A model generated the notes under the pieces. That model did no database searches and had not been told where the DNA came from. It worked only from the letters and a program-made list of their open reading frames with translations. Position numbers and translations under genes: made by a program. 64,000 bases of DNA from Squalus acanthias (taxonomy: Eukaryota). The stretch spans positions 69,504,001 to 69,568,000 of the forward strand of contig CM059432.1 of assembly GCA_030390025.1 (NCBI GenBank). Reading direction: 5' to 3'. Positions 1 through 64,000 of the stretch are shown here, piece by piece; positions within the stretch are counted from its first letter, which is position 1, and every line of letters starts with the position of its first letter.

Positions 1-1489
1 GATAATTTCTACAATCGGGAGAGTAGGATTCTCCACAAATGTCATCAATACTGCCTCCCGGCTTATCTACCAGGAGAATTTATTGCATAGTTTGCATCTT
101 CTTTGTTTGTTGCTAGGTGATCTGACAAAGTGGAGAAATTCACCGTCTAGGGGAAGCATAATAGCAAACATTGGCCGAGTCATTCATCACAATGTCCCAC
201 TTGCAATTCTAATGTTACAGTGAGTGGCCACCTTGAAAATTGTATGTTTATTTAAATATTCATGCATTTGACATTTTAATTACCAAGCTTGTGAATCTCC
301 TGTTATATTCCTCACAATGAATTGGAAGATATGAGGGCAGATTTTCCTGGGTCTGCACCCAGGCACATTGGATCACTTGCGTATCAGAAAATCAGTTGGG
401 TCGGAACACATATCTGTAAAAGAACCCACCCAATTTACCTCTATTATTTTAAATGTAGGAAAATCAGGTGGGTTCCTTTATAAGCATGCTCTCCAACCTG
501 CCCGATTTTCTAATATTCATTGTGCTCAGGGCGATAAAATCAGGGGAACCAAATAACTTTGATACATGCTTGAGCACCAATGTACTGCGAAAGGCAATTT
601 TAACATTTATTGTTTTTAACATGTTTTACTTGTTTCATGAGAGTATTTACAATGTCGCTGTTATTAATTGTGATGGAATCTACAAGTTGTGCGAAATGGT
701 ATGATTTCATTCTTCAAAAACATGCCAGTTTTTAAAAAAAGCTGATTGATTAAGGGATTGATTTTCTAAATTTGGATTGGTGCTGGGGAACAATTTGCCA
801 GTAGCACATATTGGAAAATCACAAGCAGCGCACCTGTGATTTCCAGAGATATGCTGCTGGTGGGCAAGCTTTTCCACTGCCAGCATGAACTCGGAAAACT
901 AACCCCTATAGCGCTACACAAAAACAGTTGCTATTTTGGTGCAGTAATCCATTATATATTACAAACACTGAACGGTGGCAACATTCCAAAGGTATTGCAC
1001 TGAAGGTGATACTGTGAGCAAAACATTATATGACCTAATGTGATGTGATGGGTCCACCTAAAGCAGAAAAGAGAAACTCACTCTTGGAATCATGCCAAAA
1101 TTCAGTTTTTAGATAGTCAAAATATCTAACAAACAGATTGGAAAAGTCTTCAAGAGTAATAAACTGGAAAAGAAATAATAAATGTAGTATAATAAGATGA
1201 AAGGCAATTGTGGTTAGCTCCCGACGAACATGGTATAACAGAAGATGGTGCTGAAAATTAATTTGCAAAATGTGGAAGACCTGGAGCTCACAAGACAAAC
1301 CAAAAACATGCACCAACAGTGGACGAAGAATTGAACAAGCTGGAAAAAAAGCCAGTTGCGGCAAAAAAAAATCACATACACACCCAGGCTTTGAGGTATT
1401 AATCAGCTTTGGGACCCACAGTTGAGGCAGAGATCGGCTAACAAAACCCCACTGATTGAGAAAGGAAACAGACTCCTCTATAATCTCCT

Positions 1490-2890
1490 ACATAGAGGCA
1501 AACTCCTTGTTCTACCTCTCCTCTCACCTCATCTCCCTTTCCTCTGATCTGCATCTGTTTTTCTCCGCGCTCTACCCTCATCCTTTCTCGTCTCCTCCTC
1601 TCCCTTCCCTCCTGTCCCCCTCCTCGCTCCTATTCACTCTCTCCTCCTCATGTTCTCTCTGCCCCCCATGGTGCCCTCCTTCCCACTCTTCCTCTCCTAA
1701 TTCGCTCCCCTATCTCCATCCCTTTCCTCCCTCCCCTCTTCCCCTGTCCTACTCTCCCCTCTCCTCTCCCCCCTTGTCCCCTCTTCTCTCCTCTTTCCCT
1801 CCTCTACCTCTCTCCTTTTCTCCACCTCCTGGCCTTACCTATTCTCCCTGTCCCTCCTCCCTCCGCTCCTCTGCTTTGCCTTTCACATTCTTCTTCTCTC
1901 CCCTTCGCTCCCTGCTCCCTCCTCTGCCCTCTTCTTTCCCACCCTTTCCTCCTTTCTCCTCACCTCCCCTCTTCTTCCCCTATCCCTTTCCTTCTCGTCC
2001 CCTCTCTTTTATACTCATCTGCTCCACTCCCTCCTCCTCCCTCTCTCTTCACCTGTCCCTTCTCCTCCTACCACTCCTATTTCTCCTCTCACCCCTTTCC
2101 TCCCTCCCCCTTCTCACTCAGTTCTTCCCATCCCCTTCTCTCTGGCAGCCTCCTATCCCCATCTCCCCTATACGCTCATCCAATTCCCTCTCCTCGACTC
2201 CTCCCCCTCTCTTCTCTCCTTTCTTCCCCTCATGTTTCCCTTTTCCCTATCCCACAATCCTCTTTACCCCCTTTCCTCTCCCCCATTGCCTCTCCTCTTC
2301 TTTCATTCCCCTCTGTCCCCTTTGTTTCCTCCTGCTCTCTCTCAATATTTCTCCTCTCCTCCCCTCCTCTCTCCCTTCTCCAATCCATTACCCCTCTAGC
2401 TCTCCTTACCTCCTCCCCCTTGCCCTACCCCATCTCCTTCATTCCTCCTCCCTTCCCCATCTCCATTTTGCTTTTCGAATTCTTCTTCTTTCCCTTCTCT
2501 TCCTGCTCCCTCCTCTTCCCTTTTCTCTCCCATCCTTTACTTCCCGTCCCCTCTCTTCTCTCCTGGCTCGCTCTTCACCCTCTCCTCTCCTCCCCTGTCC
2601 ATTCTCCTCCTCTTCCCACTCCTTCTTTCTCCCCATTCCCCTCACCCCCTCACTCCTCTCCCAAATCTTCTCACCTTCTCCTTCCTTCTCACTTCCCCTT
2701 TCTCTATACCCTTCTTCTCTGCCGGCCCCTCTCCCCTCCTTTCCTGTCCTCAACTCCTCCTACTCCTCTTCCTTCTCTTATCTCATCCTATGCCTCTTTA
2801 ATTCTTACCCCCCTTTCCTCCATCTCGCCCTTCCTTTCCTCTCATCCCTTCTCCCCCTTCCCTCCTCCTGTATCTCCCTCCCCTCCGACC
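1490..2890. repeat. ~1.4 kb pyrimidine-rich (C/T) low-complexity tract
   Basis: + strand is almost entirely C/T with short imperfect CCT/CTC/TTC units; gives rise to the Pro/Ser/Leu/Phe-rich spurious ORF 1456..2898. Confidence 0.95.
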
Positions 2891-3430
2891 CAGCTTGACC
2901 AGAAAAGTGCCCCTGGCCTTGACTCCCCATGTGCAATACAATGGGAGATCGACTAGTTGTTTAAAAACATAAAAAGAGCTTTTAAATCGATGCTAAAAAT
3001 TATAATCTCAGTATCTATGGTGTAAGTTACCAATTTGTCATCTTCGAGTAGTTTCTTTTCCATTAAAAAGTTTTTAAAATAGTGAGTTTAAAAAAAATAA
3101 TTTTTCAGTAGAAAGTCACATAGGGCAAAGGAATGGGGATTGATACTGGATCTCCATCTCATTTTCTAGCTATCTGAAAATGAAATTACATTACACTATT
3201 CTTTGATATTCTGTCTTTCATGATGCTTTATGTTTGTTCTTCATCTAAACATTAAATTAGTATTATAAATGTTATAATTTATTTACATAATTTCTTTTCT
3301 GACATTTCTTATTATTTTTACCTTTTCTCTATTTTCTTTTTTTGCCTTCTGTTGTTCTTCCTCTCGGTCTGATGTAATTTGGCACTGGGAATCACCTTCA
3401 TCATCTTTGCCTCATCTCCTTTGTGTACAG

Positions 3431-6400
3431 ACAAGATAAAGTCAGGGAGAAGACAATGGTTGATTAACTCAATATCTCCTTCTAGCTCAAAATCTCAGGT
3501 TTACTCCACATCTTCTGATAAATTGTATGTGAATGACAGTGAAAACCTCTTAGGAAGCAGTTCCTTTATACCCGAAAATGAAACAGGCTCTTATAAGAAT
3601 TACATTTACTCAAGAGAAGATAAGCCTGTGATGCCATCAGAAGATGATATTGAGAAGTCCATTTATATGAATGAGGATGGCAGTATGACAGTAGAAATGA
3701 GAGTACACCTTCGAATAAAAGAGGAAGAGACAATACAATGGACTACTACAATTAGCCGTTCTGGTATATGTAACAAAAAATTTAATGCTTGCAATTCAAA
3801 ACTGGAATCTAATGTTGAATCGGCAGATCTGATTAATGCGCACTCCCATCATAATTCAAAAACAATGCATTTTGAGGACTTAAGCCATGAGCAAGAATTT
3901 GATGATCTTTGTACACCACAAGAATGCACAATGCATATAGAACAGGATAAGGGACATTATGACATCTGGCAAAATAGTTTTTCAAACACTAATGAAAATC
4001 TTCCTGAATCGGAGATAGAATTCAAACCGTTGTATAGTTGCAAGGGAAGTCCTGGTCATGGAAAGGTAAGGCAGGACCAGGCATCTCTGGAAAGCATAAC
4101 TGCAAAGTCTAACACAGAAACTAGTGCAACTATAGTTCAATTTTCAAACCTCCAGGAGACAGGACTTGAAGAGAACATAATGGAGCACTGTACTGAACTT
4201 TTTTCAATATCAAATGAAAAACAATCTTGTGAAATAAGTAGTGGTGCAGCTTCTGAGGAGCTACAAACACGTGAGGAGATGAATGTAAATATTCCGGGAG
4301 AAGAAAAAACAATCCTAGATAAAAGCACCTCTTTTGTTGGGAAAGACTCCTCCTCAAAGTACTCAGGATCATACTTTGAAGATCAATTAGTTGTACAAAA
4401 AATGATCAACTCGATCGATGAAAGTACAAATGCAACAAATATTTTCTCACAGTATTGGGAAAAAATTGGATGTGTTGACACAGATATTAATTTTGCAAAA
4501 ATAAATTTGAGACCTTCTTCAGCAGATCCAACATACTCCATTTCAAAACGAGGAAAAAGAGATATAAGGAGACCAATGAGTGCTTCATTCAGGTATTCTA
4601 GATCTTCTGTATCAATTCATAATGAAACAAGTAGCTTGTCATCTAGAATGGTGTGTTCACTCACATCCACAGAAAGAAAACAAAGAACAGATGTAAACAC
4701 CAACTGTACTTACAGTTCTGAGTTTTGTGAAGCCAGAATGTCTCTATTGTTGGCAAATTTAAGCAGTGTTTCAAAGTGTTCACAAAGCTCTACTGTGAGG
4801 AATCAGGACTGCACTAAAACTACTAATAAGGTTGAAATGCCAATTAATACAGATTCAAATGATTCATCATGCACAAATACAGAAGAAACAGCTGAAGAGA
4901 TAAGCCCTGTTAACAATGACATAGTTTTGTCTTCAAGAATGAATGAGCAAAAATGTAGAAAACATACAAGTGAGAACACAAAGCTTCACCCAGAATATGG
5001 CAGTCATTCACAACCAGTTCAATTACTAGGCCAGCTTGAAAAAACTGAAGTTTTGAGTGATAATTGCACTACTCCCAGTGGTGGTCAAGGATCAATAGAA
5101 ATGGTTGACACGGACAAATTTCAAAGTACTGAATTTAATACTGTTGCGATGTCTAATGAAAGCAAAGTGACATTCCATATTGGAAGTGGTGGTGATAGTT
5201 CTATATCTCATAGCTCAACTGACTTGATACCTCCTAAAGAAGAAACTGACTCTAGTCTTTCTGAATTAGTAATAGCTTGTCCACCAGAAAAAGCACCTAG
5301 TAGTACAGAGTCACTGGATAGTAGATTACAAAGAATGAGGGACCAAGACGCTATCACCATCAGCAACAGCTCTGTAACATCCTCCAGGTCTGAAAATGTA
5401 TCCGAAGTAAACTTTTGCCAAGATAATTTTTCTGAGCATAAACAGACCACTTTAATAATAGCCTGCACAAAAGAAGTAAATCTGTACCATGAGGAGGGTG
5501 TTCATTGCAGTGCGATTGCCACTGAGGGAAATTCTGATTTGCCAGACAGTTCCTTACAAATAATAGAATTTGACGCTGAATTTACTTCAGATGGAAATAA
5601 AAAACAAATTACAGGCATTAACAATAGTTCAACTGAAAGTGACATCCAGCAATGTTCTTCTAATCCTAGCAGGAAAAAATTGAAAAATCAGGGAAATAAA
5701 AACAACAAAATACTTAATATATTTGAAGCTGAAACAAAAGATTTCAAACATGATGCTCAAAGTTCAGTGCTTTTTTCTACGTTGTTACAACAAGAGGAAC
5801 AGGAATTCTGTAATGCTGATATTCCACAAACTCAAAATTTTGTGCAAAACTGGCCAAGACGAATATCACCCACTTCTGATATGGTGCGCTGTGACTTAAA
5901 CCTTAGATCTTACCCACCAGCACAATTTGAAGAGGAAAAGACAGTTGATGATTTGGCTAGTGACATTATAGAAGAAGCAAATGACTTGCCCGATGATGAT
6001 TCTGATTTCATTAATCAAACCAAAAGACATAAAGCTGAAACTGATGTTCTAGCTGAACACAAACTAATACAAACATCAGCCAAAACTGTAAGTAAAACGA
6101 AAAGGGTAGATGAAGTGCCAGAAGACTGCAACAGTGATGAGTCATTGCAAAGTCAAGTAAGTGTTGCTAAAGGAGAGATTAAACCTGCACCCATCTCAAA
6201 TGAGATTCAGTACCGTACTGTTACAAAAATGACTGATATCAAAAGTAATATTATTGAATTTAAAAAAGAAACTAGTGACATTGCAATTCAAGCTGATATT
6301 GGGGTAGGTTCTGAAACAGCTAATGAGAAGGACTCTATTGGTGAACAGGACCTAAGACAGGTGTTATGCAAGCTGCAGTCAACCGTTGATATGATCAAGA

Positions 6401-9400
6401 CTAACTCTCATCATAGACACAAGCCATGTCTTGAGAAGTCTTATGGAATACCATATGTGTCAGAACATCTTGCCGCCACATTGAGCACATCTTCAAAGGT
6501 CCTCCTTGCTTGGTTAGCAATTATGAACCTAAATGTTAATGTTCCAGCTTCACCTGACGGTGAGAATGTATTGATGAATAATTGTAGATGTTCTGAGATA
6601 TTAACATTTTTGCAGTCTATAAGACATCTTATCGAGGTTCAAGAAACTGATAGTTTAAAGCGAAGTATTTCAGATCTACAGAAGTGTGCCTCTCATTTAG
6701 TAAAGGTGTGGAAAAATGATCATAAAGAAGAATGTAGTTATGTTTTTGAAAATGATCCTAAAACTGAATGTCCTCTACATACTATAACTTCAGGCAATGA
6801 ACAAACTACTTCATTTGATGCTCCTCAACTAATTAATGTTGTTGAAAGTGAAAAATGTTTTGATATACAAAATGTAATTGAACAGCTGGACCAAGGGGAT
6901 GAAGCAGAGGCAAAGAAAGAAGTAAAATATAATGCTAACATCCATTCAAATAAAGAAGGTAAAACTGAAGAAGCTGGTAAAGCACAAGAAATGGGTGACA
7001 AGGAACCTGAACTACTCAGTTCTGAAGACAATTCAATTTTTGCTGACATTTTAGAAGATCAAATAACAACTGACTCCTTGCTTCAAAATGAAGGCACAGT
7101 TGAAGAAACAACAGTTATGAACAAGGAATGGGCTGAGAAAGAAACTGTTGAGAGCGCTAACTGTACAGAAGGCTGTGATCTTATAGAGGAGTTTGCAACT
7201 TTACAACACATTGAAGATGTGAGGCCAGAAGACATTGCTAAAGATAAGGAATTCCTTTATAACAACTGCACGGATAATAATGAAAATAGACACTCAGAAA
7301 AGCTGAGAGGCAATGAAACTAATAATCACTTTACATGTGCTAATGGCACAGAAAATACAGATGAATTGTCAGCAGCTTCAGATACAGTGCATCTTCAAAG
7401 ATTCATGCATCATAAGTCAGTTTTGACAAATGATAAGTGTGCATCAAATCACAGAAATGTGTTTTGTCAGGGGGAAGGCATGAGCAGAAGCAATAGTAGT
7501 GAAATACCTGTTAGCAGACTGTCAACACCTGCTTCTGTAGTTTCTAACAGTGATTTTGAGAATGGAAATAAGACTGACAGCAAACAGCTGGCACAAACTA
7601 AAGAAATCTGTGAGAACCCTTTTTTTGATGGTAAAGTTGATGATCAGGAATTATTGCCATGTACATGGCCATCTGTACCATTAAATCATAATGTCAAACC
7701 GTGTTTAGAAAGACAGCAGACATCTGACTTGTCTGAAGAGGATCAAGAGTGTGCTAATAGTATTGCAAGTGATTACAATTCTCAAGCATCAAATGAAATG
7801 ACTACGGAGGGAGAGGAGGATGTGTTTGTAAAAACAAAACATTTCTCTACAAGCTTCGTTAGAAAAGCTACTGAGAGACTGTATGGTAAATCACATGTTG
7901 CATTGAAAGACCTTTCACATGACCAGCCCTCATTGGTGTGTGCAGAGACAGAACTCCATACTAGAAGGATCACAGACAGCACATCTTTTAAAATATCCGC
8001 ATGTAGTGACAAATCAACCACTGCTAGAGCTTGTGGCATCGACAATGAATTGTTAAATATTTCTGACATAGATAAGCACCATACATTTCAAAAACCTCAA
8101 GGCAACAATGCACAATCTGAAGAAGATGGTGTGTTTATTGAAAAAGGGAGATGGCTTCTAAAAGAAAACCACTTAATAAGAAAGTCTCCACCTTTAAACA
8201 TGGGAATGTATGGAAACCTGGATACAACATCAGTCGATACAGCGTTTGACAACACAAGTGATGATACTGCATACCCACATGTTAGTGCTATGCATTCAGG
8301 TCCTCCACTGACTGAGTTGTCATCATCAGAAATTGAGGAGATGATAAAACCAGAACCTATGTGTAATTATTTCAGCATGCCTCATGGGAGTGATTCAGAA
8401 CCATTCCCAGACTTAATCGATCTGAAAAGTAAGTATGGCCATGTTTGCAGTGGTTCACATCTTACCAAAAAGAATGAAAGCAACAAACAATTAGCTAAAG
8501 CTTCTGTTGAGCCTACACAGATGTGTACTGAAGTTAATGACAATGATTCATCTTTTGCATCAGTGGAATTTCATATGTTTGACAACAAAGTTAGTCCTCT
8601 GCCACAGCCTTTAGCTGATGGGACTGTTGTAGAGCAACCTACTAGAGAAACTGCCAGGACCAACAGAACGCTTCAAAATCCAGACTCCCTAGATAAGCTT
8701 CATTTTATATGTGGTCAGCACTGCCCAATTCTGACAGCTGTCATTGAACCAACCAATGAGGAAAGCAGAAGATTTGTATATCAGAAAAAATCAGATCTGG
8801 AGAATCAATGGATGCTACATTCAGAAAATGAAGATATTTATACCATTAGGAAATACAATGATTTAATAACTGAAAAAGAAAATTCCTCAGTATTAAACAA
8901 ACATTTAATTGATGACATTATCAGTGACATAACTGATTGGTTTAAACCCCAAAGTATTGAGAATGACATTAAAAGAATTAAATTGAGTCTTGATGCAAAA
9001 TATTTGGGTGCTAATCGTAAAACCTTAAAAGTACCTTTGTACACTGAAGAAGCAGAGTTCAAGCATAAAGACAAGCCATTTATTTCTAATGTAAATATTC
9101 AAGCTAAGAAAGTATATATAAAAAGCATAGTAGAACAGTGGTTCATGAAACAGGCAGTAGAAAACAATATCAAAGCAGTCAAAGTAAGGAATAATGGCTT
9201 GTCATTTCAAGCACAGAAAGTGGAAGATTCTTCAGGTAGACAGACTGATCCTTACCTTCTTAGTACAAGAAGAAGCACAGACAATAATAATGTTACTATT
9301 CCTTTACTGGAAAACAAAGTAATAGGCCTAACCATGCCTTCTGAGAATGTCAGTATAAATGAGGCTGCAGTGAATTCTGAAAAAGAACTAATCTGTGACA

Positions 9401-9432
9401 GACACGAGGCAATGCTTGAAAAACACAATTAA
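3431..9432 (+). CDS. RP1: RP1 (retinitis pigmentosa 1 / oxygen-regulated protein 1) giant terminal coding exon, ~2000 codons
   Basis: Open frame containing RP1-type blocks PSEDDIEKSIYMNEDGSMTVEMRVHLRIKEEETIQWTTT, EEDGVFIEKGRWLLKENHL, CNYFSMPHGSDSEPF and CGQHCPILT. Long pyrimidine tract ends tgtacAG (3429-3430), a phase-1 acceptor. Stop TAA at 9430-9432. Confidence 0.93.
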
Positions 9433-9437
9433 TAAAA
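9432..9437 (+). promoter_or_regulatory. Candidate polyadenylation signal AATAAA overlapping the RP1 stop codon; second AATAAA at 9511-9516
   Basis: Sequence ...AAT TAA ATAAAAG; hexamer match only. Confidence 0.35.
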
Positions 9438-11182
9438 GAAAATGTGTGGTGAGGGGAATTATTCTGAACAGTTACAAATATTGTGATACTTATGAATGGA
9501 AAGTAGGTGAAATAAAGAATTCAGCTGGGATAATGTCATGGGATCGATGCCAAAACAAAGTCTAGCCTTTGGAAAACAAAATTACATGGAAGAAAAATAC
9601 TTCTAATACTAGGAATCTGTTAAACTATGAACAAACCATGCCTTTTAAACAAAAGGTGAACTGTATAAGTTGTTAGGATTTGACAGTTTGGGGAATGTAT
9701 AGAACAGGAGCAACCCATCATCATACAGTATTAACTACAAAATTGTATTTTAACTTGCACCTCTCACATTTTCAACCTGAAATTTAATTTAATACCATAA
9801 TGCTAATTTTGTGCTTTAAGCTATTCAAAGCTGTATTTTTGTAAATGCTTATAATTATTAACAGTAGAATGAATAGTTTAAACAGTGAAGTTTGTTTGCA
9901 ACCTCCAAAATATGTATACTCTATAGCTCCAGCAAACAAGGTTTGAACTTGTTTAATGTTTGAGTAATTGCAACTTGTAGAGCCATCAATATTTCTTCAT
10001 TTCACTTAATATTTCTGTATGATTTATACCCAAAATGTGTTACAGGTTTAATTAGGAATAATTTACAGCAAGACCCACGAGTAACATCCATAATATAGAA
10101 GTAATGGAAGCTTTGGGAACAATTTGATTATATTTAAGATTAATTGACAATCTGTAAAAAGAAAGGGCCAGAACAAAAAGTCAAATTTCAAAATGAATGA
10201 GGGATAAACTAAAAGAAATTAAACTGGGAAGTACTGTTGGAGGATATCTCAGTCAAGGAAAAGTAGAACGCTGTTGTTATTTTATTATGAGTTGTAGGCC
10301 TAATCTGCTTCAATGTGCATTCGCAAGCCAACGTGATGGGGTGTACTTTATGCATTTGAGCCTCTATATGCAATGTGTGCAAGGGTGTTTAAGGCCTCTT
10401 TATATGTAAATTTGGGGAAAACCTCATTTATAATAGACATAAAATCCTGCTGAATCTCCACACCTGAATTCCTGATGGGCACCGGGAATGTGAATTCATA
10501 AAATTTACCCTTAAAATATCTATAGCAGCTATTGAGGCAGAACTACAACAATATTTAAAAGGGAATTGGATAAGTTGAAAAAGAAGATTATGAAAGGATG
10601 TGGAGAAAAAGCAGGGAAATAGGATTAAAGTAGATAACTACAGTTGAAGAGCTAGTGCTGGCACAGGTACAACAGGCCCAATGACCTCCTTCAGTGTTAT
10701 GATTCTACCAGAATAAATATTTAACCAATATTTTCAAATAGATCACACTTTGATAATTTTTTTCACAAATTATTATGTTGCTCTTTCAATCACAAAAAAC
10801 ATGCCTTTGGAGTGAGAAAGAAGAGAGCGAGTTTCTGCATGATGGAAATTGTGTTAATAGTAGACCTGGAAATAATATTGTTGCATTGTTTTACATATTT
10901 TTCCTTTGGGAATATGTATTGTAAGTTTCTGCCAACTATTTCTGACATCAGAAAAAGGGTTGTCAAAGCCTTCAGCAAATGACAACTAATGGGGGAAGAG
11001 GGTGATTAATAAAAGTGGCAATATTGTAGTTTTCACATACGTAAAGGACCACAAGTACAACTCTGAGTTAATACTCAAGGTAGAAACTTTACCAAATTCA
11101 ATAAAAACTGAAGATGGATTTTTTTCCTCTTAATGTGGCTGCCATTAGGAACACAGTAACAAAATATATTGAGGATACCTCC

Positions 11183-11350
11183 GCAGAACAGGAACATAGG
11201 AACAGGAGTAGGCAATTCAGCCCCTTGAACCTGTTCCGCTATTCAATGAGATCATGGCTGATCTGTGACCTAACTCCATATATCCGCCTTTGTCCCATAT
11301 CCCTTAATACCTTTGGTTAACAAAATTCTATCAATCTCAGATTTAAAATT
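11183..11350 (-). mobile_element. CR1 LINE 3'-end fragment
   Basis: Reverse complement of the CR1 3' tail seen at 35800-35918 (aggagtaggc..ttcagcccc..attcaatgagatcatggctgatct). Confidence 0.7.
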
Positions 11351-11835
11351 GTCCTTTCAGATGGGGAGAGGGATGAATGGAAGGCAAGGCAAGGCACTAA
11401 GGAACTCTCCTGAGAAGACCATAGCCCAAAGAGAGGGTTTACAGGGCCATAATATATGCCTTGGGGCTGATAAAGAAACAGTATCTGAAAAGGTTAAGGC
11501 TTTCCAGGAAGACAATTACCAAATGATGTAATTAAAAGAGCAGATGGCACAAGCATCTCCTCCTTTACTATGAAGATCACAGCTATTGTAAACTTTTTTT
11601 GTCACTATCATTACAATCACCTACACTGGATATCTTGAAAATAGACTGCTTGTTAGGTGATTTGAGCTTTACTCAATCCACAGACAACAATGGGACAAAG
11701 ACACAAACAGCACACAAAATAATATGTTATCACTGAAAAAACAATTGGGTAAAAATCAGTGATTACAGTGCCCATCTAATTGTAGAAATTGTTACTGTTC
11801 ACAAGGAATGTGGAGAGATAATTGGAGTATTCAAT

Positions 11836-12790
11836 AACAACAATTTGCATTTATATAGCGCCTTTACTGTACTATAGCATCCCAAGGTATTTCACAGGAG
11901 CGTTAGTAAACAAAGTATGACACCGAGCCACATAAGGAGATATTAGGACAGGTGACCAAAAGCTTGGTCAAAGAGGTAGGTTTTAAGGAGCATCTTAAAG
12001 GAGGAGAGAGAGGCGGAGAGGTTTAGGGAGGGATTTCCAGATCTTAGGGGCCTTGGCAGCTGAAGGTCCAGCCACCAATGGAGGAGCGATTAAAAATCAT
12101 GGATGTTGAAAAGGCCAGAATTGGAAGAATGCAGAGATCTCGCAAGGTTGTAGGGCTGGAGGAGGTTAGAGAGAGCGGGAGGGGCAAGACCATGGAGGGA
12201 TTTGAAAACAAAGGTGAAAATTTTTAAATCGAGGCATTTACCTGACCGAGAGCCAATGTAGGTCAGCAAGCACAGGGGTGATAGGTGAATGGTACTTGGT
12301 GTGAGTTAGGATAGGGGAAGCAAAATTTTGGATGAGCTCAAGTTTAGAACGGATGGTCTCAATCTTAGTGACAAAGAAGTCCATGAGCTCTTTGCCCTTG
12401 ATGTTGGAGGTGAGGGTAGAGGGGGCAGAGGAGAGGGGTTTAAGAAGACAGTTTGTAGTTGAGAAGAGAAGCCGTAGGGTTATCTTTGTATTCCAGGATG
12501 ATCCTGGAGTAGTGAGCAGTTCTGGCAGGGGAGAGCAGGACCCAATAGTGCTTTATGTGGTCCAGCCAGATCTGGCGGTGAATGCCTAAACCAGTTGTCC
12601 ACCAGAAATATTCAAGTCTGTGCCCCTTGAATTTAAGGGAGCGGAGCTGGGGGACGTACCGGGGGACTGACAAGGTTGAGAGAGAGTAGGGGTTATACTG
12701 GGGACAAGGGCATCAAAGGTGAAGGTGAGGGTGTGATCGAGCAGATAGGTAGCTACAGAAATGTTGTGGCGAATGGAGGGTCAAAGGTCA
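11836..12790 (-). mobile_element. L2-like LINE remnant (3' end plus upstream fragments)
   Basis: Begins aacaacaatttgcatttatatagcgccttt, a typical L2 3' terminus in reverse; followed by purine-rich degraded ORF2-like sequence. Confidence 0.6.
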
Positions 12791-15004
12791 AGAGATGGCT
12801 TTATCTGTGATTGACACAATGGGAGTAGAGAGGCCACGTGAGATGTTGAGGAATACCTCGAACAATCGCTGTGGAGAACTCGCTGCTGCTTCAGTGGAAT
12901 ATCAGAAGGATTGTGGCTAGGGCTCTGTGCTGTTGGAACTTCCAAACTCCATTCGTATTCTAGCACAGACACTCTAGGCTGAATGACCTCCTTCTTTGTT
13001 ATAAACTTCTCTGGTTCCATGCTTCTACTTAAGCAATTTGTGGTGGCACTCATTGTAGCTGGCAGTGATCTGTCTAGACAGAACAATGTGCATGGTTGAC
13101 TGTATTCTTTCCCCAAGGCTATATTATCTTTATCATAGGGTTCTTGAGTTATAGATCTAAGACTCAGCAACTGTCGTAGAATTTTGGAGTGAAGCCATTG
13201 ATAGAGATTTTCTGGCTAAGCTTGGATAGGTGAAATTTTTTCAACCAAGGCCCTGTAGTCTCTAACTAACACATTTGTATAGGTGAAGAGTTCATTTTTA
13301 TCAGTTAAAAAGCTCATTTCCTGCTTGTCATGTGCTGAGCTGTAACATTGGCGAGTCTGCTGTAATTGATAATGAGCTGGGAGAGGAAACTTTAGCATTC
13401 TATGTGTTCATAGGTTCTTCGCATTATACACCAAACAGCTCCGTTAGAAGCCCAAATTTCCAACATTCAGAAACTAACCTTCAGTGTATTTCAACAAGAG
13501 GCGAATGGACTAAATAGTATTCAAGATTAATATTGGTATGTTACATCTGATACTAATGCATTTAGCAACAAAACAGTGACAGAGGAGTTGTGGCTGAGCC
13601 ACTGAATGAATTCCAATTCCAGCATATGTTTATTGCTGTGCTTTCACCTGTACAAACCACCTCCAGAAGAGCACCTGTGTATTTTTAAAGTGCTAGCCTT
13701 GGGATGTTTAACTGTGTTAAATGTGCTATATGAATGCAAGTTGTTGCTATTGTTGTAGTAGTATATTTTTACTTTCTATCATATTGGTGATGCCAATAGT
13801 GCTTTTTAAACATTAGAAACTCCTGTCAGTTCCTGTTTCCGCTGTCTGGTTTATAATGCAAGCTTAATTTTAAACGCTGAGCTTTTATTCCTATAATGGA
13901 CTTGTTTGTTTTGTTATTGTGTACAGTAAATTAAGAACATATGATGTGTTTGCTGTTATTTCTAAATGTACAAATTGCTTTTCGTTTCTTTCAACTGTTG
14001 TCCTCCGGGCAGTTGTATTCCTCTGATTTGGATTGTGAATTAAATGGTGTACAATAAAAAAATTGCTTGTTTTTTTGGCATGAATATATTTTTATTTGTA
14101 TGTGAATGTAGCATATTGTTATGTGAAATACTATATTCAGCATAGTTACATTATATGGCTGCATGCTAAAATTTTGACTTAATCCTTCAATGGTTATGCA
14201 AAACTTTGGTGTATTAATTGTGATGATTAATACTGTAGTCTTGAGACTCTGGGTAAATTTAGCTATAGCAATTTACCTTCAGAATGTGAATGCATTATGT
14301 GGCCCAGATACGGGAATGTAACAAATACTTTGGCAAAGGATCTTTGCTTTCTTGTTGACTATTTTGTGTGGTTGGGATGTTTGTAACAGACCAACATACT
14401 TCAAGTAATGGAAAATCAAGTCCCCTACAACTTAAGCACACTAGCAATGGAAGTTGTCATGATGATTTAATCAAGAAAATAAATGTCTCAGAAACACTCC
14501 CGATAAAATTTGGATCCATAGCACCCTTCTTTTGGGTGCCACGAGCCCTTAAAGGTCCAAAATGGCATTCGTGGCGCGCTGTGCATACTTGGGCGAATCG
14601 TGCTGGACGCCATGTTGGTGAGGGCTTTAGCGCACGTGCAGTGAATGCCTGCCGGAAGTATGCAGAATAGGCATATCATGGCGTCAATCAGTGTCTAATG
14701 CTGATTTGTTGCCAGCGCTGCCATTTTGGAGCTCAACACTCCAGCTAACGCCCTCTCTTAAGCTTGCACAGCTGAACACGTGATCAGTAGCAGGAAGGAC
14801 CCCCATTAGTGCTATTTAAAGGGATCATCAACTACATACAGGTTAGTTGCTGATTGATTTCTTCTGGCTGTTGAAACATGTCTACAAGTGGTTGGTGCTT
14901 TCTATGGGGTTTAATGTTCCAAAATATACAGGGAGTGGTTTCGCAGGTGCTGAAGGACATTTTCCTGAGTTCAAGGCTTCTGGACAAACCACTTGCTGCC
15001 AGAC

Positions 15005-16110
15005 ATGGGTGCACTAGTAGGAAGTCCCCTTGGAATTCAGCATGACTTGGAGAATGAGCAGAGGGCACGCAGAGCAGGACAAGCTGCTGGAAGAGGGAGG
15101 AGGAGAAGGGCTCTCAGTAGGAGGTCATATTCTCCCAGGATGTTCAGGGAGGAATTATCCTACCTGAACCTCAGCGAGGAACAATTTGTGAGACGCCTGC
15201 GTTTCAGTAAGGACGTCCTCACTGAAATCTGCCACCTGCTGCAGCCACAGCTGCAACCTCAGAGCAAGGACCGCATTGCCAGTGGCTGTGAAGGTGACCG
15301 TGACGATTAACTTTTATGCATTTGGCTCCTTCCAGGCTGGAGCTGGAAATATTTGCAACATCTTGCAGTTTGCCATCCACTGTTGTGTAAGGGAGGTTAC
15401 AGAGGCTCTCTATTCAAAGATAGCTGACTACATTTCATTCTCTCTTGCCAGAGAGCAGCATGTGGAGCGAGCACGTGGCTTTGCAAGGATTGCAGGCTTT
15501 CTCATGGTCCAGGGTGCCATTGACTGCATACACATCGCTTTGCGGACGCTGCATGTCAACTCTGCCATGTACTGAAACCGAAAGGGGTTCCACTCCCTTA
15601 GCATCCAGCTGGTGTGTGACCATAGGCAGCGAATCATGCAGGTCAATGTTCGGTATCCTGGCAGTCATGGTGCCTTCATTCTGCGGTAGTCCATTGTGCC
15701 ATCTGCACGAGCCACCACGGCAAACCAAAGGGTGGCTACTGGGTGACCAGGGCTATCCGCTGACAACATGGCTGATGACTCCGGTGCGTAACCCAGACAC
15801 ACATGGGCAGCATGCACTATGCTGCCACACGAAATGTGATAGAACAGACTATTGGCGTGCTGAAACAATGCTTCCGCTGCCTGGACAGCTCTGGAGGAGC
15901 CCTGTAGTACTCGGCAGAGCGCGAGTCAAGATTCGTGGTGGTCTGCTTCATGCTACACAACCTCGCCATCATGAGGGCACAGTCTTTGCCACCAGCTATA
16001 CGGCGCGCAGCGAAGGAGAAGGAGGAGGAAGAGAAGGAAGAAGGGCGGAGACAACCTAAGCACCCTTTTTCTGGCCGGGCTGTCAGTGAAGAACTCATCA
16101 GAGTGTAATC
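15005..16110 (+). pseudogene. Harbinger (HARBI1-like) DDE transposase pseudogene
   Basis: Motifs SYLNLSEEQFVRRLRF, PVAVKVT..NFYA.GSFQ, VQGAIDCIHIAL, GWLLGDQGYPLTTWLMTP spread over several frames, with stops. Confidence 0.88.
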
Positions 16111-16804
16111 CCGGTAACCGCAACTCCAATTCCCCATTCACCAACAGTCCCAGACTTTACCTTCCCTCTCTCACTGACCATCACTTCGTCCACTTGGCCA
16201 CAATGCAAAAATAAAAGCCTCCAAACCAAATTTATAAATCAAATCATGTCATATTGCATACAAACATCAACTAAGCACCCTTGTTCATTCCCTTAATGCC
16301 CGTCTTCTGTGTGCCTTTGCCTGTCCTAGTGCTCCTACGCAGTGCTACCCCAGTGGCTGCAGCATGGCTGGTGGAAGGCTGCTGACTTTCACTGTAGGAG
16401 ACTGCCGATGGCCTTGGAGGACGACCTCGAGCAGCTCTGGGCCTAGAAGGCCTGGCTGTGGACTGCACCATCTTGGCATAGGCAGCAGCAGTCTGGGTTG
16501 GCTGGCTGACGGGCAACAGCAAGGGCATTGGTGGAGTGGCAGTGGTGGGAGAGAGGACAGCAGGTTTATGCTCCACGGAACCACTGCCACTCCCCCGGGG
16601 CGGCGTCTCGGCAATCGAAATAACCTGTTGGAGGACAGATTGCTGGACTGCTGTGGCACCCTGCAAGCCCCTTTGAACACTGGAATCCAGAGCCATGACG
16701 GCAGTACTCCGACATTGGGTGGCTGCTGCTTGTGCTGCAATGGAAGCTGAGACATCGGCCATCAGACGCTGCATCATGGTTGTGTCCACACGGGTGCTAA
16801 TGGA

Positions 16805-16885
16805 ATAAAAACAGAAAATGCTGGAAATACTCAGCAGGTCAGGCAGCATCTGTGGATAGAGAAACAAAGTTAACGTTTCAGGTCT
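16805..16885 (-). mobile_element. Penelope-like repeat fragment (family 2) inside H1
   Basis: aaaacagaaaatgctggaaatactcagcaggtcaggcagcatctgt..gttaacgtttcaggtc, the same unit as at 27517, 32574 and 61563. Confidence 0.65.
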
Positions 16886-18735
16886 AATTTTTTTGTGCGC
16901 GGCCCCTCTAAATTTGCTGTGTGGCCGTGCACGTGTGGTAACTTCAAGCAGCAGCAGCTAGTGCCTGTTTGGGTGCGGGGGCCACGGGAGAGCCTGTGCG
17001 GGACCACCCGATTGGTGCACGGCTGCACACCTTAGAGGGAACATTGATTGCAGCCATGTCCTGGGAACTAAGCTGCTGACATTGATATCCTCATGACCTC
17101 TTCCCACTGGTGGTGGAGCTGTTGCCTGGAGGGCTTTCTGACTGCCCCCCCCCCCCCACCCCCCGAGAAGTACAGGGGCTCCTTCCTCCTGTGGACAGCC
17201 TCGACCCATGCTGCATCCGTGAACCTGGGTACCCTCTCTGTACCTCTTCCAACCATTTTAGCCCTTTCATAATGTTTCCCTGCTGTCTGCAGCCAGAGTG
17301 CACCTTCCCTTTAAGAGGTGCTAGTTGCCTATAAGTGCCGTGAGTAAAGCCCAATACCTCTCCCGCGGCCCCCCCCGCACCCAAACAGGCACCAGCCAAG
17401 AAATAGTGCCGGTATCGCTGACTGGACGCCTGATTCATTATAATAAGCTACCAGCACCAATTTCCCATGGTTCCTGCGACCATGTGAATAGGCACCTATA
17501 GCGGTGCGCGCCAACACCCGCCAACCTGTTTTCAGGCATGATCGAATTTCTAGGCCTATAACCCCGTATCTCACCAACTATAAGTAATAAGTATATGAAT
17601 TTGCAGAGAAACAAGTAGCGTTACAGCACGTACGCCATGCTATATTTTCTGTTCTTTTTGCTTACATTACTAAAGCACCAAACACATCGGCCTTTACGCC
17701 TCATTCTTAACCTTTATTAACCTTTTATCTCTCAGGTGGTACACCTTTCATATTTCTTGCAGGAGCTTGACAATACCAGCAAATAACTGAAACTCAAAAC
17801 ATATGGAATCAACTCGAAATGCTAATTAGCATTTGCTATAAGAAATAAAACAAATGAGCACACAAAAGGCAGTATTTGGATTGAAGGTTTCTGATAACAT
17901 AAACTGCCTTGTGCAACAATAGTTGATGTTGACTGTTTGATTTTTCCTTCCTGTGGGAAATCGCCTGGCTTCTGCTTATTGTCTCTGCATGGTGTTGTGG
18001 CTAGAATCAATAGTTCAGTGTGAGGAATCCTTATATTAATTAAATAATTTCAGTTGGGCTGACAGAAATCTTCTCGAATTAATGTTAAATTATGGAATTC
18101 TTATACAAATTTCAAGTAGCTTTTGTAAAATCCATCTTGAAGTTTATAACTTCTTCGAAGCAACTCAATTCAATTATTCAATTGTATTTTTCTACTGATC
18201 TCTTTTCATGTATATCCCTGTTAAAATTTACAGAAGATAAAATAGTCTGGTGCATGGATGGATTGAGAGTAACATACTGGTGATAATGAGCTATGATGAT
18301 ATCTAACACAGAAGAAAGAAAGCCCAGAACTCCGTTGCGATGGTGTGAATTATTCTGTACTATGCAGCTTGTGGTGTCTCGAAGTTGCTTTTGTGATACC
18401 ACCATCTGATGTTATCCATTAAATGGTGTTTCAGTATATGCATGATGGCTTTTGATATTCATACATTGGAAATATTGATTCTGTGTGTAGTGAAACTACA
18501 TTCTATACCAATATACTATTCAAAATAACTAGTAATGTGACAAGTACAGCAGTTCTGTCTTGTTACTTTTTTTAAATAAATGCTTAAAAGTTATGGTAGT
18601 CCAAATTCTACTCACATTCTTAAATCTAAAATGGTTGCTCAGCGACACATTCGTCAGTCAGGATAGCAGTGGAAACAGTGGAGGACCGGGCAGTGAGGCC
18701 GCCCATTTCTTGTCTGCCGCATCTAAAAATCACCA

Positions 18736-18916
18736 AAAATGAGAAGTCGCACAACACCAGGTTATAGTCCAACAGTTTTATTTAAAATTACGAGCTTTCG
18801 GAGCTGCAGCAGCTCCGAAAGCTCGTAATTTTAAATAAAACTGTTGGACTATAACTTGGTGTTGTGCGACTTCTCATTTTTGTCCACCCCACTCCAACAC
18901 CGGCATCTCCACATCA
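18736..18916. mobile_element. Fold-back (palindromic) Penelope-like insertion, family 1, 12-bp TSD
   Basis: ~70 bp near-perfect inverted arms centred near 18808 plus a 3' tail; flanked by TAAAAATCACCA at 18724-18735 and 18917-18928. Confidence 0.8.
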
Positions 18917-19329
18917 TAAAAATCACCAGGGGAAGATCCCAATTTCCTATCCCAGTGCAAATCTTACACCTGTCAAAGTCCCTCGGGGCTCATTTGCACA
19001 GCTGCACTGATCAAGTACACCTACGTTTCCTAGGTTTACGTCGCACCTGCAATCTATGTAACTTCAAACAGTTTAACAGCTCCACCTAGCATTTCAGGCA
19101 AGTGTGAGTGAGGAATTAATGAGCTGAAGAGACGCTAATTTCAATTACTGATTACAGGCTTTCGAGGAACTTTAAAAAAAAATCCTTTCCTTCACATTTT
19201 TAATCACTGACACCTAAACTTCCTTTTACTGTAGTGCTCTCTTGCTACCCACAATTTTTTTTGTGACCCCCCCGACTTCCTCTGTCCCAAATCCACACGC
19301 AGATCGACTTTGGACAAGGGATGACTTTC

Positions 19330-20510
19330 CCCATGGGCATGCCACTCTATGCCATCATAATGGAGGAGGAGTTGCAACAACAGCGTGTCAAGGTCAGTGG
19401 AAGCCCATCAGGTACAACCCTCCCCAGCATGTGTATGGGTCACACAGGTCCTAGACTCTCCGAGGTGCTGTGAATCCAATGGCTCGCCTCTCTAAGGACG
19501 ACACTGGGCATCTTTGCCAACTTTTACATGAAGATTTGCAGACTCACTCCACTGCCACAACTGCTCTGTCCATGTCAATGAAAGTGATAACAGCCCTCAA
19601 CTTTTATTAGTCCTGTCCTGATCCTTCCAGGCTGTCACAGGGTATCTGTGTAACATTAACCAGGGAGCTGTCAGGGCATATATCCAGTAGATGATGGACG
19701 CCCTCTTTCATAGAGCAACAAATTTCATCCACGTTGGCATCGCCCACAGCCATCAGAGGTACAGAGCCAGGGACTTCTGCTGGATAGCTGAATGAGCCAA
19801 ATGAGCCAATGACTTACGTGAATAGGAAGGGGTTTCATTCCCAGAATGTCAAGCTTGTCTGTGATGCAAACCAGGCCATCTCCTCACTTGCCACTGCAAG
19901 CGTTATCAGAGGGCACATTCTGCAGGACATCCTCATCAACTGATCGACTGCAGAGCCAGCACCTCAGCCTTACCTTGTTCTGCACACCCTACTAGATGAC
20001 ACCAAAGCAGATCTCTTTAGCCCAGCAGGACCTTGCCTGTGTGAAGAAATCTGAATCTACTGAATGGTCTATTTCCTGGCACTGTAATATTCATAAATAC
20101 CCTTATCCAGAGTAGAGTGTGAGACTCAGTAGTGTGAGTGTTGCTTTAAGGGTGAAGAATGCGGTGATTTCCAGGGTGGCCAGGGTGGAAAGAGTGTTGT
20201 GACATGCTACCCTGGCCTGTCCTCATGAAGTATTTTCACTTTGTTCTGCACTGTTGATCATTCTTGGGTGTGAGGGAGTTGAGGTCAGTGCCAGTGCCAG
20301 CTCCCTGCAGTTAGCACAACTGATGTTGGTATCCAGCTTGGTGAGAAGTGCGAGGCTCCTGTCTTGTACCTCTTGGAGAAGGGCTTGGAGGTCATCATCA
20401 AAGAAGCCAGTTTGGCTTCTTCTACCTGCTGTCCTGGCGTGGGGCCCAGTCGGCACAGCTGGGAATGATAATGCCAATATGGACTGATGCTGTGGGTGAG
20501 AGATGCCATT
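19330..20510. mobile_element. Highly degraded Harbinger element (H2): transposase remnants (+, ~19330-19950) and Myb/SANT-like exon (-, 20223-20509)
   Basis: + strand: aaagtgataacagccctcaacttt (KVITALNF) and aataggaaggggtttcattcc (NRKGFHS). - strand: FFDDDLQALLQEVQDR, resembling the Myb exon 1 of H4. Confidence 0.7.
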
Positions 20511-20923
20511 GAGTGATTTGGTGCTTACCTTGTTGGCCAGTGTTCTGCTACTGCCGGCATCTGTAGACCGCTTTTAGAGAGTTACATTGTTACATAGGAT
20601 TACATAGGATATACGGCACAGAAACAGGCCATTCGGCCCAACCAGTCCATGCCGGCGTTTATGCTCCACTCGAGCCTCCTCCCGTCTTTCCTCATCTAAA
20701 TCTATCAGCATAACCCTCTATTCCCTTCTCCCTCATATGCTTGTCTAGCCTCCCCTTAAATGCATCTATACTATTCGCTTCAACCACTCCCTGTGGTAGT
20801 GAGTTCCACATTCTCACCACTCTTTGGGTAAAGAAGTTTCTTCTGAATTCCCTATTTGTTTTCTTGGTGACTATCTTATATTGATGGCCTCTAGTTATGC
20901 TCTTCCCCACAAGTGGAAACATT

Positions 20924-21657
20924 GGGGGGAATTTTGCCAGCCCTGGGGAGGCGGGTTTGGAGGTGGGACTGCCGGGAAAATGGGAGAATCTGGGGCGGGT
21001 GCCCATCCGCAAGTAGTTAACAGGCAGTTAAGAGGATTATCCCCATTTTACCCCTGCAAGTGCGGGCTTCCCAACGTCGGGAAACCCCGCCAGGGTCACC
21101 GAGGCGAGCAGTGGGTCTGCGGGGGTCGGAGGGGTCCAAAAGTGCGCTGTGGAGGTGAGTGGTGGGTGCAAGTGTGGATAGGTAATTAAGTGAGGTGAGT
21201 GAAAAGTGATATAAAATGTTTACTTACCTTTGTTTCCTCCTGCAGGCTTCAACAGTTGGGGAACCGGAGACTCCGGCATCTCACCGGCAGAGATGACAGA
21301 TGGCTGCTGCATTCTCCGATGCAACAGCCATCTGATTTCTGCTCAGCAGATAGGTTTGATGAGTCTTGAATACAAGGACTCATCAAACAACAGAGAATGT
21401 CAGTGTTTGACAGCTTCACAGAGCTGTCAAACGATGACAATTCATCTGTCAAAAATTTTTGACAGATGAAACGTCATAGGCTGTCGTTCTCTGTAACCAG
21501 CTTTCCCATAATTGGCCTGCTAAACCCGCTGGGCGGGCTTAACAAGGTCAATCAAGGAAAAATAGCGTGGGTTGGCCAGAAGTCGATGGAGGCGGGACTA
21601 AAACCCGACAAGTGTGAGTCCCGCCTCCAAAAGCTCCCCATTGGCAAAATCCAGCCC
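20924..21657. mobile_element. Non-autonomous Harbinger-like MITE, TSD ATT
   Basis: TIRs GGGGGGAATTTTGCC / GGCAAAATCCAGCCC; removing it restores the host CR1 sequence ggaaac-ATT-ctctctg. Confidence 0.85.
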
Positions 21658-22370
21658 ATTCTCTCTGTATCCACTCTATCAGAACCTTTCATAATCTTAA
21701 AGAGCTCTGTTAGGTCACCCCTCAGCCTTTTTTCAAGAGAAAGAGACCCAGCCTGTTCATCCTTTCCTGATATGTATACCCTCACATTTCTGATATCATC
21801 CTTGTAAATCTCTGCACCCTCTCCAGTGCCTCTATATCCTTTTTATAATATGGCGACCAGAATTGTACGGAGTACTCTAATAGTGGTCTAACCAAGGTTC
21901 GATACAGGTTTAGCATAACTTCCCTACTTTTCAAATCTATACCTCTCGAAATATACCGTAGTGCTTGGTTTGCTTTTTTTTATGTCCTTGCTAACCTGTG
22001 TCGCAACTTTTAGTGATTTGTGTATTTGTACTCCGAGATCCCTTTGTTCCTCTACCCCACCTAGACTCGCACCCTTCAAGTAATAAGTGACCTCCCTATT
22101 CTTCCTACCAAAACGTAATACCTCACATTTATCTGTGTTGAACTTCATTTACCAATTATATGCCCATTCTGCAAGTTTATTAATGTCCTCCTGTAATTTG
22201 TTGCAGTTCTCCTCAGTATTGACTATCCACCCTAATTTGGTGTCAGCCGCAAATTTAGAAATTGTGTTTTTGCTTCCAAAGTCTAAATCATTAATATAAA
22301 TTGTGAACAGCAGTGGTTCCAGCACTGATCCTTTTGGAACATCACTACCCACCTTCTGCCACTGTGAATA

Positions 22371-22778
22371 CTGAGATGAGGAGGAACTACTTCACTCAGA
22401 GGGTGGTAGGTCCATGGAATATGCTGCCACAAAAGCTGTAGAAGCTACAACATTAATTAAATTTAAAACAGAAATAGACAGTTTCCTAGAAGTAAAGGGC
22501 ATTAAGGGTTACGGGGAGCGGGCAGGAATTTGGACATGAGTCTAGGTTCGGATCGGTCATGGCCCTGTGGGTAGTGGAGCGGGCCCAGGGACTGTGTAGC
22601 CTGATTCTGCTCCTATTTCGTGTGTGCAATTCTGTTAGATGCAGGAGATGGTTCTGTGATAGATAGTAGATTGGCGGTTAGGATCAGATCAGCCATGATC
22701 TTATTGAATGGCGGAGCAGGCTCGAGGGGCCGATTGGCCTACTCCTGCTCCTATTTCTTATGTTCTTATGTTATGTTA
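22371..22778 (+). mobile_element. CR1 3'-end retrocopy with duplicated tail, 6-bp TSD TGAATA
   Basis: CR1 C-terminal and 3'UTR sequence ending (TTATG)n; TGAATA at 22365-22370 and 22779-22784. Confidence 0.75.
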
Positions 22779-22876
22779 TGAATAGCTACCTTTTACCCCT
22801 ACTCTCTGCTTTCTGTCTTGAACAAAATTGAGAGGTCGCACAACACCAGGTTATAGTCCAACAGTTTTATTTGAAA

Positions 22877-22919
22877 TCACAAGCTTTCGGAGCTATCGAT
22901 TTGCTCCTTCCTCAGGTGA
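22877..22919 (-). ncRNA. Mirror-copy minimal hammerhead ribozyme on the opposite arm
   Basis: Exact reverse complement of 22926-22968. Confidence 0.75.
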
Positions 22920-22925
22920 AGCACT

Positions 22926-22968
22926 TCACCTGAGGAAGGAGCAAATCGATAGCTCCGAAAGCTTGTGA
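22926..22968 (+). ncRNA. Minimal type I hammerhead ribozyme (Penelope-associated type)
   Basis: UCAC-CUGAGGA-A-GGAGC-loop-GCUCC-GAAA-GC-UU-GUGA: complete CUGANGA/GAAA/UH core, stem I UCAC/GUGA, stem II GGAGC/GCUCC, palindromic AGCU in place of stem III. Confidence 0.78.
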
Positions 22969-24056
22969 TTTCAAATAAAACTGTTGGACTATAACCTGGT
23001 GTTGTGCGACCTCTCAATTTTGTCCACCCCAGTCCAACACCGGCATCTCCGCATTCTGTCTTGAAGCCAGCCAACCATCCATTCTGCTACCTGTCCTCTG
23101 ACTCCACATTCTCTGACCTTGTTCATCAGTCTATTATGGGGTACCTTATCGAAGGCCTTTTGAAAATCTAGATAAATTACATCTACTGTATTACCATTGT
23201 GTACTCTCTCTGTTACCTCTTCAAAAAATTCAATGAGGTTGGTCAAGCAAGACTTTCCCCTTTGAAATCCATGCTGACATAGTTTTTGGTTTCTAGATGT
23301 TCTTCTATTTTCTCCTTTAGTAGGGATTCCATTATTTTTCCTACCACCGATGTTAAGCTGATTGGTCGAAAATTCATTGGACATGTTCTATCCCCTTTCT
23401 TATTGTACAGAAGTTTCTGGGGGAGAGGGGGGGGGTCAGCAACTTACACCGTTTCTACATTCAAGTCACACCAGAGCTACACCAAAAATATCTCAATGAA
23501 CTTAACCCAAGAAATGTTTGTGTAAATCCCTCTGATGGTGAACGTGTAACTTACATAGGATATACGGCACAGAAACAGGCCATTCGGCAGCCCAACCAGT
23601 CCTTGCCGGACTTACTGATGCAACAGCATTGTAACTGACATTAAGAAAATTAAGGGTCTAAGGCCAGGAAATTTCTCAGAGCTTCTCTTGCTCTGCTGAT
23701 GTTACTTTGCTGAAAGTCTCACCTTCCTTCTACAGGCTTTTGCAGGCCAGATTTGATGTCACCTAATCACTACTTATTGAATTACTAGCTCTCCTATTCA
23801 ACTTTGTTGCGTCTTGTGGTGTCCAGAACTATGCGGCATGGTCATTCATCTTGCCTTCTCAACATAAAAATGTTTTATCACTAATAGCTATAATTGATAA
23901 CTATAAATAATTGGCATCAAGACTGAAAGTAACCATAGTATAGTCAAATATATTAATCATAAAGCAAAATCAGATTAATTTTACACAGCAAAATATTTTA
24001 CATTTGCATTACATGTTTTACTGCAAACATTAATTATGTTCCTATTTTCACCATAG

Positions 24057-24220
24057 GAGGTAAATGGAAGGTAACTATTCTCACTAGTGACCTACCATCT
24101 GCAGGTACAACTGCTCAGGCTCACATCACATTCTATGGTGACGAGGGAAAGTCGAGATCTGTTGTACTTCATGGAAATTCTGAAGAAATGTTTCAGAGTG
24201 GGCACAAAGACATTTTCACT
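24057..24220 (+). CDS. RP1: RP1-locus PLAT/LH2 domain 1, exon a (GKWKVTILTSDLPSAGTTAQAHITFYGDEGKSRSVVLHGNSEEMFQSGHKDIFT)
   Basis: Acceptor ccatAG, donor GTatgt; phase 1 in, phase 0 out; PLAT N-terminal signature V...T.D...AGT...I..YG; absent from the ORF track in this frame. Confidence 0.88.
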
Positions 24221-26383
24221 GTATGTATTGATTAACTGTGGTCTATTATTGTGTGGGGTACAGAAAATAATTGAAAAGGTTTTTTAATGTATATTGTTCA
24301 TCTTATAGTAAATATTTTTTTTGGAGATTTTGGATATGTAGATATCATGCAATGTACGTTCCTGGGATGTTGGAACAGCGTTGCCATTTAAAAAAAATAA
24401 TCATTTTGGAGTTCAAATCAGATCAGTATTTCTTTTCAATGCATTTTCAATGGAGCATGTTCCTAATATCACACTTTAGTAGTATGTTTTGATGGCAAGC
24501 TAATTTTTATATATTTCATTCTTACCTTCAGTTATGTACAAAAAAGTTCAATCCAGTTCCTTTATTTTACTTATATTTTAATAGGCACTATTAGGTAAAT
24601 TATACTAATGAATCCTGCAGGGATAGAGTCGTAACTGCTGGAAGCTCATATAATGAAATTGCAGTAATCGCAATAAAATTAATGGGCAGAAAATTGTACG
24701 AAGCATCCTAGTGATTTACTGCTAGGTGCCAGGAGCGCACATTTGTAAAATGTATCATTATATAGTTCGTGTTTTTGTCCTATATGCAAATATTCTTTTA
24801 AGTCACAATTATTTTACTCATCATTTACCCGCAATGCATAAGTCAATTATTTAGTTACTGACATAAAGTTGAATATTTCTGACATTTTAGAAGTTCTCTG
24901 TTTCTGGAGAGTCTTGAGAGTGCCTCATATGCTATAGAATTGATCAGCTAATAATCAATTTAGAATTAATCATAAGAATTTAATTAATAGAAATCTTGGA
25001 ATGAGAAAAGAACAATTGGCCTGTTTGTTCTATCATGGACTCTGCCACATCTTTTTGCTATCTTGAGAGAACGTTCTGTATAAATACTTCCTGATTCCCA
25101 AAAGTAATAAAGTAAAAATCCAGAATATTAATCTCTGCTATTCAAACCTAGCCAACTGCCCTCCACAGACAATGTTCACTCTCCTCCCCAGGACTATCAG
25201 GAAAGGACCACCATGTCCCTGGGAATATTTGATTATCTTAGTCTTTACCTATCCCTATAAACTTTAACCTCATTCCCAACCAGATATTTTTCCAGCTTAT
25301 GTTCTACATATCCACTGCTATGTGGGGAGAATAAAATCTTCTAATCTCTTGTCTCGCTTGAAATTTATTAATCTTAAGCCTATGCCCTCTTATTCTGAGC
25401 TCACTCAAGCAGCACACTTACATCTACATCATCTCCCTCTCAGTATTTTAAAGAGCTATATCATGTCTCCCTCTATATTCCTTTCATCAGTGAAAACATG
25501 ATTCTTCTTTGAACATTCTGCATCTACCATCGCATTAAGGCCTAGCTTGATTGGTTCTAGGGAGACAATGGAGCAATTTTCAACTGCCAGCCGCCTGTTT
25601 GCCACCTGTCCAACGGGCAGTCGGTAGCTGAAAAATTGGTGGGGGCACCTCAGCTGTGCCATTGACGTCCAAGGCCTGGTTGATGTAATTTTCAGGTGGG
25701 CCTGTAAATGGATGAGCAGCCCGCTTGCTTATTTTTGGCAGGAGGCTGCTCAAATATGCAACTCCGGGGTTCTATGCCACTTGTCGGATCCCTGCTACAA
25801 TTTTCAGGTACAAATGAGCAGAATGTGCACCACGCTTGCTCTGCCCATTTCTACCAGGCACTGAGCAGCCGAACCAGCAGCTCTTAAAGGGACCGCTGGA
25901 GGCTGCTCAAAAAATGGTTGAAAAAATATTTAATATTTATTTTGTGGGACTAGGAAGAACAGGAATGCTATCCCTGAGGCCACAAAAAAGCTTCAGCACA
26001 GTACCAGACTGTGCAAGCACCACCCCCCCCCCCCCCCCGTCCCCCTCCGGATTGCTTTCTTCCCCAGGCCCGACCTGGCAGCTGGCTCAACATGCGAGCC
26101 AGCTGATTTCCTGCTATTCCACAAGTGAGCTGCAGCGGAGTGCCACAGCTAGCTGGTGACATTTAAATGATGGGTAACTCTCGATCACACTTCTGGCAGA
26201 CAGACTCTCAGAATTACATCTCCTCCAAGCTCTGAGCCTTTATTTAGTTCCGTATTCTAACATAGTCTAACTAATCATTTGTATGGACTTAATATTACCT
26301 TTTTTACCTATATCTGTGCTTCTATTTATTTAACCTGGAGAACATTTTTTTACACCTTTCAACTATCCTCTCATTTTTGTGTA

Positions 26384-26773
26384 TTTTTTTTTATTCATTC
26401 ATGGGATGTGGACGTCACTGGCAAGGCCAGTATTTATTGCCCCCGAGAAGGTGGTGGTGTACTGAATGACTTGCTAAGCCATTTCAGAGGGCAGTACAAG
26501 AGTCAACCACATTGCTGTGGGTCTGGAGTCACATATAGGCCAGACCAGGTAGATTCCCTTCCCTAAAGGACATTAGTGAACCAGATGGGTTTTTACAACA
26601 ATCCGTTACTGATACTAGCTTTTTATTCCAGATTTATTTAATGAACTGAATTTTAATTCCCCAGCTGTGGGATTTGAACTGTTGTCTCTAGATCATTAGT
26701 CCAGGCCTCTGGATTACTAGTCCAGGCCTCTGGACTACTAGTCCAGTAACATAACCACTATGCTACTGTTCCC
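26384..26773 (-). mobile_element. tRNA-derived SINE (SacSINE1/DeuSINE-like) with LINE-derived 3' tail
   Basis: On -: A box TAGCATAGTGG, B box GTTCAAATCC; body matches 53625-53920 and tail matches 57635-57720; ends in poly(A). Confidence 0.8.
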
Positions 26774-27516
26774 ATGTATTCCTAAGGCTCTCTGCTCTTC
26801 TTCTTTTAAAGTTTTACCATTTATTGTGTGTATTTCCTCCCAAAGGGGAGAATTTTAACCCCAAAAAACGGGTAGGTTGGGGTCAGGTGGGAGGTTAAAG
26901 AGTTAAAAAACTGAATCCCGATTCCAACCCACCTCCAACCACCCAAGGCAGGACAGAGGATGGGAAGCCAACTCGCTCACAGGTGGCGAGTTGCCACTTT
27001 AAATAATATAATGAGGCTGCGTGCCTCATGGTGATCTACCAGTTTAAATTTAACTGTGGGCGGGTTTCCTGGGCCATTGGGAACCTGCCAGCTAAAGGAA
27101 GGCGAGGACTCCAGGAGGTACGTGCTTTTCCACTTGCCTGTTGGATCCAGCGTTCCTGCCTCGCCAACTCCCAGCAGTCAGACACCCTCCTGACCCTGTG
27201 CAGTGGGCTGCACAGAGTGATCCTAAATGGAGTGCTTCCAGACAGAGTGTTAAATTGGGAATTTGGAGTGAGTGGGAGTCTCTGGTAAGTACTAGGTAAG
27301 TAGTAGTTGTAAAAAGTGGAATTTCGTTGAACATTTTGAATTTAACCTAGAACTTTAAAAACTGTAGTTAACAGAAACTGCCTGCCAGTGGCAGTTAACT
27401 GTCAGTCAGCTGTAAGTGTTCGTCTTAAATAGGTGCTAATTACTGTGAGCAGGAGCAGGAGCTGAGACAGCACTTGTAACTTGGTGTGGCTCCAAGTGTA
27501 TAAAAGTAAACAGTAA

Positions 27517-27860
27517 ATAAAAACAGAAAATGCTGGAAATACTCAGCAGGTCAGGCAGCATCTGTAGAGAGAGAAACAGAGTTAACGTTTCAGGTCGATG
27601 ACCCTTTGTCAGAACTGGAAAAAGTTGGAGATGTAACAGGTTTTTAAGCAAGTGTAGGGGCAGGGAAACGGGGGAGGGGGTGGGGTGGGGTGGGCCGGGG
27701 CAGGGAAGGTCTGCGATAGGCTGGAAGGCAGGAGAGATTAAGAGACAAAAGGGATGATGGTGCAAGGCAAAAGGAGATGATAATGGGACAAGTTAAGAAA
27801 TGAAAGATGACTCTAGATGAAGTGTAAATGGCAATGGCAGAATGATCGAAAGCTGCCATG
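27517..27860 (-). mobile_element. Penelope-like fragment (family 2) with degenerate hammerhead motif
   Basis: On -: AGUU-CUGACAA-AG-GGUC-AUC-GACC-U-GAAA-CG-UU-AACU (about 27580-27616); core G8 replaced by A. Confidence 0.65.
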
Positions 27861-30366
27861 TGTAACTGCTGACGCATAGTGGTTGCACAGAGTGATCCTA
27901 AACGGAGTGCTTCTAGACAGAGTGCTAAATTAGGAATTTGGAGTAAGTGGGAATTCGGAGGAGAGAGCAAAAGGAGCGGCCGGAGATAAAGGTAGGTTCG
28001 AGAGCCCGGAGGGAGTGCGAGCCTGAGGGACTGAGGTAAGTGACGTCAGCATAATGGAAGGAGCTAAAGAGAAAAAAAATCAAATTGGCGAGTAGCTGGT
28101 GATTGTTCTTTTATTTATTTTATTTCTGTTAAGTTAGTTAATAGTCTATTAAGTAGAGGCATGGCAGGGCACCTCAGTCCCGTGGAATGCACATCCTGTT
28201 CCATGTGGGAACACCAGGATGCTTCCAGTGTCCTGGACAAACACGTGTGCAGGAAGTGTCGTCAGCTGGAGGAGCTCAGGCTCTGGGTTTTGGAGCTTGA
28301 GCAGCAGCTGGCGTCACTGCGGTGCATCCGTGAGGCTGAGAGCTTCATGGATAGCACGTTTCAGGAGGTGGTCACCCTGCAGCGTAAGGGTGTGCAAGCA
28401 GACGGAATGGGTGATCGTCAGATAGACAAGGAGGACCAGGCAGGTAGTAGAGGAGTCCCCTGAGTGCATCTCACTCTCCAACCGGTATTTACTGAAAATT
28501 TACTGAGGATACAGAGCGGGAGATTCTGTGAGTATACAGAGCGGGAGATTCTGTGAGTATTTCTCTTTCTCTTTTTCTCAAACCATGGCATTGGTTTAAA
28601 TTAAGAGCCGTGATTATAGATTAAAAACTATATATAGACAATTGAGTGATATTCCAAAACATGAAAACCTAATTAGTTAAATAAAATACAATAGAGATGG
28701 CAGGGCAGATGATGTGCTGTAGGATGTGGGAGCTGGAGGACCCCAGTGTGAGCCACAGTGACCACAACTGCAGTAAGTCTCTGCAGCTCGAGGAACTTCG
28801 TCTCAGAGTTGATGAGCTGGAGTCCGAGCTTCAGACACTGCGCTACATCAGGGAAGGAGAAAGTTACCTGGATACTTTGTTCCAGGAGGCAGTCACACTC
28901 CTTAGGTTAAATACTTCAAATCTGGTCCATGGTCAGGGACAGGAGGGTGTGACTACGAGTGAGGCAGGTATGGGGATCCAGAAGGTAGCATTGGAGGAGC
29001 CTCAGCCCTTGCACTTGTCCAACAGGTAGAGGTTCTTGAAGCCTGTGTGGACGAGAGTAGGGACTGCAGGGAGGATGAGCAAACTGACCACAGCACCATG
29101 GTACAGGGGGCCATTCAAGTTGGGGGAGTAAAAAGGAATGTAGTAGTGGTAGGGGACAGTATAGTTGGGATAGATACTGTTCTCTGCAGCCGAGAGCGTG
29201 AGTCCCGAGGGTTGTGTTGCCTGCCAGGGTTACGGACATCTCCTCGGGTCTGGAGAGGAACTTGGAGTGGGAGGGGAATGATCCAGTTGTCGTGGTCCAC
29301 GTAGGTACCAACGACATAGGTAGGACTAAGAAAGAGGTTCTGCTGAGGGAGTATGAGCAGCTATGGCCAAATTAAAAAGCAGAACCACAAAGGTAATAAT
29401 CTCTGGATTACTACCTGAGCCACAAACAAATTGGCATAGTGTCAATAAGGTCAGAGCGTTGAATGAGTGGCTCAAAGACTGGTGTGGGAGAAATGGGTTT
29501 CGATTCATGGGGCACTGACACCAGTACTGGGGAAAGAGGGAGCTGTTCCTTTGGGATGAGCTTCACTTGAACCATGCTGGGACCAGTGTCCTGGCGAATT
29601 GAATAACTAGGGCAGTAGATAGGGCTTTAAACTAAATAGTGGGCGGGGGGAGGGTTCAGGTGAAGGGGAATTTAGAAAGTCAAAGAGAAAGGAGAAGGCA
29701 ATAATGCAGGGTAGTGATAGGGGTAATGATAACCAGAGTGTGACAGGAGGAGACAGAGCGTACGAACATAAGCGTGCACCAGCAAATAGAGTCAGAGTAG
29801 GGAAAAATGGTAAAAAGACAAAATTAAAGGCAATTATCTGAATGCCCACAGCATTCGTAACAAGATAGATAAGTTGACGGCACAAATAGAAATAAATTGG
29901 TATGATCTGATAGCCATTACAGAGATGTGGTTGCAAGGTGACCAAGGCTGAGAACTGAATATTCAGGGCTATTTGACATTTCGGAAGGATAGGCAGAAAG
30001 GAAAAGGAGGTGGGGTAGCTCTGTTAATAAAGGATGAGACCAATGCAGTGGTGAGAAATGATATTGGCTCAGAAGATCAAGATGTAGAATCAGTTTGGGT
30101 GGAGATAAGAAATAGTAAGGGAAATAACTCACTAGTGGGAGTAGTCTAAAGGCCCCCTAACAGTAGCTACCCTGTAGGGCAGAGTATAAATCAAGAAATA
30201 ATAGGTGCTTGTAAGAAAGGTACAGGGTTCCCTCCCCAACCGCCGGGGATATGTCCCTGAAAACCCCCGTGGTTGGTAAAACTGCGGTTGACAAATACAA
30301 GACCCTATGGGAAAAATGGGGTTAGGGGGAACGCGGCCGCATTTAAACTCTTCAGAGCCTGTGTAA

Positions 30367-30491
30367 GTTGCTTGTTCTTTTATTAAACACAAATAAAATA
30401 CACAATAACGTAACAAAAACAATAAATGTTGCTTGTTCTTTTATTAAACACAAATAAAATACACAATAACGTAACAAAAACAATAAATGTT
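30367..30491. repeat. Perfect 61-bp tandem duplication in the Tigger 3' region
   Basis: Unit gttgcttgttcttttattaaacacaaataaaatacacaataacgtaacaaaaacaataaat starts at 30367 and 30428. Confidence 0.9.
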
Positions 30492-30517
30492 CAAATACTG
30501 TAACACAATAAAAAAGA

Positions 30518-32191
30518 TCAACTGGGCGGTTTCATAAAGAATTCTGCGATGGATGGTTGACTCATTTTTTTCTGAATATCTTTCTGGACCTGCTTATATG
30601 GTCTCATTAAATCCTCCAAACCTCGCTTGAAATTTAAACTACGCTCCAAGAATGGGTCAATCTCCATAAAGAGGTCCGAGAGATTAGTAGCAAGGAGCAT
30701 TGCCTTGCTAAGGTTGGCACTTGTCATCTTAGACTTCTCCACCATATCCTCGTCTTCGTCCTCGTCCTCTGCCTCACTAGAATGCTGTATCGGCTCATCA
30801 AGGTCCTCCTCCGTCAACTCCTCGCCGTGCAACTCAAGGAGCTCCTCGATGTCATCAGGCTCTATGTCGGCCAGCCCCTCGCCTCCCAAACGTCGCGTAA
30901 CCTTCACAATGCGATCAACTTCATCGTCAACTGTAGGGAAGCCTCGGAAGTCATTCACTGCCTTCTTCCAAAGTTTACCCCGACAGGCATTGATTGTCAT
31001 CCTCTTCAGTTCATCCATCGATTCTTTTATGTTGGTGATGCAGTCAGCGATGGTGTAACCCTTCCAACAAGTTTTCACCGTCAGTGTTGCGTCATCCTCC
31101 ATAACCTCCATCATGCGGTCAAAGCTGCGTCATGTAGTATGCCTTGAAGGTGGCTATCACACCTTGGTCCATGGGTTGAAGGAGTGATGTGCTGGGAGGC
31201 AGGAAGACGACTTCGATATTAGGGTGGGCGAATTGGAGTGCTGGCGGGTGGCTGGGGTTATTGTCGAGGATGAGTAGGACCTTGAAGGCCAGATTTTCTT
31301 TCGCAAGGTACTGCTCCACGTCATGCACAAAACCGTTATGAAACCAGTCCATGAAGACTGCAGCAGTAACCCACGCCTTGCGGTTAGAACGCCAAAAGAC
31401 AGGTAGATAATTTTTGTTTTTGCCCTTCAGAGCGCGGGGATTAAGAGAGTGGTAGAGCAGCATCGGCTTCACTAAACAGTCTCCCTCGGCGTTAGCACAA
31501 AGGAGAAGGGTCACCCTATCCTTAGCCACCTTGAATCCCGAAGCATGCTTCTCCGCCTTCGCGATGAAAGTTCGGGAAGGCATCCACTTCCAGAAGAGAC
31601 CAGTCTCATCTGCATTAAATACCTGCTCTGGCAGGTAACCCTTCTCGGCGATCAACTTCTTCAGCTCCTCCGGGAACTTGGCAGCGGCCTCGTGATCGGC
31701 TGAGGCCGATTCCCCCACAACCTTGAGGTTAGTCAAGGCGAACCTCTTCTTAAAATTTTCCAACCAGCCCTTACTCGCTTGAAACTTTATGTCATCTACA
31801 CTTCCCCGGCAGCCACAGTAAGATGCTTGTAGATACTAAGGGACTTCTTACGTACCCATGCGGAATTAACATTCGCTTGTTTCTGGTTCTGGTCTTCCAA
31901 CCAGATATTAAGTGCCTTCTCCATTTTTTTCAAGCTTATGGTCCCGTGGCATAAACGACACTTTAGCACTTTTTGAAGAGCCACCCGCAATACTAGCCCT
32001 TATCGACACCTCACTTTTGTTCTGGTTCTAATGGTGGACTCATTAACCCCCATTAGTCGTCCAATCGACGCTGTACTTTCACCACGGGCAAGTCTATTAA
32101 CGACATCTAATTTCCTATCTAAGGTTAGTACATTCCTTGCCCTTTTCGCTATTGATTCGCCTTTACCACTGAGATTACGCTTAGGCGCCAT
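30518..32191 (-). pseudogene. Tigger-type transposase (HTH-psq, CENP-B HTH, DDD domain) with frameshifts
   Basis: MAPKR..LTLDRKLDVV..STIRT; MEKALNIWLE; NADETGLFWK, LLILDN, QPMDQGVI (all three Asp retained); split over 4 ORFs. Confidence 0.9.
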
Positions 32192-32573
32192 GATTAATGG
32201 CTAAATGTTCACACACGTGGTTGTTATTATGCTGAAAAGAGCGGCGCGGATGAATGCAGTCTCGTGTTTGGCAAACCGCGTATACGCAAAATTCACTGCT
32301 GCGGTTGGCAAAAATTGCCGCAGAGATGAAGCCGTGTATATGTGAAATCCGCATATGGCAAAACCGCGGTTGGGGCGGGATTCCTGTACTGCGATAAACA
32401 TGGGCGATTTTAATCTTCATATAGATTGGACAAATCAAATTGGCACGGGTAGCCTTGAGGACGAGTTCATAAAATGTATTCTGGATGGTTTCTTAGAACA
32501 ATACATTGTGGAACCAACCAGGGAGAAGGCTATTTTAGATCTGGTAATGTGTAATGAGACAGGATTAATTAAT

Positions 32574-32719
32574 ACAAAAGCAAAATACTGCGGATGCTGG
32601 AAATCTAAAATAAAAACAGAAAATGCTGGAAATACTGAGCAGGTCAGGCAGCATCTGTTTCTCTCTCTACAGATGTTACCTGACCTGCTGAGTATTTCCA
32701 GCATTTTCTGTTGTTATTT
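32574..32719. mobile_element. Fold-back Penelope-like insertion, family 2, up to 14-bp TSD
   Basis: ~50 bp inverted arms (aaaacagaaaatgctggaaatact..gcatctgt / acagatg..agtatttccagcattttctg); CAGGATTAATTAAT at 32560-32573 and 32720-32733. Confidence 0.8.
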
Positions 32720-34169
32720 CAGGATTAATTAATGATCTCATAGTAAAAGATGCTCTAGGGAAGAATGATCATAGCATGATAGAATTTCAAATTCAGTTTG
32801 AGGATGAGAAACTTGGGTCTGAAACTAGTGTCCTAAACTTAAATAAAGGCAATTACAAAGATATGAAGAAAGAGATGGCTAAAGTGGACTGGGAAAATAG
32901 ATTAAAGGATAAGACGGTAGATAAGCAGTGGCAGACATTTAAGGAGATATTTCATAACTCTCAGCAAAGGTTTATTCCAGTGAGAAAGAAAGACTCTATG
33001 AGAAGGATGAACCGTGGCTAACTAAGGAATTTAAAGATGGTATCAAATTGAAAGAAAAGGCATACAATGTTGCAAAGAGTAGTGGTAGGCCAGAGGATTG
33101 GGAAATTTTTAGAAACCAGCAAAGGATGACTAAAAAAATTATAAAGAGGGCGAAGATAGATTATGAAAGTAAACTAGCAAAAAATATCAAAACAGACAGT
33201 AAGAGCTTCTACAGGTATATAAAAGGGAAGAGAGTAGCTAAAGTAAATGTTGGTTCCTTAGAGGATGAGACTGGGGAATTAATAATGGGAAACGGAAATG
33301 GCAGAGACTTTGAACAAATATTTTGTATCAGTCTTCACGGTAGAAGACACTAAAAGCATCCCAATAATAATTGATAATCAAGGGGCTATAGGGAGGGAGG
33401 AACTTAAAACAATGACTTTCACTAGAGAAAAAGTACTAGGCAAACTAATAGGACTAAAGGCCGACAATTCCCCTGGACCTGATGACCTACAACCTAGGGT
33501 CTTAAAAGAAGTGGCCACAGAGATAGTGGATGTGTTGGTTGTAATCTACCCAAATTCCCTGGATTCTGGAGAGGTCCCAGCGGATTGGAAAACTGCAAAT
33601 GTAACGCTCCTATTCAAGAAAGGAGGGAGGCAGAAAGCAGGAAAGTATAGGCCAGTTAGCCTAACATCTGTCATTGGGAAAATGCTGGAATCCATTATTA
33701 AGGAAGTAATAGCAGGACATTTAGAAAATCATAATACAATCAAGCAGAGTCAGCATGGTTTTATGAAAGGGAAATCGTGTTTGACAAATTTACTAGAGTT
33801 CTTTGAGGATGTAACGAGCAGGATGGATAAATGGGAACCAGTAGATGTAGTGTATTTGGATTTCCAGAAGGCATTCGATAAGGTGCCACATAAAAGGTTA
33901 CTGCACAAGATAAGAGCTCATGGGTTTGGGGGTAATATATTAGCATGGATAGAGGATTGGCTAACTAACAGAAAACAGAGAGTCTGGATAAATGGGTCAT
34001 TTTCAGGTTGGCAAACTGTAACTAGTGGGGTGCCACAGGGATCAGTGCTGGGGCCTCAACTATTTACAATTTATATTAATGGCTTGGATGAAGGGACTGT
34101 GTGTACTGTAGCCAAATTTGCTGATGATACAAAGATAGGTGGGAAAGCAAGTTGTAAGGAGGACACAAA

Positions 34170-35045
34170 GGCCGCGATTTTTCAAATGGATGCGGCTTGG
34201 GAGCGGGTCAGCTGGTTTCCGGGTTCCAGTCCCGCCCTCAACTGCATCCGGCCAATGGACATGGTTTTACATCGATTGGCCTTGTTAAGCCCACCCTGCG
34301 GGCTTGCCGGCCAATTAAGAGGAAGCTGGTCAGATGATGTCATTTGATGACGTGTCATCTGCCAGTTTTCTTAAAGGGACCACGCACAATTTTTCTTTGA
34401 CAACTCATTTCTCAGTGTTTGACGGCATTGAGATGCTGCAAACCCTGACAATGACTGTTCACAGGTGAGCTCTTGCACCCAGACTCTCCAGTGACTTCCT
34501 CCTTAGGCTAAAGCAGATGGCAGCTGCAGGTGAGGTTACAGAAGCAATCTGTCACTGATGAGAGAGGTTCTCCCAATGAGGTGGGACTAGACAGCCAATT
34601 CAAAACTTGTTACCTACAGAAAAGAGTAAATACATTAAAAATGATTTTCCCAACATTTTCTTACCTCTGAAACTCACCAGTGCACCATTAGATCCTTCAC
34701 ACCACTTCTGCAGCTGTCATCAATGCAGAAACATTACAGCAGACTCTCAACGCGCCACACTTACCTGGCGTGGTGTCTGGACGTCGGGGAACCCGAGGCA
34801 GAAGCGGCAAAATTGAAGAAGAGCCTGTTAACAAGTATCAGGTACCTGTTAACAGCCAGGTAAGTGGCTATAATCCTCATCCCACCGTTAGGTGTCGGGT
34901 CCATGTGCAAGTCAGGGACCTGACACTTGGGAAGATTGATTGGAGGCAGGTTGACAGCGGGTTTCCTGCCCGCTCTCAATCTTTGCGATTTTGACAGCGG
35001 TCCCGCCTCCAATCCCGTACTCTGAGGACCGGCAAAATTCCGGCC
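34170..35045. mobile_element. Non-autonomous Harbinger-like MITE in the CR1 RT, TSD AAA
   Basis: TIRs GGCCGCGATTTT / AAAATTCCGGCC (left TIR identical to H4); removal restores gaggacac-AAA-gagtctgcaaagggat. Confidence 0.88.
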
Positions 35046-38000
35046 AAAGAGTCTGCAAAGGGATATAGATAGGTTAAGTGAGTGGGAAAAAATTTGGCAG
35101 ATGGAGTATAATGTGGGAAAATGTGAGGTTATCCACTTTGGTAGGAAGAATAAAAAAACAAATTATTATTTAAATGGAGAGAGTTCAAAATTCTGCAGTA
35201 CATGGGGATCTGGGGGTCCTCGTACATGAAACACAAAAAGTTAGCATGCAGGTACAGCAAGTAATTAGGAAGGCAAATGGAATGTTGGCCTTTATTGCAA
35301 GGGGGATGGAGTATAAAAGTAGGGAAGTCTTATTACAACTGTACAGGGCGCTGGTGAGACCACACCTGGAGTACTGCGTGCAGTTTTGGTCTCCTTATTT
35401 AAGGAGGGATATACTTGCATTGGAGGCAGTTTAAAGAAGGTTCACTGGGTTAATTTCTGAGATGAAGGGATTGTCTTATGAAGAAAGGTTGAGCAGGTTG
35501 GGCCTATACTCATTGGAGTTTAGAAGAATGAGAGGTGATTTAATTGAAACATATAAGATTCTGAGGGGGCTTGACAGGGTAGATGCAGGGAGGATGTTTC
35601 CCCTCATGGGGGAATCTAGAACTAGGGGGCATAGTTTCAGGATAAGGGGTCGCCCATTTAAAACGGAGATGAGGAATTTCTTCTCTCAGAGGGTCGTGAA
35701 TCTTTAGAATTCCCTACCCCAGAGAGCTGTGGAGGCGGAGTCATTGAATATATTCAAGGCGGAGATAGACATATATTTGAGCTACAGGGGAGTCAAGGGT
35801 TATGGGGAGCGGGTGGGAAAGTGGGGTTGAGGCCAAGATCAGATAAGCCATGATCTTATTGAATGATGGGGCAGGCTCGAGGGGCCGAATGGCCTACTCC
35901 TGCTCCTATTTCTTATGTACTTCTGAGGACGATGGCTCCTCTGGCGAGTACAGCCAGAGCCAAGCCCACGGCACCATGGGTGGCTCAGCTGTACAGGGGT
36001 GGGGGAGGAGGAAGATCAGGAAATAAATAGTCGTAGGGGATTTGATAGTTAGGGGAACAGATAGGTGTTTCTGTGGCCACAGACGTGATTTCAGGATGGT
36101 ATGTTGCCTCCCTGGTGCCAGGATCAAGAATGTCACTGAGCAGCTGCATAACATTCTGAGGGGGGAGGGTGAACAGCCAGAGGTTGTGGTCCATATTGGT
36201 ACCAACGACATAGGTAGAAAGAGGGATGAGGTTCTGCAGGCAGATTTTAGGGCGCTAGGAAAGAGATTAAAAAGCAGGACCTCAAAGGTTGTAATCCCTG
36301 GATTACTCCTGCTGCCACGAGCTAGTGAATATAGAAATAGGAGGATAGAGCAGATGAATGCGTGGCTGGAGAGATGGTGCAGGAGGGAGGGATTCAGATT
36401 CCTGGGACATTGGGAACGGTTCTGGGGGAGGTGAGACCTGTACAGGCCGGACGGGTTGCACCTCAACAGAGCCAGAACCAGTATAGTCATGGGGTGGGTG
36501 GCGGGGGTTGGGGGGGGGGGGGCGTTGCTGGTGGTATTGGGGGGGGGGGGTTAAACTAATTTGGTAGGGGGATGGGCACCAGGATGTAGCCTTAGAAAGG
36601 AGAAACAAAGTGCGCAAGGGATTGGGAGAGACACATAGCACGAGAGTAAGAAATTAGTATTAGGTGGGGTCAGACTAAGAGAGACAACAAGAAGTTATAA
36701 AAGAAGTTTACAGTGCATATGTGTGAACACATGAAGCGTGGTAAATAAGGTTGGTGAGCTACAGGCGCAAATAGCCACATGGGAATATGATGTTGTGGCG
36801 ATATCTGAGACCTGGCTCAAAAAAGGGCAGGATTGGGTTTTAAATATTCCTGGATATAAGGTGTTCAGGAAAGATAGGGAAGGAAAGAAAGGAGGTCGTG
36901 TGGCAGTATTGGTGAAGGAGAATGTTACAGTGCTGGAGAGAGGATGTCCTGGAGAGGTCAAGGACAGAATCTATTTGGTTATAGTTAAGAAATAATAGAG
37001 GTGCCATTACACTTCTAGGTGTATTCTATTAGCCACCAACTAGTGGGAAAGATATAGAGGAACAAATTTTCAGGGAAATTACAGGGAGGTGCAAGAACTA
37101 TAGAGTAGTGATAATGGGGACTTTAATTATCCTAATATAGGCTGGGACAGAAATAGTGTAAAGGGCAGAGAGGGGGAAGAATTTCTGAAGTGTGTGTTCA
37201 GGAGAACTTTCTTGATCAGTATGTTTCCGGCCCAGCGAGGAAGAAGGTATTGCTGGATCTGGTTCTGGGGAATGAGGTGGGTCAAGTAGAGCAAGTGTCA
37301 ATAGGGGAACATTTAGCGAACAATGATCATAGTATCATAAGGTTTAGATTAGCTATGGAAAAGGACAGGGAGCAATCTAGAGTAAAAATACTTAATTGGA
37401 GGAAGGCAAATTTCAGTGGGTTGAGAACGGAACTGGCCCAGGTAAATTGGAATCAAAGATTGGCAGGCAAAACTGTAATCGAACAATGGGCTGCCTTTAA
37501 AGAGGAGCTGGTTCGGGTACAGTTGAGGTACATTCCCACGAGGGGGAAAGGTAGGGCAACTAAAACCAGAGCACCCTGGATGACAAAAGGGATAGAGAGT
37601 CAAGGACAGAATCTAGGGCGTGTATGACAGATTGAGAATACAAGTGAGAATCAGGCTGAATATAGAAAGTTCAGAGGAGAAGTGAAAAAGAAAATAAGGG
37701 GCAAAGAGAGAGTATGAGAATAGATTGGCAGCTAACTTAAAAGGGAATTCAGAAGTCTTCTATAGGCATATAAATAGTAAATGGGTAGTAAGAGGAGGGG
37801 TGGGGCCGATTAGGGACCAAAAAGGAGACCTTTGCATGGAGGCAGAGGGCATAGCTGAGGTACTAAATGAGTACTTTGCAGAGAGCACTTCAGCTAGTCC
37901 CACGGGCTTGATGGGCCGAATGGCCTCCTTCTGTGCTGTAACCCTTCAATGATTCTATGATCTCCCCCTGAGGCCTCCGACCGCATCCCTCCCCACCCCG

Positions 38001-38499
38001 AGGCCTCCAGTCTCCGATCCCCCCCGCCGGCCTCCAGTCTACGATCCATCCCGTCTGACCTCTGTTGTGCAGCCCCCGACCCCTTCCGAAGATCCTCCAG
38101 CCCCGATCCCGCCGAAGATCTGCAGCCCCCTCCGAAGATTCCCGGAATAGGTGTAACTGGGGTTTTAGCAGTATTGACTGCTGGACTTTGCCGCTCCACT
38201 TACCGGCATGCCTTAACTACGACGAGCTGAGCAAGTGCTGACAAGCAGGAAGGAGGCTACCGCAGCAGTAATTAAAGGGATCATCAGTAATCATTTGCAC
38301 CTGACATGTTTCTGCAGTTTGACTGGCTCTGTGCAACTTTCTGCAATTCCAGCAGCTTTATTAACTTCTTTCAAGGTTCTAAGGTAACAGGGAGTGTTGT
38401 TGCAAGTGGAGAACACCTTCATTCTTATTTAAAGGCTTCTGCTCACAACACTTGCTCACAGTCAAGGGGGCTCTACTTGCAGTCCACCTTGCACTCGAG

Positions 38500-39576
38500 G
38501 ATCTTCGGGAGAGGGAGCGGAGGCAGCAAAGCAGTCGAGAAAATGCATGCAGAGGGAGGAGGAGGAGGGCCAGGAGGACTCTCAACAGGAGGCCTTACCC
38601 ACCTAGGGTCTTCTGAGAGCACTTCTCTTACATCCATTTAAGCGAGGAGCAGTGCATTAGGAGGCTACACTTCACCAAGGAGGTGGTCACAGAGCTCTGC
38701 CACCTCTTGCAACCAGACCTGCAGCCTGAGAGCAGTCAAGGTCACCGTGGCCCTCAATTTCTTCACCAGCGGATCCTTCCATTCTGCAGCAGCAGGCATA
38801 GCTAACATCTCCCAGTTCACAGTCCATCGCTGCATCCGAAAGGTCACTGAGGCTTTTTACACCAGGAGAAGGGACTACTTTGTCTTCCCTCTGAGCAGAG
38901 AGAAGCAGGATGACCACGCATGTGGCTTTGCCAGGATATGGTGGAGGATGCCATCGACTGCACACACGTGGCTTTGCGGGCGCCACATAACGCAAAGGCT
39001 ACCACTCACTTAATGTGCAGTTGGTGTGCGACCACACACAGTGAATCCTCAATGTCAATGCCCGCTATCCTGGCAGCAGCAATGATGCCTTCATTCTGCG
39101 CCAGTCCAGTGTGCCAGCAATCTTCCAGCCACCACAGAAAACCTGAGGGTGGCAGCTCGGAGACAAGGGCTATCCGCTCTGCACCTGGCTCATGACTCCC
39201 CTCCGCAACCCCAACACTTGTGTTCAGCACTCATATAATGAGAGCCATGCTGCCACCAGGAACATCATTGGGCAGACCATCGGGCTACTGAAGCAACCCG
39301 CTTGACCGCTCAGGAGGAGCCCTCCAGTACACGCCGGAGCAGGTGCCACATTTTGTGGTGGTCTGTTGTAGGTTTCACAACTTGGTCATCATGAGGGCGC
39401 AGCCCTTGCCACCAGTGATTGTGGGACAACCTCAGGAAGAGGACGAGGGAGAGGAGGAGAAGGAAGAGGATGAGGAGCGAAAGGAAGAGGATGAGGAGAG
39501 AGGGAGGAGGCAGGCAGCCAATCCCCATTCCAGATGGGCTGCCCTTGAACGGCTCATCAGACTCCAATTCCAGTGA
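38500..39576 (+). pseudogene. Harbinger transposase pseudogene (H3)
   Basis: ALNFFTSGSF, DAIDCTHVALRAP and CCRFHNL followed by an acidic tract; multiple frameshifts. Confidence 0.85.
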
Positions 39577-40870
39577 ATGAAACCCCAGATCCCCATTGCT
39601 CACCACATCCCCATCATACCATCGCTCTGTCATGGAATATCACAGTGTCGTCCTGGGCACAAATTTGAAATGAGAGCCACTACAAAAGATTCCAAACAAA
39701 ATTAATAAATTGATCAAAAATCACCACACATATTTACACCAACAATATGAACTAATCACCCTTGTGCAATCCCTTAGTGCCTGTCGCTCGTGTGCCTTTT
39801 CCTACTCTAGTGCTCCTACGCAAATTACAGGTCATTAATAAGACCAGTGGTTCTAATAGTAACCCCAGGGAATTTATTTCCTAATGTTGTGACACACTAG
39901 TACCTTGCTCTTTTGCTGACAATTTTAAACTTTTGCCCTCTGGTTACTGATTCACTGACCAATGAAAATATGTTTTCTCTGTTTACCTAATCAAGGGTTT
40001 TGTGATTTTGAACACCTCCTCTTAATCTTCTCTGCTCTCATGAAAAGAGTCCCAATTGCTCTAGTGTCTTCTGATAACTAAGGCATCTTCTCCCTGGTGT
40101 CATCCTAGTGAATCTCTTCATACCCTCTCCACCCTTCCTAAAGTAAGAAGCCTAAAACTGGATGCAATATGCTACCTGAAGCCTAACCATTGATTTATAT
40201 AGATTTAGAATTTCCTCTTTGCTTTTGTACTGTTATTTATAAAAGTTAGGATGGCAATTTTTTAAAACCGTTTTATTAACTTGTCCTCCCACTCAAAGAT
40301 TTAAGTATATTGATTTTCAAAAGGTCTTTAATAAGGTGCTGAATAGACGGTTTGCTAATAAAATTAAGTATCATGATGTTAAAGACGTTGGCCGCGATTT
40401 TGCCGGCGCTCAGAGGGCGAGTTTGGAGGCGGGTCAGAGGGTAAAATCGCAAATATTGACGGCGGGGTCCGATCCCGCCGTCAACCCGCCTCCGCCAAAT
40501 GCGGGCTCCCAGACTCCCGATCAGTCCCGCCACAAAGCGGCGGGAGAGGCCCTTAAGGCAGCTTGTAACTGCCTGGATAAGTCTATTTTACCAGCGGTTT
40601 TAGATTTTTCCACTTTCCACGCTGTTCCCAAACCACGCCAGCTGATTGTGTCGGGTTCACCATGTGGCTGACTTCTTGACAGCTGCAGCTGCAGCATAAG
40701 AACGGAGCTCTAACATAGCTCACTTACAGATGACAGAACTTTGTTTTTTCAGGTCTTGAAAATCTTTTTGCAGGTCTACTGATCTTGTAAGTGCTGAAGC
40801 TGACCTCCTGGGGAAAACCCTCTCCACACATTGACTGAGCGCTTCCTCAACTGAGATATCTACCAGCAGC

Positions 40871-42074
40871 ATGGGAACCATTTATACCCTGTCATCCTGG
40901 TCCTCAGATTCAGAGGAAGAGCAGGCACAGGCACAGGCACAGCAGCAGCAGCAACAACAGGAGCGCCAACCTCCTCACCACCCACCTGATGCTGCACAGG
41001 GCAGAGGGCGTCAGCGCAGGCCTGCACGTCGCCGCAGGAGATACCCCCAACACAGGGTTTGCAGGCCGAGGATGAGCTTCCTCAACATGACTGAGCAGCA
41101 GTGTCAAAGGAGGCTGAGACTTTCGCGAGACAGTCGCTGACATCTGCGCAATGCTGCACCAACACCTGGAGCCCAGAGGAGCGGGTGGACACCCCTTACC
41201 AGTGGCTGTCAAAGTCACCACCGCACTCAATTTTTTTGCTTCAGGGTCCTTCCAGGGCTCATCAGCAGACATCAGCGGCATCTCCCAGTCGGCCGCACAC
41301 ACTTACATCACTCATGTTACCGATGCCCTCTTTGCAAAGGCGCACAAGTACATCCACTTCTCCACAGATGCAAGTGTAACCGCGCGTGCGGTTGAATTTG
41401 CAAATATGGCAGGCTTACCAAGGGTGCAGGACTTCGTTGACCGCACACATGTGGCCATTAGGGCACCACATCACAACCCAGCTGTTTTTGTCAACCGCAA
41501 GGGCTTCCACTCCCTTACCGTCCAGCTGGTGTGTAACCACAGGAAGGACATTATGCATGTTTGCGCAAAGTACCCTGGCAGTTGTCATGACTCGTTCATC
41601 CTGCGGCAGTCTAGTGTGCCTCCGCTCTTCAATCCGTCAAGACAATTTTCCGGATGGCTACTTGGAGTCAAGGACTATCCCCTGAAGACGTGGCTAATGA
41701 CGCCGTTGAGGAGGCCATCGAACGAAGCTGAGGAGCACTACAATGCCAGCCACATTTCTACCAGATCCATCATTGAGCAAACCATCGGCTTGCTCAAAAT
41801 GCGATTCAGATGCCTTGCCAGATCAGGCGGAGCCCTACAGTACTCAACAGCCAGGGTCTCCAGGATCATCATGGTCTGCTGTGCACTGCACAACACCGCA
41901 CAGCATCGTGGCTTGCAGCTGCCTGAGGAACAAGCGGCTCAGCGCATAGCCTCCCCAATAGAGGAGGAGGAGGAGGAAGACCTTGCGGAGGCGGATGAGG
42001 CAGCTCCAGCAGCACGCGACCACATTGCTGCCCGTGATGCAAGGGATGCACTAATCTTTGCCAGATTCGCTTAG
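40871..42074 (+). pseudogene. Harbinger transposase (HARBI1-like) with one frameshift near 41130 and second catalytic Asp changed to Val
   Basis: ORFs 40871..41140 and 41151..42074; motifs [28 protein letters not shown] (normally GD.GY), [18 protein letters not shown]. Confidence 0.9.
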
Positions 42075-42345
42075 TTGACGAATCAAACACATGTTGCTGG
42101 CACCTTCTTATCACACCATACACAATATACAAGAACCTGTGGCTTCCTATCACTCTGACCACCACCATTACAAATGCAAGTCGCCCTGAGCCCTCAATGT
42201 GCAACCTCCATTTCCCAGAACACGGAGACCAGACCTTCAACTGTTTGCCATGACTTTTTCATACATGCACAATAGGATGACAATACCAAAAATTGAACAC
42301 AACAAAAGACAACATAGCAGAACACCCAAGTGACTACCCTTGTGA

Positions 42346-44341
42346 CTAATTGTGCTTTATCTTCCTCTTACGCGTGCTTCTACGTGGTGCTTCCCCTGTG
42401 GCTTCAGCAGATGTGGAGGCACCTTGCTCACTTTCATGCTGCTCCTGCTACGACACCTTTGTCAGGCGTCTTCTGGGTTTGCGAGCCTGTGAAGGCTCGC
42501 CAACAGGCTGCTCCTCCTGCGGCTGTGCAGGGGCTGAGATGCCCATCTCAGTTGGGTGAGGACTCTGGTGGGGCTCTGACCGAGGGCTACGCAGTGGCAT
42601 GGGAGTGTGAGCGCTTGGAGAGGAGCCCACACTTCCTTGTTGCCTGCCACCAACATCCCTCTCATGGGTCAGCCCCACTTCAGTGCTAGCAAGTGGCTTG
42701 ACAACACCTTGCTGCACATCAGGGGGGCCATGAGGACCCGTATCTGCATTGGCAGTCCTCCTCAAAAGGACTTCCATGAAGCTCTGGTTTCTCTGCTCAA
42801 TAGCTGCCCATCGCACCTCAAGAGGTGTGAATCTATTCTGAACATTCACCATGTTTTCCTGACTCTGGCGACTTATTTCCTCCATGACCGTAGCTATCCT
42901 CTCTTCTACCATAGCCATCTTTTCGACGGAGGTAACCATCCTTTGCACAGAGATGGCCATCCTTTCCACGGAGGTTGCCATCCTTTCCGTGGTGGTGCGT
43001 TCATGTGCCATTGCCTCCACAAAGGCACTGGCCATGTTAGACATGGACTCCTCCATCGTCTGCACACTCGCAGTAACCCTGGATGCAAAACCTGCCAGAG
43101 ACTCCTGCACTTGTTCCTGGAGTTCCAGCACCGCTCTCTTTCTGGATGGCCCCAGAGGCACAGGGTCCACATGCAGCTGAGCAGAGCTGGGAGCACCCTG
43201 CAGCCTCCGACAAGGACTCTCCACTGCTGTCCCTGTCTCCACCATCTGCTGATGCTCACTTGTGAGCTGTGATACACCAGGTGACAACACTACTCTATCT
43301 CGCGAAGGTCCCACCGAGGTGTGCGTATCTGCGCTGGTGCTGGGTGCGCTTAATTCTGCTGACTCTGTGCCCTCAGAGGTTGCAGGTTCCTCTGAGGAGT
43401 CTTCCGGCTCAGGCTCTTCCTCCATGACAGTGGGGAGAGGGGCTGTCGATGGTCCTGTGGGGGACTAAAGGCATGAGTTAGACATGTTATATTAACGTAG
43501 CATGCACATGGAATTGTGCAGATGATCATAGGGCATCTGATGCTCAAACAGATTGACTTATCAGTCACTCATGCAATGTAAATGAGAGAGATGCAAATCT
43601 ATTCTGTCACCAGCTTGCTCTGCTGCACCTGTCTGACCGTCCCCCACTTCCAGATCCTCATCACCTCCGATGATTTCGAGTGACACCTCCTCAGCATTGG
43701 TCATATTGGAAAAGAAAGGTGGCCCTCCTCCTGTCCTCGCCCTCTCCCTCTTATTGTGGGCTCTCTTTTCCTGCAATGAGGGATACAAGTGGAGTTTGAG
43801 TGAGAATGATGGAGTGAGTGTGGAGAATCCATAGCATAGATGCTTAGAAGGAGGCAAAGATGGAGTGAGGTGCCAATACCAAGGGCCCTCCCTGTGCGTT
43901 GTTAGTTGTTGGCATTGCATAACAGTGATAGCGAGTGTGAGGGCAGCATAGTCGAATAGTGAAGTGATTGTGTACATAGAGAGAGAGGGATGGTTAAGGG
44001 TGCAAGGGTAAAGTGGGATGTGCAGGAGTAGGTTGACAATGCAGAGTGCTGGTGGTGAGAGGAGATGGGGAACAGATTGAGGGCAAATATGATGATATAC
44101 TCACTTTTCCTGAGCATACGAGGTCATTAAAACTTTTCCTGCACTGCACCCAGGATCGAGTGCACAATGATCTGGAGCTGACCGCCTGAGCAATTTGCAG
44201 CCAGGCTGCTTTGCTTTGCTGTGGAGGCTTCCTCCTTCCAGAGGATGGGAAGAGAACCTCCTTGCACCCTCTGATTCCCTCCACAAGAGAATGGAGGGAG
44301 TCATCAAAACGGGGTGAGGCCTTGACCCTTGAAGAAGTCAT
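42346..44341 (-). CDS. Harbinger Myb/SANT-like DNA-binding protein, 3 exons (44341-44105, 43770-43611, 43454-42448/42346)
   Basis: GT-AG junctions in phases 0 and 1 join PRFDDSLHSLV..AWLQIAQAV..RSWVQCRKSFNDL, EKRAHNKRERARTGGGPP and the 325-aa coiled-coil ORF; one in-frame TAG at 42450-42448. Confidence 0.8.
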
Positions 44342-44619
44342 GGCAGCAGTTGGTAGGATGAAATCCAGCTTAAAAAAATAAGAGAATGAAAGAAGGCTGC
44401 ATGGGCCCCTTAAATGCAGCTGGCTAACTGACGTCAGCAGAGGCAAGCAGCAGACCCAAAACCACTAATTGGCCAGGGTAGCGCGCACGCAGGGACTCAA
44501 TAGCCCAATTAGGGCAAAATCTCTTTTTTACCAGCTGGAAGCGGAGGCGGGACCGGAACCCGCCGACCACCTGACCCGCACCCACCCCGCCACCAATGAT
44601 AAAATCGCGGCCAATGTGG

Positions 44620-44960
44620 TAACATAAGAAATAGGAGCAGGAGTAGGCCATTTGGCCCCTCGAGCCTGCTCCGCCATTTAATGAGATCATGACTGATCTG
44701 ATCTTGGGCTCAGCTCAATTTCCCTGCCCGCTCCCCATAACCCATCACTCCCTTATTATTCAAAAATCTGTCAATCTCCACCTTAAATATATTCAATGAC
44801 CCAGCCTCCACGGCTCTCTGGGGCAGAGAATTCCACAGATTTACGACCCTCTGAGAGAAGAAATTCCTCCTCATCTCAGTTTTAAATGGGCAACCCCTTA
44901 TTCTGAAACTATGCCGCCTAGTTCTAGATTCCCCATGAAGGGAAACATCTTCTCTGCATG
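44620..44960 (-). mobile_element. CR1 LINE 3'-end fragment
   Basis: Close reverse complement of 35580-35918. Confidence 0.85.
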
Positions 44961-45211
44961 GGTAGGAAGTTAGCTAAAGAACAGTAAACATAAAGTAGCA
45001 GTTAATTAATGTTTTTATGAACTGAAGGGAAGTGAACAGTGGTATCTATCAATTTGTACTGGTTGGTGAATTGGTAAGTAGAGGACTTAAACTTAAAATC
45101 ATCAGGAAAAGAATGAAGGCAACATTAGGGCATTTTGTATGTCTTAACTACTCTACATAATTCTTTTATGTTGTGAGTCGTTGGGATATGCAATGCCCTA
45201 CCAGAAACATT

Positions 45212-45954
45212 GGCCCAGAAATTAAACACTGAGCGTTCCTGCGGGGGTAAGGCTTCCCCGCGATATCTCACTACGCGCCTACATTTTCCCTCCTGGCACA
45301 CACGAACTTTAGTTTCAAGGCTGCAGCTGTGCAGTGCTTGCGTGACTCACAGACGCAGTTAGTTCGTGCGAGCTCTGGGATCACGTGATTCAGTTAGAGC
45401 CAATGGCAGCACACCATCTTTCATTCATAGTTTTGACAGGAGAACTGTCAAAGCTATGAATACAACTTACCCCCAAAAGAACAGCTAAACCTCAATTAAA
45501 TTAAAAAAAAACCCCATCACATTAATAAAATAACTATAGTTAAATAAATTAACCACTTTAAACAAAAATTTAAATTTTTTGAAAAAATTTAAAATCTTTT
45601 TAAAAGTTATAAAAATAAACTTACCTTTCTTTAAAGTCTCTAAAAAAGATAAACCTGTTGAAATTTTTTTTAAATAATACTTAATTAACTACTTACCTTG
45701 TTAAAAGAGGGTCTTACGCCTCCTTTCTTTGTGTAAAATCTTCCATGCTTACCTGCGCGTTCAAAGCACTAAGTGCACTGCATGCGCGCAGCCTGTAGCG
45801 CGCACGCGGTTCACTTAGGAACCGCCCCCTTTTGAGTTCACGAAGTGCCGGTTTCCCGCGCATGCGCAGTGCATGCTGGAAACCGGCAATTGGAGACCTA
45901 AAACGCGAGAGTACACAGTGCGTACTCTCGCGTATTAGGTCTAATTTTCGGGCC
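45212..45954. mobile_element. Non-autonomous Harbinger-like MITE, TSD ATT
   Basis: TIRs GGCCCAGAAATTA / TAATTTTCGGGCC flanked by ATT; AT-rich core; internal 12-bp stem hairpin at 45903-45933. Confidence 0.8.
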
Positions 45955-47539
45955 ATTAATGGAAGCAGAAGCCATATTCACTTTCAAAGAAGGAAGTGGA
46001 TGAATATTTAAAGAAGAAAATTAAAAGAAGAATGGGGCTAAGTGGCTAGCTTTTTCAGAAAGCTAGCACAGGCACAATGCCCTAAAGTGGCTTCCTTCTG
46101 TGATGTAAAATTCTGTGGGGATAATTTGCAACTTTGGCGGTAGCGGATTGGTGGCCCCTTATTATGTTTTACACCCCACCTGAATTTCCTTTCCATTGAC
46201 TCTGGAAGGGCTGGCTTGGTGCTCCAAGAAAGTTGGAATCAGGATTGGAGGGATTTAAACAAGGAATAATGGAAAAGGTGGGAAGCAACAGCATATTTGA
46301 CGATCTTGAAGAAGAAAAGGAGGTTCGAGGGTATGGATGTGTGGACGGTGGATTGTTTTGAGGAAAGGGAGTGATGATAATTTTGAAGGAGATAGATTAG
46401 TGCCTAAGAAGAAGGAACCATTGTTAAACTCATCTCTTTGACCAAGGTTTCAGGCACTCTTCCTAATTGCTTCCTTCCTGGTTTGGTATCCTTTTCCTTC
46501 CATCTATTTGTAAAGTGCCTTGGGGCACTTCTTTCTGTTAAAGGCACTAAATAAATGCAAGTTTATTTATTTATTCTGGCTCCTAGGAGGCAACACACCA
46601 TTCAGGACTTTCTGCTGAAGGCACAAATCTGCCTATCTATTTTTCTGATTGTGGAATCTCTATTACTAGTGTGTCACTGCACTCCACTTCCCCTCTTTAG
46701 CAATGGCCTGCTCCACGGTGCCCTCATGGATGCCCTCCTCTGAGTTGTTGCCATTTTACTAAGTATCTCTTTGTTAATTCAACAGTCACAGAGGATCCCT
46801 GCACTGCCTCCTGTTTCCTCTATACCGACCCAATGGATGGTCACCCAGTTTCCTTTTTTAGTAAATCTCTCTACCTATATAGACATGAGTAAACAAGTGA
46901 GTAAACTAGTAGAAACCAGTATCAGACATTTTTGTCCTTTTTGCTGCTACTCCCATTCTTGTTTTATGCTAAAATATTGTAACAAATTGTAACCCAAAAA
47001 CAAAACTGCTTGTTAAGGCCTAGTTAAAGACAAATCATGAGAAAATCATGTAGCATTGCCTGACTGAATTGTAAGTAAAAATTGAGTTCTGAATTCTAGG
47101 TTATAGATGTCCTTCACCTCTATGTTAAGGTATGTTGGTAATCTTGCTTTTTCTTTGTATTCTTTTCACATCATAATACTGCAGGCAACTGTTGAGACAT
47201 TATTCTGGTATAAAATATTTCATTCAGTGGTTGCCATCTATGTCATTTGGTTGACCCATGTGGCATTCCTTTTCTGTATTCTGGGGATATTTGAGGTGTT
47301 TTGAAATGTGTGGAAGTGTTTTAGGTGATCTCTGTAGCTTTCATTCACCACTGGAGAGTTGCACCCTTCCAGATTATGAGACTACCACATAGTTGGGCTG
47401 TTGATGTACAGCAATTTTTTATGATTTCTCGTTCACATTTTTATGGAAGATAATCTAAATAGCTTTTGTCATTAACTATTCAGCAGAGAAATTGAGTAAT
47501 GTAATGAAATAAATAACTTCACAAACTAGAGTCTATTTC

Positions 47540-47990
47540 ATAGAATGGAATCACAGAAATTATAGCACAGAGAACATGTATGCTGGGGTGCCAGCTCTTC
47601 AGCTGGAGATATCTGTTCAGTCCCATTTTCCCGGCCCTTTCCCATATCTTTTAATATTACTCCATTTAAAATATTTATCCAGTTCCCCTTTAAATGATGC
47701 TAGTCTTTGACTCAATAGCTCTTCTGGTAAAGCACATTCTAAGAACCCTCTGTATGGAAAAAAAATCTAGTAACTTCCTCCAGAGTCTATGCACTCTTGT
47801 TACCAATTCACCAATTGGTAGAAACAATCCTTCTCTATTTACCCTATCAAAACCTTTCATAATTTGGAAAGATCCCCAGCGTAACCGTCTCTGTTCAAGT
47901 GGGAAAAAAGCACAATTTTCCAGCCTTTCTTCATAAGTATAATCACTCAGTCCTGATATTCTAGTATATCTTTGCAGTCCCCTTTCCAAG
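47540..47990 (-). mobile_element. Old degraded CR1 3' fragment
   Basis: YEERL..LEQRRLR..FQIMKGFDRV..LF..TR.H on the - strand. Confidence 0.7.
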
Positions 47991-48849
47991 GTGGGTGCAT
48001 GTTGCTTCTCAAAGGGGCAGACCTAGGCCTACCAAATCTTTCTAAAGAAATGAGGCAGAAGGAGATGTGCTGTGTCTTGCACCTCACCTTCCTATGGTTT
48101 TATCAGAAAGGTACACATTTCCAGGTGTGCCCAGAGAAGCTGGAAGTGGGCCTTCCATCTTGGACTGCTCAGTCTGAAGGTGCCAGGTATCAATGCAAGG
48201 GAGGTCTGAAAAGTTTTTCCTTACAGCCTTACTTTTCCTTACAGTCTTTCAAGTGATCTTTCTCCAAAAGCAGCCAGAAGGTTCTGAAGCCAGCAGCCAG
48301 TCTCTCAGGTTTCTGCTCCCACTTCCCAGCACATGGCCCTGCACAGAGGTGCGACCAAGCCATATGAAAACCTCAGGCAATGAGAAGCGCAATCTGGTGC
48401 AATCTGCCTGCCCATCACCAAGACGAGTCCTTCTGCAGTCGGCTGCATTCATCTGTAAAGGGGCATTAAAGCATTGTCTAACATTTGCTGTACAAAATAT
48501 TACATCATCTACAAAGTTTTAGAAAGTATCAATGGATTACTAGGTTGCAGAGGCCAGTATTTCTTCTTCCCTCTTCAGCCTGTAGGATACAGGAGAAGTC
48601 CGTGCAATCTCACAGTGGTTCCATTGATCTTGATAAATGTCAACATTTCAGACCAGCCTAAGAATTGATCCAGAGCTTGGACCCAGAAAGTCCTCTACTA
48701 GCTGAATATACAACAGTACCTAGACAGTACTTTTTTTTGTCCAATATCATACCTATTTACATTTATTCAGGTTCAAATTGAAAATGCAATGTGTTCTGTA
48801 ACAGTGAAAACAAAGAGGAATGAGAACAATTTATTTATTTATATATTAG

Positions 48850-48936
48850 GTAAACACAAGGAATATTGGCAAATTATACAAAATCCGTGTTGGACACAAC
48901 AACGACGGTGAATTCCCGGGTTGGCACTGTGAATCG
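48850..48936 (+). CDS. RP1: RP1-locus PLAT domain 1, exon b (VNTRNIGKLYKIRVGHNNDGEFPGWHCES)
   Basis: Acceptor attAG, donor GTaagg; phase 0/0; PLAT core motif IG.L.KIR.GH.N.G..PGW. Confidence 0.88.
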
Positions 48937-49284
48937 GTAAGGGCACTGAATGAACAAACTTACTTATTTTGTTTTACGCATTCATACAGTAGAACAAAGA
49001 GAAATGAATTTGACAGGGAGTACATGTGTTGACAAAATACTTTTGAGAAGAATAATATTGGATCAATTAACCTTTGCATTATGTAAATGTTATCTAGATT
49101 GTATAGAATATATTTTCCTCTGCTCGCTGCTGTTAGCATGAATACAAAGTGGGGAGATCTGCAACTTCATCCTTCCAACCCCACGCTCAGATGAATGCTG
49201 AAAAAAGAACAGAACTGTTACGCTTGTAGGCTTTCCTCTGTAATTTCTCTTGTTCTTTGCACCAAAGATCACTCCTGTCTCTCT

Positions 49285-51443
49285 TAGGCCATCCCTCGGA
49301 ACCGAGGATGACTTGCTTCCACATTAAAAATGAGTTCTCAGGTGACCGATGAGTCCGATGCGGGACCTACAGTCTCTGTCACAGGTGGGGCAGACGGTGG
49401 TTGAAGGGGCGGGTGAGTGGGGTGCTTGGGTTGAGGTGCGCTCCTTCCGCTGCTTGTGCTTGGCTTCCGCTTGACTCGAGGTGTTCGGCGCCTTCCCGGA
49501 TGCTTCTCTTCCACTTTGTGCGGTCTTGGGCCAGGGATTCCCAGGTGTCGGTGGGGATGTTGCATTTTTTCAAGGAGGCTTTGAGGGTGTCCTTGAAGCA
49601 GTTTCCTCTGCCCACCTGGGGCTCTCTTGCCGTGTCGGAGCTCCGAGTAGAGCGCTTGTTTTGGGAGTCTCGTATCGGGCATGCGGACGATGTGACCCAT
49701 CCATCGGAGCTGATCGAGCGTGGTCAAAGCTTCGATGCTGGGGATGTTGGCCTGAGCGAGAACACTGATGTTGGTGCACCTACCCTGCCAATGGATTTGC
49801 AGGATCTTGTGGAGGCAGCGCTGGTGGTACCTCTCCAGTGCTTTGAGGTGCCTGCTGTACATGGTCCATGTCTGAGGCATACAGCAGGGCGGGTATCACT
49901 GCTGCTCTGTAGACCATGAGCTTAGTGCCGGGTTTGAGGTCCTGGTCTTCAAACACTCTCTTCCTCAGGCGACCGAAGGCTGCACTGGCACACTGAAGGC
50001 GGTGTTGGACTTTGTCATCGACGTCTGCCCTTGTTGACAGTAGGCTCCCGAGGTAGGGAAAGTGGTCCACATTGTCCAAGGCCTTGTTGTGGATTTTGAT
50101 AATCAGGGGACAGTACTGTGTGGTGGGGGCAGGTTGGTAGAGGACCTTTGTCTTACGGATGTTTAATGTAAGGCCCATGCTCTCGTACGCTTCGGTGAAG
50201 GTGTTGACGATGGTTTGGCGTTCAACCTCCGAGTGAGCGCAGACGCAAGCGTCGTCTGCATACTGTAATTCGACGACAGAAGATGGGACAACCTTGGATC
50301 TGGACTGGAGGCAACGGAGGTTGAACAGTTTCTCATTTGTTCTGTAAATTAGCTCCACTCCAGTGGGGAGCTTACTGAGGGTGAGATGGAGCATTGCAGC
50401 AAGGAAGATCGAGAAGAGCGTTGGTGCGATGACACAGCCTTGCTTGACCCCAGTCCGTATGTGAATTGGGTTTGTGGTGGAACCGTTGGTCAGGATCACG
50501 GCTTGCATGTCGTTGTGAAGCAGGCGGAGGATGGTGACAAACTTTTGAGGGCAGCCGAATTTGAGGAGGACACTCCATAATCCCTCACGGTTGACAGTGT
50601 CGAAGGCCTTTGTGAGATCAAAGAAGGCCATGTACAGCAGTTGGTGCTGTCCCCTGCATTTCTCTTGTAATTGACGCACGGTGAAGATCATGTCCATTGT
50701 GCCCCTTAGTGGGCGGAATCCACATTGCGACTCTGGGAGGAGCTCTTCGGCCACTGGGAGAAGGCGATTGAGGAGGATTCTTGCGATGACTTTCCCTGTG
50801 GCGGACAGCAGGGAAACTCCTCTGTAATTACCGCAATCGTACTTGTCACCTTTCTTGAAGACGGTCACAATTATGGCGTCTCTGAAATCCCCTGGCATGC
50901 TCTCCTCCTTCCAGATAAGAGAAATTAGTTCATGAATTCGCACCAGTAGTGCTTCTCCGCCATGCTCTAGTGCTTCGGCAGGGATTCCATCTGCTCCTGA
51001 GGCCTTGTTGTTCTTCAGTTGTCGGATGGCCTTTTCAACCTCATGCTGGGCTGGGGTTGTGCTGAGATGGTGGTGGGTAGCATGCTGCGGGATGGAGTTA
51101 AGGAGATCTTCGAAGTGCTCCTTGATGAGTACCTCTCCGTTCTTGGCCCGCAGTGGGGTAGGACCTCGGGTGCTTGGGCAGTAGATGGTCTTGACTGCGC
51201 TAAAGAATCCACGCACGTCATGGTTGTCGGCTAGCTGCTGGATCTCCCGCGTTTCTCCACCCACCATCTGTTCTTTAGGTCGCGAGTTTTTTGTTGGATC
51301 TTGGCCTTCAGGCGTCTGTAGAGCTGCTTTCTTGCTCTCGAGTTGTGTTGCTGTTTCCAGATCAGGAATGCCTTGCGCTTGCGGCTTATTAGCTCCTGGC
51401 TCTCCTGGTCGTTCTCGTCGAACCAGTCTTGGTGTTTCCTGGA
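49285..51443 (-). mobile_element. 5'-truncated RTE-clade LINE
   Basis: ORF 49780..51267: NYRGVSLLS, ESQCGFR, FFDLTKAFDTV, GVKQGCVIAPTLF, LQYADD, FPYLGS; frameshifted C-terminus with QLRWMGHIVRM and a C2H2-like end. Confidence 0.92.
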
Positions 51444-52622
51444 TGTGAGTCTTTGCATGTCACAAAATGGAGTGTGATTTTGTGAACAGTATCTGGTAAT
51501 GTAGTGTTGCATAGGTGTTGAGCAGAAATGCTTGTTACTATAATAGCTTACTGAATTGACACAAGCACCTTCTAGTCTTTAGATAGCAGTATAATAAACT
51601 ACAAATCAGGTTTAATAAAATAACAATTAGACAATAGCAGGAAATCAAGACAACAGATTTCACTTATAACTAACAAAAAGTTTAATGTACAATTCCTCAG
51701 ATATTCAAAGTTATGAGACTTTGTCAACTATCAGTAATATTAATGCTCGTAACATAGGCTGGAAATTTCCTTACAAGTGTTCCACCACCGTATCGAGAGC
51801 AGCACTGAGGGAATTCCCAGCCACAAACAAATAAATGAGATTTTGTTTAACCACTTAATCTTTAGCTATTCATGTCTATCTTCATGAATCTAAAATAAGC
51901 AGTGAAGAGGGGAAATCTGTTCCATATGTCCTTCATTATTGATGGACTCTGGCTATGAGTTATCCATGAAGAGGACTTGAAAGTATCAGGACCCTCACTC
52001 TCAGAAATCTGTCTCAAGATCTCCACCACCTTTCTTTATTGTGAAGATTGAACTGAAGCAAATTAAGTCAGAACATTACTTTACAAAAACAAATACAGAT
52101 GTCCCTCATGGTACATCTGTATTCAGGGAGTTAGTTTCCCACAACCTGCATCCAGTTAATCAAGGTGAGAAGTTGCAGTTAAAATGAGGGGAACAACTTA
52201 TCACCTCCGACCCCGCTGCCTTCCTGATGGGTCTGAATATTAACCCGCTCTTTTGAATATATTTTGTAGACTGATGAAAAATTAGCATTTTAACATTTTC
52301 TTTCTCCCTTTTGACTCCCTCTATACTTTTTATGAGGACCACTTGTCACCATGAACTCTTCTTCAGCAAAAGGATGGAAGTACATGAGCTTTGGACTCCT
52401 CTATGATTTTCATCAATGCTACTCCATAAAATTCCTTAAGGAGTTGTACTTGTGAGGGAGCTGTTGAGAAAAACAGGAAGCATGTGCCACTTACAATCTC
52501 CCGTTGAGAATGCATCAACTATTCAATCTTAAAAAAACACATACTTTAAGCAGAAATTTGTAAAGGGCTTGATTTTGTTTGTGTATCCCAGCTTACTGTA
52601 TCTTTCTGTTGGTATGTTTTAG

Positions 52623-52755
52623 ATCCATTTGCAGAATATTTACTCACGTAAAGAGTACCACTTTGCTGTTAATAGCTGGATGGATCGGAATCAAGATGAT
52701 GGAGAGATCTGCAGAGAAGTGCCTATTATGGAGAATGGTAAAGAAGTTTTCCCAG
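52623..52755 (+). CDS. RP1: RP1-locus PLAT domain 1, exon c (IHLQNIYSRKEYHFAVNSWMDRNQDDGEICREVPIMENGKEVFP)
   Basis: Acceptor ttttAG, donor GTaagt; phase 0/1; PLAT C-terminal motif F....W....DDG.I.RE. Confidence 0.88.
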
Positions 52756-53624
52756 GTAAGTCTTTTTGAGAAGAAGCAGTTCTTTTTTAAGGGTATTGTT
52801 TGTCTTGGATTTTTAGCACATGTCCAGGACGCAGGTTTTTGGTTTGTCAGCCCTACTAAGATGTTCTACTGACCATGAACTAAAAATATTCATTGTCCTT
52901 ATGTTTTTAAAAGTAATGCATTTATAATTTTTCCTAAGTGCCCTGAGCTATGGTGTGTTGTGACCGAATGTCATATCCTAGTTATAATGCATATTTGATG
53001 TTGGTGTGATGTGATCTTTGCATCGCACTGATGACAATCATACAATAAAACTTGAAAATCCAGGCCTTTATGTTTTGTTGTATTTATAATACTGTTGACT
53101 ATCCCTCATATTAAATAAAGAATTGGCTGGTAAAATCTCATTAAAGACAAAGCAAAATAAATATCTCAACCTAGAAATTCCACCTGCCTCTTTGGTCCTA
53201 TCATGATCCCATCACAAATCCTTTTGATAGGCAATTAACATATTGGGGGATGGGCCCCTGTACAAGTAGCAGCACCACAGGGACATACACACAGCGGAGC
53301 AAACCAAATCTTGCTGCTCTGAGAGGGGGTTCCACAGGCGTGCCTGGTCAAAGAGGAAAAAGTGGGCAAATTTACTTGTTGGTCACCTCCTCAATGGTAG
53401 AACCAGAGTCAAGGACAATTGATTTCTCTGAGATTGATTACAATCCAATTTCTTCCGAGTTGGGTCTACATGCGGCCCAGAATGGAATCTATGCCCGAAT
53501 GCCTCCAGACATGCCCCAAACTGAATTTGTGAGAGAAAGCTTCTGCTCCTCCCTGTCAGAATTTGCTATGGATGTACCCATGGGGCAGAAACCGGTTTTT
53601 ATTTTGGGATTTCCCTTTAACCAT

Positions 53625-56600
53625 GGGTGCAGTAGCATAGTGGTTATGTTACTGGACTAGTAATCCAGAGGTCTGGACTAATGATCTGGAAGCGTGAGTT
53701 CAAATACCACCATGGCAGCTGGGGAATTAAAATCAGTTAATTAAATAAATCTGGAATCAAAAGCTAGTATCCATAATGGTGACCATGAAACTACCGGATT
53801 GTTGTAATTAACCAACAAAATCTGCCATCCTTACCTGGTCTGGCCTATATGTGACTCCAGACCCACAGCAATGTGGTTGACTCTTAACTGCCCTCTGAAA
53901 TGACCCAGCAAGCCACTCGGTTGTACCAAACCGCTAGGAATAAAACGGGACGGACTGCCCCGCATCAACCTAGGCACTGGCTTCGGACACAACAAAGGCA
54001 CACCTAGCCCAGTCGACCCTGCAAAGACCTCCTCACTAACATATGGGGACTTGTGGCAAAATTGGGAGAGCTGTCCCACAGACTAGTAAAGCAACAGCCT
54101 GACATGGTCGTACTCACAGAATCATACCTTTCAGCCAACATCACAGACTCCGGTATCACCATCCCTGGGTATGTCATGTCCCACCAGCAGGACAGTGCTG
54201 GCCAAAGAGGAATAAGTGGGCAACTTCCTCAATGGTAAGTCCAGGACAATTGGGGGGAAATATTCGATCGCGCCCCAAAGCTAACTTCGCCGGGGCGCTA
54301 CTTTTGGTGCCTCGAAATAGTTAGTGCCCCCCACACCATAAATTGAGTGGTAGCGCCCCAAGCAGGAGGCATGGCGCCACTGGAAGCGCTCCCCCTCCTT
54401 TCTGGGGCTCTACCATTCAATATCGCGGCGCTACATGCAACAGCGCCATGGGCATCGGAATTACAGGCCTCCCTCCCCTGATTAAAAGGGAGGGGCCAAG
54501 CGCAGCAGGCACCAGGGCCCTGCTGGACCACTGGGGAGCGGGGTGCCGGGAAAACAGCCCAGCACTCCAGGAGTACCGGGCTGACCAATTGCGGCCGGCA
54601 CCCCGCATGAAGAAGCGAGAGGGGGCAGGTGCTGGCAGGCGGCCCAAAAAGAAATGGCAGCCCGGCACCTGCCCTTTAATTAGCGCCGCCGTGGCCATAA
54701 AAACGTCACCCTGAACCTGTCGAACATATCGTCCGGCAGTAGATCAGGGGGCGCGACCGAAGTTCGCAGCTGGGGCGCTGCGCACGGCGATGACACCATC
54801 GCCAGAGGCGCAGCGCCGCAGGGCGCTACCAGCTACCGCCACCGCTAACCTCCCGCTGAATTTCACGGGAGGCGTCAGCGGTGCCGCGCCCTGGCGCTAG
54901 GAGCTTTGCGTCCCGTTAGCGCCCCCCCAGGGGCGCTATCGGGAAGCACAAAGCAACTCAATTTTTCCCCTTGATCTCTCTGGGATTGATTGCAATCCAA
55001 TTTTTTCCCGGTTGGGTCCACATGCAGTCCAGAATGGAATCTATGCCTGAATGCTTCCAGACACTCCCCAAACTGAATTTGGGATGGAGGGGGAGCAGTG
55101 AGAGAAAGCTTCTGCTCCCCCCTGTCAGAATACAGTCGGGAGGGAGTGGTCCTGGGAGTCCTCAACATTGACTCCGGACCCCATGAAATCTCATGGCATC
55201 AGTTCAAACATGGGTAAGGAAACCTCCTGCTGATTACCACCTACCGCCCTCCCTCAGCTGATGAATCAGTACTCCTCCATGTTGAACACCACTTGGAAGA
55301 AGCACGGAGGGTAGCAAAGGCACAGAATGTACTCTGGGTGGGGGACTTCAATGTCCAACATGAAGAGCAGCTCAGTAGCACCACTACTGTCCGAGCTGGC
55401 CAAGTCCTGAAGGACATAGCTGCCAGACTGGGCCTGCACAGGTGATGAGAGAACCAACACGAGGGAAAAACCTACTTGACCTCGTCCTCACCAATCTACC
55501 TGTCACAGATGCATCTGTCCATGATAGTATTGGTAGCAGTTACCGCCGCACAGTCCTTGTGGAGACGAAGTTCCGTCTTCACATTGAGGACACCCTCCAT
55601 TGTGTTGTGTGGCACTACCACCGTGCTAATTGGGATAGATTCAGAACAGATCTAGCAGCTCAAAACTGGGCATCCATGAGGCGCTGTGGGCCATCAGCAT
55701 CAGCAGAATTGTGTTCCACCACAATCTGTAACCTCATGGCCTGGCATATCCCTCACTCTGCCATTACCATCAAGCCAGGGGACCAACCCTGGTTCAATGA
55801 GGAGTGTAGAAGAGCATGCCAGGAGCAACACTAGGTGTACCTCAAAATGAGGTGCCAACCTGGGGAAACTGCAACACAGGACTACATGCATGCTACTCAG
55901 TGGAAGCAGCATGCTATAGACAGAGCTTAGCGATCCCACAACCAGTGGATCAGATCAAAGCTCTGCACTCCTGCCACATCCAGTCGTGAATGGTGGTGGA
56001 CAATTAAACAACTAAAGGGAGAAGGAGGCTCCATGAACATCCCCATCCTCAATGATGGTGGAGCCCAGTACTCGAGTGCAAAAGACAAGGCTGAAGCGTT
56101 TGCAACCATCTTCAGCCAGAAGTGCAGAGTGGATGATCCATCTCGGCCTACTCCTGAGGTCCCCACTATCACAGAAGCAAGTCTTCAGTCAATTCGATTC
56201 ACTCCACGTGATATCAGGAAATGGCTGATCACATTGGATACAGCAAACTCTATGGGCCCCAACAACATTCCGGCTGTCGTGCTGAAGACTTGTGCTTCGG
56301 AACTAGCCGCGCCTCTAGCCAAACTGTTCCAGTACAGTGACAACACTGGCATCTACCTGACAATGTGTAAAACTGCCCAGGTATGTCCTGTCCACAAAAA
56401 ACAGGACAAATCCAATCCGGCCAATTACCGGCCCCATCAATCTACTCTCAATCATCAGCAAAGTGATGGAAGGTGTCGTTGACAGTGCTATCAAACAGCA
56501 CTTACTCACCAATAACCTGCTCACCAATGCTCAGTTTGGGTTCCACCAGGACCACTTGGCTCCAGACCTCATTACAGCCTTGGTCCAAACATGGACAAAA

Positions 56601-57722
56601 GCGCTGAATTCCAGAGGCGAGGTGAGAGTGACTGCCCTTGACATCAAGGCAGCGTTTGACTGAGTGTGGCATCAAGGAGCCCTAGTAAAACTGAAGTCAA
56701 TGGGAATCAGGGAAAACTCTCCACTGGCTGGAGACATGCTAGCATAAAGGAAGATGGTTGTGGTTGTTGGAGGCCAATCATCACAGCCCCAGGGCATCGC
56801 TGCAGGAGTTCTTCAGGGCCGTCCTAGGCCCAACCATCTTCAACTGCTTCATCAATTCCTCAGATAATGAAGCAGTGCAAGCCCGCTTGCAGCAAAACCT
56901 GGAAAACATTCAGGCTTGAGCTGATAATTTGCAAGTAACATTTATGCCACACAAGTGCCAGGCAATGATTATCTCCAACAAGAGAGATTCTAACCAGTGC
57001 CCCTTGACATTCAACCGCATTACAATTGCCGAATCGCCCACCATCAACATCTTGGGGAGTCACTATTGACCAGAAACTTAACTGGACCAGCCATATAAAT
57101 ACAGTGGCTACAAGAGCAGGTCAGAGGCTAGGTATTCTGCGGCGAGTGTCTCACCTCCTGACTCCCCAAAGCCTTTCCACCATCTACAAGGCACAAGTCA
57201 GGATTGTGATGGAATATTCTCCACTTACCTGGATGAATGCAGCTCCAACAACACCCAAGAAGCTCGACACCATCCAGGACAAAGCAGCCCGCTTGATTGG
57301 CACCCCATCCACCACCTTAAACATTCAATTCCTCCACCACCGGCACACCCTGGCAGCAGTGTGTACCATCTCGAAGATGCACTGCAGCAACTTGCCAAGG
57401 CTTCTTCGACAGCACCTCTCAAACCCGTGACCTCTCCCACCTAGAAGGACAAGGGCAGCAGGCGCATGGGAACATCAGCACCTCCAAGTTCCCCTCCAAG
57501 TCACACACCATCCTGACTTGGAAGTATATCGCCGTTCCTTCATAGTCGCTGGGTCAAAATCCTGGAACTCCCTCCTTAACAGCACTGTGGGAGTACCTTT
57601 ACCACATGGACTGCAGCGGTTCAAGAAGGTGGCTCACCACCACCTTCTCAAGGGCAATTTGGGATGGGCAATAAATGATGGCTTTGCCAGTGACGCCCAC
57701 ATCCCAGGAAAAAATTAAAAAA
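53625..57722 (+). mobile_element. Decayed CR1/L2-group LINE with tRNA-like 5' head and no recognisable ORF1
   Basis: A box 53633-53643, B box ~53698-53706; endonuclease (PDMVVLTESYL, GDFN, LLDLVLTN), RT (NPANYRP, QFGF, ALDIKAAFD), IYKAQVRIVMEY; A-rich tail. Confidence 0.82.
54253..54970. mobile_element. GC/CpG-rich non-autonomous Harbinger-like MITE, TSD TTG
   Basis: Ends GGGGGAAAT / ATTTTTCCCC; removal restores aggacaa-TTG-atctctctg, matching the uninterrupted paralogous segment at ~53411. Confidence 0.72.
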
Positions 57723-58577
57723 CAAAACTATGGCTTTAAACAATGAATAAAATTTAGGGTTATGACAGCAGTGGCTTCTTCTGATGTAGTATCACCATGA
57801 CGATAATAGTTGAGGTGATACGAGTGTACTGTATTGGCAGTCTTGACGTGTGCACCACAGATGGCGTATTGTTGGCACATCTCAGGAGAATAGTGAAGGG
57901 GCTGTGTTTGAAACTGCTTGCAACACAAACAGAAAGTGAGAGTATGGAACTGTAGTCCTTTAGACTCACAGTTAAAACAAATGATAGAGGCACAAGAGGG
58001 GACAGCCTCAGTTTAACTTGGTGAATTGCAATTTGTTGCAATCAAAAGAAATTCCATTTAAAACAAATAGATTTGTATGATGTGGGTTAGATTCATTACT
58101 AAAGCATGCAATCGACATTTGTTGATTTCTGGACCTTAATTCTTCCCCACAACAATGTTCTTCATTTTCCTCTCACCTGAAGGTGTTGACTCTTCGCGGG
58201 TATTTCTCCAGTACCTTGCCCAAGTGTTCATTCTTCAGCCTGTGTGAGCCTAAGCAGTGAGTGTTAGCAGTCTGTTAAACCATAGAAGGCATCACAGTTG
58301 AGCTTAATCCTGTTTTACACATGCACATTAACAGCAGATTGAATGAAAGGAACAATAGAAGCAGGAGCATTGGCTGTTCTTTCCCTCCCTAACACATGGG
58401 CATTGAGATAAATTGGAGGACCTGTCCTGGCCAAAATCAGCTAACTCAGCATTGAACCTGATTTATATAGCTTAATGCAACACTGGGCAATATTCATAAG
58501 ACCATAGTGGCAACTTCACCTAATACTTCGAAAATAAAATTGGAAATACAATATTGTAATCCTTTGATAATTTCTTA

Positions 58578-59028
58578 GGGCAACACGGTGGCATAGTGGT
58601 TAGCACTGGTGCCTCACAGCGCCAGGGACCCGGGTTCGAATCTGGCCTCGGGTGACTGTCTGTGTGGAGTTTGCACATTCTCCCTGTGTCTGCGTGGGTT
58701 TCCTCCGGGTGCTCCGGTTTCCTCCCACAGTCCAAAAATGTGCGGGTTAGGTTGATTTGGCTATGATAAATTGACCCTTAGTGTTAGGGGGGGGATTAAA
58801 TATGTGGGGTTATAGGGATAGGATGGGATATGTTAGGGGGAATTAAATACGTGGGGTTACGGGGATAGGGTGGGATATGTGTCGGTGCAGGCTCGATGGG
58901 GATTCTGTGTGAGAAAGCAGGGACAGGGTACTGGATTTGGATGATCAGCCATGATCGTATTGAATGGTGGAGCAGGCTCGACGGGCTGAATGGCCTACTC
59001 CTGCTCCTAGTTTCTATGTTTCTATGTT
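58578..59028 (+). mobile_element. HE1-like V-SINE (tRNA head, V-domain, CR1-derived tail)
   Basis: A box TGGCATAGTGG, B box GTTCGAATC, V-domain tgtggagtttgcacattctccc..gggtttcctccgggtgctccggtttcctccca, CR1 tail ending (TTTCTATG)n. Confidence 0.88.
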
Positions 59029-61562
59029 TTGAAGACCAAAACAAAAAGCATAGAAATTATATTCCAACAAGTTTCTGCCCCTTTTTGGTTCCTACATGAA
59101 CATCTTTTACTTGGCCTCCTCCCAATGTTAATATAACTTTTGGGTGCTGCATTTCCATGATTTAAGATTCTCCTGGAAATTACATCAGTTATGTCTCTTA
59201 ATGGCCAGCAGTAAGTACACCTGCATGAAACCGGCATACTTGCCATACGGGGCTATATGTGGGCCCCACAATACTTTTCTCAAATGGCAATCGATCAAGA
59301 TTCCATTTGCATATGGGGCGTACCAGCGAGGGAGCAGCAGTTAAGTACAATTTTGGCCATCAGATCCTCTGCCAGACCGACCTGCGCTCCCCATCAGTGC
59401 AGCAAGGTGGCACTCCGAAGTCAGTGACATTAATGCTTCAGTAGTACCATTACTGCCGCGATGTCTGCCCCAATGGATAAATGACATTGTTGCTGTGATT
59501 TGGGGTGAGATCAAAGACAGGCCAAATGGAACAGGTTCCAACAGAATCCACCGGGTTCCAGTAATCTTCCTATCTGAAGTTTTGAGTGTGCTCTGATCAG
59601 GCAAAGCTCTGTACCAGGAGCATAAGTTTGTAAAATTTACCCTCACCTGTTGTCCCCAGCATAGGCACCCCCCACCACCCGCAAAAAAAAGAACAGAATA
59701 AAATACAACAATAATAAGCTACTAGGGCTATCAAATTGGCCTTAGTTGGAATTGAGATTTATTTTGACCTGAGTTTACTCCAGCTCCTCAAATTAAATCT
59801 CCGATACAGATCTAAGCCACCTAATGTGAGGGTGCAGTCCTGTCGTGCAGATCAAGGGGTCTCCGTGCTAAATTCTTTGATAGTTTGTGATGAATAGAAA
59901 GCATCTGAATCCAGATGAGTAAAGCACAGTTGGATGATTAACAAGTAGACTGCGGGGAGGGAAAGTGGCTAACTTTTAAGGTCTGGTAATGCTAGTGCAA
60001 TTCTCTAAGAATTGTCTGAACTTATCTCTGTTCTTCATAGGTATGATTTGATTTTGACACAGTATTGAAAGCTGGTATTAATGCCATTGAATCACTGACC
60101 AAAACTTGTTACTACGTTACAATTATTTGCATAAAACTAGCATAACAAACTGAAATTAGCATAGGTAATAGTTTAAAAGGAGTGAGAAATTCAACTTCTT
60201 TTCTGTTTTTAAACCACTTTCTTTCCTCAATTCCCATTTTCCTGCCCCTTCATCCCACACCTCCAATTCCAAATGCAAGTAGTTCAAGGATTTCTCCATC
60301 TCTAAGGCCAAAACTGTCCACACAGCCTCCTCTGCCCTTTTCCTCCCCTTCCCTCCCTTTCTGTCCCCAATTTCCCTCCAGCCTTCTACCACACTAGACC
60401 TGAACTCCTGGCACTTTTCAGTTTCTCCCTCATTTCCCTCAGCCTTTCCAAACTCACCTTGTGTTCCCTTGATCTTCTCCCCACTCTGCTCTTGATCATT
60501 CAACTACCCCTCCCAACTCCCATGACATCTGACCTTGTTAACAGTTCCTTTTCCTCTGGCACCTTCTCTTTTTTGTTCAAAACCGCCCTATTTCTAAAAC
60601 TTCCTTTTTCCTTCTAAGGTCCTCAAGCACTTCATCATCTCCCAGCTCCATGCCCATCTCTCTTGTAACACCCTGTTTGAATCCATCCAGTTCAGTTTCC
60701 ACCCATCTCACAGCATTGAAATGGCCCCAGCCAAAGTCATGAATTATATCCTCTGTGACTGTGACCATGAAGCATTATCCCTCCTTGTTCTCCTCAGCCT
60801 CTCCACAGTGTTTGATGCAGCTGACCATGCCATTCTCCAACACCTTTTCTCCATTACCCATGTCCATGGCACTGCCTTTGCATGGATCCACTCCTACCTA
60901 TCTGGTGAAGTGCATTTCCAGCAATGGCTTTTCCTCTCTCCCCAGCATCGTCACCTCCAGAATTCTCCCAAGGTTCTATCTGTGGTTACCTCCTCTTCCT
61001 CATCGATATGTTGCCCATCGGTAACATCATCCATAGGCATGGGTCAGCTTCTGCTGCTGTATGCTGCTGACATCTAACTCTTCACCATTTCTCTTGATTC
61101 CATGCTATTTGACTGTCTATCTGACATCAAGTTTTGAATGAGTCAACCTCCTCTCGCTGAACATCAAAAGACTATTGCTTTTAGTGTCTGCCATAAATTC
61201 AGCTTTCATGTCACTGATGCCATCCCCATCCCTGATCACTTGTTCAGACAAAATAAAACACGGGTGCAGCCTCAGCATTATGTTTGACCTTGATACTGCA
61301 CATCCTCTACATCACCAAATCTGCTTACTTCTAACTCTGCAACATTGTCCGTTTCTGTCCCACCGCTGAAATCTTTACCCATGCTCTTACCGCTTCATAC
61401 TCAATTACTTCAGTGTTTTCCTTGCTAGCCTCCGATCCTCCATAAATTTCAACTTGTCCAAAATGCAGCTACCCACATCCTATCCCACACGAAGTCTGGT
61501 TACTCATTATCCCGTGTACTTGCTAATTTATACCTGTCCCCTTAAGCATCAAATTAAAAGTC

Positions 61563-62042
61563 TGACCAGTTCTGACAAAAGGTCATCGACCTGAAACATT
61601 GGGCTGGATTTTGAATGACCCATGGAGTCGGGTTTGGAGGCGTGTGGGGGGTTAAATTTGCGGGGTCGGGGTTTCCGACCCCATCCCGCCTCCATCCCGC
61701 CTCCACGCAATTTTGACAGAATGAGTCGCGGGGTTCCCGCCTCCGTCCCGCCTCCAAGAGGCGGGAGAGGCCATTAAAGCCCTTAACAAGCCCTAAATTG
61801 GCTCTGTAATGCTATTTTGAAATGTTGTAGCTAGTTTAACCCTTTTCTGACGTGAAGCACGCCTGGTGTGAAACACTCCAGTGAAACCTGGCGGGAGCAC
61901 AAATGGATAGCTAACTATCGGCTGCAAGTCCACTATTACAACGGAGCTGTGATGAAGGTAGTAGTATTAGGTGTGAAAGTCGCCTCTGATACTGCTACAT
62001 ACATTCAATGTCATGGCATTTGGTGTAAGAGGACTTGGATGC

Positions 62043-62082
<40 letters not shown>

Positions 62083-62465
62083 TTGCATCCAGGTCCACTC
62101 ACATTAGATGCAATGCAGACAGGTCCTCTCTCACCAACATCCAGACAGTCTCTGAGACCAGGCAGTCAACAATGATGACATCATCAGAGGCGACTTTCAG
62201 ACTGAAACCACTAATTAGTTCATGGGTTCCCACATGCTGCAACTCAATTGCCCAATTAAGTGAAAATTGCATCAGGCAGCCACATTAATCTGGAGTCGGG
62301 CGGGGAACACGAAATGCGGATTACACGACCCCAACCCGACCCCAAGACAAAATCCAGCCCATTAACTCTGTTTCTATCTCCACAGATGCTGCCTGACCTG
62401 CTGAGTATTTCCAGCATTTTCTGTTTTTATTTCAGATTTCCAGCATCTGCAGTATTTTGCTTTTG
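61563..62465 (+). mobile_element. Penelope-like repeat (family 2), TSD TAAAAGTC, interrupted by a MITE
   Basis: agttctgacaaaaggtcatcgacctgaaacatt|aactctg..ttttgcttttg; TAAAAGTC at 61555-61562 and 62466-62473. Confidence 0.72.
61601..62360. mobile_element. Non-autonomous Harbinger-like MITE, TSD ATT; contains (TC)n at ~62049-62078
   Basis: Perfect TIRs GGGCTGGATTTTG / CAAAATCCAGCCC flanked by ATT. Confidence 0.9.
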
Positions 62466-62957
62466 TAAAAGTCCTTATCCTTGTCTATAAATCCCTCCAT
62501 GGCCGAGCACCTCCCTACCTCTTCCAGCCATGTATCCCCTCCTCTCCCATCAACTCTCAAACTCTGGCTTTCTGTGCATGCCCACTCCCTTTGCCCCCAC
62601 CATTAATGACACAGCTTTGAGTCATCTCAGCCATACTCTGGAATCCCCTTCCTAAATCCCGCTGCTTCTCTGTCTTCCTTCAACTCATGTTTTGACATAA
62701 CCTTTCAGTCACTTCTCCGAACCTCTCTCTCCCATGGCTTCGCATCCGTTCCTCATTTCTCAGAAAAGTGCCTTGGTCTTCTAGTGCATATAAACACAAT
62801 TTACTGTTGTTTTGGTTCATCCCTAGCTCTTAAGTATGATTGATAAATTATTTGTAATTTGTCTCTGTGCTAATCTTAGAGTTTCTGTTAATTCACTAAA
62901 TAAGTTATGAAAAGAAAATTGATGTGCAAGACATTAATCTTAAGTTTTTACTTTCAG

Positions 62958-63109
62958 TGACTCAGTATGAGATCCTTGTTGTAACTGGAGATCTTTGGAA
63001 TGGTGGCACAGTAGCTAATGTCTTCATTATCATATATGGCAAAAGAGGTGACACAGGCTCAAGGCAGCTTATCAGATCAAATAATCCATTGAAGTTTCGG
63101 AAAGGCCAG
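62958..63109 (+). CDS. RP1: RP1-locus PLAT domain 2, exon a (VTQYEILVVTGDLWNGGTVANVFIIIYGKRGDTGSRQLIRSNNPLKFRKGQ)
   Basis: Acceptor tttcAG, donor GTttgg; phase 1/0, compatible with the previous exon; motif Y.I.V.TGD...GT.ANV.I.IYG..GDTG. Confidence 0.9.
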
Positions 63110-63294
63110 GTTTGGAATTTGAATTTTAAAATATACACACTATCTTACTATCTAGATACTGTGGACTAGATTTTCCCACTATCAGTAAATAGGTATATTA
63201 CTGTGATTTTAATTTGGTTATAGTGAGCAAAATGGGTTTCTGCAATGTTTGTGATTTACCCATCATTTCCCCAATGTTAATAGAAGTGGGGGAA

Positions 63295-63549
63295 ACACCA
63301 CCACCTCTAAGTTCCCCTTCAAGTCACACACCATCTTGACTTGGAAATATATTGCTGTTCCTTCGTTGTTGCTGGGCCAAAATCTTGGAACTCCTTACCT
63401 AACAGCACTGTGGGAGTACCTTCACCACACGGATGCAATGGTTCCAGAAGGAGGCTCACCACCACCTTCTCAAGGGCAACTAGGGATGGACAATAAATGC
63501 TAGCCTTGCCAACGGCCCCAACATCCCGCGAATGAATAAAAAAAAAAAC
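63295..63549 (+). mobile_element. 3'-end fragment of the same LINE family as 53625-57722
   Basis: Aligns by eye to 57480-57720; poly(A) tail. Confidence 0.8.
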
Positions 63550-64000
63550 TCAGGCTCAAGGAAGAGAGCAGATTTAAAAGTGTGCAGGTCAGCAGTGCTG
63601 TAGACACACAATCTGATGTTTGAAGTAGGATGGTAACGCAAGTGGCAGTGGAAATCAATGACCTGGTATTTCCTTGTATTTTTGCTGTAACAATGAGATA
63701 TGTGCAGCGTAGTGCCGATTTTTAATGAGAGAACTCATGTGCAAGTGATTTCCGCTGCTTTTGTATTGAAACATCACAACATGTGAGTTCCCTTGCTCTT
63801 TTTGGCTGGTTTTACCACTCGCCCTTCAAAACCCTGTACCGCTCATTTCCATAGCTCTTCCTCCCCCACTCCCCACCCCCATCCACTGGTGCAGCTGATG
63901 GGCATTCCCTGCTTTAACACCACCTGACGTAGATTTACACCCGGATATAAGAGGCGCAGCATGCCCCCCGTCACCTAATTTGGATGTATCTGAAGAGCTT

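What the first reader, a model, noticed from the sequence alone, without database searches (positions are those of the whole stretch)
22811..23065. Perfect ~200 bp hairpin insertion with an intact hammerhead ribozyme on both strands
Seen: a perfect inverted repeat flanked by a 12-bp TSD; each strand reads UCAC CUGAGGA A GGAGC-loop-GCUCC GAAA GC UU GUGA. Established: Penelope-like elements carry minimal type I hammerheads with a palindromic stem III that work as dimers. Inference: whichever strand is transcribed, including the RP1-PLAT pre-mRNA, carries a ribozyme together with its perfect antisense arm. Folding would compete between self-cleavage and a long dsRNA hairpin (ADAR/Dicer substrate). 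It lies ~1 kb upstream of the first PLAT acceptor and could be a small non-autonomous ribozyme retroelement (retrozyme-like).
Basis: partly seen in the sequence, partly recalled or inferred. Interest (0 to 1): 0.75.

Follow-up and report, generated by a model that had tools for sequence, protein, structure and literature searches.

The report
Shark Penelope retrotransposon hairpin stub
This mirror-image insertion is one of over a thousand similar stubs of a very common shark jumping gene; its self-cutting RNA motif is predicted to be silenced here, but the family's ends and symmetric target site suggest the element likely copies its RNA onto both strands of the cut at once.

Summary
Observation confirmed: a 100-bp perfect inverted repeat, a 30-nt one-sided tail, a 12-bp TSD and a minimal type I hammerhead on each strand. 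It is not a retrozyme. It is the shortest common form of insertion of an abundant Neptune-type Penelope-like element (RT + GIY-YIG parent found; 74,219 hammerhead-motif matches; 1,383 hairpins with this centre). The layout inverted pLTR + tail + TSD is published. In read-through RNA the antisense arm always comes first and the ribozyme fold is predicted absent, so the proposed cleavage-versus-hairpin contest is unlikely. Family data bear on an open mechanism: 59 of 83 unselected insertions are head-to-head; the tail-less arm is usually the longer (31 vs 10); 3 of 53 join arms of two subfamilies; arm ends pile up at a TATA/Inr-type start just before the hammerhead, with no clear peak at its cut site; targets share a dyad, CTGGC-N12/13-GCCAG. 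Best reading (inferred): both 3' ends of a symmetric staggered cut prime cDNA, run to the RNA 5' end and are joined.

The parts
22811..22822 (.). Left target-site duplication (12 bp)
   Evidence: family TSDs are 12-14 bp in 48 of 59 head-to-head insertions
22822..22921 (-). Inverted (tail-less) pLTR arm; outer end at the inner tail boundary, its outermost base shared with the TSD
   Evidence: outer ends at -7..+6 of the tail pattern in 43 clean events
22877..22919 (-). Minimal type I hammerhead motif on the - strand (predicted cut after 22881)
   Evidence: mirror of the + copy
22922..22923 (.). Hairpin centre; A22923 is the inferred transcription start of the parent element (Inr-like; TATA 31 nt upstream in long copies, absent here)
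   Evidence: start site inferred, not mapped on RNA
22924..23023 (+). Sense pLTR arm
   Evidence: 98.5% to the pLTR of full-length copy L061
22926..22968 (+). Minimal type I hammerhead: stem I 22926-29/22965-68, core 22930-36, extra A 22937, stem II 22938-42/22952-56, GAAA 22957-60, palindromic stem III region 22959-64, predicted cut after 22964 (U at position 17)
   Evidence: activity untested
23024..23053 (+). One-sided Penelope 'tail'; in full-length copies it runs on to the start codon a few bases further
   Evidence: 9,002 exact matches of a 34-nt tail pattern
23054..23065 (.). Right target-site duplication
23066..23070 (+). Right half of the dyad target (GCCAG, exact); the left half (22805-22810) is a partial match
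23043..23401 (-). LINE fragment that served as target (CR1/L2-type label recalled, not tested)
   Evidence: tblastn, E 8e-27 and 9e-10; the same LINE site is hit in the opposite orientation in L028 and L049
24057..24217 (+). PLAT-like exon of the host gene, 992 nt downstream
18724..18928 (+). Second, older family hairpin in the window with its own 12-bp TSD; centred in stem II, so without the CUGANGA core

Best explanation
This is a promoterless, ORF-less stub of an abundant Penelope-like retrotransposon, and its hairpin shape was likely made at the moment of insertion by copying the first ~100-130 nt of the element's RNA twice, once onto each strand of the cut target. Shown: the parent (3.1-kb unit, RT + GIY-YIG), the family, the TSD, the tail, the variable arms, the dyad target preference. 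Inferred steps: (1) the endonuclease, likely as a dimer, cuts CTGGC-N12/13-GCCAG-like sites symmetrically and leaves 12-14-nt 3' overhangs; (2) each overhang primes cDNA on the sense RNA through about 2 nt of homology, one at the outer and one at the inner end of the tail; (3) both cDNAs run to the RNA 5' end, 7 nt before the hammerhead core, usually on the same RNA or RNAs of one source copy, now and then on two different RNAs; (4) the two cDNA ends are joined by microhomology or a few untemplated bases. A hammerhead on both strands is a by-product. The motif is under selection in the source elements, but in this copy it is predicted to be masked by its antisense arm, and the insertion is most likely a neutral intronic passenger.
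For: Parent: L061 holds two pLTRs 3,136 bp apart around an 877-aa frame (RVT_1 E 2e-9); L118 has an 858-aa frame with RVT_1 (E 8e-9) and GIY-YIG (E 7e-4, below cut-off); homologues carry PF00078, PF26215 and in part PF01541, the closest named from sharks. Unselected sample (83 loci taken by position on contig 1): 59 have an adjacent inverted arm, 66 a TSD of 8 bp or more; tail-less arm longer by >10 nt in 31, tail arm longer in 10, within 10 nt in 18 (31 of 41, p=0.0015). Fold-back of the tail-primed cDNA cannot give a longer tail-less arm. Arms share subfamily variants (131 shared non-majority calls; 1.1% difference within loci, 3.9% between), yet 3 of 53 listed loci join arms that differ at two diagnostic sites (counted by eye). 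40 of 142 arm ends fall in -97..-83 against 22 in -82..-10 and 20 in -170..-98; 1,383 hairpins have both arms ending there; TATA is 31 nt upstream and the site fits Inr; the base before the start is G 41, A 14 of 100 listed (by eye; 26 vs 11 after dropping G or A explained by the other arm, p=0.001). Dyad target: >=4/5 match to CTGGC left 23 and right 25 of 49 (controls 24 of 294), and 34 and 26 of 78 in a second set (controls 22 of 468). Microhomology averages 1.9 nt at both junctions in 43 events. In vitro, the anole PLE protein cuts and extends both strands, starts at two internal sites that bound the tail, prefers uncleaved RNA and is predicted dimeric (PMC11167929).
Against: 10 of 59 loci have the tail arm longer and 18 are symmetric, which fold-back also explains; later deletions in palindrome centres can make either arm longer; chimeric arms could come from ectopic gene conversion. 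The start site is inferred: no raw RNA reads were available and contigs show no starts. In one subfamily the arms often end one or two bases further out with an extra C, not G, which the cap reading does not explain, and C was as frequent as G (45 of 100, about 10 of them templated). The window's own centre lacks one base on the left arm and does not show the extra G. Target sites were not thinned for homologous LINE copies, which inflates the dyad counts. The anole enzyme preferred AT-rich ATT sites and non-homologous starts, unlike the pattern here.
Confidence: 0.7

Rival explanations
1. Same Penelope origin, but the inverted arm is made by self-priming: the first cDNA folds back on itself, or an antisense transcript primes on itself, as proposed for Adineta Penelope elements.
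For: PMC3846280 Discussion reads palindromic junctions as self-priming on an antisense template. Arms nearly always share variants. Many centres are short palindromes or microhomologies. 28 of 59 loci are symmetric or have the tail arm longer.
Against: Tail-less arm longer in 31 of 59, by over 100 nt in 11; 3 of 53 chimeric loci; both outer junctions show equal microhomology to a dyad target, as if both primed; both strands are extended in vitro.
Confidence: 0.17
2. The stub is the collapsed remnant of a longer palindromic insertion whose centre was deleted later, with arms kept alike by conversion.
For: Multi-kb palindromes exist in the family (L061 2.9 kb, L064 2.3 kb in all); junctions favour microhomology.
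Against: Deletion does not predict a pile-up at one TATA/Inr-defined position nor extra G there; simple non-inverted copies also end there (L088, L112).
Confidence: 0.08
3. One reading: a small non-autonomous ribozyme retroelement (retrozyme-like) that moves as a unit and whose RNA switches between self-cleavage and a Dicer/ADAR hairpin inside the host pre-mRNA.
For: 40 near-identical 230-bp copies were scored in one search; some centres recur; three low-level A>G sites appeared in guessed-RNA contigs, two of them absent from both DNA runs.
Against: Centres and outer ends differ copy by copy; arm length is a continuum; no tandem direct repeats; no promoter; ribozyme stems have predicted probability 0.0 in the read-through RNA and the antisense arm is always made first; the A>G hint was not repeated within the arm in three other runs.
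Confidence: 0.05

Closest known systems
Inverted-pLTR + tail + TSD insertions of EN+ Penelope-like elements (Adineta Pen2a_Av, PMC3846280; general layout in PMC8557442 and PMC2377424; passages read)
   Same: [quoted passage not shown]
   Different: Here reduced to two ~100-bp arms without ORF, in over a thousand copies; TSD 12-14 bp; dyad target; published account invokes self-priming and calls the origin of these structures undefined.
Neptune clade PLEs (definition in PMC8557442, passages)
   Same: C-terminal GIY-YIG with two cysteines inside the motif and a CX4CxxC linker finger before it.
   Different: No phylogeny was run, so Neptune versus Nematis rests on the motif and on the vertebrate host; targets here are not microsatellites.
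Poseidon element of Anolis, in vitro (PMC11167929, main text read)
   Same: Two internal start points that bound the tail; both strands extended; uncleaved RNA as template; hammerhead near the ORF start.
   Different: Different clade; preference for ATT sites and non-homologous starts; ORF starts inside the hammerhead there, about 90 nt after the cut here.
Minimal PLE hammerheads (PMC4209133, results and discussion read)
   Same: Short stem I, extra base between 9 and 10.1, G10.1-C11.1, palindromic stem III region; paired motifs 100-700 bp apart on opposite strands were already reported in Schistosoma.
   Different: 74,219 motif matches here against about 4,000 and 9,000 reported for coelacanth and Xenopus (different descriptors); U at position 17.
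Non-LTR retrozymes (bioRxiv 10.64898/2026.07.22.740005, part 1 of 5 and passages)
   Same: Non-coding, type I hammerhead, derived from PLE pLTRs.
   Different: Retrozymes are direct tandem repeats with two or more same-strand hammerheads; this is one inverted pair with a TSD.
L1 twin priming (recalled, no call)
   Same: Both target strands prime cDNA and give an inversion.
   Different: L1 inversions do not copy the same stretch twice; here the two arms overlap entirely and start at fixed internal sites.

Membership tests
EN+ Penelope-like element insertion | Linked parent with RT and C-terminal GIY-YIG in one ORF | tested here: met
   L061, L118; (GIY-YIG E 7e-4, under Pfam cut-off, motif residues visible)
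EN+ Penelope-like element insertion | pLTRs in direct and inverted arrangement | tested here: met
   L061: two direct pLTRs plus a 2.9-kb inverted arm; 59 of 83 inverted
EN+ Penelope-like element insertion | 30-40-bp tail at one end only | tested here: met
   23024-23053
EN+ Penelope-like element insertion | Target-site duplication | tested here: met
   12 bp here; 66 of 83
Neptune clade | CX2-5CxxC linker finger plus CCHH-type cysteines within GIY-YIG | tested here: met
   visible in the translations; definition
Neptune clade | RT phylogeny with reference Neptune elements | not tested
   no named reference set at hand
Minimal type I hammerhead of PLEs | Core CUGANGA, GAAA, UH; extra base before G10.1; palindromic stem III | tested here: met
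   in 82 arms picked without the motif, C3, G5, A6, A9, G12, A13, A14, A15.1, U16.1 never vary, G8 once, U4 is C in 11, loop II varies widely (downstream flank is equally invariant)
Minimal type I hammerhead of PLEs | Covariation in stems I and II | tested here: met
   31 haplotypes: 97.8% cells paired, 2 of 9 pairs with two-sided change, slid controls 23-47%; sequences are related and were picked with a core descriptor
Minimal type I hammerhead of PLEs | Rfam hammerhead model match | tested here: not met
   the minimal PLE form was found by custom descriptors in PMC4209133, so this lowers little
Minimal type I hammerhead of PLEs | Self-cleavage as dimer or with protein | not testable with these tools
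   bench test; genomic arm ends show no clear peak at the cut
Non-LTR retrozyme | Direct tandem repeats with two or more same-strand hammerheads | tested here: not met
   one motif per strand, head to head
Non-LTR retrozyme | Moves as a unit of fixed length | tested here: not met
   continuum of arm lengths and differing centres
Non-LTR retrozyme | Circular RNA | not testable with these tools
   only contigs available

The most novel reading that the evidence does not exclude
Shark Neptune-type elements integrate by a symmetric double target-primed reverse transcription: a dimeric enzyme recognises a dyad site (CTGGC-N12/13-GCCAG), both 3' overhangs prime at the two tail boundaries, and these hairpins are pairs of 'strong-stop' cDNAs that reached the capped RNA 5' end and were joined instead of jumping. 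The ~41 nt from start site to hammerhead cut would then act like a retroviral R repeat: cleavage of the downstream hammerhead would set the RNA 3' end and let the strong-stop cDNA transfer there, rebuilding the pseudo-LTR. That would explain inverted pLTRs, the tail, partial tandems and the role of the ribozyme in one scheme.
Probability: 0.25. Interest if true: 0.72.

Novelty: new member of a known kind. Interest (0 to 1): 0.38.

Why it matters
The single insertion is ordinary. The family matters because how Penelope-like elements make inverted pLTRs, tails and partial tandems is called undefined in the field (PMC8557442, PMC2377424, passages), and this genome holds thousands of young, clean insertions that give sharp predictions: a dyad target, a 12-14-nt symmetric cut, two start sites, a stop at the RNA 5' end and rare two-template chimeras. 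All can be tested in the existing in vitro system. A Penelope enzyme with a defined dyad target that extends both strands would also interest those who build RNA-templated insertion tools. Separately, thousands of intronic perfect hairpins are a likely large source of dsRNA in shark cells (untested).

Tried and rejected
Rfam: no hammerhead hit. Ends at the hammerhead cut as in vivo proof of cleavage: first suggested by a few loci but not upheld. Three-mismatch end counts were 119 at the cut (-52; 27 of 30 inspected were true ends), 74 at -50 and 34 at -56 (filters not equal), a modest excess at most; 4 of 100 right arms began at -52 against 15 at an AAG microhomology and 6 at a GT one; arm ends were -47: 15, -48: 11, -49: 20, -50: 4, -51: 19, -52: 11, -53: 5, -54: 6, further out 9 of 100 (by eye; the pattern favours short arms). 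In one search, 7 of 50 listed loci had both arms ending at -52, but that pattern could not show shorter ends. A small cleaved fraction is not excluded. Three apparent chimeras (L185, L187, L189) differ at one CpG site picked by the search and were not counted. Reads: no raw RNA reads; contig layings could not show starts, strand, expression or editing of this locus. PDB search of the parent protein gave nothing under E 0.4. Pfam missed the endonuclease in the frameshifted L061 copy. Literature searches for twin priming, strong-stop/template jump and a palindromic or staggered target in Penelope elements and for shark Penelope palindromes found no statement of these points; subscription papers (the 2004-2006 Penelope papers) and the supplements of the papers read were not seen and may hold them. 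Search of earlier scan notes by sequence and for the dyad returned nothing.

Full report
1. The observation. Bases 22822-22921 pair perfectly with 22924-23023 around a 2-nt centre; a 30-nt unpaired stretch follows (23024-23053); a 12-bp direct repeat flanks the whole (22811-22822, 23054-23065). Each strand carries a minimal type I hammerhead motif with a predicted cut after 22964 on +. Rfam finds no hammerhead. A PLAT-like exon starts 992 nt downstream on +; the gene name RP1 was not tested. The insertion lies in a LINE fragment.

2. What it belongs to. The 231-bp insert has at least 40 near-identical full-length matches in the genome, each with its own TSD and a centre that differs from copy to copy. 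A 34-nt tail pattern matches 9,002 times exactly and a tight hammerhead pattern 74,219 times, with 0 for reversed controls. Locus L061 holds the parent: two pLTRs 3,136 bp apart, the tail running into the start codon of an RT frame, and a 2.9-kb inverted arm in front. L118 has an 858-aa frame with RT and GIY-YIG; it shows the CX4CxxC linker that marks Neptune and Nematis elements (definition in PMC8557442). The closest named homologues are from sharks; I did not determine the species. The layout inverted pLTR, one-sided tail and TSD is published for Adineta and Drosophila elements (PMC3846280; PMC2377424; PMC8557442), and paired hammerheads on opposite strands were noted in 2014 (PMC4209133).

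3. An unselected sample. I took 83 of the first 100 tail matches on contig 1 (left out: two that are L061, six in L062-L064 viewed separately, nine not fetched). Coordinates below are relative to the first base of the tail pattern (window 23017). 59 of 83 have an inverted arm next to the sense arm; 66 have a TSD of 8 bp or more, 12-14 bp in 48 of the 59. Arms range from under 20 bp to 2.9 kb. The inverted arm ends outward at -7..+6 and the tail arm at +32..+47, with a mean of 1.9 nt shared with the target at each junction in 43 clean events of 53 (about 0.33 expected by chance, my arithmetic). The window's element is thus the short end of a continuum, not a fixed unit.

4. How the hairpin forms. 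The tail-less arm is longer than the tail arm by more than 10 nt in 31 of 59 loci, shorter in 10, equal in 18 (p=0.0015). A cDNA that starts at the tail and folds back cannot copy what it never made, so fold-back fails for the majority unless later deletions are invoked. Arms nearly always share subfamily variants, but 3 of 53 listed loci join arms that differ at two diagnostic sites (by eye), which needs two templates or later conversion. Targets are symmetric: the flanks read CTGGC and GCCAG around an AT-rich 12-13-bp TSD, in the unselected set (23 and 25 of 49 with at least 4 of 5 matches; controls 24 of 294) and in a second set (34 and 26 of 78; controls 22 of 468); sites were not thinned for homologous LINE copies. 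The window's own site has the exact right half, and the same LINE site is hit in the opposite orientation in L028 and L049. The anole PLE protein cuts and extends both strands, starts at two internal sites that bound the tail and is predicted to be a dimer (PMC11167929). Together this favours priming from both 3' overhangs of a symmetric cut. This is inference; the published alternative is self-priming on an antisense RNA.

5. Why it has this size. 40 of 142 arm ends fall in -97..-83 and 1,383 hairpins have both arms ending there, against 168 centred near the cut site. In long copies a TATA box lies 31 nt before A(-93), which fits an initiator. The base in front of that A is G in 41 and A in 14 of 100 listed arms (by eye; 26 and 11 after removing those explained by the other arm, p=0.001), as expected if the cap is copied (known for L1, recalled). 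Against this, C was as common, and one subfamily tends to end slightly further out with an extra C. I read the site as the RNA 5' end; it corresponds to window 22923. The stub therefore lacks the promoter. The hammerhead cut (-52) shows no clear peak: 119 ends against 74 and 34 at neighbouring positions with unequal filters, 4 of 100, 11 of 100. This agrees with the in vitro finding that uncleaved RNA is the main template.

6. The ribozyme. Across 31 haplotypes stems I and II are 97.8% paired, with two-sided changes at 2 of 9 pairs; in 82 arms picked without the motif the core is nearly invariant while loop II varies freely, though the downstream flank is just as invariant. The motif is thus likely kept by selection in source elements. 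In this copy, alone it folds stem II with probability 0.79-0.96, but in the read-through RNA 0.0, at a cost of 70 kcal/mol; head-to-head geometry puts the antisense arm first on either strand. Contig data could not test expression or editing.

7. What is known and what is new. It works like, and is a member of, the EN+ Penelope-like insertions with inverted pLTR and tail; it is not a retrozyme. Earlier notes of this scan report the same hairpins in at least 16 genomes, several with the two-strand and start-site readings; I reached these before looking and tested them here, and those notes are not independent support. One note argues for ends at the cut; this genome does not bear that out as a rule. 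I found no statement of the dyad target, the arm asymmetry or the chimeras in the library or of the dyad in scan notes; subscription papers and supplements were not seen. Papers: PMC11167929 and PMC4209133, parts 1-2 of 4; the retrozyme preprint, part 1 of 5 and passages; PMC3846280, passages and Discussion; PMC8557442, PMC2377424, PMC12910113, passages.

8. Verdict. Real, ordinary as a locus, useful as a family. Identity about 0.95; double-priming mechanism about 0.7; the fuller strong-stop and R-repeat scheme about 0.25. Interest 0.38.

Noticed in passing
window 18724-18928: Second, older hairpin of the family with a 12-bp TSD, centred in stem II and lacking the CUGANGA core: the hairpin forms without a whole ribozyme.
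   Followed up: partly
L004, L011, L035, L048, L050, L096; L009, L045; L031, L027; L032, L033, L037; window, L028, L049: Independent insertions hit the same few sites in LINE-like repeats again and again, in either orientation.
   Followed up: partly
L038, L048, L051, L055, L059, L115: A subfamily with U4 changed to C in the hammerhead core (11 of 82 arms) also spread, together with a compensatory change in stem II.
   Followed up: partly
L061:678-6853; L064: Multi-kilobase near-perfect palindromes (arms up to 2.9 kb, over 99% alike) survive in the assembly.
   Followed up: no
L104: An insertion into the element's own pLTR with a 12-bp TSD, giving nested hairpins.
   Followed up: no
L061:6672, 6729, 6738: Low-level A>G in guessed-RNA contigs, two of the three sites absent from both DNA runs; a faint hint of editing at family level only.
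   Followed up: partly
one search list (subfamily with GGGGCGATCG): Arms often end with an extra C two bases before the inferred start, not with G; unexplained.
   Followed up: no
   Followed up: partly
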